This document shows, one piece after another, positions 1 through 64,000 of a stretch of DNA of 64,000 nucleotides; positions within the stretch are counted from its first letter, which is position 1; every line of letters starts with the position of its first letter. The notes below the pieces were generated by a model. It was not told where the DNA came from. It made no database searches and worked only from the letters and a program-made list of their open reading frames with translations. Source of the DNA: Octopus vulgaris. Taxonomy: Eukaryota. The stretch spans positions 42,966,001-43,030,000 of the forward strand of contig OX597825.1 in assembly GCA_951406725.2 (NCBI GenBank), in the 5' to 3' direction. Made by a program: the position numbers and the translations under genes.

Positions 1-190
1 TGCTAAGCTCTCAGTGTCCAGTTCCATCAGCATGACCAGCAGCTGATCTCTCTAGTTTCAGCGACGAGTACAAAGTCATCTGCGAATCGGATGTGTGTTA
101 GTTGCTCGTTATGGATGTCGTTGATGGCCCTTTCTAGATAGAGTTTTGGAGATGTGATATCTCTTTGCTTGATACCTTTACCGATGGTGA
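1..190 (-). mobile_element. Non-LTR retrotransposon RT fragment
   Basis: Translation GKGIKQRDITSPKL...LTHIRFADDFVLVAE matches the RT G-x-x-QG and F/YADD motifs; truncated by a TACA microsatellite. Confidence 0.65.
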
Positions 191-328
191 TACATACGTA
201 CATACATACATACACTACTGTCGCCGGGTATAATCTGCGTCTGCGCAGTGGTTTGAAAAGTTAGGATTTACAAACCGTTAGTTCTACATGTGGATCTGGC
301 GGTCTGTATATCTGAAATCTAAAGGCTG

Positions 329-400
329 TCCCACTGAAGAAAAGTGGCCTTCAGCAAATACTTTTTTTGCTGGAAATAGTTAGAAACTGTCGGTCTGGGA
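329..400 (+). ncRNA. Type I hammerhead-like motif
   Basis: Stem I TCCCA/TGGGA; CTGAAGA at 334-340; hairpin TTCAGCAAA/TTTGCTGGA in stem II with a degenerate base; GAAA at 383-386; short stem III; GTC triplet at 393-395. Confidence 0.6.
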
Positions 401-625
401 AATAGTTGAGATGGTAAACGTTTTTAATTTTCATTCCTTTCGTGAATTTATCCTTTTTTGTGGTCTTGAGATTTCTACTGCTCTTTCTAGCACAACGCTT
501 TCCTATTTGGAAGCCTCTTATTGCATTTCTATATGAATAATATATAGTCTAATGACTAATTCGTTTTTTGTGCTAGGCGACTGGTAATAATAATTTATTA
601 TTACTCTATTTTATTATGTTTACAA

Positions 626-729
<104 letters not shown>

Positions 730-761
730 ATATATGTATATATATGTATATATGTATATAT

Positions 762-955
762 ATAGGCAAAGTTTACGAAAATAAACAAAAGACGAAGGCA
801 GGTGGTGTACAAACAAACAAATGTATTAGTATAGCGCTCAGGAATAGAAAAAGTCTTTTACGTTTCGAGCCTACGCTCTTCCACAGAAAGATACACAGAA
901 AAAAACAAGGAGAGAAACAAGGAGAGAAAAAAATGCGTTTAGAAGCTAACGATCT

Positions 956-958
<3 letters not shown>
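762..958 (-). mobile_element. Short repeat between (TA)n tracts carrying a variant minimal hammerhead (854-891)
   Basis: Minus strand reads TCTTT-CTGTGGA-A-GAGC GTAG GCTC-GAAA-CG-TA-AAAGA: stems I and II intact, core CUGUGGA instead of CUGANGA. Confidence 0.5.
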
Positions 959-1009
<51 letters not shown>

Positions 1010-1341
1010 TGTATATGTATATATATATTCCTGAAATTGAATATTTTGAATTACTAAGGGCAGTGGACCCTTTCAGAATATTTCTTGTTAATTCCAAAGT
1101 TTGAAATAAATAGATTCCTAATATAAAATATGTTACCCAAGTATAAGCTTCAAGTGCATAAAAGAGGTTCATAATTGCATACCAATTTAAAGATTTCTTA
1201 ATATACATACGCAATGATATCTTTATATATGTTCCGTCAAACTTATTACACTTCGCCTTATGTGCATATAAATATACATACATTCACACACACACACACA
1301 CACACATATATATGGATATATATATATATACATACACACAC

Positions 1342-1389
<48 letters not shown>

Positions 1390-1503
1390 TATATACTAAG
1401 TATATATATATATGCATGTATATATATGTATATATGTATACATGCATATATATGTAAATATACATATATAAATACATATACATATATACATGTATGTTAG
1501 GGA

Positions 1504-1581
<78 letters not shown>
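1504..1581. repeat. (TAA)n microsatellite
   Basis: Direct reading. Confidence 0.95.
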
Positions 1582-1582
<1 letters not shown>

Positions 1583-1609
1583 GAATGCCCCTCCCACGTG
1601 ACGAGTGGT

Positions 1610-2605
1610 ATGTAATATTCGTTACAAATACTGTGACGTCGAGAAGTCGAGGGAAGTCGGTCATAGACAGTCTTAATTTACTTGTCTAACTAACTATACC
1701 GTTGTACCGGAGTGGACGTGAAAACATTGTGATTTTGGATCACAATAGTGGCGACGGGGAATTAACAAACTCACGAGTATTAAAAACCTCTCAAGGAGTA
1801 CGAAACTCATAAAAGTTTTTTTGCAAGAATTTTATGTTGTACAATTATGGAAGACTTGTTGGCCGGTTTGCTCGAGTTGCAGGAACAGCAACAAGAGACT
1901 GCGGAAACAACAGCAGTCGCAGTAGCTGCAGTGACAGCAACAACGGCAAATTCATGAACAACAACAGCAGCGTCTGCTGCAGGAGCGGTAACAACATCAA
2001 CAATTACTACAGCAACAACAACAGCAATTACTATTACAGCAACCACAACTGCAAGAACAACAACAGCAACATCAATTACTATTATAACAGCAACTGCTGA
2101 AATTAATGAATAGTAAGTCATCAGAAAATGCTGGTAAGACGTTCTCGCCGGATTGTGTTGCAAACTCAATAATGGAATTTAAGCATGAACCAGACGAAGG
2201 AGTTACCTTTGTATCGTACCGCAGAAGATATGAACAGATCGTCAATAAAGAGTACAAAAATTGGAACTATTATATGAAAAGACGTTTAATCCTAAGAAAA
2301 CTGGCAGCAGTAGAACATGAACATTGCAGCAATTACGTACTCCTGAAAAGATCTTCTGACATAAGTTTAGCGAGAAAAGCTCGTTGTTTAATATACGCTG
2401 GAAATGTTTGAAACTAGAAAAGAACAACGATGAGGTCTACACCACATATATGCTGGTAGAGTTAGCAGGGAATGGGAAAAGTTAAATCTTGATGAATTAA
2501 GACCATATATGTTCAAGTACCTGATATTTACTTAGGGACTAACTGCGGAGAAAGACACAGAAGGAAGAAGAATTCTCGCTAATCTGGAACAAAACCAAGC
2601 ACATA
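1610..2605 (+). mobile_element. Degenerate Ty3/Gypsy LTR retrotransposon 5' part (LTR end, PBS, gag-like)
   Basis: PBS-like TGGCGACG at ~1749; CAA/CAG-rich leader; gag-like FSPDCVANSIMEFKHEPDEGVTFVSYRRRYE; homologous to the minus-strand copy at ~30770-31620, which is linked to RNase H and integrase. Confidence 0.6.
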
Positions 2606-2653
2606 AAACACTTTCACCCCTCTATTTATCTGCCTGTCTGATTCTCATTACTA

Positions 2654-2872
2654 TACAAGGGAGTGCTGAAACTTACCTGGCTTTGGGTAGAAAAATACAG
2701 CAGAATCAGTTGATTATGATTTTATTCAATATATTCCCTTTTCAGATTCTCACACTTATTACAGCGGTCATTCAGTTTTTCTAAGCTCTGTAAAAGAATT
2801 CAGAAGGTTGAGTCTCCGGCCAAGTCTTTTCACGATACCCTTAAACCCAGGAACTTTTCAGCACTCCTTCAT
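2654..2872. mobile_element. Mariner-derived MITE
   Basis: Imperfect TIRs TACAAGGGAGTGCTGAAACTTACCTGG / CCAGGAACTTTTCAGCACTCCTTCATA with TA flanks. Confidence 0.6.
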
Positions 2873-2934
2873 ATATGTCTGTCAGTCTCTCTTGATCAGT
2901 ATTAATTTAAAATCTGTTTTTCTAATTTCTCTTT

Positions 2935-3550
2935 GAGAACGCGGATAGGCTGAAAACTTCATAGTTTGACCAATCACAGAATGTGATCAAATGAGATTTA
3001 TTTTTCAACATAGTCCCTCTTATGGTGTCGCAGGCTTGGATCCCATTGGATCCCATTGCTGAAGAAGCTTTCATCGTGTTGGTCAAAAATAGTCACTAGC
3101 ACTGCGATACTGTTTTCCAGCCAAGTGGCTTTTCATGTGGGGTTAAAAATGATAACCTGATGGGGCTAAATCTGGAGAATAGAGAGGGTGATCAACCAAT
3201 TCAAAGCAACAGTCATGCACAGCATCCATTGACACCAAAGACTTGTGTGTTGGAGTATTGTCCTGATGAAACAAGACCCCTTTCGCCAGTTTACCTGAGC
3301 GTTTGGTCTCCTCGTTGAGGATACATTTTGCATTCCCTCCAAAAATCTGAGGCCATCACCGCCACTGCAGATGAAGCGACCATGGCCTTCTTTGGAATAG
3401 GTGAAGAGGAGTGTTTCCACAGTATGAATTGTCTCTTTGGCTCTGGTTCCAAATGATAAAATCAACACTCATCTTGAGTTAGGAAACCTTCAATGGAACC
3501 ATCTGGGACTGCCTCACATAATGTCAGATTTCTATAAGTTACTCGCAGAC
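2935..3550 (-). mobile_element. Mariner transposase remnant
   Basis: A minus frame reads LFHQDNTPTHKSLVSMDAVHDCCFELVDHPLYSPDLAPS (HQDN and YSPDLAP mariner motifs). Confidence 0.8.
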
Positions 3551-3784
3551 TATATACATGTGTGTATGTGTGTCTGTATGTGTATATTTATCTATTTTTC
3601 TGTCTATTTCTGTATCTACACATACACACACACAACACACACATACACACACATACACACACACACATACACACACACACACACATATATATATGAAATG
3701 TAGACAAGATATTTGAATATACCACTTTTATCAAAATACAAAAAAATACTCACGTAAGATATATCTATGCATCCATGATTAATT

Positions 3785-4227
3785 TTGATTCAAATTTTGG
3801 CACAAGGTCAGTAATTTCGGGGTAGGGATTAACTCAAGTACATTAACCCCCGGTGCTCAACTGTTACTTGTTTTATGAACCCCGAAAGTATAAAAAGCAA
3901 AGTTGTTTACGACAGAATTCGAACTCAAAACTTAAAGATAGACGAAATACCGCTAAACATTTTGCCCGGAGTGTAAACGATTCTGTCAGCTCGCCGCCTT
4001 ATCCATAATATCGGTTTCAAAATTAGGCACACGGCCAGTAAGTTCGGAGGAGGAGCAAGTCAATTATATCGACCCCAATGCCTAACTGGTACTTATTTCA
4101 TCGATCCCAATAGGATAACATACAAAGTCGACCGCGGCGGAATTTGAACTCAGAACGTAAACACAGGTGAAATGCTGCTAAGCATTTTGTCCGGCGTGCT
4201 AATGATTCTACCAGCTCGCTGCCTTAT
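3785..4227 (-). mobile_element. Two tandem tRNA-derived SINEs (Meta/MESC-domain-like)
   Basis: The reverse complement starts AGGCGGCGAGCTG, has a B-box-like GAGTTCAAATTCC and a central CATCCT..GGGTCGATAAA..AAGTACCAG; same family at 10083, 10277, 18795 and 61170. Confidence 0.75.
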
Positions 4228-7200
4228 CCATTATAATTTTTTACACTTCGGATACGAGTTGTTAAAGCTATAGTATTGTCAGTAAGGATATACTATTACA
4301 AGAAGGCGAGACAGGTAGAGAACGAGAGAAAAAGAGAGATGGAGAGAGAGAGAAAGGAGTGCGTGTAAGAGGAGAGAAAGGAGTGAGTGTAAGAGGAGAG
4401 AATTGAGGAACTAAGAGAGGAGGGAGAAAGTGTTGAAAGAGGGAAAGACAGGTTATGTGCACGTTTGTAAGTAAATCATATTACGCTTAGAAAAACAACA
4501 ACCTCTACAATAAGATTGTTAGAAGTTCATTTCAGTCCATTTACAAACTACCAAGCAGGTAAATTGAACATTATCACAACAATGAAATCATTGGATATAA
4601 TCGTGTACGTAAGACCTGTTATGTGGAAACACGCTTCTACGTTAACTTGTTCATGTTGGTTAAATTTATAGGAGAATACGCCGTTCAAATGTATTCTTTA
4701 TTAAAACCAAGTTGTAAACATATGAATATCAATACCAAATTTTAATAAAACTTTTTAAATTTATTATTTTATTTTCTGGCTTTTATATTTTTGTATGTTT
4801 GTAATCTCATTCTGAGCCAAATTGCAAAATGCTACCGATAACTTCTTTAAAGGTAGTATAAGTTTGCGTGGAAGGAAAATTTTGTAGACAATCTGTATCG
4901 ATGGTTTGCTTCCCCGTTGAGAAATGGTAAATCGATGGATATTCTAATATAAAATTCAGACGATATTGATTCTTTTAATACACAGTAGCTAGAATGTGTA
5001 ATGATTGAAGCAAAAAAAAAAGGAAAAAAACAAAAACACTTTTATTAAACATATCCGGAGAATAATCCCGAAGCGACCGTATAGAGTTATAACAATGTAT
5101 ATTCAATTTTTGCCAGCAAAATGGTTGCAAATCTGGCTTCTGCGAAAGTATTTTGATCTACTATCAGATGATATGATTTCTATCGCATTACCTTTAATAA
5201 GAAATCTTTCTGTCACCTTTATTAAATGGTAATGTCTGTAATCATACGATTTTGACTGTGTTGGCTACCCACCATATTTCTTTGATAGTGAATTATTCGC
5301 TAACCCTATTCTGAATATTAACACCATTGTTAAATTACTCCAGCCGTTAACTAGAACATTACACAACACTTTTCAGTAATACTTGATACAGCTTCAAAAC
5401 AACCACGTAGCTCTGGAAAATTATTTGCACTACTTTCAAAAAACGCTGTCCCATTAAAAATCGGCAGACCCATATCCTACTTTACTATTAAAAGAAAATT
5501 CATTTTTAACTATGATCTGAGCATGTATAAATTCTATTTCTTAAACAACTTCATATTTTCATATATATTAATTTAGGCAAATTCGGTAGAGTCTGGCTCG
5601 TAAGGAATCTGTTTGTTAAAAGATTCTTGTGCATATGTCTTTTACATAAAAACTACAGATAATGTAACCGTAAGAAAACAGACCCTTGGAGGATTTGGAT
5701 TTGTTGAAACAGTTACTATAATAATAAAGAGGATGAAGAAAACCCACGATAATAGATTATTATTTACGATTTTTTCTTATATATACCGGCTGTATTTAAG
5801 ATATAAGATGTTTTACGTTTGGGAAACGGAACAACATTGTTGCATATATTTCCATAGACTGTAAATATACCGAGATGTAGAAAACATTTGATTGGCGTTG
5901 TTACCATTCTAGCAAAATTTATCTTTAATCATAATGAACCTTAATAGGGTTTAACCAATCTCATTGGGCTTCCATGTTAAAATTCGGCTGTAGAAGATTT
6001 TGCTACTCAGTCACCTGAAGGTGTTTAATATAAACACCAGTAACGTACCGTAATCGATTTAGGTCAATAAACTCCTCTTCACAACTTTGTGATGATGGTA
6101 GACATCAATAAAACAATGAATTGTAACAAATTGTTGTATTATTTAGTAGAAATTAGAATATTTAGTTTTAATAAGTTACATTTTGAGAGAATTTTTTTTT
6201 TAAATAATTAATTACAATTATGGGTTTCTTTCTTAAGTTGTGGTGTGAAAGTTATAACGAACGATAATCATTCTTTGTCGAACCATAAAGGTACTCTTAA
6301 TGATTTATAATTAAATTAAAACTTTAGATAAATTTAAAATGTGTAGTACTTAGACTTTTTATTAAGTATACATTAAACGGAAAAGTAATGAACAACTAAC
6401 ATGAAAGCAGTCTTAAAAAATTAGATATAAGCTGTTTAAGTCATGATTCTTAGTAAAGATTAATTTATTATGCGTATGTAAATAAATTTAGTCTTGCTGT
6501 GAAGATTGTTCGGGGGTATCACGATTTCATGTCGCTTTAGGTTGTCTTCACTCTTCTTGTAACACACGCTTACTCTCTAATTATGTATAAATCCTTAGAA
6601 ATATTCTGTCACACTACCATATATGATAATGATTTAAAAGACATTGAGCATCTTACATTAAACTTTTCACAGCATCACATTAACAAAATCTATTAGATGA
6701 ATGTATGACCAATAATGTTTAAGGATTTATTTAGCGAAATAATCTATTTAAGATAGATATTTTATTTCCTGATGTTTTGATGCGTGAAATTGCTTTAATC
6801 GGTTTCGGTTCTTATTGGTTACATAAATTTTGTGGGAGTTTAATGAAGGTCTCTGACTGAAGTTTTGAATTATTTCTAATGAATACGTACTATAGTTTAG
6901 AAAAAAGTACTTGAAAACATTCTATTAAGATAAATTCTTATTGCATCAAATAACCAGATAAGGTTAGAATTTCAGTAATTGATTACATACCATCAGTTTG
7001 ACACCTTATTGATTTTAATCTGCATTGCAAACACTTAAATATAATATGGAAGGCATACAGAACTAAGCCAGTCCCAGTCTTAGCATCTCCAGAGTTCAAA
7101 AAGAACTTCAACCCCCGGCAAGAGTTTAACTCAGAACCAAAAGAAATATATCTAAAATAGCAAGTCAGTTACTTGAACGCACTATTATTTTCACTTTTCC

Positions 7201-9215
7201 TCTTCCCTCCACTTGTAATTAGTTTTGTTGATATTTTCACAGAAATTCGTCTTCTTGTTCTAACCAATTTCGTAAATAGAAACGATTAACGTATTCTGTC
7301 CAGAAACACAAGAGAACACCTGCAATAGATAATTTAATTGTTAAAGTGGCAATGTCAGGGCAGTAAGTGTAGCGTCTGTCCTTTACAGAGGCCCAAACTT
7401 TATAGGCAATCAAACTGGAGACTTAATATTTGCACTAACGTAGACTTAACTCAAAGTACCTTAGAACAACGTTGAAAGAGAAATGAATTTTGTCTAACGT
7501 CGATGATTTAATTTCACTCTCTGTGAACAATAGAGAAAAATTCTTATAATCTCTATAGGCTGTAAAATATAATGCTAGTTTGGTTTCTTTTGTAGTTTAT
7601 ACCCAAAACTATCCAGATTTGGCGAACCTCAGAGTAAGGCAATTCCAGCTATAAGAATTGTAATTTCCCTTTTACGCATAGCGTATCATGAATAATATAA
7701 TCGAAATTATCATATACTTAAGATGTGGTTTAAGCAACATCTAGATGCTATTTCTAGTAGATAAATGAACCATATAGACGTTATCCCTTTAATTAAATAT
7801 TACTTCTTATATTGTTATCCTTCAAGGACTGTATTGGGATCCGTAATCACAGACGCTAAGTCCTTGACCATCTCTTTTTTTGCCTGATAGATTTTCTTAC
7901 AAATCCATTTTTAAAATGCCTTATATTTTAAGGTTATAAATATAATTCGAAGGTAGTTTGTCATAATTTCTTGCACACCGATTAATGCTCTTTTATGTTT
8001 ATTATTTAATTCCTTACAGGTGATACTTGCTTCATTATACTGCATTTTAAGTTATTTAGATCCCTATAATCCAGCAGTCTCCATTCAGTTTTGATTACTG
8101 CTCTCTAATATTGTACATCATTTCAACTTAAACAAAGTCGAACATGTGTTTATAAGAATATTTTTTAAAGCTTGATACTTGTCAGACTAGTATTTAGAAG
8201 TTAAAGAGCTTTTAACAACTATATTAAAGAGTTAATATATTGTCTACATAAGCTTAGAGAAATATTAAAAGATCAATAGTATTTGACGCTAATTTATAAC
8301 AACAAGATGACTAAGTGTGATTTTCTTGAACAATAGGTGATAACGTAAAGTTTTCTATTTTAAGCTATGAGAAGTAGATACGTAGAGGGAAAATGTACTA
8401 TAGTTCGAACCACTGTAGGTAGAATGGCAGTACGAAATAATGATATTGTTATACATCTTTGATGATGATAAAATGAATGATACTAGAACTATTAATAGGT
8501 ATATTTCGACGATTTCGAAGCTATCTTGTGACATTATCTTTGTTGATACAGATGCAGCAGATACAGATACAGATACAGATGTGTTGAAGAACAATTGAAT
8601 ATCTCTATCTTGTAGTATTTAGAAGTTGAAGAGCTTTTAACATTCCATAGAGGTTACTATAGATTTGCTACAACACAAATTAAAGTTGATTACTATGTAT
8701 AGAAATTATATTTTTCCTTTGAAAAGTTACAAAATCGTATGTAGCTAAAGAAATTAAAACAGATTAAGGAATATGTTTTGTAATGGAAATTCAATTTGAA
8801 TGTGATTTGAGATCAAAAGCACATTGCAGGATATATATATATATATATATATTCGGGTAGGTTTATTTCAAGACTTCAGTTTTTTTTAAATACTAGTTTT
8901 ATAAATGTTATGTTTTTTAGGTTATTAGAAGGTTGCATCTCAAGTTGAATTATTTCTATGATTTAAAGAAAACAGAAGAAAGTAGTCTATTCCATTAATT
9001 TCTATATCAAATAAAATATCTGCCTGAAGTTTGAAGATCGTGAATTTATGATAAATCATTCAATTATCTCTACTTCATTTGACACTAATATCATAAGGTC
9101 AGAATAAACTATATTAAACTCACTAGTATTAGGATTCGTGATCTTGTGATTGCTGGCTGGAAATATTTACACTTTCAATCAGTTGTTGTCATTGGAATAT
9201 ATTCCGACCATTCTT

Positions 9216-9216
9216 A

Positions 9217-9259
<43 letters not shown>
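9216..9259. repeat. (ATTG)n microsatellite
   Basis: Direct reading. Confidence 0.9.
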
Positions 9260-10082
9260 AGATCCATATCTTCCTGCTGAAATTTGTTCTTAAACATAAT
9301 ACTGAGACACATCACATCGATTGCTTATTTCTGCACCAACTAGATTCCATTGTAAATTTCCATTCTTGCATATGTTCATGTATATTCTGATTCGAATTTA
9401 TATAAATTGGTATAGGGTGATATGCAAATAACTAAACATATAGGTGATTATGTGTATATATGGTCATGAGTATCTGAACTGCAATTCCATTACGGTATTT
9501 CTATTTGGTTTGCTGCGATACTTCTACCGACAATGTCTTTCAACTATCTATTTGATCATGACGAAATAGATAGCGTTGTAAATGGCTATCTATACGAACG
9601 GTTCCAGCAAAATTTTTCAGGAGAAATTGAAGACAAAAGAGGCGCCAGTCAGTTATTACTAAATTAAATTAGCGGAAATTAAGATTATTACAAGTCGTCT
9701 GATTAGAATATAACTACGCAAAGATATTTATGGCTACACAAAACACCAACAGGTTTTCGTAGACCCCATCTAACTTATAAATATAACACAGCAATTGATT
9801 TGGGGAAACGTAAAGAAATTGCTTATTATATTTGTTTTAATTCTTAAGATGAAAGCATGCTACCACCAGCTAAATAATTAGTATTTACATAATTATAAAA
9901 AAAAGCTGTCGATTGATGAACTATGAATATGTTTAACCATTCGTACTCAGGTATCTAACTGCGTAAAATATTTTTTAAAAACAATGATTACCAACCATCT
10001 TTAAGTAATATTCATATTTTCAAACTTATGAAAATGTCAATATAGTGTTGTATATTTCATTTCTTAATATTTAAGGAAAGAT

Positions 10083-10487
10083 AAGGCGACGAGCTAGCAG
10101 AAACTTTAGCACGTCGGACGAAATGCTTAGCGGTATTTCGTCTGTATTTACGTTCTGAGTTCAAATTTGGCCGTGGTCGACTTTGCCTTCCATCCTTTCG
10201 GGGTCGGTAAATTAAGTACCAGATGCGTACTGGGATCGATGTGAGTTGAGTAGAAAAGAATATTTAAGGGAAGATAAGGCGGTGAGCTGACAGAAGTACG
10301 TCGGGCGAAATGCTTAGTGGTATTTTATCCGGCCTTACATTCTGAATTCAAATTCCCCCGTGTTCGACTTGACCTTTCATTCTTTCAAGAGTCGATAAAA
10401 TAAGTATCAGGCAAGTAATAGGGGCGATGTATCGACTTAAAACACCCTTGGAATTGCTGGCTTTGTGCTAAAATCTGAAATCAATAT
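10083..10487 (+). mobile_element. Two tandem tRNA-derived SINEs
   Basis: AGGCGACGAGCTAGCAG...GAGTTCAAATT...CATCCTTTCGGGGTCGGTAAATTAAGTACCAG, repeated from 10277. Confidence 0.8.
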
Positions 10488-11348
10488 TTAAGAGAAGATG
10501 CATATTATGATTCCAGTGAAGAAGTTATTTCGAAACTGTTTGCTGTTATGGTTTTACCATTTCGTTTTACCTCCTGCGGTACAGTCCTGCATGCCAGACA
10601 ACTGAATTTGTACTGGAATATGTCAGTAAACCTTTTGTAATTCTTAAAACCAAATTCAGAATTGTGTGTTTCATATTAATGACTAGATATGCTTTATCCT
10701 TTGTGATGATACGCATCTGCACTGTTATGAATATCGTTTTCCTCAAAAACATTCCATAACGCAGAGAACCTTATTGATTCTAGTTTTTGAAGTTATATAC
10801 GTCCTCACAGAATAGCCATCCATGCATTCTAATTTTAAACCTATTTACACGTCATTCGAAGTTAGCGTATTCGTCGTTAAAAACTATTGCACTCTGCGAT
10901 ATGCTCATTTAAGGAATATATTTTCATATAAATATCTGCAAACTGTACTAATTTTTCTTCTCAAGAAATAAAGATTTATCGGGTTTGCGACTGCAGAAGA
11001 AGGCCAGCTCGACAACATAGTAAAATGGTTCTGGTGTACATCCTACTTCAGCAATAATTTTTCAGTTGCTCAAAACAAGATGCATCTTAAAACTTCCAGA
11101 TTCGTTGGCACAAAATGGTGCACTATATTTTTCTTGAAAATTCATTTTTCACTTAAATATCCACTCTGTTTATTTACATATTACATTCGATACAACATAT
11201 TGCATTCGATGGGAGTAAATAAACAAAGAGAAAATAATGGGATAGAGATGAATGTAACTGAATGAGAGCATGTCAGAAGGAGATAGAAAGAGAAAACACG
11301 TAATTCCATATATGTAAATAGAAATACGCTTATATATATATATATATA

Positions 11349-14300
11349 TTGTTGTTGGCATCCTTTTTGTCTCGGGAGACAATGGAGTTGCGCATAAAGT
11401 AGTCTAGTCCGGCTTTTACATTTCATATCCTGATACATTTCCTGCTGTGGCTGTGTAGTCCTATCCTGGACAAACAGTCCCTCTGGCAGGTACCGCAAAT
11501 GTAGCGAAGACTGTTCCTGGCTGGTTGTAATGCCATAGTTTCTTGTTGACGTATTTTCTTGTCTTTCCATTTCTCCTCTCTCTCTCTGTCACTCCTTTGT
11601 ATTCCCTCTTTTACGGTACGTCGCCAGCCTCCACGGTTGCCGGCAACTGCCTCTCAACCGCTAATATTGATGTTGCAGGCCTTCATGTCCCTTTTGCAAA
11701 CATCCTTGTAACGTAAGAATGGTCTACCCACAGACCTAGTACCCCTAGCAAGCTCTCCGTAGAGTATGTCCTTGGGGATTCTGCCATCTTTCATACGGCT
11801 AACATGCCCAAGCCATCTCATACGTCTTTGTGTGAGGAGTGCAAACATGCTTGGTATTCCTGCTTGCCTGAGGACATCTTTGTTGGGGATATGATTCTGC
11901 CATTTGATGCGGAGGATTATCCGGAGGCAGCGCAGGTGAAAGATGTTTAGGCGACGCTCTTGGCGTGTGTATAGCGTCCAAGTCTCACTTCCATACAGTA
12001 GAGTGCAAAGTACACATGCCTGGTAGATCTTCATTTTCGTGGTCTTGGTCAGCTTATTGTTGTCCCAAGCCCGTTTGGAGAGTTGGGCCATCGCAGCAGC
12101 TGCCTTGCCAATGCATATATTGAGCTCAGCGTCAAGGGATAGGTTGTAGGTGACGGTAGAGCCAATATAGGTAAATTTCTCCACCTCTTGTAATCTGTGG
12201 TCTCCAATATGTATGTTTGGGATGTCCGATGTAGCCTGACCCATGATGTTGGTCTTCTTAAGGCTGATAGCTAAGCCAAAGTCGTTACATGCTTGCTCAA
12301 AACAGTTAATGAGCCTTTGGAGGGCTTCTTCTGTGTGTGATACCAGAGCGGCATCATCAGCAAATAGCATCTCCTTGATCAGGACGTTTCTGATTTTGGT
12401 CTTGGCACGCAGGGGCGAGAGATTGAACAGTTTCCCGTCACTTCTACTGTGCAGAAACACTCCATCATCTGATGTCTGAAAGGCATGTGAGAGTAAGAGC
12501 GAGAAGAAGATGCCAAACAATGTAGGAGCGAGGACCCCTTGCTTTACCCGTTTTTTATTTGGAAGGCGGCTGATGTTGAACCGTTGTGCTCTATGGTGCC
12601 TTGCATGTCCTCATGGAAAGACTTGATGATCCTCAGCAGCTTTGGTGGACATCCGATTTTTTGGAGCAGGAGGAAGAGGCCTGTTCTGCTTACCGAGTCG
12701 AAGGCCTTTGTTAGATCAATGAAGGCCATATATAGTGGCATTTTCTGCTCTCTGGACTTCTCCTGAAATTGGCGTATGGAGAATATCATATCGATAGTTG
12801 ATATGCTTCTTCTAAAGCCACACTGCGATTCCGGATAGATTCGAGAAGTAAGTAGTTGTAGCCTGGCCAGGATAACGCGGGCAAAGGTCTTTCCAACAGT
12901 GCTTAGTTAACAAAGATATTCCACGGTAATTGTTACAATCACCACGGTCACCTTTGCTTTTGTAAAGCGTAATGATGTTAGCATCCCGCATATCCTGAGG
13001 GACTGTACCCTCTTCCCAGCACTGACACAGAAGCTCATGAAGATGCCGAAGCAGGATGGTGTTTTTGCCGGCTTTGATGATCTCTGAGGGGATGCCGTCT
13101 TTTCCCGGAGCCTTGTTTCTTGCTAGGGAGTCAACAGCCTTGGTGAGCTCTGTTATAGATGGCGGACTGTCAAGTTCGCACATGACTGGCAAGATCTTGA
13201 CACTCTCGACTGCATCCTCAGCCACTGTAGTCTCCCGTGAGTAGAGATCCTGGTAGTGCTCCACCCATCTATCCATTTGCTTGCTTTGATCCCTGATGAG
13301 ATCTCCAGTAGTTGATTTCAGAGGGGCTGACTTGGTTGCGGATGGACCGAGGGCCTTCTTCAAACCGGCATACATCCCACGGGTGTCGCCCCTGTCAGCA
13401 GCTGACTGGATACTCTGACAGATTTCCTGCCAATACCTGTTTGCACAGCGTCTGGCTGTCAGTTGGGTTTTATTTCGTGCCTTTCTGAGTTCTTCGAGTG
13501 ACTTTGTAGAAGAGTCCCTCTTGTATTGCATCAGAGCTGCACGCTTTGCTTCGATAACTGGCTCCAGCTCTGAGAGCCCAGCATTGAACCAATCTGGGTT
13601 TTGCCTTTCTCTCATGCCGAAAGTATCTATTGATGTCGTATACAAAGCTTCCCTGATATAGTTCCACCTACTTTCAGCAGAGGAGGTTGGGCAGCTGCTG
13701 AGGGCAACCTTGATAGAAGCAGCAAAACATTTTCGCAGTGTAGGGTCCGAGGTTCTGGCAGTGTTAATGCGTGGTCGGCCCACTTTCTTGGAGTGATGGA
13801 CTTTTTTAGGCAGAATCCTCACCCTACTTCTAATTAGTGAGTGGTCTGTGTCACAATCCGCGCTGTGGTAACTGCGGGTCAATAGAATAGAATTCAGAAA
13901 GGATCTCCGTGTAATGAAGATATCTTGGATGTCTCCAAGATGTCTTGTGGGATGGCTTGTTGGTAAAGAATGTGTTTGTGATGCACAGGTTATGGTATGT
14001 GCAGAATTCGAGTAGTCTCTGACCATTGTCATTCATGTTGCCAATACCAAAGTGTCCAACACAAATGGGCCATTAATCATGGTCAGATCCCACGCGAGCG
14101 TTAAAATCCCCTAGAAGGTAGATATTTTCAGTTGTTGGTATATTTTCTATGACACAGTTGAGATCTTTGTAGAACTGGTCCTTGGTCTCCTCTGAGCTGT
14201 AGAGAGTGGGAGCATAGATGCTGAGTAGATGTACTGAGCCAGAAGAAGTCGAGAGGCGCAGTGAGAGGATACGCTCAGTGCCTCCTGATGGTGGTTCTAT

Positions 14301-15215
14301 TGAGGAGAGTAATGAGTTTCTCACTGCAAAGCCAACGCCATGTTGACGAGGTTCTTCTGGATCGCTTCCCTGCCAAAAGAAGGTGAAATCCTGCTCTTTG
14401 AGTTTGCCGTTTGAGGGAAGTCTTGTCTCCTGTAGCCCACCAATGTCTATGTTGAGCCTCTTTAGTTCACGGTCAATGATGGCCGTTTTCCTTGTGTCTT
14501 CAATCCTGAGTAGATCATCAGATATTCCAGGGCACATGGTCCTGACATTAAAGCTTGCCAACCGCAGGACTGGTGGTTTCTTGACTTTTAGTTGTTTGTC
14601 TGGTGCAGAGGTTGCAGGCCGCTTTTCAAGTCATACTCTTAGCTCCAAGCACCCAATGAAGCAGGCGGCCTGTGGCGGGTCAGTAGCTTATTAACAGGGG
14701 GCTGCCCAGCTTGAGGTAGGCAGTAGCTAACCAATAGGGCACGGAATTACCTCCCACCGTCAGAGGTAACCCGTAGCGCCCATATTTTACGCCAATCTGA
14801 ATGGACTTATCACTCGTGACTGTTACCTCCCGTGTTGTTTCTGCAGCTTTTTACAGCAGCACTGAAGTGTCCTCTCCAGTTTTGCGCAGGCCTGGGCTAG
14901 AGATAAGAAAGTCCTGGGTAGCCCAATCGTCAGGTTTCCTCTCTCGACCTTGCTGATGTAGTCCAAAGGAGTGCAGTGCATTACGTTTGGCACCAGCTTG
15001 GTGGCAGGAGCTGCCGGAAGAGTGTCGAGTCGAACACTAAACCGCCTTCGGGGCTCCACTCCGGATTTCTTTGAAGGTTGTCTCTTTCCGTAACCCTGGA
15101 TAGGGGCCAATACCGGGTACTGTCAGCGGAGCCAGCTGAGCCCGGAACTCGTGTCAGGCAGGGTCGTCACTCCCTGAAGTAGTGAAGAAGATCGCTACCC
15201 ACTACCTTTTCAAGT
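11349..15215 (-). mobile_element. Near full-length RTE-clade LINE with disrupted APE-RT ORF
   Basis: APE motifs (SFNVRT, GLQETR, YAPT, LLGDFNARVG, DTDHSL) and RT motifs (KAPGKDG, YRGISLL, FIDLTKAFDSV, LFADD, LRWLGHV-like); short (CAA)n 3' tail next to (TA)n; GC-richer 5' UTR. Confidence 0.93.
11654..14561 (-). pseudogene. RTE ORF (APE endonuclease + reverse transcriptase) split by stops and frameshifts
   Basis: Collinear ORF pieces 14073-14561, 13851-14036, 12812-14032, 12544-12789 and 11654-12520. Confidence 0.9.
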
Positions 15216-15235
15216 AATGTTAAATTATTATTATT

Positions 15236-15300
15236 AAAGGAGGAGAAAGATGTTCTTAGCTTGGCGAGACGACAAGCTAAGAACATCTTTCTCCTCCTTT
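15236..15300. repeat. Perfect 28-bp inverted repeat with 9-nt loop
   Basis: AAAGGAGGAGAAAGATGTTCTTAGCTTG-gcgagacga-CAAGCTAAGAACATCTTTCTCCTCCTTT. Confidence 0.92.
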
Positions 15301-15347
15301 CTTCCCCCTCATTTTTCCATTCCTAGTATCATCTCGAGTTAGCTGCC

Positions 15348-15406
<59 letters not shown>

Positions 15407-15539
15407 CTCTTCCTAACACCACTGTTAACCATAAAGAAACTACAAAATATCGATCGTACTGTTACTGGTTATTTTAGTTTTAAATTACCCCGGGGTTTTC
15501 ATTGCCCCGGCACTCTCTCTCTCTCTCTTTCTTTCTCTC

Positions 15540-15588
<49 letters not shown>

Positions 15589-15939
15589 TTCGTCACATCT
15601 TTTCTCAATTGTTAAAAAGAAAAGCAAATCGATCGTATATATATATATATAAAACCTCCAGTAAGAGCGAAAAAAAGGTATTTGGAGCTACTTGCATCTA
15701 CTAGGACATCCCAACAGGAAACAAAGTGAATTATATATGACCTCTTTCATATGTCCTCTCAAAATAAGAAGGCATCGCATAATAATAAAGCAAGAAAAAT
15801 GCTCTAAGCGGTTCTCTCCACTTGAGGAAAATTTCTCCTTTCTTCTATTCCTTAACAAACTCTCTTTCTGTCCGCCTCATACTCTAAAAACAAAAGTAGA
15901 TGGCAGCTCCTGCGGTCGCCAGTTGAATTCCACTTCTCA

Positions 15940-16002
<63 letters not shown>

Positions 16003-16109
16003 GCATTGCACCTAGTAAGCTCCCATCCAGAACACAAATCCCAGCAAGGTTGTTTATGGATACCAGCCTCTACTCTCCACGATATCGATGTTATCCGAGA
16101 GAAAGGCAT

Positions 16110-16270
16110 AGGCCAATACAGCTCTTTGCACCTCGCAACGCAGTGAACTGGGGCAACATGAAATAAAGCGTCATGCTCAAGAACACAACACATCCCAGTC
16201 CGGGAATCGAACTGATCACCTCATAATTGCGAGCCCGACGCTGTAACCACTGAGCTATGCACCTTCACCT
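16110..16270 (-). mobile_element. tRNA-derived SINE
   Basis: Reverse complement has A-box-like TAGCTCAGTGGTT and B-box AGTTCGATTCCC. Confidence 0.65.
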
Positions 16271-16585
16271 TATGCTTACAGTACCTAGGTATCTTTAGCG
16301 GCAACCCATCTAAGTACTAGCTAGAACCAGTGCATTCAACGTGTGTGGCCGTAAGTGAATATATACACACACACACACACACACATATAAATTATTAAGG
16401 TGGCGATCCCCAATTTACAATCGAAAGTCAACAAGTATAGGCATCACTAAAGTGATGGAAGGTGCTAGTCAGCAGCAGCATTGCTAGAAATAATATTGTG
16501 TGTGTGTGTAACGTAAGGAGGAGGAGAAGCAGGAGGAGAAGGGGAGGAGGAGGAAAAGAAGAAAAAGAAGAAGAAGAAGAGGATT

Positions 16586-16722
16586 GAAAAATACCTTAGG
16601 AATGAGAACCCAGGTTCGAAATTTCCTCAAGGCACCTGATGAAGGGTGGAAGGTATATCAGCCGAAACGTTTTTCACAATAAACAAAATGAGGACAAGTA
16701 TTCGTCAAATGTAAATAATGTA
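16586..16722 (+). mobile_element. Truncated copy of the hammerhead-bearing repeat found at 36.5 and 37.5 kb
   Basis: GAAAAATACCTTAGGAATGAGAACCCAGGTTCGAAATT...GGCAC CTGATGA A GGGTG..CAGCC GAAA CGTT; 3' strand of stem I is degenerate. Confidence 0.8.
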
Positions 16723-16752
16723 GATAATATATATTTATGTATGTATGTATAT

Positions 16753-16844
<92 letters not shown>

Positions 16845-18794
16845 TTTATTAAAAAGCAGCACAAATATAACAAAAATCGTTTCACGTTCCCATGCGTCGG
16901 ATAGTTTTGTTTAGAATGGAGCAAGATAAAGTTATATAGAGAAATACGATTTTGGTAGATACATATTTCAAAGCAGTTTTCGTCCACTGGTCCTTTCAAC
17001 TAACGCTCTTTTCATTAACCGGTTGCATGAAATAACAAATTGCAGTTTAAAAAATCATATTATTATAAAATTATTATAAAATCATATTATAATAAAACTT
17101 TACAAGTTTAAAATATCTTACGATCGTTTCACGAATGTGTTACTCTTCAAAATGAAATCTAAAACTGATAATCATTATTAGGTAATGCATCCACTTGTCA
17201 GAGTAAAAGTGAATTTTCTGGTAGTCAATCGAATGCTATTTAAAAATGTATGAACATGATGTTGTTTAAAAAGTTACTGGCATAAATGTGAGTTGGTACA
17301 ACCTTGTGCTAAAAATTTTGAAGAAATAATATACATCCCTGGTAAAATCCTCTGCGGTAATCCATAAAGGCTGTGTAAATGTAAATCCATAACCATTATG
17401 GCAACTGAATAATTGTCCCATGTTATTTTACAGAGATAGAGAGAGTGAGAGTGAGAAAGAGACAGCAGGCAGCCAGAGAGAAAGGACAGGAGCATTCGTA
17501 TAACAGAAAATGGAATATGAGTCGTTTGAAATCAGAATATTAGATTAAGACCTAAAAGCGAAATCCAGTTAACAAAGTGTGTAATGATCCTGGGAAATTT
17601 AAAAGAGGAAAGAATGAGTTTTTGTGAAGATGACTGGAAGATGACTGGAAGAAACAAGACGTGAGATAAAGGATTGATATAGAAAGAAGGAAAGTGATAT
17701 CAAAGAAGCGGATCGATAAAAAAACTCAAGTCTGGTGTCCCTTTGTTGTAGGCCTGTTTTTACTTTTTGTGTCATTATATAGATGTGGAAGGAGAAGGCA
17801 GTGACGTTTTTCAGAACAGTGGAAGGGAAATAAATAGTTTTAGAGAGACCTGGATTCACTAAATAGATGAAGAGAGGGGGAAATAGTTAGTAGCCAACTA
17901 GCAAGTAAGACATACCGTTCGTTCAGAAGACATTAAAATACAGGATAGACTAAGGAAAGAGCCATAGAGTAGAAGAGATGGGTGCTGAAAAGAAGAAATA
18001 TAGGATTCTACACAATAGATGTGAATTAGAGAGGTGACGCGATAATAGAAGTGTATGCACAACGAACTAATTATGGTGGAGAGAGAGAGAGAGAACGATC
18101 GTGTCAAAATTAAGGAATAAAACAGTATATTGTTACTTTATATAATGGAAAATGGAAGATCGAGAAAGCGGGAAGAGAGAGAGAGAGAGAGAGAAAAATA
18201 GCCGGTAGTATCAGAAAACAAGCGTCTCAGACAGCTTGATGAGACAGAGATCCATGGGAGTCAATTGATCCAGAGAACAGACAGTCCGGTAATTCAGACA
18301 GATGAGAATAATGAAGGAGAAGGTGCAGGACTGGAATCAGAAACATGAAATGGATATTTTCAGAAAATAAAGAGTCATTCAGAAGTCAGTTAGATGAAAT
18401 TGCAAAAAAGACGACGAAGGTAATATTAGAAAACAATGTTCGAAGTGAACCGGAGTCAATTATTACTGCAAAAAGACAGTAAAACAAAACAAAAAACAAA
18501 AAAAACACAGAAGCAAAGTTTTACGTGAAACAATTTAAAATGTAAGGAAAAGAAGACAATGAACAAACCGAGGAATACAGAGCAAAGCGTGAAAGAAATA
18601 TGTGAGAAACATAGGTAATGTTATGTTAGAGATATAGGATACGAAATACGCTAACAGGGACAGGTGATCATTGAAAGAGTCATGGAACTCTCACACCATA
18701 TATTCAACCAGGTTATTTCTTGTAAGTACATAGCGGAAACTGAAAGGTTCAGTACGAATTTATCATTTTGGAGGAAATATTTTATCCAAGTTTA

Positions 18795-18957
18795 AGATGA
18801 CGACCTGGCAGAAGCGTTAGCACGCTGAGTATTTCATCTATTCTGAGTTCATCTTCGGGGGTCGATAAAATAAGTGCCAGCTGAGCGCCGGGGTCGTTGT
18901 AATCGAATTATCTTCTCCCCGAAATTGCTGGCTTTGTATTAAAATTTGAAACCAATA
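18795..18957 (+). mobile_element. Deleted tRNA-derived SINE
   Basis: Similar to the 10083 family (GGGGTCGATAAAATAAGTGCCAG). Confidence 0.6.
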
Positions 18958-19625
18958 TTTCATCCATATTTAGAATTTTAAATCTATTAGATTTTAAATA
19001 ATTGACATTTAGAAATATATATGTAAAACGGATTAGAACATACACTTTATTTATATTTTCTTCCGTTGTATAATCCATATTTGATACCTTCATTGCAGAT
19101 AAAAATAATGACTTTTGATTTACTTTATACAAGTCTTCCCTCTGTAACAAGCTGCAGTACTTTTCTTTTGGAGTGTGAGATATGTAATGTTTTGTATTGC
19201 TTCTAATTTACTGAATAATGTTTTATTGTTGTTCCGTTATGTGATCTATTTTAATGAATTTAATGTTCTACTTGTTTTTGCTGTTTTTGTGGACGGTTCA
19301 CCAAACTGAGAAGTGATTGTGCATCATAAGCGTTGTGTATTGTCTTGAGACGTAGAGTAATACACGGATGATGTATAATGTAGCCTAAGTTTTTATTCAA
19401 TCGATAATATATTGCATCAAGCATATGCAACGCCATGTATGGTTATTTTGGGAGTGTCTCTAGAGGTTTTATATTTTTTAGTTCACGTTTCTGTTACCAA
19501 AGGTAGCATCTTCATTTTTAAATTTCGTATCAAGATTATATCTACTTTGTATTTTGATTGTTAACAATTGATATGCTACGAAAAATGTTTCACTTTTTCC
19601 GTTCCATTCTTAGTAGACTTCACGG

Positions 19626-19627
<2 letters not shown>

Positions 19628-19658
<31 letters not shown>

Positions 19659-19760
19659 CTTCTTCTTCTTCTTCTTCTTCTTCTTCTTCTTCTTCTTCTT
19701 CTTCTTCTTCTTCTTCTTCTTCTTCTTCTTCTTCTTCTTCTTCTTCTTCTTCTTCTTCTT
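19628..19760. repeat. (TTC)n microsatellite
   Basis: Direct reading; source of the poly-E/S/F/R ORFs. Confidence 0.95.
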
Positions 19761-20949
19761 TGTTCGTATACTTTGCTATTTTTGTTAGTATTACTGTTGT
19801 AATGGACCATATTATAGGGAATATCATTCTCTTATTACTATTAGGACACCCTGTAACTGAAGGTACAAAGAAAATATTGCAAATAGGACATGGACGCATG
19901 GTATGTGTATGAATATTCTCGTTACTTATTTTACTATTCGTGGCAACTGATTTTGTAAGGAGATGGTGTATCCATCATCAGCAGCAGCAGCAACAGCAAC
20001 AACAGCAGGAGAAGGAGGAGGAGGAAAAGAGGAGGAGGAAGGGGAGGAAGGACTGCAGCAGAGACGACAACAAAAACATAACTTTGGATACGCTAACTGT
20101 AAAAATGAAGACTTTATAGCCTGAATAACAAAGTTGTCATACAAAGATTTAATATTATGTCAGAGAAATATGAAATAATACTTCCCTCCAATATATATGC
20201 ACACAGTGACATACACACACAAAGCCATACACAAACATATACACAAAGATATATGCACATACAGATACTCTCATACAGATATAGAATTGAACTTTCGTTA
20301 ATGAGTGTAGGTCAATCTATCTATTTGTAGTTATATGCAGATATTCCTGTTTATTAGCTTTAACCATAAATATTTCACGGATTTAATGCTAAACTTATTA
20401 AATTATATCTAAAAAATCCGAAAGTGTAGCCTGTGTCGCGTCTGTATGAAAAGACGGTCGCCCATCTGCTAATCATGGCAAAGTGAAGGAAATTGGACTA
20501 TAATGATTACCTAACGCACTTTATGTATTTTATGTATAATTTTATAGATTTAATATACAGCACTCTCCCTCTTTCTCGATCACTCTTCGCCTTACCCTCT
20601 TTTTCTCTCTCCTTGCCCTCTTTTTCTTTCGCGTTTCGCCTTTCCCTTCAACTAATTACGTGAAAGCGTTATAGACTGGCTATGTAACGGAAAAAAAACT
20701 TAGTTAAAACAACATCACACATTTCACTCACCACCACCCCTCTCTCCCTCCTCTGTCCCTCCTTTCCGCTATCTCACCATCTTCTGCCCTCCCCTCCCTC
20801 TAATATATATGCATACTTATTGTGTATGTGTGTATACATATGATGGTCGTGTATATCTATATATATGAATATACCACACACACACACGCATGCACACACA
20901 CAGACACACGCACACACGCGCGCACACACAAACACTCACACACACATAT

Positions 20950-21820
20950 GACTTGTTCTCGAAATTTCGTGTTTTCCTGGCCATTGTTTTCTTGATAGCC
21001 ATTCGTAACTACCTCAGCAAATTGGCACACTACACTCTCTTGATGGTGTAGCCATTTTGAAGATTTTCAGTAAGGAGAATACCTTTTCATCCCAAAACCT
21101 GAGGCCATCACCTCCCTTGCAAATGAAGCGACCTTGACCTCTTTTAGAGTAGATGAGGTAGAGTGTTTCCTCCTTAAGGATTGTCTCCTAGTCTCTTTCT
21201 CAAAGTGATGAACCTAACACTCATCATGGCATTGGAAACGTTCAAAGAAACCAGTTGGGAAAGCTTCAAACGATGTCAGACTTTCCCGTGATGGGATCAG
21301 TTTGGTGCGCTTTTGACTAAGTGTCGGAATATGTGACAAACACCTACGTCAAGCTCCCTGTATAGAATATTCTCAAATCCTTCGCGGGATACGCTAATAG
21401 CATTGGTTATTTGATCTATTGTCTATCGTCTATCATCTTTCTCCTTGTGGCGAACATAATCAGTGTTTTCCTCGGTGTTGGTAGTTGTAGGATGTCCGGA
21501 CTTTGGATCATCTTCGAGACTCTATCTTTTCCTCCAAAATCAGCTGTTGCTAAAACCGGGGCGTCATAAAATAACGTAGCAACATTGTTGGCATGAATAT
21601 CCTTGGAGCCTAAACTCTTTTTCTGCATGTACTTCATAAAACCACGATGCTAAATCTTGTCCGTTAAAAAAAATCGCTACTTTGATATCAGTTTATACAG
21701 AATGAAACAATGCAATTATTAATAAGGGTTGGAATTAATACGTTAATGCATGCAAGATTTCAAAGCTGTAGCATCACTTCTTCATAGTCAGCCTATAAAT
21801 TTTCAACCAACCTTCATATA
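20950..21820 (-). mobile_element. Mariner remnant
   Basis: Similar to 2935-3550 (CTGAGGCCATCACC...GATGAAGCGACC); terminal CCTATAAATTTTCAACCAACCTTCATA resembles a mariner TIR. Confidence 0.6.
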
Positions 21821-21847
21821 TGTGTACATTTATATATTCATGTATGT

Positions 21848-21896
<49 letters not shown>

Positions 21897-24800
21897 GGTA
21901 GAAATATGGATAAAATTGTTGAAAATGCACTGAGCGTCTTTTAGAGGATTTACTTTTAAAGGCTCAACCTGTTTCGCAGAATTTTCAAAAGTGAAGCGAG
22001 TTAGAAAGATGAGGTGCTATGCCAGAACAGTACTTTTCAGGAATTTTCTTCTTTTTTATGTAGAGAACATGGCTCAAATTAATGTCTTTTAAGGATACAA
22101 TTCGATTGGCAGAGGATGATTATATGATTAGATTTAGTAAGTTTTCAAAGTGCCCCGTTACGTCAGTGTGTTAATGTAATGTGACAATAGTGTCTGCACC
22201 GAAAGTTAAAGCTGACATTATTGAATGAAATTGTCTAGTGACAGCTCAAAACAATCAATGCTCTCTATATTTAATCTATCAAGTATAAAAGTGGATAGGA
22301 AATGTGTAACTATTAAATTATGTTAGATGTCATTTATTGTCCGTGGGTTAGTGTTTGTGTAACTTGTTGATGTTACTTCAGTCGTGGTGTGTATGTGGTT
22401 TTTGGAAATATATTTTAATTTTTTCGTGTTTGACTTTTAGTATTGTTTGAATAAAGGTGAAGCGGGAAGACTTCGAATTTTGGGAACTTATATGTCGAAA
22501 ATATGTTGGATCTGTAAATTCAGCAAAATGTGTTTGAAGGGGAGTAGTTGTTGATGAATATACATTGTTGAAGTTTATTTAGTTGTGGTTTGTATATTTA
22601 TATTAATATTTTTTCTTGTTTATTCGTGTCTCATCTATGGTATTGACAAAGTTGGAAGATTTGAAATTTTGGGGAATTATTTTTTGCACATATGTGTATG
22701 TGCCCACTTGGTGGGATCTGTATAGTAATTCTATGTATTCCCTGAAGAAGATGTCAAATGATTTTTCATGATAAAAATTAGTCCTGATTTAAATAACAAA
22801 TCATGTTTTTCAGTTCGTTCAAACGATGAAAACATTACATAGATGAAGCCATACCAGAAGTTTTACAGATCAGCCTTCATATTTGTGTTACATTTGTTAT
22901 ATTCATGTACGCCACACACACACACACACACACACAATAACGAGTGTCATTGAAATCGATCGAAACTTTAAAGGTTGTACACAATATAGCTACGGCAGAA
23001 ATATTTAAACTATAAAAAGAACCCATATACACAGGCGCGTAAACACACATGTGTGAACACGTACACACAAGCACATATACACACATATACATTGATATAT
23101 ATATATATATATATAAATGCATTCGCACTATAGCAGACATGTATACACATGCATTTATATACGTGTTTATGCATATTTTAGTGGTGTCCAATATTACAAA
23201 GATAAAATTTTAATATCACCAAGATTAGTTTTCTTTCAAAGTGTGTTGTACTTGTTCTTTTGTTTTCAGATATTAATGCCGCCATTTTTGCATTGGAAAT
23301 ATCTCATTGACATTTATTTGTAACATGCTGAAGAATAAGATGTTACTCCAACTGATAGCGACAGTGGCATTAAGTTTCTCAAAGAAAATAGAAAAGGAAG
23401 AAATAATATAGAAAAGTTGATATGATATGCAATACACATCTTTATTGTATTTATTCTATTTTATTTATATTTATTTTATATGTGCTTTTATATTTATTTT
23501 CCTTTCGTGCTTTTTAGAATTTTATTCTGTACTTATTTTGAGAAAGATATTCACGTGTTGTGTTTCCTGCTGATAGGAAGTAAGAAATACCTATTAAAAT
23601 AGTCACTGGATTTTTATGTGTGACAAATTTTCTCATTAAAGTCATGCGCACAATTCAAAGTGTGAAACATATTGCTCTTCCAAAACATTATTTCTTTTAC
23701 ATTGTTTAGCTTTCAGTCTGTCAGGAACTTCTAATTTTATTTACGCTTTTTTCTTTCTACATGACAATTAATCTTCATCTGTCTGTTATCTGTTTTAATT
23801 TATTTTCACAATAACCATTTTTCGTTTCATAGGAATTGTTGGTTTCCTCACTTGTGCATAAGTAAATTATTTCGTATAAGTTGCTCTTTTAATTTCCTTA
23901 AATTGTACCTACTTCAAAGTAAATGTAACGAACTGCGCAATGAACTGCTAAAACTCGAGGAAAAATTAACTGCATTTATTTACTATATGAATATGATAAC
24001 TTTGATTTCGATCAAGTGTAAGTTATCGCAATGGAGCTTATATATTCGAATTTGGTCATTGAAGTCTCAAAAACTGAATAGTTGAGTAAATATCTACAAC
24101 TATGTGTCTACGTATTTATTTTACCAGCCGAGAGCTTAAGAAATATTCCGCCTAGATTATTTGCCCTTAGTAACCCATCTTTGTATTGATGTATGTGTGT
24201 GTACGTGCGTGTGTGCGTATGTATATATGCATGTATGTATATGTGTAGATTTTACGTTTTGTTTTATATATGTATTTTCTTGCATATAGCTACATGTCTA
24301 GACATGCTCGTATATAAATGATAAAACTTCTAGAATGTTTAACAGTGATGGTTTGTATCTGTAGTCTTTGAATCGGGTTATGTATGTATGTATACAATTT
24401 CTTCATTTTTTGTTCGATTCTATTTCATATTTGGTGTATTGGTGTAGTTTTGTATCGTAATCATTGACATGAAATACATTTTCGCCATAAATCAATAAAT
24501 AAAGAGTTAATAGCTTTAAAAGTTTGAACATTTTCAGTAATTTTAGCCGATCGAAAGCAAAAAGCATTAGGTGCCTGGTACCATAGTAACAAGCCAAGCT
24601 TTTACCAAGCTGCTTACCCACGTGGTATGTTTTGCTTATTAAATGCTTAAAACACATGAGGTGATCGTGATATGTACTGAAATTAATAATTAACTAGGCC
24701 TTAAATCACGCATAAAAATTTTGTTTCTTTTTTGTTTTTAACATAATCGTATTCGCAAAACAATTCTTTAAACTTCAAAAAATACGAGAGGTATATGGCT

Positions 24801-25256
24801 TCCGTAAAGCAGAATTCCGTCTATATTTCATTTGTTTACAGTTGACAACACGTGCATTGAAGCACCAAATGACAGCATCCAAATCTTGTTTTCTGATTGG
24901 GTAAAAATATCAAACTTTAAACTTCTATAACATTTTTTTTAAAGTTCATCTGGAAAAATTGAACTAGCACCTGAGATTCAGCTTGGACAATTACATCAAT
25001 ACATCAAATTTTAGATTTTTCATTAAGCTGTAAAATTTCCACAGCTAAAGCCAAACAGAAAAGATTCTACCTGCTTTTTTACTTGTTGTACAGACCGACA
25101 CACATCGCCTTTATATGCGCACATATCATCCTTATTCCAAGTATACGCATTTATCTGCGCACACATTCGGTAATAATCACGCATATTTTAGCAATAATTA
25201 TTTATATGTATATGTGTGTAGGTGCATATATTATATATTTGCATATGTATATACAT

Positions 25257-25296
<40 letters not shown>

Positions 25297-25922
25297 TTGG
25301 ATAAGGTTAAAACATGGTCTGGTTTTCAAATATTTCATCATGGCATTTCAACATTAAAAAAGCATTTTGTAGTGTTCATAAAGTTCAATTAGCACTTTCA
25401 TACGTTCGTAGAAATCATCAGATTTCAAAATGTATTTAACTCACAGTTGAGTTTTTGACAACTGTTGTACCTCTCAAAACGCTCCAACAAGCTGAACTCT
25501 TGGAATACGGTTTTGACCAATTCGCATGCTTTTCCGGGTGTACCGATATTCTCTAATTTGTTTATATTCTTAAGTTAAGGTGTTGTGGTGGATTACCCCA
25601 GGTGTGAAGTGGGCTGGTCACTACCAATTGATAGTGGACTGACACAGTAATGTCAATCGGTGAAGTTACGCCGTTCGGACTAGTCGTACAGGGACGACGG
25701 AATACGTTATCATAATATGACTTATAGTGACTACGAAGATTCGTAGCTCACGCAGTGAAAAAAGATTATGAAGAAAAACATCGCAGTGAAAAATATTAGA
25801 AATTCCGAAGTAGGATTTGAAATAACATAGAACTACACTCACAGAAAAGAACAGTGAAAATATATAAATCCTATTGAAGGAAGATTTTGAAAAAAATAGA
25901 AATGGTTCTGTGTCGAAGAAAC

Positions 25923-26118
<196 letters not shown>

Positions 26119-27389
26119 CAGTTGTTACTTATAGCTACAATGTAGCTATATATGAGTGAAGTGGAATATGAGTGAAGTAAAGAATATAGATAGAAAAATA
26201 CGCAAGCTGCTGGGTTGTAATAGGATGCACCACCCAAAGGCAGACGTAGATCGCCTTTACCTTCCCAGAGCCCAAGGAGGTCGAGGCCTGATCCAATTTG
26301 AACTAGCTTACAAAACAACCACAATTGGACTGGCCAAATATCTCGAAATATCGAATGACTGGATGCTAAAGCTCGTGGAAAATCACGAGAGACGAAAGAA
26401 GCTTCATTCTATCATAAAGGAAAGCAAAAAAGTTGCTATTGATCTCGTGCAGGATACCCAAACTGAACAGCCCGAGGGAATTACGGCAACTATTGTTGCA
26501 AAGAAGGTGAAAATGATGGCAATGAAAAAAGCGCACGAGCAATTGGCTGATAGGTGGAAGGAGAAACCTCTGCACGGCAAATATGTGACCCGCAGCAAAC
26601 AAGCTGATGTTGACCAGAAGCAAACCCATCAGTGGCTGCGGAGCTCAGGGCTAAAAGCAGAGAGCGAAGGTTTCATCCTGGCTGCTCAAGATCAAAGCCT
26701 ATTAACCCGGAACTACCAGGCCAATGTGATGAAAAATGGAGCAGACCCAAAATGCCGATTCTGCAACGACATGATTGAAACAGTGGACCACCTAATCTCT
26801 GGATGTAAAGTCTTAGCACCAGTGGAGTATAAATTAAGACATGACAGAGTTGGCCAATATCTCCACTGGCTAATAAGTCGGCATTACAATATCAAAACTG
26901 CCGACAAGTGGTATAATCACCACCCTGAGGCTGTAACTGAAGGAGAAAATGTAACCATTCTGTGGGACTTTCCAGTACATACAGACATGAGCATCGCCTG
27001 TGATCATAATATCTCAGCGAAAGAGTTTGACAAGCTCAGAAAATATAAAGACCTACTCATTGAAATTGAGAAAATGTGGCATCTCAAGGCGGTTACAATA
27101 CCAGTGATCGTAGGAGCACTAGGAATGATCAAGAAGGGAACCGAAAATTATATGAGAATGATCCCTGCAAGAAGTGCAAAAGATTGTCTTAACTGGTACA
27201 TCACACGTATTGAGAAGAGCATTGTCGATGTGAGAACTGTTGCTGCTCATGTATTTTAATTTAACTTTAAAAAAAAAAAAAAAATGAACGAACTACTGAG
27301 TTTGGTTTAATGGCCTACCAATGTATACTATGAGTTTCTTTGCCCTACGAGTCGGGAAGACGCTCGGCAAGAAAAAGAAGAAAAAAAAA

Positions 27390-27390
<1 letters not shown>
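26119..27390 (+). mobile_element. 5'-truncated R4/Dong-like non-LTR retrotransposon (RT thumb, zinc knuckle, RLE) in (TAA)n
   Basis: RLYLPRAQGGRGL, PLHGKY, AAQDQ, CRFC..ETVDHLISGC, RHD, ILWDFPVHTD, KLRKYKDL, IPVIVGALG; A-rich 3' end; (TAA)n on both sides, the known Dong target. Confidence 0.88.
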
Positions 27391-27435
<45 letters not shown>

Positions 27436-27444
27436 TAATAATGA

Positions 27445-27475
<31 letters not shown>

Positions 27476-27523
27476 AAGAAGAAGAAGAAGAAGAAGAAGA
27501 AGAAGAAGAAGAAGAAGAAGAAG

Positions 27524-27552
<29 letters not shown>
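27391..27552. repeat. (TAA)n followed by (GAA)n
   Basis: Direct reading. Confidence 0.95.
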
Positions 27553-27554
<2 letters not shown>

Positions 27555-28784
27555 GCGTTCGAAGGACTTATAAGTCAGGTTGCTATATGTAGTAGGAATA
27601 ATGTAAGACTGGGTACTACCTGTGGCATTTTGAAAAAAAAAATGCTTTTCTGTGGAACAAAAAATAATAATATTAAGTCCGGGTGAAGGATTTAATAATT
27701 CTGTGTGGAACAAAAAATTCCGGTTAAAAGAAAAAGAAAAGAAATGAAAGAAAAATAATGCTGTGTTGAATATATATATATATATATAATTTTGTGTGGA
27801 AGAAGATGGTATCTGAATAAGGATAAAATAATTCTGGTGAGATGAAAAAGTAAGGTAAACAACTGTGTTGCTTTGCAAAAAAAAAATCTCTCAAAGCCGG
27901 GAGGCGTTGTGGCGGACGCCCCCAGGTGAGAAGTGGGCTGATCCACTACTAACAAAGAGTGGACTGACACTGTCAGTAATGTCAATCGGCGAAGGTACGC
28001 CGTTCGGACTATTCCCGGAGAAACGACGAAATACGTTGTCATAATCGGACATATCATAAAGATATTTTTTAATCCATATTATTAACTGGTTGTTATATTA
28101 TTGTTGTTAAGAACAGGTTTGAACATTTTAATAAATCGTTTTTCTTTTATCTTTCTTGGAACCTCACTTATGTCATGTAGTTTGTTGAAAGGAAAAATTA
28201 GAAACATTTTCTGACCACGTTTCCATATGTTCACTCAATGGACTTTAGCGAACATTTGTATTCCGAATTTGTCGCCTGTGTACTCGGAAGCATTTCGATA
28301 GTGCAATCTTGCCTATATATATATAGTTCCTCACAATTAGGGCATTTTATGCAGTAGATCAAATTTCTGCTTTTGCAGTTCATATCTGCATTTGCGAACA
28401 TCTCGTTTTTGTTCTAATGGACCTACCATTATGCATGTTCCCCATTTGTTATTATTAGTCTTGGATACTGTGAATGTTTTATCCTGTTTGGTCATGTTGA
28501 AATACCATAATAAAAAGCGTGAAAACCATTTGTCTATGTACTCCGTTAAATTTTGTTAAATCTTGGTTTGTACTTTTGTATGAAAGTAAACAAATAATAC
28601 TTTCATACAAAAGTACATACCACTCGTCATGTGGGAGGGGTTACCATTATTATCATTATCTCCACAACATCTCCCCTTGTAAGGTTTTCTTTTTCCCAAG
28701 GGAGTGTCATTTTATTTCTTTTAATAGCAACACTTTTTATATCACGCCACCATTTTTTGAAATTATTTTTTCTTAGTTATACAA

Positions 28785-31750
28785 TTAATATTCTTTCCGT
28801 TTGGCGTCCACTTCCAGGAACTCCGTACATTTTCTAGTGCGCCTGGGTTCAATTATTTGTAGTGGTGTTGGTTCTTGAAAAGTATCATATATCCATTCCA
28901 TTGATTCTTCCATTTTCTTGGGTTCGCTCTCAACGAATCTGTTTTTCAGTTGGTTCATGTGTCTCTTGCATACACCTTTTCTACTTTTTACTAAATAAAC
29001 ACTTAAGAAATGTTGTCGAGCTACCATATCCGTGACTTCTTTATTCGACTTTCTTAGGGCTCTCTGGAACTTATCGACAAGCCGACAAAGCGTTCTGCTT
29101 GTCCGTTAGATCTGGGATGGTACGGTGCTATAGTTACATGTTCTACAGCGAACGTTTTACAGATCGTTTTAAGTTCAAAAGACACAAATTATGTTCCATT
29201 GTCAGACACTATCGCGTCTGTGATGTCATATTTCGCAAACAGCTCATGTAACACTTTTGTCACAGTTGAGGAGGATGGGCTTTTTACGGTTACAAATTTC
29301 TGGCCATTTAGGGAAACTATCAACTATTATTAAATAGTATGAACTATTTAAAGGACCAGCGGAATCGAAGTGTAGTCTCGACCACGGAACATCTACTTTT
29401 GGCCAAAGTTCACTTTTTATCGTCCGTAATTTTGTTGCTTACTGACTTTTACTAAATTTTTGATTTCTCTATCCAGTTTTGGCCAGTACATACAGCTATG
29501 CATTAAAGCTTTCATTCTCGAAATACCAACATGAAATTCCCTCAACATTTTTTCCGTAATATTTCAAGTATCACTTTTCTCTGTGCATACATTAGTACGC
29601 CATAACAAATTGAGTATTGGTGTAAGTCTTGGTTTCGCTATAGCCTTTTTACTGCCGCCGTCATATTTGTGGAGAAGCACGGCTCCTACATCGTAACCCC
29701 TCACATCTGTAACCAATATAATATCAATTTTCACATTTACAATTTTCTCTTTGTTATATTCTGTATAAGTCTAGACAAACCATCCGCATAACTTAGTTGA
29801 TAGAAAAGCTATCCAAATACCACTAAGTAGTATGAACTCTTTAAGGGACCAGCGAAATTGATGTGTGGTCGCGACCACGGAAAATCTACTTTTGGCCAAG
29901 GTTCACTTTTTATCGTCGATTATTTTGCTGCTAGAGTACATTCTCTGCAGCCTTTCACTAAATTTTCGATTTTCTATCCATTTTTGGCAAGTGCACGTAG
30001 CTACGCATTAAAGCTTTCATCCTCGTAGCAAGAATGAACTACCATCCAGGTAGTCCAACATGGAATTTCCTCAATATTTTCTATTGTAATATTTCAGGTA
30101 TCACTAATCTCTGTGCATACATTGGTGAGTCATCACAGACTGAGTATAAATTCAGATCTTGCTTTCGTTTCGCCCCAATCCTGTTCCTATTTACTTTTCC
30201 TGGCCACGGTGTTCTTTTCACTTATGTTATGCATTTGTCCTATTCCGCATTTTGCTATATGTTTTCTTGAGTTACTGGTAATTTGCGTACCACATTCCAT
30301 GTTACGTACTTTATTTCTCCTTCTGCTCTTAAAGCTGCGATTACCGAATCTTCGTGTTTCAGTATCAGTCTGGACAAAACAACCGCATAACCTACTTTTT
30401 TTGACAGTAAATATTCCATTTTTTAATCATAATTCAATAATGTAGTGCCCCATCGCTGTATTTATTTGTAGCATATGTTTGTATTTCTTTTTTAGAACCT
30501 TATATCGACACTAGTGGGCGATGATCCTTTTGTAGACTAACTTCTTCCATGAATAAATCTACGGAATTTTTTCACACCGAATATATTTACAAACGCTTCC
30601 TTTTCTATCTGACCATAGCTCCTTTCCGCAGGTAATAGCGTCGCACCGTCATATTTGTGCAGGGGCACAGCTCCAACACCATAATTAATCACATCTGTAG
30701 CCAATATAATATCTAACTTAGGAACAAAATGCGTTAACGATTAACCGGATGTTAAAATGCTTTTTAAGTTGTCAAATGTTTTCTAGCACTTGTAATGTTA
30801 CTGCTTGGTTTTGTTCCAAATTCGCCAGAATTCGCGTTCTTACTTCTGCGTCTTTCTCTGCAGCTTGTGAGTGAGTAAATATCAGGCACTTGAACATATT
30901 TGGCGTTAATTCGTCCTGCTTGAACTTTTCACATTCCCTGCTAACTCTACCAGAATATGTGATGTAGTCCTCCTCGTTGTTCTTTTCTAGGTTCAAACAT
31001 TCCCAACGTGTTTTGAACAACAAGCTATTCTCACTAAACATTTTACACAATATATCTATTGTGTCTTTAAGGTTTAGCCAGAAGTCTTTTAGGGAATTCG
31101 TAATTGTTGTAACGCTCATGTTCTCCTGCTGCCAATTTTCTTCAAATTAATCGCGTTTTCATGTTATTGTCTCAATCGTTGCATTCATTATTAAAGATTT
31201 GTTTGCATCTTCTATAGTACGCCTCGAAGGTAACTCCTTCGTCTGGTTCGTACTTAAACTCTGTTATGTTCAAAACATAATCTGATGGGAACATTTTTTC
31301 AGATTTTCCTGGCAACTTACACTTCATTAATTGCAGCATTTGTTGCTCTAATAGTAATTGCTGTTGTTGCCTCTACTGTTGTTCTTGCATTTGTAGCTGC
31401 TGCTGTTGTTCTTGCTTTTGCTGTCGTTTCTATTGTTCTTGCAGTTGTATCTGTTGCTGTTGTTCTTTCAGTTGTTGTTCCCGTTTTTGCAATCCGAGCA
31501 AACCGACCAAACAATTTTCCATAATTGTTCGACTTTTTCCTTAAAATTCGCACAAAAAAAACTTTTGTGTATTTCATAGCTCTTCGTGAGTTTGTTAATT
31601 TCTTGACGCCACTGTTTTAATCCTCAATGTCGGATGGTTATAACGCCCTGTCTGGTATAGCCATATAGTTAGGAGCACAAGAAAGACCACAACTACCTAT
31701 GACTGTCTACTTCGTACTTTCTCCATAGTGACCGTCGTCACCTTATTTAC
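28785..31750 (-). mobile_element. Degenerate Ty3/Gypsy remnant(s): gag, RNase H, integrase
   Basis: PBS-like TGGCGTC at ~31605-31612 (-); gag-like ORF 30772-31119; RNase H LATDV..YGVGAV..AERSYGQIEKEA at ~30600-30720; integrase (H/M KALMRSYV, W..LHFDSAGP, IVSDNG, YHPRSNGQAER) at 29050-30130. Confidence 0.8.
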
Positions 31751-32321
31751 AGCGACTCCCCAAAACACCCCACTTAATTTCACTCAGTTCACAGAGGTTC
31801 CCCTAAGGTAATAAAAACTCACACAGACCCAAGACGCTGCGCAGGGAGATCTCAGAAACATACTCAGCCTAATCAACAGATTTCAATCTGGTTGACCAGC
31901 TTTTCAGCTCTGTAGCAAGAATGATTCCACTAATTCAAAAATTATCCAGTGAATTAGGACAAACTTTTCTTCATATCACTACATCTAGGATAATTATGTC
32001 ATATTACTACACAGAGAACTATTTCAGACATGTAGTTAATAGAGTTCTTAATTAAAGAATATCTCCGAACATTTTGGTCACATTTACAGCGTTGTACAAA
32101 TGTCAAATGTAATATTATTTTCCTCAAGTTCCTGAAAAGTTAGAACACGTGGATGAGGTATGTAACTCATTTTGTAGATCTTTACTATAGTTGCACTGTC
32201 GATTGTTAATGAGAATGTTAAATGGACGGTGTTGGAAAAAATGGCTGTCAAAAACTTTACCACATGGAAATGGGATACCTAGTATATCTAAAAAGATTGG
32301 AAGAAATATACATAGTGTGTA

Positions 32322-32355
<34 letters not shown>

Positions 32356-32836
32356 ATGCTCAGAAACAGAGAGATGGAGAGACTGAAAGGAGATCTGCTT
32401 TGTCTGGAGGGCATTGCTAAATGATAATAGAAAAGGGGCTGTCAAGTAGACGATAGTATTTCCAGCTTTTAACATATAATTGCATATGGTGTTGCAACAA
32501 CGGGTGCCTCTTGGGATAATGTGGAAAATTTGGAGTGGTTTTATAAAGCGTACGTACTGTAAATTGAGATACAAATCAAACAGCCAATGACAGGGTTTTC
32601 TCCGAAAGTTTTACTAATGTACACATTATAGCTGAGAAGTTGAGACTAGAAGCAACGTGAAAAACAGATAGATACTCTATCAGCAATGATATTCGGCTTC
32701 AATTTAGAAGGCGCCGAATATTACGAATATACGTACAGAAAGGCTCTTGCGGGATATACGATGTGTATAAAGAACATCCATATTGAATGGATGAATGAAT
32801 AATATTTATAACTGTATAAGTAGTGTAGTTTCAATA

Positions 32837-32920
32837 ATTTGCTCAGTAGTCTCTAATATGTTAGGATTTCAGAGCAGGTAATTTGCTCAGTAGTCTCTAA
32901 TATGTTAGGATTTCAGAGCA
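32837..32920. repeat. ~43-bp tandem duplication
   Basis: ATTTGCTCAGTAGTCTCTAATATGTTAGGATTTCAGAGCA present twice. Confidence 0.9.
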
Positions 32921-34019
32921 AGTGATTCACGGAGAACTGTCAGAACTCTGGAAAAACGTAGCTCGTTTGATGTGCCAAAGGAGATGAAGTACATTGTGTA
33001 GTATTTGAATGTGTACTGAGTATCAATCACAAAGTATTCCCAAATGACCCGATTAGTGAAGACGCAGCAACGGCTTGAGTGATAGCTGATGTAGATTCGT
33101 GCGAAGCACTGTCGGATTCCTATGTTAGTTCCCTAAGCGTAAGTATATAAATATATAACGAATTTCAATTGAGGGTTCAAAAGGAGGCAAACATTTTTGT
33201 TTCCCATAGATAGTTCATGTACTGGAGGAATGCAATATTAAAATACAATTTTGAACATCAAAGTTAATGTGAATGATAAATATAGTAAGGTATGATGTAC
33301 AATAACGTACAAAATTCAAAACTAGATATGATCAAAGATAGGGCCTAGTTTAACTGATGGTACCGAATAAAATTAAACCGTATCTGTAAGAGAAATGTTA
33401 TGAGAATTTGTTAGCAAAAGCTTTTGAGGCGTGTCTGAGCGGTTTTTACTTTTGCAGCTGTTTCTGCTTCTCTACTGCTTAGTTTCAATGAGAGTCAGTG
33501 TGTATTGTGGCTGTGAAAACGTCTTGCCGGAACTTCAAGGATTTTGAATGATTGCAACTGAATAAAATCCGCTTAAGGCACATATGTACCTGAAATTAGC
33601 AATTCAACGAGCACCTTTTTGTGTCCACCGCTCAAGCGAAAAGCGAATGCATGTTGCTTATTCACTTACTTTCTAGATTCAGAGCACTCTAAATTTTGTT
33701 TCCATTATTACAAGTGCACAAGACAAAGATTCCTGACACGTTGAATTCGACCTGATCGTTGAAATCACATCACTCATAATTTGGATCTGATGTTTATATG
33801 AGTACGCATAATTACGAGGTGGTTAGATCTTGTGACTGTGAAGTATGTATTTGGTAATGTAAGCATTCAATTTTAGTAAGTTACATTATGTGTTACTTCG
33901 TAAACCTTATTGTTTGTGTCAAACAACAATGTATATATCGATTGTTTATTGATATTCCATGAGCTGTTTTTAGTTTCAGTAATTCTATTCAATCATTTCA
34001 GATACTTGCGAGTGAATAT

Positions 34020-34096
<77 letters not shown>

Positions 34097-36055
34097 TGCG
34101 TGCGCACCGACACGCGAGTACTGTCCAAATCTCTGACGAATCACATACAGTTAGCTGGCATTCAATTGGCGTATCAAGTTTCGGGCATTTTGATTGGGTT
34201 TTGGATAGAAAATTCACAATAAAGTCACTTCTATTGATTTGTTTTAATGGCTTTGCGGGGTTACTGGGGAAATGTAAAGATGTTCACGACTACCCTTGGA
34301 TGGTTTTGAATGACCATAGAAAGTGCGAGCCCTCTAACTGAAAAATTGCGGATTTGTATAAAGGACACGCACACACACATACATATTTTGCCGTTTATAT
34401 ATATATATATATATAAAGGGCAGTACTATACACAAATGCCTCACGCTAGGAGGGACTCTTAAAGTCAAAACTATCACAATAAACACATTGTACCGAACGC
34501 GGGGAAATGCAACTCTCGTAGCGAGCCTTTTAAAAATAGATTCAGCCGCAGATCATATGATTTCAAGATTGCTGCACAAAATGCACTTTTTAATCGTCAA
34601 TGCAGGCATAATCAAGACACATAAAAATGAACAAAAAAATTAACATACCAGACGAACACCAAATGTATCCAGCATAGTACATAGAATTGTTCACACTTAT
34701 ATATCTATGTAAGAGGCGGGTTTTTCGAATTGCATCTTGGTACACGTGTTTATTCAGAATAAATTTCAGCACTGAATATATTCCAGTTAAATTAGCAATT
34801 TAAAAATAGGATAAAATATTTATAAGAATTTATCAAGTAGTTAACATGAAAAAGTTCATAAGGGAAAAATTTATCAATTATTCCTTTTAAATATATTTAT
34901 TTATATTAAAGGCATTACTATACTTTTTCAGGTAATCAAAATGTTCCATAATGGTAGAAAAGCAATTCTATATTTCCGAAAAAAATTATAATATTTAGTA
35001 TGTTATGACAAGTGCTAAAAGCGGAATAGGAATAAAGTGACGGATAGGTCACCATTCTTACTCATGTAAAATTCCTAGAATAAGATCTTGATTTCTCAAA
35101 ATATATGACTTCATTTACGATGATAATATACACCTACAACATTGCAAGAGCGTTATTCCATTATAATGCATCTAATTCAGAGGCAGAAAAAGGTAAAAAT
35201 AATTCTGTTCTGAAAGGTTTCTGATAAAAATAACAAAAACAACCCTGAATCACCATGAACATGCATGCATACACACACACACACACACACGAGCTGATGG
35301 GGATTCTATGTAGAGAAACAGAATAAATTAGTCCAAAACGCTGTCCACTACCTAACCAGCAAGCTCTGACTTATGTCTCTACGATTAGGATTCCAATTTA
35401 TCACCCAACCACTGCTCTTATCTTTATTCACTGCATTTTAAAACCCTAAACCTTCCACACATCTCTAGCTCAATATTAACGGTTGGGAAGCACAATATTC
35501 TGGAATATTCTCCCGACTCATTGTCTAAAACTGATTTAGACGATGTGAGGTCGACATAGTGTGGAAGTGCTTTCAAATATTGCAGATAATTCTTCTCCTT
35601 ATATAGCATAAAATAGCGAAACCTTTTGCTAATGGACAGATACATTTCAGTCTTTGACAACCTGGTCTCATTTACAGAACTAAAGGTGAGTGAGAAAATA
35701 GCAATTAATGAAAATCGTTATTGTAATCCATTATCTGTAGACTATTATCATGTTGGAGGTTATAATGTCTACATTAGAAAAGATATTTTCGCAAAGGTTG
35801 TGATGCTGTATTGTAATGCAAAATACCCATGTTTCCTCTCCAGGCAGCGTCTCTGTACGATTAACATAAGATACAGCACTATATACCAAGGACTTTGTCT
35901 TTAATTTTTCTAGTTAGTTTCCAAATTCCTTTTTCCATTTCCTAATACAAACAGATAATTTTTGTTAATTGTTCTATTTAGATAAATAAAATTCCAGTGA
36001 AAAAAGATCTGAGGCAAATAAAATACACACATATATACATACACACATTTATACA

Positions 36056-36100
<45 letters not shown>

Positions 36101-36594
36101 ACACACACATATATTTGTGTGTGTATATATATTTAGAATACGCTTCACAAATTAACGTCAGAAATAGAAAATAATATTTCAAAAATGTAGAAATTCATAA
36201 AGGAAGAAATTGTTTGTTAATTTCCTAAGGAACCAGACGGTATAGGAAGTCCGGTAAACAAATAATTCAAAAGACAAAACGCTTTACAAGAGTGAAAAAG
36301 ATTTAGTGTTATCTACAAATAGTTTTACAACGATCATATCAGAAATCGATAACTAAGGAAATTTCATTGAACCACTCAGTAACTTATCTACAGACCATTT
36401 CACCTGGAAGACGAAGAACATGATCAACGTTTAAAAAATCTTAATATTGAATATTTGAAGAATATAAAGAAAAGAAATCCTGCTAACATTCTCTAAGTGA
36501 TATGAATATATCGAATATATCGAAGCCTTCATTCATGATCATTATTTACATTATTTACATTCGATGGATATTTGTCCTCATCTCGTTTGCTGTT

Positions 36595-36640
36595 AACACA
36601 ACGTTTCGTTTGATATACCCTCCAGCATTCTTCAGGTGTC
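36595..36640 (-). ncRNA. Minimal type I hammerhead (stem II mutated)
   Basis: GACAC-CTGAAGA-A-tgctg..caaac-GAAA-CG-TT-GTGTT. Confidence 0.6.
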
Positions 36641-36711
36641 TTGGGAAAATTTCGAGCCTGGGTTCTAATTCCTAAAGTATTTTTCGATGTTATTATTATT
36701 ATTATTATTCA

Positions 36712-37267
36712 GTAGTTTTATTTTTATAGCGTGCTTTCACTTCACTACCGAGCGCAGCTCTGTGTGCCTTGGGTATGTGCTGTGATTTGTTGTGATGCTC
36801 TGATGGTTATTGTATGGAAAGTGTTCTGCGTAGGATGTGTGCAGTGCCTAGTAGTGCAATTTTCTGTATGTTATATGTGTTTGTAAGTCCTGGTGTTTTT
36901 GTTATGTATTTGTCTGAATATTTTTTTATCATGCCTAATGCACCTACTATGATAGGAATTGTTTCTGTTTTCAGGTTCCACATTCTAGTTACCTCTATTT
37001 CCAGGTCTTTGTATTTTGAGAGTTTCTCCATTTCTTTTAGAGACACGTTGTCATCTGCCGGTATTGATACATCAATTAGAAAGCATTTTTTTTCTTCATG
37101 ATCTCTGACAACTATATCTGGTCTGTTGGCCTTAATTTCTCTATCTGTGTGTATCGGCATATCCCAGAGTATGGTTGCTTTCTCGTTTTCTGTGACCTTT
37201 TCTGGTGTGTGCCTATACCATCTTTTTTCTGTTGTTATTCCATAATGTTGGCATAGCTTCCAATGTA

Positions 37268-37268
<1 letters not shown>
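36712..37268 (-). mobile_element. 5'-truncated R4/Dong-like element (RLE domain) in (TTA)n
   Basis: ILWDMPIHTDREIKANRPDIV...FLIDVSIP...KEMEKLSKYKDL: PD-(D/E)xK-type restriction-like endonuclease; flanked by TTA repeats. Confidence 0.88.
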
Positions 37269-37345
<77 letters not shown>

Positions 37346-37458
37346 GACCTTGCTCAGGTCACTGTTTGGAATCGAACTTGGAATCTTGGGGTTAAGAGCG
37401 CGGGCTGCTAACCCCAAGATTCCGAGTTCGATTCCAAGCAGCGACCTGGGCAATAATG

Positions 37459-37506
<48 letters not shown>

Positions 37507-37553
37507 TCGAAAAATACTTTAGGAATGAAAACCCAGGTTCGAAATTTCCCCAA

Positions 37554-37599
37554 GACATCTGAAGAAGGCTGGAGGTTATATCAGCCGAAACGTTGTGTT
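37554..37599 (+). ncRNA. Minimal type I hammerhead
   Basis: Stem I GACAT/GTGTT; CTGAAGA+A; stem II GGCTG/CAGCC; GAAA; loopless palindromic AACGTT stem III; GUU triplet ending at 37594. Confidence 0.7.
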
Positions 37600-38224
37600 A
37601 ACAACAAACAAGATGAGGACAAATATCCATCGAATGTAAATAATGAAAATAATGTATATAATTCCTCATCTCTTAAATATAGAACTGTACTTCATTTATG
37701 ATATTTAAAAGAGGATGGAAAGTTGATCAGCAATCAAACAAATACTTTTTAATGTCTTTAGTAAATAAACACGATATTAACTATTCCATATCACGGGGAA
37801 ATGGTACTCTGTAAAACTGATAATTCGTTATTTAAAAGTACAAAGTATCCCCTTGTTTCTTTGATTATTTAAACCGATTAAGATTTTTTTTACATTTTGA
37901 CATGTGACTATTATAAAAATATCGTAATAAAACTAAGAATAATACACCATAAACAAGTTTTACTTCAAAGCAATAAAATAACATGTTCTATAGCTCATGG
38001 CTTTTACGTAAGAAATATTCAACATGATTATTCATATATGAAATTATTTCCGGCAGTATTTTCTACTGAAGCATGGAACACAAGTGTTTGTGCAGATCGC
38101 TATCATACTGGGTACGGATTAACCCATATTTCAAAATTATTCATATACATATATGCTTGCATATACATACATGTTTTCACAGACACATATGCAGATAAAG
38201 AGAGAGAGTGGTGCGAGTGGGAGT

Positions 38225-38585
38225 GGCAAAGACAAGGATGGATGGTTAAGAAACATTTTACAACCAAGTGTTTTTGGGTTCAATCCCACTAAAGCGTCCT
38301 CTACTACAGTCCCAAAGATCGATGCCTTGTAAGTGAATCTAGTGGACAGAAACTGTGTAGAAGCCCATAGTATATATAAATATATATGATGATGTTTTTG
38401 TCTTAATTCCTTCACCACTTGACATGTTTAATTTCACCCCCGTAACTTTCGTGGTTTGGCAAAAGAGTTCGATAGAATAAGTACCAGATTTTAAAATATA
38501 AGTACCGGGACGATTTGTTCAAATAAACTCTTTAAGACATTACCCCAGTACTACCGCAATCCAATGACTTAAACAAGTAAAAGGT
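38225..38585 (+). mobile_element. Diverged SINE, same family as 50916-51312
   Basis: GGGTTCAATCCCACT, GATAGAATAAGTACCAG and 3' AAACAAGTAAAAG. Confidence 0.6.
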
Positions 38586-39179
38586 AGATGTATATGCGGG
38601 TATGTATGTGTGCTTATGTGCATGTACTTATCACGAGATAATGTGCATGTAATCATGGGATATGTGCATGTAATTATCATGGTGCCATGCTGCATCGGCT
38701 TTTTTCTTTCCCTTGGATAACATCAGTGGTGTGGAGAGGGGAGGCCGGTATGCATGGGTGACTGCTGCCCTTCCATAAACAACCTTGCCCGGGATTGTAC
38801 CACGGAGGGTAAAATTCTAGGTGCAATCCCATGGTCATTCATGACCGAAGGGGGTCTCCTCCTATCACGGGAAATGATCGAGTAATCCAGAGACACGGGT
38901 ATTCTTAACGAAATTCTATAACAGAATCGCTGGGACAGAGCGGGACAAGAAAAGACCTTTGAAGTAATGGTACAGTCAGTCCGATTATTTTCTATACTAT
39001 TTTCGACTATCCAGAGGGCTTGTGTCGCCTAGATGCAACGAAAACAAAATGACCTAAATTCCACGTGTGGAATCGATCCACAGATGCCAAGTTTGTGTAA
39101 AGAATATTCTTAACCACTTCTTCCATTTGCATGATTGTATACATAGACACACACATACGCGCGCACACATACCTGTAAA

Positions 39180-39510
39180 TAAATAAATAAATTCTAACAG
39201 ATGGATTTTGTATCAATTCACAACAGCCCTTTGAAACGAACTTTTAATTAATTAATGGCGACATTGCCTCATTAGAAAAATTCGTTTTCATCAGGTAAAC
39301 ACATACGCATATTCTACGACCAGCAAGGCTCGTAGAATCATGAAGGTGCTTATACCGTTGATTTTTAATGTTTCTAAATGTTGTGATTCATGTATTTACC
39401 TGATGAAAATTTTTTTTATAACGAGATTTCTTCATTAATCAATCAAAAATTCTTTGGAAACAGCTGTGGTGAATTGGCACATTATCCGTGTGTTGTTATT
39501 CATTTATATA
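39180..39510. repeat. Diverged inverted repeat; each arm carries a degenerate hammerhead
   Basis: Right arm TTTAC-CTGATGA...GAAA-CAGCTG-TG-GTGAA (39395-39473); left arm is the reverse-complement homologue (TCATCAGGTAAAC at ~39288). Confidence 0.6.
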
Positions 39511-39786
39511 TATAATTCACCTCTCTCGGAATCTGCTCCTTGCGTGATCCGAAGTATATTTTGGCCCGTATATTTAATACAATGTACATTTCTTTATTAG
39601 ACCAAGTCTTTATTAGCCCAATCGGGTTCAGTTAACTGTATATATAACCTGAATATCTTTCCGCCTGTACTTTGATATGTGCGTATGTATTCGTCTATAT
39701 TTGCTATGTATGCATTTTAACTTTGACCCGACTCGGTGCCTAACCATTTAAGTACCTGGTTCACATGAATCATAAACATTTGTTTA

Positions 39787-40714
39787 TATACTGGCTTATC
39801 CAATAAATAATTCGGTTTTTTGAATTTTATGGACTAAATTTCGGAGGGGGCTGGAATAAACTATCTGCATCAACTTGCTATAAAAGTAGGTAGTACTGTT
39901 ACTTTTTCACTTATTCTTAGTGCAAATTTTGAAGAGTGGAGTTCGATTTTAACGATTATTGTTTCAAAGCTAATATGGAAGTGACAAAGAAGCATATTCG
40001 GCATATTTTGCTTTATGAGGTCAAGAAAGGCAACAACGGAACGGAAAGTGTGAGGAATATTAATGAAGTATATAGGGATCAGACAATAAGCGTAAGCCAG
40101 TGTCAATGGTGATTCCAGAAATTCCGAGCATGAAATTACAGCCTAGAAGATGAACCTTGCCCTGGAAGATCTGTAGAGCACCAGAAGGACGTTCTGCAAA
40201 CTCTGGTGGGACGAAGTCCCATCGTAGCTGTTGAGGAACTAGCAGAGAAGCTTGGATTTGTTCATGTAACCATTTATCGACGCGAGCGTTAGCAGAAAAA
40301 TGACCATCTTTGGATTCAAGACGAAAGGTGTTCTTCCGTCAGGATAATACTCAGCCATATACAGCGAGGATGACATTCCAAAGGCTAGAGCAGTTTGAAT
40401 GGGAAACGATGCCCCGCCCACTATATTCACCAGACATTCATCGATCTGATTATCATGTATTATGTAGTCTTCAAAATCATTTGGGCCGAAAAAATATGAA
40501 TTCTGTAGACGAGATCAGAACAGTACTGGACGAGTATTTTTCGTTAAGGTCAAGTGAATTTTGGAAGATGGGACTTCCACGTCTACTAGATAGATGGAAG
40601 TGTATTGCAGAAAATGAAGGAGAGTATATTTTAGATTAAAAAGGATTTTGTTTATCTTAACTTTGAAATATAAAACAAGTATAAAAACTGCATTATTTAT
40701 GGAGTGACAGAATA
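39787..40714 (+). mobile_element. Internally deleted mariner element
   Basis: Diverged TIRs; N-terminal HTH MEVTKKHIRHILLYE...SLEDEPCPGR; C-terminal QDN..P, YSPDI..SDYH, W.C...GEY. Confidence 0.88.
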
Positions 40715-40761
40715 CATACATACATACATACACACATACATACATATATACATACATACAT

Positions 40762-40887
<126 letters not shown>

Positions 40888-41042
40888 ATACTAAACAATT
40901 AAGGGTTTAGCAACGAATTGCCTCACCACACACCGAATTTAGAAATAGCAGTCAAAGAGTTATAGCTATTCTTTCTACTAAAAGGGAGATCTCAGTAAAA
41001 ACACAGCACTTGAAAGGCAAACAACACAGAAAGGCAAACACA

Positions 41043-41121
<79 letters not shown>

Positions 41122-41188
41122 GTACATATATATATATATATACATACATATATATATATATATACATACATACATATACATACATATA

Positions 41189-41246
<58 letters not shown>

Positions 41247-41276
41247 TGTATGTATGTATGTATGTATGTATGTATG

Positions 41277-41310
<34 letters not shown>

Positions 41311-42099
41311 TGTATGTATGTATGTATGTATGTATGTATGTATGTATGCCTGGTGTGCATCTATTGCTTTTAAACATGTTAAAGGATGATATTATGATAA
41401 ACCTAGCCAGGGTTGGTTTAAACCACTTTGCAGGAACTTAGCAGTGGATTTGTGTCATACATAGTCTCTGGTCGTAGAGAAAATATATGTAAGTATCATG
41501 AAAAGAGAAGGTAATACCAGACGCAAAAGATTTCACGGGTCATCTCAACCAATAATATTTCACATATTTTATTTATTGTGGCTCTTCCGTTCATGCGCTC
41601 TTGTAGACAGGCATTGTTTCGGCCTACCAGGCAATCTATTTCACCTCCGCATTTCAACTTGAGATACTAAAATAAGTTTAGTTACTTTATGCTCTGACAG
41701 TGAAACCGGTACTATTATCTTACATTCCTATTAGTAGATCATTTTTTCAGCTGATCTGAGACATACATAATCACATACATGCGACTGAAAGCGGTTTAGG
41801 TTAAATTCGACATCTTCATTTCAAGACACAATATAAGTGAAAGAACGGAATCCTTGAACAGTTCCTCAACTGTTAGTATTATTATTTTATTGATTTATTT
41901 ATTGTGCTTCTAACAAGCAACTTTTAACAAACAGCTCTATCCGCAAACCAACGACTAGATATTTAACTCCATAAAATTACGCATTGGTATTATTAGGGGA
42001 CCCATATTAAATAGAAAAATTCCTAAGCCCACCTCCGTTTCATGTACACTTTTACTTAATAAATTACGAAAGGTAATCTACTCCTTGAATATCATAAAA

Positions 42100-43788
42100 A
42101 ATGCTTACCACTAAGTTCTTAAGTTCAATTTGAAAATTCTTCTTTTTGTCCTCCAGACTTTTGCCAAGCGCAGCAGATACAGTTGCATCAAAGAGAACGG
42201 GAGCACTAAAGAGATAACCGGAATCATCAACTTGTCCTGCTATTCACCATCATAAACTTATATTCAAGTGGCGTAAGGCTTCTCGCAATTATCAACTACA
42301 ACGACAATTCACTAACAAGTGCGGACCTCTTCAACAACTTTCGTTGGACGTATTCCACCGATTAGCGTAATTCAGCTCGTTATGTTCGGGAAGTCTTCCA
42401 CTTCGGTGGGTTTGGATATTGACAGATATGGCGCCTTATTCCACTCGAAGAGCACCAATGGCCCGACTTGTTGAGGAAGGAAATAATACGGTTCCTGAAC
42501 ACCTTCGGACTTAATAACACCATTGATACCAACCCAACTGTAATGAAGTTCCTGGGCGTGTCGTTAAAACTGCAAAATGATATTTAGAAGTCTTACATGA
42601 AACCAAACGATAGACTTTGTAATATTAATGCAAAATTTTAGTGAAGAACATAAGTAGGAGGTTCTCGAACCTCTTCTCCACTATAAAAACCTTTGACAAA
42701 GTCTTGCCCCTTTACAACAATGAAGGAGAAAAAGGCGCCGAAAGATAATCTGACTTCCCATGCTCTAGATGTAGGCAAAATGTTTTTGTCGTTTATAGAC
42801 AAGCACTTACCTACCCACTATAGTTGTAAGAAACTCCTTAACATACAACATAATATTTGTTCTAGTTCTACTCCCTATATAATTGTATGTATAAACTGCA
42901 ACCAGAGAAACCAACTGTTCTCGCAGAAACAGGGACCTGTGCCCAATGATCCTACAAGACCGAAGCTATCAAATATTACACGTCCGTCAGAGCAACCAAT
43001 GTGGAAAAGACTCTCTACAAAGATATATGAGGGAATTTCAGAAGGAACTTCAAGGCAATGGTGAACAATCGTACCTTCTCCTTTAGGTATCAAAGCAAGC
43101 AAAAGGCAATAAAGCTTTCTAGCAATATATGGGACTTAAACGAGAAAGCTATAAGCAATACAATCAGCAAGAAAATCCTGGCAAGAGATAAATCCTGTAC
43201 AAATGACAGAATCCCGAAGAGCGCAGTGGACATCAATAAATGTCAAAATGCCAAAAGAGAAATCTTTGGTAGCTGCCCGTATGTCATCATGTACATTTTG
43301 AAATTTTACTCTCCTTCTCATCAAGCTCAACAAGGAATGCTACAAACTTCTTATCTTATACAGTCCTATATGATACCTTCTAGTGTATTCGATTTTAAAT
43401 TTCTTCTCTGTTTTTATTTTTATTATCGTTTCATGGTCTTTCTAAATTGTTAACTATTTTTCATGCATTATTATATTATATACTTCTTTATTCTTATATT
43501 TCTTTGTTTTAACATTTATTTTTTTATTATTCTTTTTATCTTATTCCATTATATTTCAATGTATAATTATGACTAAGTGTTTCTTATAAGCCATATATTA
43601 CGACTGAACTTCATCCCCTAACAGCCTTCGCATACCTAGGTATATGCGTGCGCGCCTACGAATCTCTAACTCTCTCTCTCTATTTCTCTTTCTCTCTCTA
43701 TCTATATCTATTTAGCTAGCTATCTAGTTATCTATTTGCATGTGTGCGTCTGTGTGTATGTGTGTGCTGAGTGTGTGTTTGTGTGTGT

Positions 43789-43834
<46 letters not shown>

Positions 43835-44700
43835 ACGTATGCGCATGTATACGCATATTTTCCTTTTTATCTTACATCTTAAGGTTTATTAGATTTCCAT
43901 TTCGAATTCTTCATTTTAATTCCATATTTCATTTTAAGTTGTTTCTAATTTTAATTTTATTTCTAAGTTTTTTTTATATCTTTAACTTTATAAGTTTAAA
44001 TTTTTTTAATACGTTGATATTTTCTTTATTGATTAATTTTTGAATTTTAGTTAAAATTTTTATATTTTATCTTTAAGGTTTTTGGAAGACTGATTAAATT
44101 TGGAGGACAGTGGTAAGACATTTTGGGGGATTCTCAGTCTTGATTTATAGTTTCAATTTTTATTTTTATATTTTTATATTTTATATTTTTATTTTTTAAT
44201 TCTTTAAAGAATTCTTTAAATGTTTCTTAAAAGTCGTATAAATTTCTAAATAATTTGATTTTAGTTTTAACCTTAATATATTGTTTTTAATCTAACCTTT
44301 TAATCCATTCTTTTATTCTTATTCTCATTTTTATTTCTAAGTTTGAGAAACTGTGTTCTTTCTTTCTTTCTCTATTTATTTATTTATTTATTTATTTACT
44401 ATCAAGCGTCTTTTTTTTGTCAATCACTTAATACATGATGTATTATACTTTTATCATATGTTAATCTTCACCAAAACCATACTGTAGTTTTCGCCAATAT
44501 TTTCAAACAAGAGTGGGAGAGTTGTTTCCCTTGAATGATCAAATATCCAGTGGCACGTATTTTGCTCAACTGCGGTATTTTACTTTTTTCAGTGACGAGG
44601 CAAGTATGCACTTAACTTACATAAGCTGATGAAGAGCAGCAATCATTGAATTGTTGACACCGAAACTTACAGTCCTGGATGTAAGTTTTCATACCTATCA
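42100..44700 (+). mobile_element. Degenerate Penelope-like element (RT end, GIY-YIG, AT/microsatellite-rich 3' region, hammerhead)
   Basis: YMKPND, FLSFIDKHLP, YEGISEGT..NNRTFSFR..LSSNIWDL..ISKKILAR; hammerhead motif at 44622-44678. Confidence 0.7.
44622..44678 (+). ncRNA. Hammerhead-like motif with weak stem I
   Basis: CTGATGA at 44626; stem II CAGCAAT/ATTGTTG; GAAA at 44662; ACT-tac-AGT stem III; GTC triplet. Confidence 0.5.
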
Positions 44701-44999
44701 TTTAATTATTTATATATTAGCGCTAGAGGCAGCATTTATACCAAGCAGTAATATTTATCCTCCACATCCTGAGTATTTTGTGGTAGTGACCATGAGAGAA
44801 ACTGTCATACTGGCCTTTTGATGCAGAATGCACTCTTGGTTTCCTTTGTTTGTTTGTTTTTTGTTTTATGCTATCGGAAAGCCTCCAACACCTCCAAAAG
44901 AAAAGGGATTTTGTCTTTGTTTACTCTTGTAAATGATGGTTACTTGACCGCTAAAGGCAGCAGTGATTCACCTTCCCATCAGCGATATATAGATTGACA

Positions 45000-45930
45000 A
45001 TGCCCAAGTCCCACGATTCAGACTAATAGTCATGCTGAATTTGCTCTCAGCACTTCACCTGCAGCTATCGAAAAGAAAGCCAATGCACTGAGCCAAGGTG
45101 TCAAGCATCTCACCACTATCACCATCACCAACTACGACATGGATATAGCCAGTGAATTCACCTACATCGGCTCTACCCCGACTGATAACCTCACCTGAGA
45201 TCAGCAGGGTAGTTGGACGAGCATCCTCCTTATTTGTCAGGTTGCAGAAGAGAGTCAGGAGAACAGAAAACTGGCAACAAACACCGAGATTGCTGTCTAT
45301 AAGGCGTGCATCCTCAGCACGCTACTTTAAGGAGCGAGACGCCTCTACTCCAGACAGGAGCAGCGTCTCAATGTCTTCAACCCCTGTAGTAAGAGACGCA
45401 TTTTGGCTATTATATGGAACCGATCGCATCACCAACACTGAAACCCTCAACCGCGCCAATATGACCAGCATATTCACCCTGCTCCAACAGTGCCGTCTGC
45501 CCTGGCTCGGTCATGTATATCGTATGCCGGACGGGAAGATCCCAAAAGGTCTCCTGTATGGAAGATTGGCTACCAATACAAGAGCAAGAGGACGACCTCG
45601 TCTTCATTTCAAAGACGTCTACAAGAGTAATATTAAGTCAATAGATTAAATTCTGGAAGTCCTGAGATGAGAGAAGTTTACAAAAAATATACAAGCTGGA
45701 GACTAATACTATGCAAGTGGTATGAACGAAGGGAAGAAAAACTGGAGCTGTCCACCGAAGAAAAGCGCGCACGAAGAAAAGGGAAAGTCAGTAGTGCCGG
45801 TGGAGAGATTCTTCAAATGCAGTCAAATGCAGTGAGAATGTTACTTCCGTGTGGACCACGGTAACCACAGCAGACGATGAACCACTATCGGTAGCTGACA
45901 CAAATTCTCCCTTCGCAGATCCACGGATGT
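45000..45930 (+). mobile_element. Old RTE LINE 3' fragment followed by (ATCT)n
   Basis: EFTYIGS, YKACILSTL, CRLPWLGHVYRMPDGKIPKGLLYG..RGRPRLHFKD. Confidence 0.85.
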
Positions 45931-45932
45931 CG

Positions 45933-46004
<72 letters not shown>

Positions 46005-46080
46005 GTCTGTCTGTCTATGTATCAATCTGACTCTCTCATTTTCTTTTTACTCTCTCTTTCTCTCTCTCTCTGTCTCTCTG

Positions 46081-47290
<1,210 letters not shown>

Positions 47291-47703
47291 TTTATATATA
47301 TATAAAACTCAACTTGTATGTCTGTTCACTTGAAGAGAATAACAAGTTGCATAATGCAAAGTTTTACTTTTCAAAAATTCCAATTCTAAAGGGTCGAAAC
47401 AAACCCAAGCAACACCGGTGATACTGCTAGTATATATATAAATTTTGAAAACGGAGAGATCCGATAGATGCAAATTTTTACCTACAATTCTTTCATTTCG
47501 CTTCCAATTTAAACTACAAAACATATATAGATATATATTCTTGCATTTCAAAATACATCTGAGTAGAAAAGAGGATTACATTAAGATTTTTCAGAATACT
47601 CCAATAGACTATAAATATATAATCATGTTTATTATGTGTGTATGTGTATGTATGTATTCATGCGTGCGCTAAAATCATTACTTTTATTTTTAATTCTATA
47701 AAG

Positions 47704-47795
<92 letters not shown>

Positions 47796-48473
47796 GCAGT
47801 TACAGTATATATGTGTAAATAATATCACGAAGTAATACTTTAAAGGATACAACTAGTATAGCTGCAGAGTATAAAATATACATCCTTAATTATCTCTTAC
47901 TTAAGTTAAAATTAAAATGATCAATTATGAAGGAATTACCCATGTTTAAGTATTGGAAGATTATAATATATATGCATAAACATTCATATGCACATATAAA
48001 TATATATATGAGGTCATTTTCTTTACAATTTTACCAACATATCTTCAGGTTCTATTTTAAAATATCGTTAATCTAATTTTACATAATCTTAAAATTAAAT
48101 GTTAAATTAACAATTAAATTAAACATTAAAATTATAGTTCATAAATTTAAGAATTAAAAATTAAGATTTAAAAATTATAGATTATACATTATAAAGATGA
48201 ATTAATATACATATAAGAAACTTATAAAAATCAAGCATATAATGTCAAATACAAGATGTAAGATATAAAATATACATCAGAATCAAATGTCAGTGATTAA
48301 ATGTGAAAAATAACGTAAAATGTGCAAATATATATCCTCCTATGATGGAACCAAGGGTTGTACCTGATTGATTTGGAAATTCGTTTTTCCCAAATTATTT
48401 TAATTCATATACGTATATCTATCTATCTATATATGTATCTATCTATGTATCTATCTATGTATCTATATATCTA

Positions 48474-48530
<57 letters not shown>

Positions 48531-48536
<6 letters not shown>

Positions 48537-49111
48537 GATTATTTTCGAAATTTTTTCTCTTATGAGGTCTTTCACGCTATCTACCTGACAATTTCTTGTT
48601 AAGTTTTCCTTATTAAGTAGTTGTCCTTAATTGCTAAATTTTTATTCCGAAAAAACTTTTCCTTTCCCGAAATTCAATTCGTAAAAGTCTGCCATTTACC
48701 GGATGTAATATATGTAAACTCACCCATGTGCTTCGTTGATGTTGATCAGTTAGCTGATCGGCTTAAGCGAGGCAAGGTCGTTTATTTATGATACGTCCAG
48801 GCCTGCTGATGAATACGTAAGTATGAAATCACTGTGATACAGGTCTATATTTTTTAAATGTCTTACTTTGAAAAATTGCATTCGGTGGGATTAGTAAAAT
48901 TTTTGGTAGAAATGACTAATTGTCCCTCTTAGCGTGTGGCATGTATGTATAATGCCCTCTGGCATGTATGTATAATGCCCTCTATATATAAATTAATATG
49001 TTCAATAAGAAATAATTATTTTCGAATTTTTTTCTCTTATGAGGTCTTTCACGCTATCTACCTGACAATTTCTTGTTAAGTTTTCCTTATTAAGTAGTTG
49101 TCCTTAATTGC

Positions 49112-49116
<5 letters not shown>
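48531..49116 (+). mobile_element. Terminally redundant non-coding element with hammerhead (retrozyme/pLTR-like) in (TA)n
   Basis: Direct repeats 48531-48639 and 49008-49116; HHR at 48799-48846; (TA)n on both sides. Confidence 0.8.
48799..48846 (+). ncRNA. Canonical type I hammerhead ribozyme
   Basis: AGGCCTG-CTGATGA-ATAC GTAA GTAT-GAAA-TCA CTG TGA-TA-CAGGTCT: 7-bp stem I, 4-bp stem II with GNRA loop, complete core; predicted cleavage after A48839. Confidence 0.9.
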
Positions 49117-49210
<94 letters not shown>

Positions 49211-49274
49211 GTGTATATATGTATGTATATATATATATGTGTGTGTGTGCATGTATATATGTATATATATATGT

Positions 49275-49325
<51 letters not shown>

Positions 49326-49394
49326 TGCATATGTATACATATATAATGTATTTGTGTGTGTATATATATATATATATATATAAATAAATATATA

Positions 49395-49915
49395 TATTAC
49401 AAATTGAGATAGGGGTTGTGAGTGCAACCCACCATGGGATAATATATATCCAATATACTCCCTGTAAAGCACCCAACAAAGTTAATACATAAATGTTAAG
49501 AATTGCGATGCAATTAATTCATTTATTGTATTATATGGGCGAAGGTAACATGTTTTACCACAAATTCATAATACAAAATAAGAAAATGGAGAAATACACC
49601 TTAATCAATAATCAACTACCAGACAATACCCATTCACATAATTTATTAACCAACTACATATGAACATCAAGGTCAAACATAATAGTACAGAACAAAACAG
49701 TGCACATCAATGAGTAATATGATACAATAAGTACAATATATATAAATAAATAAAAATAAATATGAATATAAATATAAACTATATCTTACTGCTGTTTCAG
49801 CCATGTAGATATGAGTATCTCATTATGCTCATATTAGCCAGGTGTGATAAGTTAATATGTGATTATAAATGATACACTTACAAATATACCCCCAGGCCTC
49901 TTCAGAGAATAAAGT
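49395..49915 (-). mobile_element. PLE pLTR-like repeat with long-stem-II hammerhead (49783-49911)
   Basis: Minus strand TCT-CTGAAGA-GGCC..(~90 nt)..GGCT-GAAA-CAGCAG-TA-AGA; 49400-49700 has a diverged direct copy at 59055-59340. Confidence 0.6.
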
Positions 49916-50658
49916 ACAATCTAAACATGAATATCAGAGAAGGTACACCCATACAAGTATGAGTACATATACATAATATATAATATACACATTCATATAA
50001 GCGTATATACACATGCACCTATATATATATACGTATATACATAATAATATATAATAATATACATACATATATATAATGTTACAGTTAGTCAAATCAATAT
50101 ATTAGAATATCATAATAATATACAAACATACACATATCCATATACAAATGTACATATACAAAGTCAAGAATTCATTATAATTTTAGATCTATATTTTTTC
50201 CTTTATTCTAACGTGTCAAAGTACTCGGAATCTATAGGCTGATTGTTGTGATGATGTGCATGGGTTTTATAAGGTCTCTGCATTCTCTGTGAATGTTATT
50301 GTGACCACTTGATATTGACCTAGTTCTCCTAACGCCAAATCTGTTTATCAAATAGTAGTACTTGGCATTGTAGTTGTGACAATCCTGTTCCCTACATAAA
50401 TTCCTTTATATGGAACTCTGACATCACCTTCACCCCATTTCTATAAATAGAAGATCTGTATTGTCTCCTTTCATTTGTTCTTTCCTCTCAGAACCTTACA
50501 GTTGTCCGGAACAACTGAATTTTAGTCAGTCATTTGATGGGCTCCACTACTACAAATATTCTTAAAACTTAAATCCACATCTTTGTCTATATATCTACCA
50601 TCTCTGTAATGTTACCGCTTGATATGAAAATGTTATATTAATGGAAAACCTCTATAAA

Positions 50659-50742
50659 TGGCTGATGAGTGCTCAGCATTTTAAAACTGTTGGAATACTT
50701 ACAACATTTAATAAAATGATGTAGTGCGAAACGATCGTACCA
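50659..50742 (+). ncRNA. Minimal type I hammerhead with palindromic stem III
   Basis: TGG-CTGATGA-GTGCT...AGTGC-GAAA-CGATCG-TA-CCA; ACGATCGT palindrome; GUA triplet ending at 50739. Confidence 0.7.
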
Positions 50743-50913
50743 AATTACCGGAGTTATTCTTGTTGCTTATTTTGATTATAATCATCCCACGGATTTATAT
50801 GGATAACGCTATACAGAATTCTGGTGCATCTAAATTACATACCATATTCATTTGAATCTAAATTTTTGCTGAACTTATATATATATATATATATATACAT
50901 ATATGTATGTATA

Positions 50914-51315
50914 TAGGCGCAGGAGTGGCTGTGTGGTAAGCAGCTTTCTAACCAACTACATGGTTCCGGGTTCAGTCCTACTGCGTGGCATCTTGGGCAA
51001 GTGTCTTCTGCTATAGCCCCGGGCCGACCAATGCCTTGTGAGTGGATTTGGTAGACGGAAACTGAAAGAAGCCTGTCGTATATATGTAATATATATAAGT
51101 GTGTGTGTATATGTTTGTGTGTCTGTGTTTGTCCCCCTAGCATTGCTTGACAACCGATGCTGGTGTGTTTACGTCCCCGTCAATTAGCGGTTCGGCAAAA
51201 GAGACCGATAGAATAAGTACTGGGCTTACAAAGAATAAGTCCCGGGGTCGATTTGCTCGACTAAAGGCGGTGCTCCAGCATGGCCGCAGTCAAATGACTG
51301 AAACAAGTAAAAGAG
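50914..51315 (+). mobile_element. tRNA-derived SINE with internal microsatellite
   Basis: A-box TGGCTGTGTGGTAAG, B-box GGGTTCAGTCC, CORE-like CTTGGGCAAGTGTC, 3' GAAACAAGTAAAAGAG. Confidence 0.8.
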
Positions 51316-51648
51316 AGAGAGAGTAAAGAGTATATATAAGCAACATGTACGGAAATCCATAGTTTATATACCACTATGCGTGTTCATGCGTATATATGTT
51401 CTTTCAAAGTATATAAGACCAAAAATATATGTTCTTTCAAAGTATATAAGGCCAAAAATAAAAAATAAAAATGAAAATAAAATATAAAAATAAGAATACA
51501 AAAATAATAATATAAAATAAAAGGAGAAGAAAGTAAACATTACATGAAAGGGAAATATATTTATACTTGAAGATAAATTTATTTCGATTTATTTCACTTT
51601 CATGCAATCTATTTTATTTACTTTTTGTCTTTATTTTATTATAGATTT

Positions 51649-52040
51649 TGTGGAGACGCAATGGCCCAGTGGTTAGGGCAGCGGACTCGCGGCCATAGGA
51701 TGGCGGTTTCGATTCCCAGACCGGGCGTTGTGAGTGTTTATTGAGCGAAAACACCTAAAAGCTCCACGAGGCTCCGGCAGGGGATGTTGGTGATCCCTGC
51801 TGTACTCTTTCACCACAACTTTCTCTCACTCTTACTTCCTATTTCTGTTGTACATGTATTTCAAGAGGCCGGCCTTGTCACTCTCTGTGTTACGCTGAAT
51901 ATCCCCGAGAACTACGTTACGGGTGCACGTGTCTGTGGAGTGCTCAGCCACTTACACGTTAATTTCACGAGCAGGCTGTTCCGTTGATTCGGATCAACCG
52001 GAACCCTCATCGTCGTAACCGACGGAGTGCTTCCATCCAT
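51649..52040 (+). mobile_element. tRNA-derived SINE
   Basis: A-box TGGCCCAGTGGTT, B-box GTTTCGATTCCC; GC-rich insert within AT-rich DNA. Confidence 0.8.
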
Positions 52041-52174
52041 TATTGATTTTATTTTTATTTTTGCTTTTATATACTTTAATTTATATATCTTAATAAGTAT
52101 CCTAGAAGAAGCATATATATGCATGCACATGTATATTGGTGTATAAACTATTGACATTCATACTTGTTGCGCGT

Positions 52175-52225
<51 letters not shown>

Positions 52226-52308
52226 GGTCCCGGGTTGATTCGGGGTTAACCACAGTAAGTAAGGTACTCAATACATAGCAGAGTAAAATTAATTTATTAT
52301 ATAGAAGG

Positions 52309-52359
52309 AGCTTCTACAGGACTAGTACTGTTTCATTCAAGAGAAATCTTCAGGAAGCT
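52309..52359 (-). ncRNA. Type I hammerhead (left arm)
   Basis: Exact reverse complement of 58896-58946. Confidence 0.78.
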
Positions 52360-52539
52360 ATTTAACAAGAATTGTATTAGCATTTATACATTTAGGCAGG
52401 TTTAAAGGAGTGGTGGTGGGGGACTTTTTGGGGGGTAGGCATAGCGCAAAATATCATACTTGGGGGAGTGGTCAAGGAGTCAGTGGTAAGTTAGATGAAA
52501 GAATAGATAAATAAAAAAATAAAAAAATAAAAAATATAA

Positions 52540-52570
<31 letters not shown>

Positions 52571-53186
52571 ATAAAATAAAAAAATAAAAAAATAAAAAAT
52601 ATAAAAAATATATATAAAAAAATATATATATAAAATATATATATACAAAAATATATATATAAAAAGGGGGGGATAGAGTTATAGGTAAATAAGGAGATTC
52701 TCACTTATACCTATACACACATGTATACGTATCTACACACACATACATACATACACATATATATACACACACATATACATATATACATATATATACATAC
52801 ATATACATACCTACACATACACACATACATACATACAAATATACATATACATATATATATATACAATCCAATACAGGCCCATTCCCTAATTTTAATTTTA
52901 TTATCTTCATTTATTACTTTTGTTATCTTTGATCGCTAGGGCTAAGAATCCTGGCAATGGCTGCAGTCCATTTGTCTGTCTACTAGAAGGCAAGTACTCA
53001 TTCCCGCACGCACACTCATTAGCACGTACATTCACCCATTCGTACACTCATACACATACACGTACGCACGCGTTATATTCATACATACAAACATCTACAT
53101 ACGTTCACGTATATACACATACGTACTCGTACCTACAGATTCGTGTCTACACTTTAGGAGGCTAGACTATACATATACACCAATAA

Positions 53187-53218
<32 letters not shown>

Positions 53219-53835
53219 ACACTATACATACACACACACACATATATACTCCTACATACAGATACATACCTATATATATATATATATATATATATACATG
53301 CATACATATATATATATATATATATATACACATACATACACATACACACATACATATACACACACATACATACACATATATATATACATACACAAACATA
53401 TATACACACATATATATATACATACACACATACACACATACATACGTATACATACATACATACATCCATACATCCATACTTACATGCATTTATACGCATA
53501 CACACACCCATCTATATATATGCATATATATATACATATATATATATATACACACTCACACATACATATACAAATCCACGCACACACATACATACATACA
53601 CGTATACGCATACACGCACATACACATATACATGCGTACCCATACACGTGCACACACGCACGCGCATCCATATATATACACACACACACATATATATACA
53701 CGTGTGCAAGCATACATACATACTCATACGCGCACACATACTTACAAATACATATATGCACACACTTACACACATATATATACATACACATATACATGCA
53801 TACATACATATATGCATACATACACACACGCACTC

Positions 53836-53868
<33 letters not shown>

Positions 53869-53941
53869 TACATATATATACATATATATATACATACATA
53901 GATACACATACGCATACATACACATACACATACATACACAC

Positions 53942-53986
<45 letters not shown>

Positions 53987-54195
53987 TACATATATACACA
54001 CATACATACATATACATACACACACATACATATATACATATACACTGATACACATACCCATACTTACACATGCATATACTTATATCACTACATACTCACA
54101 TATATAAACATATATACATATACACACATACATATATACATGTACATACACATACGTATGCATATATATACATATACATATATATACACATATAC

Positions 54196-54234
<39 letters not shown>

Positions 54235-54486
54235 TACACACATATACATGTATACATACGCAAAAATGATACACATATATACACATACACACACACAGAC
54301 AGATGCATATACATACATATATATATATAAACTACATATCTATATAAATACATACATAATACACATATACACACACATATATATACATTCATGCATATAC
54401 ATATACAAGTATACACATACATACATACACACATACATACATATACACACACACATATATACACATACATACATACATACACACAT

Positions 54487-54529
<43 letters not shown>

Positions 54530-54908
54530 CACGTACACATATACATATGTATATATATATCAACAAGGGAGGGTAAAGTTAATTAGTTATTAATCAATTT
54601 CATCAAGTGTTCAGTATGTAAAGGGACCATTATTATTTTGAGTAAACAATGTTAGAGGGAAAAAATTCTCTAAGTAGTGGAAGAGGCTAAAAAACTTTAT
54701 TGGCTGCTATTTCTAGAAAGTTTAGTATGTGGCAAAGTAATTTATTTTATTTTCTAATCCCTAATTATATAATATTTTATACATACATACACATACATAA
54801 GCACATACATTTACACATACATATGCATATACATATATACACATATACATACAAACACATATACACATATACACACACACACACATACAAGCACATACAT
54901 ATATATAT

Positions 54909-54951
<43 letters not shown>

Positions 54952-55212
54952 AATATATATACATATATATTTTTACATGCATACATACACACACACACAC
55001 ATAATACATGCGTATATTCCTACTGTACCCATGCATTTCTATACAAATATACATACATACATACGATACACATATACAAGCGTGCACATATAATATGTGA
55101 AAGGTCTTAGGAGAAAAGGTAATCGGGGGTGCTAGGGGAACAGTGGGGTTGGGGGGGGGGGGTAGGGGGGGTTGTGTGGGGGGGGGGGGTTGTAGGGGGC
55201 GGTTGGTTGTCA

Positions 55213-55604
55213 TCAATCAGGTTGCCGGGTAGGTCTATAGTTCTTGTAGTTCGCATACTTCTTATGCATACAATTTGGGGAGTGTTCTGAAAATTTGTTA
55301 AGGAGAGGGCCTTTGGCGAACAAGATCTCTAGGCTCTCTGACATGCATAGGTCACAGCAGGTATGTCCTCCTGTGTACGAGCGCGCCTTCTGTAGTAGTT
55401 TCCACTTGGTCTTGAAGGGGATTGAGTTCCTTTTAAGGTACCAGATGTGGGCGGCGAGGGTAGTTTGGTTGGATTTATCCTGTCGCCGGAACGAGTGTGT
55501 ATGTGCATACCAGCGGGTCTTAAAGCTGTTTGACGTCATTCCAATGTAGGATTTACTTTTATCGTCAAGGCCTGATCTTACCTCGCATTTATATACTAGG
55601 TCCC
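55213..55604 (-). pseudogene. PLE GIY-YIG endonuclease C-terminal fragment (left arm)
   Basis: Mirror of 55619-56010 with one amino-acid difference (CMSES vs CISES). Confidence 0.85.
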
Positions 55605-55605
55605 A

Positions 55606-56010
55606 AACTGCCTACAGAGGGACCTAGTATATAAATGCGAGGTAAGATCAGGCCTTGACGATAAAAGTAAATCCTACATTGGAATGACGTCAAACAGCTT
55701 TAAGACCCGCTGGTATGCACATACACACTCGTTCCGGCGACAGGATAAATCCAACCAAACTACCCTCGCCGCCCACATCTGGTACCTTAAAAGGAACTCA
55801 ATCCCCTTCAAGACCAAGTGGAAACTACTACAGAAGGCGCGCTCGTACACAGGAGGACATACCTGCTGTGACCTATGCATATCAGAGAGCCTAGAGATCT
55901 TGTTCGCCAAAGGCCCTCTCCTTAACAAATTTTCAGAACACTCCCCAAATTGTATGCATAAGAAGTATGCGAACTACAAGAACTATAGACCTACCCGGCA
56001 ACCTGATTGA
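55606..56010 (+). pseudogene. PLE GIY-YIG endonuclease domain, 5'-truncated, no RT
   Basis: NCLQRDLVYKCEV...KSYIGMTSNSFKTRWYAH..SFR...TTLAAHIW.LK...W...CDLCISE...LLN...CMH: VY/YIG motif, catalytic R and E, PLE-type Cys/His residues. Confidence 0.88.
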
Positions 56011-56284
56011 TGACAACCAACCCCCCCTACAACTCCCCCCCAACCCCCCCCCCTACAACCCCCCCCCCTACAAACCCCCCCCCCAACCCCACTTGTCCCC
56101 TAGCACCCCCGATTACCTTTTCTCCTAAGACCTTTCACATATTATATGTGCACGCTTGTATATGTGTATCGTATGTATGTATGTATATTTGTATAGAAAT
56201 GCATGGGTACAGTAGGAATATACGCATGTATTATGTGTGTGTGTGTGTATGTATGCATGTAAAAAAATATATATGTATATATAT

Positions 56285-56329
<45 letters not shown>

Positions 56330-56709
56330 ATATATATATGTATGTGCTTGTATGTGTGTGTGTGTGTATATGTGTATATGTGTTTGTATGTATATGTGTA
56401 TATATGTATATGCATATGTATGTGTAAATGTATGTGCTTATGTATGTGTATGTATGTATAAAATATTATATAATTAGGGATTAGGAAAATAAAATAAATT
56501 ACTTTGCCACATACTAAACTTTCTAGAAATAGCAGCCAATAAAGTTTTTTAGCCTCTTCCACTACTTAGAGAATTTTTTCCCTCTAACATTGTTTACTCA
56601 AAATAATAATGGTCCCTTTACATACTGAACACTTGATGAAATTGATTAATAACTAATTAACTTTACCCTCCCTTGTTGATATATATATACATATGTATAT
56701 GTGTACGTG

Positions 56710-56758
<49 letters not shown>

Positions 56759-57014
56759 ATGTGTGTATGTATGTATGTATTTGTATATATGTGTGTGTGT
56801 ATATGTATGTGTGCGCGTGTGTGTGTATGTATGTGTATACTTGTATATGTATATGCATGAATGTATATATATGTGTGTGTATATGTGTATTATGTATGTA
56901 TTTATATAGATATGTAGTTTATATATATATATGTATGTATATGCATCTGTCTGTGTGTGTGTATGTGTATATATGTGTATCATTTTTGCGTATGTATACA
57001 TGTATATGTGTGTA

Positions 57015-57053
<39 letters not shown>

Positions 57054-57385
57054 GTATATGTGTATATATATGTATATGTATATATATGCATACGTATGTG
57101 TATGTACATGTATATATGTATGTGTGTATATGTATATATGTTTATATATGTGAGTATGTAGTGATATAAGTATATGCATGTGTAAGTATGGGTATGTGTA
57201 TCAGTGTATATGTATATATGTATGTGTGTGTGTATGTATATGTATGTATGTGTGTATATATGTATGTGTATATGTGTTATATATATATATATATATATAT
57301 ATGTGTATATATGTGTGTATGTATGTGTATGTGTATGTATGCGTATGTGTATCTATGTATGTATATATATATGTATATATATGTA

Positions 57386-57418
<33 letters not shown>

Positions 57419-57917
57419 GAGTGCGTGTGTGTATGTATGCATATATGTATGTATGCATGTATATGTGTATGTATATATATGTGTGTAAGTGTGTGCATAT
57501 ATGTATTTGTAAGTATGTGTGCGCGTATGAGTATGTATGTATGCTTGCACACGTGTATATATATGTGTGTGTGTGTATATATATGGATGCGCGTGCGTGT
57601 GTGCACGTGTATGGGTACGCATGTATATGTGTATGTGCGTGTATGCGTATACGTGTATGTATGTATGTGTGTGCGTGGATTTGTATATGTATGTGTGAGT
57701 GTGTATATATATATATATGTATATATATATGCATATATATAGATGGGTGTGTGTATGCGTATAAATGCATGTAAGTATGGATGTATGGATGTATGTATGT
57801 ATGTATACGTATGTATGTGTGTATGTGTGTATGTATATATATATGTGTGTATATATGTTTGTGTATGTATATATATGTGTATGTATGTGTGTGTATATGT
57901 ATGTGTGTATGTGTATG

Positions 57918-57948
<31 letters not shown>

Positions 57949-58023
57949 GTATGCATGTATATATATATATATATATATATAGGTATGTATCTGTATGTAG
58001 GAGTATATATGTGTGTGTGTGTA

Positions 58024-58066
<43 letters not shown>

Positions 58067-58895
58067 TTATTGGTGTATATGTATAGTCTAGCCTCCTAAA
58101 GTGTAGACACGAATCTGTAGGTACGAGTACGTATGTGTATATACGTGAACGTATGTAGATGTTTGTATGTATGAATATAACGCGTGCGTACGTGTATGTG
58201 TATGAGTGTACGAATGGGTGAATGTACGTGCTAATGAGTGTGCGTGCGGGAATGAGTACTTGCCTTCTAGTAGACAGACAAATGGACTGCAGCCATTGCC
58301 AGGATTCTTAGCCCTAGCGATCAAAGATAACAAAAGTAATAAATGAAGATAATAAAATTAAAATTAGGGAATGGGCCTGTATTGGATTGTATATATATAT
58401 ATGTATATGTATATTTGTATGTATGTATGTGTGTATGTGTAGGTATGTATATGTATGTATATATATATGTATATATGTATATGTGTGTGTATATATATGT
58501 GTATGTATGTATGTGTGTGTAGATACGTATACATGTGTGTATAGGTATAAGTGAGAATCTCCTTATTTACCTATAACTCTATCCCCCTTTTTTTATATAT
58601 ATATTTTTGTATATATATATTTTATATATATATTTTTTATATATATTTTTTATATTTTTTATTTTTTTATTTTTTTATTTTATTTTATTTTTTTATTTTT
58701 TTATTTTTTATTTTTTATATTTTTTTATTTTTTTATTTTTTTATTTATCTATTCTTTCATCTAACTTACCACTGACTCCTTGACCACTCCCCCAAGTATG
58801 ATATTTTGCGCTATGCCTACCCCCCAAAAAGTCCCCCACCACCACTCCTTTAAACCTGCCTAAATGTATAAATGCTAATACAATTCTTGTTAAAT

Positions 58896-58946
58896 AGCTT
58901 CCTGAAGATTTCTCTTGAATGAAACAGTACTAGTCCTGTAGAAGCT
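58896..58946 (+). ncRNA. Type I hammerhead (right arm)
   Basis: AGCTTC-CTGAAGA-TTTC TCTT GAAT-GAAA-CAG TACTAGTC CTG-TA-GAAGCT: perfect 6-bp stem I, 4-bp stem III, U-U at 10.1/11.1; predicted cleavage after A58940. Confidence 0.78.
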
Positions 58947-58957
58947 CCTTCTATATA

Positions 58958-58993
<36 letters not shown>

Positions 58994-60129
58994 GCGCAAC
59001 AAGTATGAATGTCAATAGTTTATACACCAATATACATATATATTTATATATAGTACAAAGTAAGATAGGAGTTATGGAGGTAAACCACTATGGGATATCA
59101 GTTATCCAATATACTGCTGGTGAAGCACCCAAATGCCAAATACATAAATGCTTATAATTGCAATGCAATTAATTCATTTATTGTATCGGATGGGCGAAGG
59201 TAAAATATTTTGCCATAAATTCATAATACAAATAAGAAAATGGAGGTACAAATTCATTTCAATCATCAACTTACAGATATTACCATTTCATATTATTTAT
59301 TAACTATATAAATAGGAACATCCAAATCGAACAAAACAATATGCATCAATATGCAAATTAATAATACCATAAGAATAATAGACACACACACATAGCCCAA
59401 TGTCATAATTCAAAACTATCGCAGCGAAAATTTTGAAAAGTTCCCCCAGTTCTGAAAAACTCGATAAATTCGACATGGGGTCGACAATCTAAGCTTATCA
59501 TATGCAACACATTTTCCGTTGTAGTTTTCGCAACTTGCATTCGATTTTCACCAAACTCATGGTGAAGCTTAATGTTATCCTAAGGAACTTAATTCTTACG
59601 TTAGTTTTCCATGCAATACCTTACCATCAGAAAAAATCGATAAAATCATTCCATTTTGGGAAATCGCCTTCAAATTCAAGATGACATGTTTTCGACAATA
59701 TCTTTAACAAATTGGCAGGAATTTTTTTTGAAATTCACAGCGATCATCCTGTCTGCTCCAAGGAGCTATATGGCTCTTTTGATTCCAATAGGATACGTTA
59801 TTACTGGAAAAAATCTGTCAATTACATCATATGTGGCACATATAGCAAACCGATTTTTCTGCGATATTTTTTGAAAGTTCACATAGATTTTCTCTACACC
59901 GATGTTGGACATCAAGTTTGCATTGAATGTCAAACTAACGACCTTTTGTCAATGCAGTTAACAAGTATTGGGAGAAATCGACAAAATCATATAACTTTGA
60001 GGCCGACCATGCGAACCCTACAAAACTGACTTTTGTTAAATAGTTGTCGGATTTCAGGCGATTTAGTCGATTTTTGCCGCTTTTGTCATAAAGGTTACTA
60101 GAAATGGCATACGTTTACCTTTTATCTTC

Positions 60130-60770
60130 AAATTCGAGCAATGTTGGGCTGTAGATGCGTTTGCGGTTGTGTGCGCACGTGCGCGCGTGTCCTCGACACG
60201 ATGATTGCAGCTCTTCCCATTGGCTCCCCAAACGGTGAACAATACTCTCAGTTAAACACCCTCTGGCCAATCACATGCACTGACACACTCAGTTGTGTGC
60301 GTATAGTTTGTGACTCCCACTTCTTCTCTCGGTTCACACCCGCTCGCTTCACACGTTGGCCTTCTTCTGCTAATCGCTGCTGCAGCCGCAAGTTATTCGA
60401 ATACTTTTTTGTTTAAACTTTCTTTATAACTACCACCCCAAACGTTTTACCTGAAATTTTTGACGAACCCTAAGGGTCCTCGTACGCTACTTGCAAACTC
60501 TTGGTTTATTATAAGCCGCTTTTGTCATGTGCACTAAAAAACCTTTCCCATTCGTTTGTTCAGTTTGGTCACTTTTCGCTTTTTCGTTGTTGTCACTCAC
60601 ATTGCTGTCCGCTTTTTTTCCGTTTTTGTACATTTTTATACATTTTGAGATACTTACCCCGCGTGCTCCTTTTTATTACAACTTTGCCAAATACATTGAT
60701 ATCCACCAAAATGCCACCCAAGAAGAGAAGGACCCTCCTCAGCCCTCGGACGGCCAAGGCATCGGCTATA
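60130..60770 (+). mobile_element. Possible Helitron/DNA transposon 5' fragment
   Basis: GC-richer promoter-like block followed by MPPKKRRTLLSPRTAKASA (from 60711), reminiscent of Helitron ORF N-termini; cut by a microsatellite. Confidence 0.35.
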
Positions 60771-61119
60771 TATATATACATACACTTCCCGCACACGTAT
60801 ACAAACATGAGCAAAAGTTTTATTTGAATTTTATTTTATGAACATAAATTTTATTTTTATTTTATTTTATTCATTAGGTATTTTCACTCTTATATAGTGT
60901 AAATCATTATTTTATTATTATTATTATTGTTGTTGTTGTTGTTCTATTAATACACAAATGCATATACAAACATAATAAACCTGCTTATATATTCTTAGTT
61001 TAGTAGAGTATTCCAACAGGTCTTAATGTAATCCTTGTATTGTCCTTTTTCATGCCCTGATGATTTTCTATCTAAGGTAATTTGAAATGCAACATGATAT
61101 ATTTATATATATTTCTTTA

Positions 61120-61343
61120 CTACCCACAAGGGGCTAAACATAGAGGGGACAGGCAAGGACAGACAAAGGAATTAAGTGGATTACATCGCCCCCAGTGTGA
61201 AACTGGTATTTTATTTATCGACCCCGAAAGGATGAAAAGCAAAGTCGACCTCGGCGGAATTTGAACTCAGAACGTAACGACAGACGAAATACCACTAAGC
61301 ATTTCGCCCGGCGCGCTAACACTTCTACCAGCTCGCCGCCTTA
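61120..61343 (-). mobile_element. tRNA-derived SINE (10083 family)
   Basis: Reverse complement AAGGCGGCGAGCTGGTAG...GAGTTCAAATTCCGCCGAGGTCGAC...CATCCTTTCGGGGTCGATAAAT. Confidence 0.85.
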
Positions 61344-61689
61344 ATATGATATATTTATATATGTTTTGTAGTTTACATTGGATGCGAAATTAAACAATTT
61401 GTAGGTGAAGATGTCAAATTAATTAATAAACTAATTTGCATCCGGAGGAATTCTCCGTTTTCAAAATTAATAATGATATTTGATATTTTATGTTACGTTA
61501 TATATTATATTCATTGATGAAATATCCCTTCAAAATACAATATTTTAAACCAGTGTATCTTTGATACGTCATCATTTAGTTTTATTTCAAGATTTCTTGT
61601 CAATAGAGAAAGAGCCGGTTTCTAACATAGATCCAAGGTTCCTTCACTGGAATTTCAACATCATCAGCAGGTCATTTTTATTTGTTTGT

Positions 61690-62040
61690 ATGTATGTATT
61701 TGTGCAGATTTTATGTTTTGTTTTATGTATGTATTTTCATTCATATAGTTGCATATCTAGATATGCTCATATATATTCAAATGATAAACCTCTGGAAATT
61801 TTTACAGATTTTCCCAGTTCCAATGATATATGTATGTATGTATGTATGTTATGAATTTATGTATGTATGTATGTATGTATGTATGTATGTATGTATGTTT
61901 GTATGTGCAGATTTGTATGGTTTATGTATGTATTCTCCTGCATCTAGTTGCATATCTAGACATGCTCATACATATTTAAATGATAAACATCTGGAAATTT
62001 TACAGGTTTTACAGTTCTAGTGATAGATATGTATATATGT
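61690..62040 (+). repeat. Diverged tandem dimer of a dispersed repeat, also at ~24240-24370
   Basis: TAGTTGCATATCTAGA.ATGCTCA...AAATGATAAAC.TCTGGAAATTTTACAG present twice. Confidence 0.7.
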
Positions 62041-62421
62041 ATGTATGTATGTGTGTGTGTGTGTGTGTGTGTGTATTTATGCAAGCTGAAATTCTTCCAA
62101 ACGGTTAACACTTTGAGGTTTTGTGATCAAAATAAAAGTAGTGTAAGAAGTCTCATTTCAACGAAAGATGAATCAAAATGTTTCTGAAAACATTTTGAAA
62201 GATATTGGTTAACGCTACTTAAGCTATAACTCATAATTCAATGGACTGAATTGGTTATCAAGCATTCTTTATTATATGTTCAACCCAATCACGATATTTC
62301 TTTTTATATGTGCAAACCATCTGAAAATATTTGCCAGCGCATATACACAAATGCATTCGCACACATACACTCCAAAATAAACTCATGTTCACAAGTATTC
62401 ACGTGGATATAAGCATCAGAC

Positions 62422-62458
<37 letters not shown>

Positions 62459-63034
62459 TGATATTAAAGTAGGTGAAAAGGTAAATATCTATGTATATTT
62501 TTACCCATATTTATGTTTGCCGCATATGTTTAAAGTGATATTAAGGTAGGGGGCATACGTACGCTTGAGCACATATATATCAAGAGAAGCATCAATTTCT
62601 TAACGGTGATGTTCTTTAATAAACGAGTATTGAAACACATACACTAGCGCGCGCAAGCACATACACATACTCACAGGTACAAACACACACACTTACACAT
62701 AAACACACACAAGCACGCACGCTCATTCACGCACACATACATATTCGCATGGCAGGAAACGGGAATTTTATTTAACGTAATGCTTACTGCAATGAAAAGA
62801 ATGCACAAATGAAACCGTGATTAAAAGTGAGACAAATAGTTTTTAACGTTCTTTTATATTGAATGGTGGCAAAGCAAACAGTGCACATGTAGTGTGAGAA
62901 AGGTGTCATCACAGCGTTATTGTAATGGTGGACTGATTCTTTCCAAAAAGTGTGGTAATGTTAACAATGATATATGAACTTTGAATAGACGGTTCGTTTG
63001 GAATCCGATGGATTAACGTCAGAAAATGTTTGTG

Positions 63035-63067
<33 letters not shown>

Positions 63068-63329
63068 TGTATGTATGTATGTATGCATGTATGTATGTAT
63101 GCTCGCACACGCGTTCGTGTGTTTGAGTGTGTGCGTGCGTTTGAGTGTGTGTGTTTGGGTGTGTGTGTGAATGTGTGTGTATGTTTGCACAGACATATAT
63201 GTATTATATTTGTATGTATATATGAGGGTATGCATGAATGTGTGCATGTATGCATGTACCGATCTCTGCAGCGTTGAATGCGACAACTTCGGGACCCCTA
63301 TTTCATCATTCGTTATCATTTGACCTCAT

Positions 63330-64000
63330 TCTTATCTACCAACAACGCACCTCCTACCTTATCTTCAAAATTTGTTCCTCTTCCCTTATACTCTTAAGGC
63401 TTCCAAATTCATCTCGGCCTGTCTCACTCCTCCGTGGTACAGCATCACTGGCTGCCCGATTTCGTCTAGCTGTAACCTCCACACACAACTCATTTCCGTC
63501 TACCTAGAGACCCGATGATTACATTTCAGCCACACACAGCATTTCTTCTTCCCCCTTTTCCTTTTCCGGCATCATCAACCACTTTCTTTGCTGCTATGGA
63601 CATCTACTGTCCGTATACTGTTATCCTCATAGTTTCCTGACTTCCGTACACTTTTAACCCAGAACGTCTGCCCGTTCCGCTTTAGCCAAATTTCTTCTCA
63701 ACCTTAAATGTTTCTCTTCTGCAGGCGAGTATTAAGCTAGGCATAATAACAAGTATAGGAACCAGCTATGCCAATACACTCTGTTGCTACTTTGAGTCCT
63801 AAACCATTTCCCTGTTCTTTGTTTCCATTCTACAGCTATATGGTCCAATCATTTTTAAAAATTTCTCTTTGGTTCATAGCCACATGCAGGTAAAATGATG
63901 TTTAAATCATATTCTCTTTTGTTTACACACAGAAATTATAACTTCCACTTTATTATACTACAACTGCAGCGATTCTTGGACACTTATTCACACCTCCACT
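63330..64000 (+). mobile_element. Highly degenerate Penelope-like RT remnant
   Basis: Fragments in order: GCPISSSCN (GRPIVSxC-like), AMDIYCPYTVI (DVxSLYTxI-like), IGTSYAN (MGxxxAPSYAN-like), FLD. Confidence 0.5.

Follow-up and report, generated by a model that had tools for sequence, protein, structure and literature searches.

The window analyzed here was a 64,000-nucleotide stretch of the Octopus vulgaris genome (GenBank assembly GCA_951406725.2, contig OX597825.1, contig position 42966001-43030000, forward strand), and genome searches covered 2.8 Gb in 227 contigs. At 36540-37689 the window contains a fold-back made of two head-to-head end pieces of a Penelope-like element (PLE), inverted relative to each other and flanked by a target-site duplication. 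The features, in window coordinates, were as follows.

36527-36539, no strand: left target-site duplication of 13 bp, differing from the right copy at one position
36540-36691, minus strand: left arm, hammerhead/ORF-start module of the PLE pseudo-LTR with the short 3' end and no tail
36595-36640, minus strand: left minimal hammerhead, core intact and stem II broken, likely inactive
36690-36709, minus strand: (TAA)n, outer portion of the left-arm microsatellite
36710-37270, minus strand: 5'-truncated Dong/R4-like non-LTR retrotransposon within the (TAA)n, outside the PLE proper
37270-37345, minus strand: (TAA)n, inner portion of the left-arm microsatellite
37351-37394, minus strand: left head, 3' part only (head positions ~37-76, including the B box)
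37390-37449, plus strand: right head (head positions 17-76), with the last 2 nt of the A box and the B box at 37426-37435
37390-37394: 5-nt microhomology joining the right head to the left head
37453-37502, plus strand: internal (TAA)n microsatellite of the right arm
37503-37689, plus strand: right-arm module (187 bp), the PLE ORF start
37554-37599, plus strand: type I minimal hammerhead with stem I, core, bulged A, 5-bp stem II and palindromic 2-bp stem III
Between 37594 and 37595, plus strand: predicted hammerhead cut of the right arm
37655-37689, plus strand: optional ~35-bp PLE tail, right arm only
37690-37702, no strand: right target-site duplication
16583-16734, plus strand: separate older copy, module only, with no head, the short end and a decayed hammerhead

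A preliminary description of this DNA had placed a head, a (TAA)n run and a hammerhead in the right arm, and all three are present at 37390-37449, 37453-37502 and 37554-37599. An ATG at 37525 opens a frame that runs through the hammerhead and a series of 9-nt repeats to the element end. The internal (TAA)n is absent in locus L002 and long in other copies. The left arm had been called a mirror of the right; its inverted module (36540-36691) is indeed 92% identical to the right module, but its (TAA)n is interrupted by a 561-bp LINE piece, and the hammerhead reported at 36595-36640 keeps its core while 3 of its 5 stem II pairs are broken. The third copy reported near 16.6 kb contains the module, at 85% identity, but no head, and its stem I is lost. 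As for the reported half A box followed by a B box, the B box is there, but fusion of the two heads at the 5-nt microhomology has left just the final 2 of the 11 A-box bases; the same join, at the same head positions, recurs in loci L019 and L082. The 13-bp target duplication and the one-sided 35-bp tail were absent from that account. The window locus can be summed up as a decayed fold-back of a PLE, with a LINE nested in it.

The nested piece (561 bp, 36710-37270, minus strand) is the 3' end of a restriction-like-endonuclease LINE with TAA on both sides. The endonuclease end of its ORF lies at 36810-37265 and is followed by the 3' UTR; relatives of the insert carry reverse transcriptase (RT) domains, comparison with R2 endonuclease structures gave a weak match (E 0.013), and a Pfam scan of the insert returned no informative match. 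In the portion of PMC7998251 available, (TAA)n is given as the target of Dong, and the insert shares with the Dong/R4 elements described there a restriction-like endonuclease C-terminus, 5' truncation and (TAA)n flanks; the clade is given as Dong/R4-like from this likeness rather than from a tree. A TAA-targeting Dong-like LINE likely entered the left arm after the fold-back had formed, and the internal TAA of the family acts as a landing site for other elements. Movement of the whole composite, LINE piece included, as one unit was rejected because L003 carries a longer, independent LINE insertion.

Separately, a second, different Dong-like LINE piece with (TAA)n on both sides was observed at 26156-27350 (plus strand) of the window. 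Dong-like ends also sit in the (TAA)n of the PLE family in L003, L009 and L027, and one recurring unnamed element occupies this (TAA)n upstream of the module in L005, L007, L011, L019 and L020.

According to the available part of PMC4209133, minimal ribozymes of PLEs carry an extra base ahead of stem II, pair G10.1 with C11.1 and have a palindromic stem III. The family majority state has a canonical hammerhead core, stem I, a perfect 5-bp stem II, the extra base, the G10.1-C11.1 pair and the palindromic stem III. Rfam made no hammerhead call at the window locus, and the hammerhead was read from motif geometry. It is fully intact in 16 of 50 copies. Changes numbered 14/513 in the hammerhead core versus 275/5,469 elsewhere; the main core variant lies at the free position 7 (U/A, with C at 46% in run X17), and no compensatory stem pairs were seen within the family. 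The isolated motif from L002 was predicted to fold into stems I and II, and with flanks included the prediction preferred an alternative hairpin over the hammerhead. Self-cleavage would be predicted only as a dimer or with protein help. No read pile-up was found at the predicted cut in one fragmented cDNA library, a type of library that is uninformative on cleavage; the same result is reported for PAc of Anolis in the accessible part of PMC11167929.

That the unit belongs to a dispersed family, as previously proposed, was borne out by 3,605 first-look candidates in the genome. A systematic sample of sixty 10-kb stretches at round coordinates (600 kb) contained 9 insertion loci, which extrapolates to about 42,000 loci genome-wide (Poisson range roughly 19,000-80,000). 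Contig runs from five organisms contain over half of the sampled words of the family, and a metagenome scan for relatives, which reaches close relatives only, gave 127 pattern matches, none of them confirmed. The expected co-occurrence of head and hammerhead was found as well: a downstream same-strand module was present in 24 of 30 head-selected loci (23/29 without the source of the query), and the head was present in 22 of 29 tail-selected loci (source left out), several of the others having another element in the TAA. Chance nesting, in which a TAA-tailed tRNA SINE inserted beside an unrelated hammerhead module, could draw on the use of (TAA)n as a target by other elements and on the 6/30 head-selected loci that have no same-strand module within 1.5 kb. 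Against it, head and module are joined without TAA in L002, lie within one shared target duplication and follow the PLE ORF as one unit; it is refuted by the ORF-linked copies and was left with a negligible probability.

These ORF-linked copies bear on what the unit is. The partner PLE was found from head-selected loci, and the order in ORF-bearing copies is ORF end, short spacer, head, (TAA)n and hammerhead module. An ORF with Penelope-type motifs ends upstream of the head in L135 and L150. A query with the ORF end gave 2,637 first-look candidates in the genome, and the ORF end was followed by the head and/or the module in 25 of 30 ORF-selected loci (24/29 without the source of the query). 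The hammerhead module in turn forms the first ~55 codons of the PLE ORF: in L181, L183 and L184 the module tail passes into the ORF start without a break or a change of frame, and all 40 scored matches to a junction query (39 besides the source) span the module-ORF junction. L157, L171 and L178 retain roughly 2 kb of the ORF in decayed form, RT motifs included, and in L178 the RT region matches ORFs of other PLE families with PF01541 hits at 29% identity (E 7e-28). Motifs in the translations also suggest a GIY-YIG endonuclease for this PLE family, and by resemblance the clade is presumably Penelope/Poseidon. Neither an intact ORF nor a complete head-ORF-head copy was found among the loci examined. 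A separate search for the partner via PF01541 was unproductive, as the 30 loci examined belonged to different PLE families, in which nothing matched the module.

In the pseudo-LTR test the same sequence was recovered on both sides of the ORF, following its end and preceding its start. The unit is almost certainly the pseudo-LTR plus ORF start of a protein-coding PLE family of the same genome. There is strong support for the previously suggested link to Penelope machinery, and of a more direct kind than had been proposed: the unit follows the PLE ORF end and itself forms the ORF start; in the comparison with pseudo-LTRs of autonomous PLEs that had been called for, the 3' part matches ORF-linked copies in the same genome.

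The preliminary description had also proposed a separate non-autonomous SINE, and this is not supported, the same sequence being part of a coding element. On that model an independent non-autonomous ribozyme-SINE, arisen from the pseudo-LTR, would have its own master loci, borrow the PLE protein and account for most short copies. Short copies do far outnumber ORF-linked ones (ORF sequence in 1 of 9 random loci), and long solo copies retain both boxes and both priming sites. Solo and ORF-linked copies also differ at module position 130 (A in 31/33 versus 4/16, p=1.5e-6) and at head position 64; the two sets were picked with different queries, so this comparison is biased. When head position 64 was counted genome-wide, the variant was shared, with A in 22/50 ORF-side heads versus 46/83 hairpin heads (p=0.22; counts made by eye from pattern matches, one T row dropped from each set). 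Divergence from the majority was alike in the solo and ORF-linked sets (0.058 versus 0.060), and no terminator and no SINE-type tail (A-rich or simple-repeat) was found at the 3' end. An independent SINE is considered improbable on these grounds. A shared pool of solo and ORF-linked copies is favoured, and secondary amplification of solos may have occurred.

Insertion patterns were compared across loci. Before pair, target-duplication, breakpoint and solo-versus-ORF counts were made, the duplicates L001, L025, L121 and L151 were dropped, as was L182. The 3' ends form a short class and a long class with the ~35-bp tail. Among 43 head-to-head pairs examined, 8 had a cut arm and 35 had both ends resolved, and 33 of these 35 combined one long with one short end; unpaired arms comprised 31 long, 25 short and 4 cut. 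A target duplication score of at least 7 was obtained in 23/34 pairs versus 3% of 1,122 mismatched pairs, the duplications being mostly 10-13 bp; of the 11 misses, L017 and L181 at least resulted from mispairing of inner ends. Each fold-back that shares a target duplication is therefore one insertion. The arms of a pair share more minority variants than shuffled pairs (43 versus 18.7 +/- 3.8; 0/2,000 shuffles) and differ at core position 7 in 4/26 pairs; most, not all, pairs therefore come from one template or source. The more complete arm was the short-end arm in 23/32 pairs, a trend only, noisy and including some false centre calls. Given this loose arm polarity and the position-7 differences, a single snap-back route does not explain all cases. 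Tandem modules were present in 1 of 30 tail-selected loci (L017) and not at the window locus. The exception, at L017:1305-2615, has six tandem modules behind one head, an inverted short arm and a 10-bp target duplication, and resembles a retrozyme array.

The head was read as tRNA-like from motif geometry. A and B boxes stand at tRNA spacing in the family majority state and in L183, and intact A boxes occur in other copies; conserved bases of L183 fall at tRNA positions 8, 14, 32-33, 37, 53-58 and 61. The A+B pattern occurred 0 times in ten shuffles of the 600-kb sample and 3 times in the real sample, there from other repeats. Rfam covariance models gave no tRNA match to the head at E<=10, and ARAGORN found no tRNA within the window. 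In the sets assembled without head selection (tail-selected and random), the 5' breakpoint fell within -12..+5 of the head start in 20/29 head-bearing arms, 8/29 began inside the head and 1/29 reached the ORF. Many copies start at -4..+4 without an inverted remnant. L183 and L185 start at the head and continue into the ORF; therefore head-started templates that included coding sequence existed.

Against an expectation of 64, the sense strand of 34 kb of copies contained 9 TTTT runs. There are 0 in the majority state of 2,091 nt, and in the commonest other PLE family TTTT is 1.8-fold enriched. As the deficit comes from one lineage (P 0.02 by base shuffle, 0.06 by synonymous shuffle) and 4 of 25 control ORFs are also free of TTTT, it is suggestive only.

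On this evidence it appears rather probable that the family is a PLE whose pseudo-LTR carries a Pol III-started head and which, through internal priming, gives rise to SINE-like solo and fold-back copies; the Pol III role of the head, taken by itself, is held with similarly moderate confidence. Briefly, Pol III transcription would start at the head. The PLE protein would cut both strands of AT-rich DNA with a stagger and, within the ORF start, would prime reverse transcription from two internal sites separated by ~35 nt. Priming within the first copy of the head-started RNA would yield a ~250-290-nt cDNA running out at the head, which could insert as a solo SINE-like copy. A fold-back would arise if the end of the cDNA snapped back at a short inverted repeat, or if it was joined to another cDNA; at the window locus the join at an internal 5-nt microhomology would have cost the right head most of its A box. 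Priming at two internal positions and tails confined to one side have both been reported for PLEs in the accessible portions of PMC11167929 and PMC8557442.

The main rival to a Pol III-started head follows from the spacer-head junction, which is itself predicted to fold as a hairpin (-7.3 kcal/mol) and could stop or redirect the enzyme without any promoter. The head would then be a passenger relic within the pseudo-LTR, Pol II transcripts begun in upstream copies or in host genes would cover the element, and RT would stall or snap back at the hairpin. Exact genome counts gave 1,513 head starts, 227 ORF-side junctions and 224 perfect hairpin junctions, with 0 for reversed controls, so that perfect hairpin junctions are as common as ORF-side ones, in keeping with this view; the counts as a whole were also taken as evidence for the Pol III-started reading. 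The RNA reads described below resemble read-through on both strands, and PLE pseudo-LTRs are described, in the part of PMC6765202 at hand, as holding promoters that drive tandem downstream copies. The copies that begin at -4..+4 without an inverted remnant, the retention of both boxes at tRNA spacing in the majority state and the near absence of TTTT from the sense strand argue against a passenger head, which is regarded as unlikely, if less so than an independent SINE. Pol III initiation at the head is retained as the preferred reading.

In raw RNA run X24, from another organism, 7,568 of 12.9 million reads were assigned to the family, equally on both strands, and 91% of assigned reads run on into unlike sequence. 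No pile-up of read starts or ends, the predicted cut included, was listed in this one effectively unstranded run; loose ends did pile up at the short 3' end, in part artefactually, owing to the repeat length of L002, which served as reference. An end-to-head joint of the kind expected from a circular RNA was not among the 15 joints listed, 153 further joints lying beyond the list, and contig runs are unable to show transcript starts or levels. The family is present in transcripts, mostly as read-through, and the RNA run says nothing on Pol III or cleavage.

One observation was made in passing. Along L002:1410-1710, A>G and T>C changes are numerous in run X24, at 12-25% (e.g. 1513, 1542, 1543, 1581), and near zero in the three contig runs, a pattern expected of A-to-I editing of double-stranded fold-backs. 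It is no more than a lead, since different organisms supplied the runs and rare variants are lost from contigs.

Comparisons with published systems refer to the accessible portions of the sources cited, among them PMC8969392, PMC8967140, PMC6962438 and PMC13282606. The octopus family is like PAc of Anolis in having a single ORF with RT and a putative C-terminal endonuclease-like domain (PMC11167929, PMC8557442), a pseudo-LTR hammerhead overlapping the ORF start and two probable priming sites within the ORF (PMC11167929). With Penelope/Poseidon PLEs it shares two 3' end positions that define an optional tail, which in PLEs measures 30-40 bp and often occurs at one end only, and inverted 5' copies, here in 43 head-to-head pairs (PMC8557442). 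Unlike the PLEs known from these sources, its pseudo-LTR contains an A/B-box head and (TAA)n, copies pile up at the head and TTTT is nearly absent. The PLE literature searched, which included few subscription papers and no repeat databases, held no report of a tRNA-like head; the unit may already carry a name in Repbase, Dfam, SINEBase or the 1994 octopus SINE paper. Octopus repeat surveys, in the parts available, list Penelope, Dong-R4 and many unclassified SINEs and do not mention hammerheads.

A tRNA-derived SINE-like repeat with a hammerhead has already been described in schistosomes (Sm-alpha/Sj-alpha; PMC6765202, PMC2770079, available portions). Like the octopus unit it is tRNA-like, hammerhead-bearing and present in >10,000 copies, and it is apparently transcribed by Pol III. 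Sm-alpha/Sj-alpha differ in being tandem and non-coding, in having had cleavage shown in vitro and in the lack, in those portions, of a described link to a PLE ORF, whereas the octopus unit belongs to a coding PLE, its hammerhead is of the minimal type and its insertions are mostly solo or head-to-head. Animal non-LTR retrozymes (bioRxiv 10.64898/2026.07.22.740005, seen in part) are likewise short hammerhead repeats traced to PLE pseudo-LTRs, but are defined by tandem arrays with circular RNAs; arrays were found in octopus at only the one tail-selected locus noted above. The accessible text of that preprint makes no mention of tRNA, Pol III, octopus or molluscs. Cassandra, Helenus and Ajax also carry a small-RNA-like promoter within a retroelement terminal repeat, but as far as the available part of PMC10886601 goes these are non-autonomous LTR elements rather than a protein-coding PLE.

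PLE transcription and the formation of inverted, tailed insertions are named as open questions of the field in the accessible portion of PMC8557442. In this family the 5' boundary and both 3' ends are fixed, insertions carry target duplications and copies are very numerous, so two-strand priming and snap-back models become countable within a single genome. Should the head be a working Pol III promoter, it would be an unusual drive for a coding retrotransposon, and it would show a SINE-like family arising from a pseudo-LTR without a LINE partner. Copies of this kind are likely mislabelled as SINEs in automated repeat libraries. In a more speculative extension, which we consider doubtful, a PLE captured a tRNA-derived promoter and is transcribed by Pol III end to end, its ~2.7-kb sense strand having been purged of TTTT; the short by-products would be SINEs born from a pseudo-LTR, a route to Sm-alpha-like ribozyme SINEs, and the fold-backs, in tens of thousands, would feed double-stranded RNA to A-to-I editing.

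Other elements were observed in the window and the genome. A head-to-head inverted repeat of 6.7 kb, bounded by (TA)n runs, occupies 52220-58965 of the window. Its arms are 88-98% complementary around a 14-nt centre; extra sequence is present at the left end only, and the structure resembles either a microsatellite-targeting PLE fold-back or an assembly fold-back. Broken LINE ORFs with endonuclease and RT parts lie at 11657-14630 (minus strand) and are presumably RTE-like, by resemblance. In the genome, L037, L042 and related loci represent a young PLE family that has an intact 781-aa frame in many copies and ends at (TA)n; its ORF is followed by CCAAT/CRE-like repeats, and it carries a hammerhead-like motif with a U3-A8 core.

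Follow-up and report, generated by a model that had tools for sequence, protein, structure and literature searches.

A young hammerhead-bearing repeat inserted in (TA)n in Octopus vulgaris is likely a non-autonomous Penelope-like element

Short repeats that carry a hammerhead ribozyme and encode no protein are a known kind of element, and their link to Penelope-like elements (PLEs) has already been argued in print, animal retrozymes being described as derivatives of PLE pLTRs (10.64898/2026.07.22.740005). Rolling-circle reverse transcription has been proposed for both retrozymes and PLEs, as a proposal rather than a direct demonstration in the accounts given by the papers cited here. In vitro, the PLE endonuclease is reported to nick AT-rich DNA, including the pLTR of the element itself, and reverse transcription to start internally (PMC11167929). 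(TA)n is described as a PLE target that hides target-site duplications (PMC8557442), and an optional tail of 30-40 bp as lying between two start sites of reverse transcription (PMC11167929, PMC8557442).

We analysed a stretch of 64,000 nucleotides from Octopus vulgaris (hereafter the window; contig OX597825.1, positions 42,966,001 to 43,030,000 of the forward strand), in which a sequence-only reading had singled out a retrozyme-like insertion of greater than unit length (Table 1). The direct repeats and their 477-bp period, the (TA)n on both sides, the exact 23-bp tandem duplication and the absence of a meaningful ORF described in that reading were all borne out. The terminal repeats were identical at 107 of 109 positions. 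Both ends of the element are sharp, having only 1-2 nt (A or AT) in common with the flanking TA runs, the flanks contained no remnants of the family, and no target-site duplication could be discerned within the (TA)n. The longest stop-free stretch in the unit was 56 aa, and the longest from an ATG 44 aa, in six frames that were also read round the unit. At the site matching the G of the 5' repeat (49014 in the 3' repeat), no G allele at 5% or more was listed among the variants of the deep runs. The TA-rich tract after the candidate 3' end may possibly represent a self-target or leftover target, by analogy with the activities reported in PMC11167929.

Table 1. Position of the element, its parts and related features in the window
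Feature	Position	Strand	Remarks
Insertion of 586 bases	48531-49116		1.23-mer of the 477-bp unit, in (TA)n
Left microsatellite, TATC/TA, likely insertion target	48414-48531	.	Pure (TA)n at 48480-48531
5' copy of 109-bp terminal redundancy	48531-48639	+	G at 48537; family-majority A at 48550
One 477-bp repeat unit	48531-49007	+	No ORF; ~33% GC; strong predicted self-pairing as RNA
Predicted long rod	48638-48913	+	48638-48698 paired with 48855-48913; tip formed by side hairpin 48701-48798 and the hammerhead
Type I hammerhead motif	48799-48846	+	Predicted cut after A48839; near-palindromic stem III at 48828-48838
Candidate 3' end region	48921-48982	+	Three CCCTC motifs ending at 48927, 48959 and 48982; putative role
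Exact 23-bp tandem duplication	48937-48982	+	Family trait, not private to the window copy
Internal TA-rich tract	48983-48997	+	Directly after the candidate 3' end; read from the sequence
3' copy of terminal redundancy	49008-49116	+	Minority allele T at 49027
Right microsatellite	49115-49397	.	Pure (TA)n at 49115-49192, then mixed
Diverged full-unit relative	34410-34923	-	71% (305 of 428 aligned positions identical); decayed hammerhead
Decayed PLE fragment, RT thumb to endonuclease	42465-43453	+	Followed by an AT-rich tail
PLE GIY-YIG C-terminal fragment	55213-55611	-	Head to head with the next
PLE GIY-YIG C-terminal fragment	55600-56010	+	Head to head with the previous

We then compared the element with the systems that it most resembles, the likeness to described retrozyme families being one of description and not of sequence comparison. 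The unit is a few-hundred-bp ORF-less repeat with GC below 50%, as are the non-LTR retrozymes reported from coral, mussel and axolotl (PMC7229834; 10.64898/2026.07.22.740005), and, as judged from its repeats and reading frames, it is without the plant-type LTR layout. It shares with the animal retrozymes of these accounts a type I hammerhead with a short palindromic helix III, a monomer with strong predicted self-pairing, a high copy number seen as thousands of variant contigs, the presence of PLEs in the same genome and an internal indel of ~20 nt in the unit. Its length of 477 bp exceeds the 150-450 bp given in PMC7229834 and falls within the 51-972 bp given in 10.64898/2026.07.22.740005. 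In contrast to animal retrozymes as described there, the copy seen here is dispersed, sits in (TA)n, amounts to 1.23 units and has one hammerhead, and it lies outside what the preprint calls 'active', namely two hammerhead-bearing units (10.64898/2026.07.22.740005). Our literature search, which covered the main text of papers, listed none on an octopus or cephalopod retrozyme. Taken together, the element resembles animal non-LTR retrozymes in how it works and is probably one of them, which would make it a non-autonomous dependant of PLEs. It represents a new family of a known kind, whose membership of the retrozymes is likely and not proven.

Resemblance to PLEs with a C-terminal endonuclease (PMC11167929, PMC8557442, PMC4209133) extended to the partial tandem layout, the hammerhead, the AT-rich or microsatellite target, the lack of a visible target-site duplication and candidate alternative 3' ends 32 nt apart. 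Unlike the PLEs of these reports, however, the element has neither an RT nor a GIY-YIG ORF, and its period is 477 bp and not kilobases. Its hammerhead belongs to the canonical size class and not to the minimal PLE type, which is described as having a larger helix II and a shorter helix I (PMC4209133). Non-autonomous Chlamys PLEs such as MRC1 offer a further parallel, since they are portrayed as ORF-less PLE dependants with pLTR-like redundancy and head-to-tail insertions, and a microsatellite bias is described for Chlamys elements. MRC1-type elements are nevertheless green-algal and mostly hammerhead-less in that description (PMC8557442), whereas the present element resides in an animal genome and carries a hammerhead.

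The hammerhead had been called fully canonical. As read from the sequence, stem I consists of 7 bp (48799-48805/48840-48846), the CUGAUGA box occupies 48806-48812, stem II consists of 4 bp (48813-48816/48821-48824) closed by a GUAA loop, GAAA is found at 48825-48828, and stem III pairs 48828-48831 with 48835-48838. Thus CUGANGA, GAAA, the UH core and helices I-III are present, with helix I open as in type I. A strict descriptor matched nowhere else on either strand of the window; when the whole window was dinucleotide-shuffled 300 times, 3 of the shuffled sequences gave any match. Rfam returned no match in the window at the gathering threshold, and no hammerhead in the element at E<=10, where three chance matches were obtained; the call therefore rests on the descriptor. 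The label of fully canonical is nevertheless too strong, for pair 10.1-11.1 is A-U (A48813-U48824), where G10.1-C11.1 is reported as typical, not absolute (PMC4209133), and the monomer is predicted to misfold. In the predicted fold of the unit, stems I and II formed with a probability of 0.89-0.99, and stem III with one of only 0.02-0.03 because 48807-48810 paired with 48828-48831 instead (0.86-0.95). The active fold of the monomer was predicted to lie 4.8 kcal/mol above the misfold at 37 °C.

Stem III is a palindrome round one central base, and an intermolecular stem III duplex between two molecules was predicted at -10.1 kcal/mol. Such a stem would suit cleavage as a dimer, the mode by which the short palindromic stem III design is described to work (PMC4209133). 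The palindrome recurs with a changed centre in the relative at 34.4 kb, and likewise in the loose end of one X12 contig. Among the 25 variant rows over 477 nt, no variant of at least 5% was listed within 48798-48882, a stretch that includes the hammerhead; this is only suggestive of its conservation. With a single hammerhead, the copy cannot by itself release a monomer or an RNA circle. The divergent junction check at A48839/C48840 put forward in the sequence-only reading needs correcting, since a circle re-ligated there would read like genomic sequence and the locus has one hammerhead.

Two more motifs of this type were seen in the window. The motif at 50654-50745 (+) has intact core boxes, a palindromic stem III, a long stem II and a 3-bp stem I; it passed the relaxed descriptor only, for which 16 of 300 shuffles gave such a match, and is possibly a decayed PLE-type ribozyme. 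The CTGATGA...GAAA motif at 61620-61675 (-) has weak stems and failed both descriptors.

The predicted RNA fold of the unit was unusually stable. Folded as a circle, it reached -123.7 kcal/mol compared with -87.8 ± 5.2 in 40 shuffles (z -6.8). The linear fold gave a z of -7.5, against -3.3 for the opposite strand, indicating that the + strand folds better than the - strand. A core without the duplication and the terminal repeat (48640-48936) still gave a z of -5.9, below all 105 control windows scored out of 119 candidates, the lowest of which was at -5.6. That control window, 32644-32940, contains a 44-bp tandem duplication. Family variants introduced singly had a mean ddG of -0.44, as compared with +0.88 for type-matched random changes (P 1e-4), and thus tended to keep or improve the predicted fold. 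The effect was found for the seven majority differences (P 2e-4) and for the 15 minority variants alone (P 0.04), 22 of the 25 variant rows being used and those at 48641, 48761 and 49008, which were below 5% in both deep runs, omitted. Selection for the predicted RNA fold thus appears to act on the source elements. A self-paired fold does not tell a circle from a linear RNA.

The element was not single-copy but a member of a family. It was present in 20 of 24 listed runs, which bear four organism labels and come from nine studies, and none of the runs containing it was listed as RNA. Four runs were compared with one unit (48585-49061). X1, whose type is not on record and which may be the source of the window itself, yielded 4,386 contigs, and X3, guessed to be DNA, 1,412; most were 90-100% alike, and in both runs they covered 30 of 30 bins of the unit at similar high depth, contig depth being a poor measure and not a copy number. 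X8 and X12, guessed to be RNA and represented by contigs only at low depth, were used neither for nor against expression. From these counts we infer many hundreds to thousands of genomic copies, and the window copy differed from the family majority at only 7 of 477 sites. The element is thus a member of a high-copy, low-divergence, young family. The 23-bp duplication is a trait of this family, since contigs of X3, X8 and X12 run across it with no gap of 23 nt.

Being de Bruijn paths, the contigs collapse the repeat, and among them no tandem dimers or multimers of the family were seen. One 508-nt contig (X12-9) goes round the unit, as would be expected equally of a tandem, a circle or a 1.2-mer. 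Joints that 'go back' at the unit edge were rejected as evidence of a tandem or circle, as they only repeat the junction of the window copy itself. Summed contig depth, a poor measure here too, showed no doubling over the redundant part. Two scans of metagenome contigs for the hammerhead motif gave 0 matches, and the sole match among genome contigs (L001), which resembled the element in the motif only, was set aside as chance. We did not count as family members the weak matches found at 3010-3032 and, upstream of the relative, at 35400-34900.

The relative at 34.4-34.9 kb aligned with a score of 158, whereas the highest score among 200 shuffles was 70. It has a period of ~492, a terminal redundancy of ~17 nt and a single 23-mer; it starts near phase 48962, runs round to phase 48982 and ends in (TA)n. 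It abuts another repeat, and there is no (TA)n at its 5' end. Two X3 contigs end at phase 48927 and continue into (TA)n, and one X8 contig begins at 48851 after (TA)n. (TA)n is therefore seen on both sides of the window copy, on one side of the relative and in three contigs. None of the 20 loose ends listed, from which these contig endpoints were taken (there were 108 more), fell at 48639 or 49008. The 3' ends of the other copies fall after CCCTC motifs. In a unit that has the 23-mer only once, the end at 48927 and the one at the 48959/48982 phase are separated by 32 nt, a step that we liken to the PLE tail because of its size (PMC11167929, PMC8557442). The right end of the window copy, at 49116, does not lie at these sites. 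The endpoints are thus not fixed, and the permutation proposed for this element is supported at a small n, namely the window copy, one old relative and three contigs; the description of a retrozyme-like repeat of greater than unit length and without fixed ends is likewise supported. The duplication of the family lies at the phase of the short terminal redundancy of the relative, as if two copies had once been joined head to tail.

What kind of template gave rise to the copy? It extends 309 nt upstream and 277 nt downstream of the cut site, and therefore a self-cleaved linear monomer cannot have served as template unless there was a switch. With the same proviso, the template would have been either a multimer left uncut or a circle closed again by ligation. 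These two alternatives, both raised by the sequence-only reading, make different predictions for the terminal repeats, as one circle copied 1.2 times should give identical ones. The repeats disagree at 48550/49027, with A in the 5' copy, T in the 3' copy and no third letter listed. A accounts for ~80% of the depth in both deep runs and T for at most ~20%, and the T at 49027 looks like a standing minority allele of the family. The differing repeats lean towards a tandem template, although the argument involves one site at the boundary of an A/T run, where recurrent change is plausible. Of the two templates offered, the tandem thus fits the two alleles better.

If two hammerheads had cut an RNA of ~477-480 nt out of a multimer, and this RNA had been re-ligated into a circle and copied 1.23 times round, the greater-than-unit length with an intact cut site inside would be accounted for, as would the differing endpoints of other copies. 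The strong self-pairing agrees with that reported for retrozyme circles (PMC7229834), and the circle would be protected by a hammerhead that is inactive in the monomer, as predicted here. We nevertheless consider this origin unlikely. Apart from the two apparently existing family alleles in the repeats, the linear fold has a score no worse than that of the circular fold, several 3' ends are grouped at CCCTC sites in the manner of PLE tails, and unprocessed RNA is reported as the dominant PLE substrate in vitro (PMC11167929). It is similarly doubtful that a young, high-copy, (TA)n-targeted retrozyme family, probably of octopus, has kept a Penelope tail signature while its spread depends on a hammerhead-ligated circle that a misfolded core keeps inactive and that is copied round by reverse transcriptase.

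The same pair of alleles would also be expected if the copy were left over from a longer local array, or from two copies that recombined, after deletions in the flanking (TA)n or gene conversion had shortened it; its redundancy would then be uninformative on reverse transcription. Neither end of the window copy lies at the CCCTC sites, and the 1-2 nt of microhomology with the TA runs and the unstable microsatellite flanks point the same way. Both junctions are sharp, however, the flanks are free of family remnants, and the seven substitutions from the family majority leave little time for such trimming, which makes this history very unlikely.

The window also holds remains of PLEs. In tblastn searches, 150 PLE-type proteins gave no match at E<=1 between 47 and 50.5 kb, although the same proteins matched 42.5-43.4 and 55.2-56.0 kb strongly. 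No hammerhead was detected in the AT-rich tail of the first of these fragments. GIY-YIG clusters were named by Atlas for the remnant at 55.2-56.0 kb, and its long relatives have an RT motif, a Cys-rich linker and a C-terminal endonuclease, an order that corresponds to the Neptune or Nematis layout described in PMC8557442. Word-index protein searches with the 55.6-kb fragment found nothing, and neither the PLE fragments nor four long relatives could be placed in a Pfam family, the only match being a sub-threshold one to a coiled coil. The head-to-head fragments lie in a large inverted duplication at ~52500-58750, centred near 55600, which may be a PLE inversion carrying its flanks or an assembly fold-back. 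The PLE remnants share no DNA with the element, and the PLE partner is consequently inferred rather than identified.

Other repeats were also present. A near-full LINE at 11654-14630 (-), with endonuclease and RT, an RVT_1 match and frameshifts that break it, is presumably RTE-like. Fragments at 26156-27259 (+), for which a weak zf-RVT match was obtained, and at 36807-37358 (-) come from the 3' part of a non-LTR element and adjoin (TAA)n, which we take to be R4/Dong-like. SINEs at ~50.9-51.3 and 61.1-61.3 kb resemble, we presume, octopus SINEs.

The PLE remnants bear on whether the element could belong to an autonomous PLE, as its pLTR with the tail or as a rare gutted by-product, instead of forming a self-propagating ORF-less family. 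Remnants with RT, Cys linker and C-terminal endonuclease lie 5-6 kb away on each side, and the 32-nt step is as long as a PLE tail. In addition, some X12 contigs at a depth of 39-60 join 49018-49061 to unrelated upstream sequence, and other families or an autonomous partner may share this stretch. On the other hand, the period is 477 bp with no ORF between the repeats, and no RT plus GIY-YIG ORF was found between or adjoining them at the 48531-49116 locus. The whole unit is covered at similar high depth in the two deep runs, with no frequent branch to other sequence among the loose ends listed, and the old relative has the same ORF-less, full-unit layout. Finally, the 7-bp stem I and 4-bp stem II are unlike the minimal type that PMC4209133 describes for PLEs. 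We therefore regard the element as most improbably a mere part of an autonomous PLE.

The reading that we hold to be somewhat favoured by this evidence is that of a dispersed copy of an ORF-less hammerhead repeat, likely a non-autonomous PLE (non-LTR retrozyme), which was put into (TA)n by a borrowed PLE protein copying a multi-unit transcript, probably a tandem read-through and not a circle. A locus with at least two units would be transcribed on the + strand. The hammerhead would be largely off as a monomer and would cleave once the palindromic stem III had paired two copies with each other, so that uncut multimers could survive. The PLE GIY-YIG endonuclease would then nick (TA)n, and the PLE reverse transcriptase would start inside the RNA, in this case at the phase of 49116. 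Copying of 586 nt across the uncut hammerhead and past a full period, with a stop at the phase of 48531, would result in the 109-bp redundancy. A copy with one hammerhead would probably be a dead end unless it gained a second unit.

The family may be useful as a test bed, being young and abundant, with copies that lie singly in (TA)n, so that an assembly can show, for hundreds of insertions, where each begins and ends. The phases of the endpoints, together with the agreement of alleles between terminal repeats, can separate a circular template from tandem read-through, which is an open step of the retrozyme life cycle as proposed in PMC4209133 and PMC7229834. If the circle reading were true, dispersed 1.x-mers such as this one would be genomic footprints of rolling-circle reverse transcription.

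Follow-up and report, generated by a model that had tools for sequence, protein, structure and literature searches.

A recent, one-tailed, head-to-head insertion of a Hydra-clade Penelope-like element in Octopus vulgaris, probably primed from both strands of its target

A palindrome of ~6.7 kb in the genome of Octopus vulgaris is a recent, 5′-truncated, head-to-head insertion of a young Hydra-clade Penelope-like element (PLE) in a (TA)n tract. It lies in a window of 64,000 nucleotides (assembly GCA_951406725.2, contig OX597825.1, positions 42,966,001 to 43,030,000), the whole stretch of DNA analysed here, to which all positions below refer. The insertion probably arose by reverse transcription that started from both strands of the target, each cut within the (TA)n. 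An initial annotation of the window had proposed a recent, truncated and inverted Penelope-like insertion with hammerheads in its pseudo-LTRs (pLTRs), and in these respects it is supported; its further proposals, that a single cDNA snapped back on a CCC/GGG repeat and primed its own copy, and that the arms are of unusual length, are not supported.

Self-BLAST of the window returned a single inverted self-match (52292–58963; 98.1% identity over 6,718 columns), in keeping with the palindrome as first described: two arms about 98% alike, a 14-nt spacer between them and a hammerhead motif near both outer ends. The features of the locus are as follows.

52129–52176, plus strand: native left-flank DNA, the end of an older dispersed repeat whose paralogs pass 52129 without a break and finish in (TA)n; the 48-nt reversed copy was taken from it
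52181–52221, no strand assigned: left part of the (TA)n target, read in the sequence; (TA)n ends are found at nearly all family loci read
52222–52291, minus strand: 70-nt tail, which is the element's 5′ leader, follows the pLTR in tandem copies and ends in a small AC-rich stem-loop
52292–55604, minus strand: left arm, a 5′-truncated element comprising an endonuclease (EN) fragment, a microsatellite-rich 3′ UTR and the pLTR
52309–52359, minus strand: left hammerhead ribozyme motif (core-plus-stems scan), laid out as in the Hydra hammerhead table of PMC8557442
55605–55618, plus strand: spacer, one untemplated A and 13 nt of native sense sequence of the right arm
55606–56010, plus strand: GIY-YIG EN fragment, open as far as its stop codon
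55619–58963, plus strand: right arm, with the same content as the left, stopping at the family's usual tail-less end
58867–58873, plus strand: TATA-like motif; hammerhead stem I follows 29 nt downstream
58896–58946, plus strand: right hammerhead ribozyme motif (core-plus-stems scan, RNAfold), with a predicted cut after 58940
58964–58989, no strand assigned: (TA)n separating the element end from the reversed flank copy, read in the sequence
58990–59037, minus strand: 48-nt reversed copy of the left flank, a templated insertion that starts after a 4-nt skip
59038–59385, plus strand: what is left of the (TA)-like target, followed by a dispersed repeat of another kind, which starts at (TA)n in its paralogs

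Arm-to-arm alignment revealed 15 substitutions and 18 indels. All of the substitutions except that at 55342/55881 fall within or next to poly-C, homopolymer or microsatellite tracts, and the non-repetitive columns hold one difference in 1,233. Two different source copies for the arms, as the G/A at 55342/55881 might suggest, are ruled out, G being present in none of 42 other matches. The tandem-repeat tracts sum to ~2 kb per arm, which corrects an earlier figure of ~2.5 kb of microsatellite. Since the window copy has neither a start codon nor a reverse transcriptase (RT), it is unable to move by itself and is inert as a transposon.

The positions of the hammerheads were borne out by the core-plus-stems scan, which recovered these two and one weak third match in the window. 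RNAfold formed stems I–III of the motif, yet its stability was not above that of shuffles (z −0.17), and Rfam at gathering threshold gave no match anywhere in the window, hammerhead included. At the level of motif, both are candidates for self-cleaving ribozymes. The TATA-like motif may represent the pLTR promoter, which, if sense-directed, would point outward from both ends of the palindrome. The ~3.3 kb of dsRNA envisaged in the initial annotation would arise if the arms were read through in transcription.

The full-length kin L031, L033 and L037 have RT followed by a C-terminal GIY-YIG EN; these domain calls rest on motifs read by eye, since Pfam found no RT or GIY-YIG domain and only a weak unrelated match. 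In most copies a homopolymer breaks the reading frame in two; in L035 it is joined. The RWK motif is found near the N terminus as RIRWRSFF (K to R), DKG is changed to DKT in SDKTKN, and the CxCX5C linker before EN reads CNCHDKTTC in the kin, having been lost by truncation from the window copy. The EN fragment in the window retains CDLC..E..N..CMH, matching the CxxC and CxH diagnostic of the Hydra-clade EN. As for the CCHH motif, the stretch of the EN core from VY to YIG showed no cysteines on inspection by eye. A search with the EN half for homologs among longer proteins returned none in 258 candidates. The order of RT and EN, the RWK-type, DKT, CxCX5C, CxxC and CxH motifs, the canonical-type hammerhead motif in the pLTR and insertion at (TA)n place the element in the Hydra clade. 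Naiad, the first guess, and Chlamys are ruled out, as the EN is C-terminal rather than N-terminal and a hammerhead motif is present.

Hydra-clade PLEs as described by Craig et al. 2021 (PMC8557442) share the order of RT and C-terminal GIY-YIG, the RWK-type, DKT, CxCX5C, CxxC and CxH motifs, the pLTR hammerhead and the (TA)n target, and an inverted 5′-truncated copy is noted there for Penelope-13_HM. The Hydras listed are mostly below 3 kb, whereas the octopus tandem units are spaced at ~5.2 kb; the source gives a length generally below 3 kb as a tendency, and the excess lies in a 2.9-kb microsatellite-rich 3′ UTR. The octopus tail, at 70 nt, is also longer than the 30–40 nt of the Hydra description in that paper. 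The hammerhead sequence of Hydra-1_Obim differs from that of the octopus element, which is therefore another family.

Exact matches to the ribozyme end number 2,057 in the genome, and the head-to-head pair, a layout already known for PLEs, is present at 33 of 62 sampled loci. Nor are the arms of the window palindrome exceptional in length, as had been thought: longer examples make up 3 of the 34 pairs sampled and, of 8 others that were selected (pairs or similar structures), 7 extend over 5.7–7.9 kb. The palindrome is ordinary for its family, one among hundreds of loci.

The two ends of the palindrome are not symmetric, contrary to the first description, for the tail is present at the left end and absent from the right. 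Exactly one end is tailed in 36/36, 45/46 and 8/8 pairs across the family samples; only one scored pair has two tails and none has zero, so later loss of tails by deletion is unlikely. The right arm, which has no tail, owns the spacer. The spacer had been annotated as continuing in frame into the right-arm GIY-YIG (NCLQRDLVY), which holds for 13 of its 14 nt, and in its interior a native stem of 3 bp closes a 4-nt loop. The CCC/GGG closure, by contrast, is no native micro-inverted repeat: other copies differ at this point, CCC being absent in 30/30, and CCC is merely the end of the left arm, followed by the untemplated A. Across the family the spacer may belong to the tailed or to the tail-less arm. 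The longer arm is tail-less in 16 of 45 mini-palindromes, tailed in 10 and neither in 19; in 28 long loci the figures are 12 tail-less, 9 tailed, 3 equal and 4 unscored or mixed. Alleles common to both arms (27 minor and 11 locus-only, versus 4 discordant, in 18 pairs) support a common origin of the arms, both deriving from one template lineage.

The left flank is the origin of the mirrored 48 nt at the right end. A 29-nt pattern from 52129–52176 is present only there and at the right end; together with the paralogs of the left flank and the right-flank repeat, this rules out the 48 nt as part of the element or as native right-flank DNA. The mirrored flank falls within the interval delimited by the initial annotation but is absent from its text. 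A copy of this kind was found at 0 of 77 other family loci.

Priming from both cut strands is favoured because the tail is found at exactly one end while the spacer may lie on either arm. The endonuclease would cut both strands within the (TA)n. One 3′ end would prime at the distal RT start site, giving the tailed left arm, and the other 70 nt further in, giving the tail-less right arm. Both cDNAs would be drawn from the same RNA, or from RNAs of identical sequence, and would end no more than 13 nt apart, which is what a template ending at that point would produce. Their 3′ ends would then be joined through the untemplated A, each being filled in on the other. Finally, during sealing of the right end, a 3′ end in (TA)n may have jumped to the left-hand (TA)n, which is self-complementary, been extended in reverse over 48 nt of the left flank and then gone back to the right target. 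Loop-free centres at self-complementary 4–6-mers, seen in 19 of 45 mini-palindromes and at L164, suit such annealing of two ends, and a Poseidon PLE protein has been found in vitro to cut and extend both strands and to start at two sites bounding the tail (PMC11167929).

Some evidence weighs against two-strand priming. Matched 5′ ends of the arms (within 40 nt in 10 of 26 long loci, not randomly chosen) are predicted directly by snap-back; the 11 shared locus-only alleles fit self-copying, or later arm-to-arm conversion, equally well; and the native stem inside the spacer is a further point. Recombination between arms could flip spacers afterwards, weakening the argument from spacer ownership. 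At this locus the assignment of one arm to each cut end is also strained, because, with 5′ resection, the reversed flank copy is made most easily with the right arm unattached to the right flank.

The single self-primed cDNA of the initial annotation fails as stated: since the spacer belongs to the right arm, the left arm would be the copy, but it holds 70 nt that its template lacks, and pairs across the family carry a single tail, whichever arm has the spacer. A modified form would have a long, tail-less cDNA primed at the right fold back near its 3′ end and copy itself, the copy annealing to a short second cDNA, primed at the left, that supplies the tail. This accounts for the 13-nt spacer and the stem within it, the matched arm ends and the shared alleles; for R2, junctions formed by snap-back on cDNA or on target DNA close by have been reported (PMC11371274), and self-priming has been proposed for PLE palindromes (PMC3846280). 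It is nonetheless unlikely, for it still requires two priming events, the junction lacks in-register pairing and carries one untemplated base, and loop-free centres are difficult for an intramolecular hairpin.

A single fold-back from the left, tailed end that overran its primer into the left flank, skipping the tail, would place reversed left flank at the right end, as observed, and arms of 3.3 kb could recombine to flip the spacer later. The same flip would however be required for roughly every second member of the family, even minis whose arms measure 50 bp, the overrun is seen at none of the 77 other loci and CCC is non-native; this account is highly improbable. Also highly improbable is an artefact, either a fold-back chimera or mis-polishing by which bases of the left flank were carried to the right end. 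In its favour, no other sampled locus has the 48-nt copy, homopolymer-type frameshifts in most full-length kin indicate a noisy consensus and, among pieces listed from four public runs, none crosses either junction (dispersed repeats swamp these alignments, so that a gap there proves nothing). Against it, a chimera would have mirrored the tail as well, the right arm stops at the standard tail-less end, each outer flank belongs to a different repeat, one non-repetitive site distinguishes the arms and the same arrangement is found at hundreds of loci.

Priming from both cut strands may, more tentatively, be the default of Hydra-clade PLEs: one RT start site per cut strand, two cDNAs from one RNA, their 3′ ends joined and the one-tailed palindrome as the normal product. 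The ~490 mini-palindromes of the family that fold at the start of hammerhead stem I, loop-free or nearly so, would then mark the 5′ end of the RNA at stem I, 29 nt below the TATA-like box. The window locus, with its copied-back flank, may record sealing of the second end, or priming of both arms from copies of the same (left) target end.

A single locus, one of hundreds, carries little weight alone. The origin of inverted PLE insertions and one-sided tails is treated as an open question in PMC8557442 and PMC11167929, and a young high-copy family sets countable rules for any model: one tail per pair, a spacer on either arm, arms of a single template lineage, and folding at a set position, hammerhead stem I. 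The in vitro system already published allows them to be tested directly. Should the two-ended reading hold, PLE integration would differ in a basic way from LINE-type target-primed reverse transcription (TPRT). Hundreds of young palindromes could, if transcribed through, also feed A-to-I editing or small-RNA pathways.

A number of parallels can be drawn with other retroelements. Insertions of EN+ PLEs such as Adineta Pen2a (PMC3846280; Fig. 2 legend of PMC8557442) are likewise head-to-head, with a palindromic junction, a tail at one end and an inverted pLTR. In octopus, however, the inversion extends over 3.3 kb, such pairs make up half of the loci sampled and no target-site duplication is readable in the (TA)n; the family counts also argue against the self-priming reading offered in PMC3846280. 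R2 snap-back (PMC11371274) and inverted or templated junction insertions of L1 (PMC11702581) are alike in that, before sealing, additional DNA is synthesized from a 3′ end on cDNA or on neighbouring target DNA, and in the end-to-end joining of inverted RT products; the extra DNA there lies at the 5′ junction of a single copy, whereas the octopus 48-nt copy lies at the outer 3′ end of a second arm. Poseidon PAc belongs to a different clade, and its TPRT in vitro, as presented by Frangieh et al. 2024 (PMC11167929), comes in the sections compared here with neither an explanation of inverted insertions nor a rule of one site per end. Its two RT start sites nevertheless bound the tail, an AC-rich stem-loop marks the start, each of the two target strands is cut and extended, and a dimer is predicted; these are the points of likeness to the octopus case as reconstructed here.

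The palindrome is a head-to-head insertion of a 5'-truncated Penelope-like element (PLE). Self-BLAST of the window gives a single long inverted match at 52292–58963, with 98.1% identity over 6,718 columns. The initial annotation had described near-identical inverted arms, a short spacer read through by the right-arm GIY-YIG frame, and a hammerhead near each outer end, and all of these are borne out. It did not mention the tail or the mirrored flank included here:

52129–52176 and 58990–59037: mirrored 48 nt outside the (TA)n runs
52222–52291: tail, 70 nt of the element's 5' leader, left end only
52292–55604, minus: left arm
52309–52359, minus: left hammerhead motif
55605–55618: spacer, 14 nt, through which the GIY-YIG fragment of the right arm reads
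55619–58963, plus: right arm
58896–58946, plus: right hammerhead motif

The arms differ by 15 substitutions and 18 indels; a single substitution lies clear of poly-C, homopolymer and microsatellite tracts, and every other change falls inside or next to one. Their 1,233 non-repetitive columns hold 1 difference. In layout the hammerheads agree with those that the supplement of PMC8557442 tabulates for Hydra. Rfam called neither motif, and their folding is no better than that of shuffled sequences.

The GIY-YIG endonuclease (EN) fragment has 475 candidate matches in the 2.8-Gb genome, and the 40 scored are ~100% identical. Tandem kin have a 5.2 kb unit made up of tail, reverse transcriptase (RT), GIY-YIG, a 3' UTR that is long and rich in microsatellites, and hammerhead. 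Their proteins bear RWR, DKT, a CxCX5C linker, and CxxC and CxH flanking conserved E and N, features that PMC8557442 (section 11) gives as diagnostic for the Hydra clade. The octopus Hydra listed in the supplement of that paper has a different hammerhead, which makes this another family. In the full-length kin L031, L033, L034 and L037 the reading frame is broken at a C run lying between RT and EN, through which L035 reads; this is likely a homopolymer error of the assembly, the alternative being a real frameshift. Family copies are also nested inside (TA)n tracts of sister copies (L033, 3990–4300; L037–L038; L061–L062). Since the subfamily marker of the window copy is common to 22 other places (24 in all), and the nearest copy at another locus shows 1 difference in 1,233 columns, the insertion is very recent, as had been proposed.

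Within its family the palindrome is ordinary. A 29-nt stretch taken from the hammerhead end has 2,057 exact genome matches, against 0 for the control. Among the first 100 matches listed, all on one contig (C1), outward-facing pairs occur at 33 of 62 loci, a lower bound in that some seeming singles are pairs with one altered end. The 34 pairs in these matches range from 67 to 10,329 bp; the window palindrome is exceeded by 3 of them, so its arms are not unusually long as first thought. About 490 loci match the pattern of the smallest class, whose fold point is where hammerhead stem I begins. These mini-palindromes (e.g. L049, L112–L155) carry two hammerheads back to back, and many are loop-free.

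The tail and the spacer bear on how such pairs form. In a set of 36 pairs every one has the tail at a single end (one row nested and less sure), and so do C13, which lies outside that set, 45 of 46 scored mini-palindromes (50 sampled, 4 unscored, 10 shared with the 36) and all 8 scored long pairs out of 11 more, 3 of which lack an end in the stretch examined. At the centre of the window palindrome, CCC is the terminus of the left arm and is followed by 1 untemplated A and 13 nt of native sense sequence of the right arm. The CCC/GGG closure had been taken for a micro-inverted repeat on which the cDNA snapped back, yet the bases preceding the spacer are not CCC in 30 of 30 other copies. Self-primed fold-back leaves the loop on the template arm, and the right arm would therefore be the template; it lacks the tail that the left arm, its supposed copy, holds. 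A single cDNA self-priming a full mirror copy is thus not supported in the form originally suggested, and the conflict is not peculiar to this locus.

Further counts describe the arms themselves. The longer arm is tail-less in 16 mini-palindromes, tailed in 10 and neither in 19; in 28 long loci the figures are 12 tail-less, 9 tailed, 3 equal and 4 mixed or unscored, with junctions inside microsatellite imprecise. Loop-free centres sit at self-complementary 4–6-mers. In 18 pairs, the two arms have in common 27 minor alleles that occur elsewhere and 11 that are unique to their locus; 15 alleles are confined to one arm, and at polymorphic sites 4 disagree. Both arms therefore derive from one template lineage.

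The simplest reading of the tail and spacer counts is two-ended priming. A Poseidon PLE protein is reported to cut and extend both target strands, starting at two RNA sites which bound the tail, in a stem-loop that is AC-rich (Frangieh et al., PMC11167929); the window element's tail likewise terminates in a small AC-rich stem-loop. Each cut strand would prime one cDNA, one per RT start site; both cDNAs would halt at about the same place, and their 3' ends would be joined and then filled in. Mini-palindromes would result when both run off the 5' end of the element RNA, and 29 nt above the point where they fold there is a TATA-like motif. Several points weigh against two-ended priming: the locus-only alleles shared by the arms and the close agreement of their ends (40 nt or less apart at 10 of 26 long loci, which were not chosen at random) suit snap-back just as well, the spacer contains a native 3-bp stem, PMC11167929 saw no difference between strands in start sites, and spacers may have flipped later. 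A less likely but plausible alternative is a hybrid: snap-back of one cDNA, with the tail provided by a short second cDNA. A PLE literature search, largely outside subscription journals, found no paper on this family and no two-ended model for PLE palindromes.

A 29-nt pattern from the mirrored flank is confined to its two places, 52129–52176 and 58990–59037. Left-flank paralogs continue across 52129 and finish in (TA)n, and right-flank paralogs start at (TA)n directly past 59037; the 48 nt are therefore native at the left and reverse-copied into the (TA)n on the right. We read this copy as the outcome of an isolated template switch, made between the (TA)n at the two ends, which is self-complementary. 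Extra synthesis on neighbouring target DNA has been reported for R2 (PMC11371274); L1 is reported to give both inverted duplications and templated insertions (PMC11702581). Fold-back from the left, overrunning its primer, keeps some weight because it too would place a reversed left-flank copy at the right end. A strict test for a similar copied-back flank found none at 77 other loci. At L128 (G000:C1:41549800-41550840) one arm is shortened and replaced by 20 nt of reversed adjacent flank across a (TA)n run, a local inversion unlike the window's 48-nt copy in geometry.

An assembly artefact, for which the 48-nt copy is neediest of read support, is opposed by the unmirrored tail, the right arm's termination at the family's standard site, the dissimilar outer flanks and the genome-wide recurrence of the layout. 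The palindrome is real in the assembly, and this case rests on the assembly itself; public contigs at the locus were swamped by repeats in both placements.

Other repeats surround the insertion. The repeat on the left flank is matched, at 72% identity, by an inverted partner (51340–51470 and 52047–52170), so the PLE inserted at one end of an older, palindromic insertion that finishes in (TA)n; the sequence between is presumably a tRNA-like SINE. The right-flank repeat (59050–59385), with 2,446 candidates, begins at (TA)n in 19 of 19 paralogs read, is often adjoined by an inverted partial copy (L087, L094, L099), and may be another PLE-type or non-autonomous family. A decayed remnant of a related PLE lies at 42687–43450, a reading-frame piece of which shows a 31% match to the EN fragment across 58 aa, and an older inverted repeat with ~300-bp arms and a (TA)n-rich centre at 46122–47062 (82% over the whole). 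Broken transposon-like frames at 11657–14630 (−), 26156–27256 (+), 36810–37358 (−) and 40304–40636 (+) are ones we take to be LINE-like (RTE/CR1-type, R4/Dong-type) and mariner-like.

What makes the palindrome of value is the set of rules seen at the level of its family, together with the small flank scar. Copies that are inverted and 5'-truncated, and a one-end tail, are described for PLEs in PMC8557442 and PMC3846280, and the window palindrome adds a new member to this already known kind of insertion.
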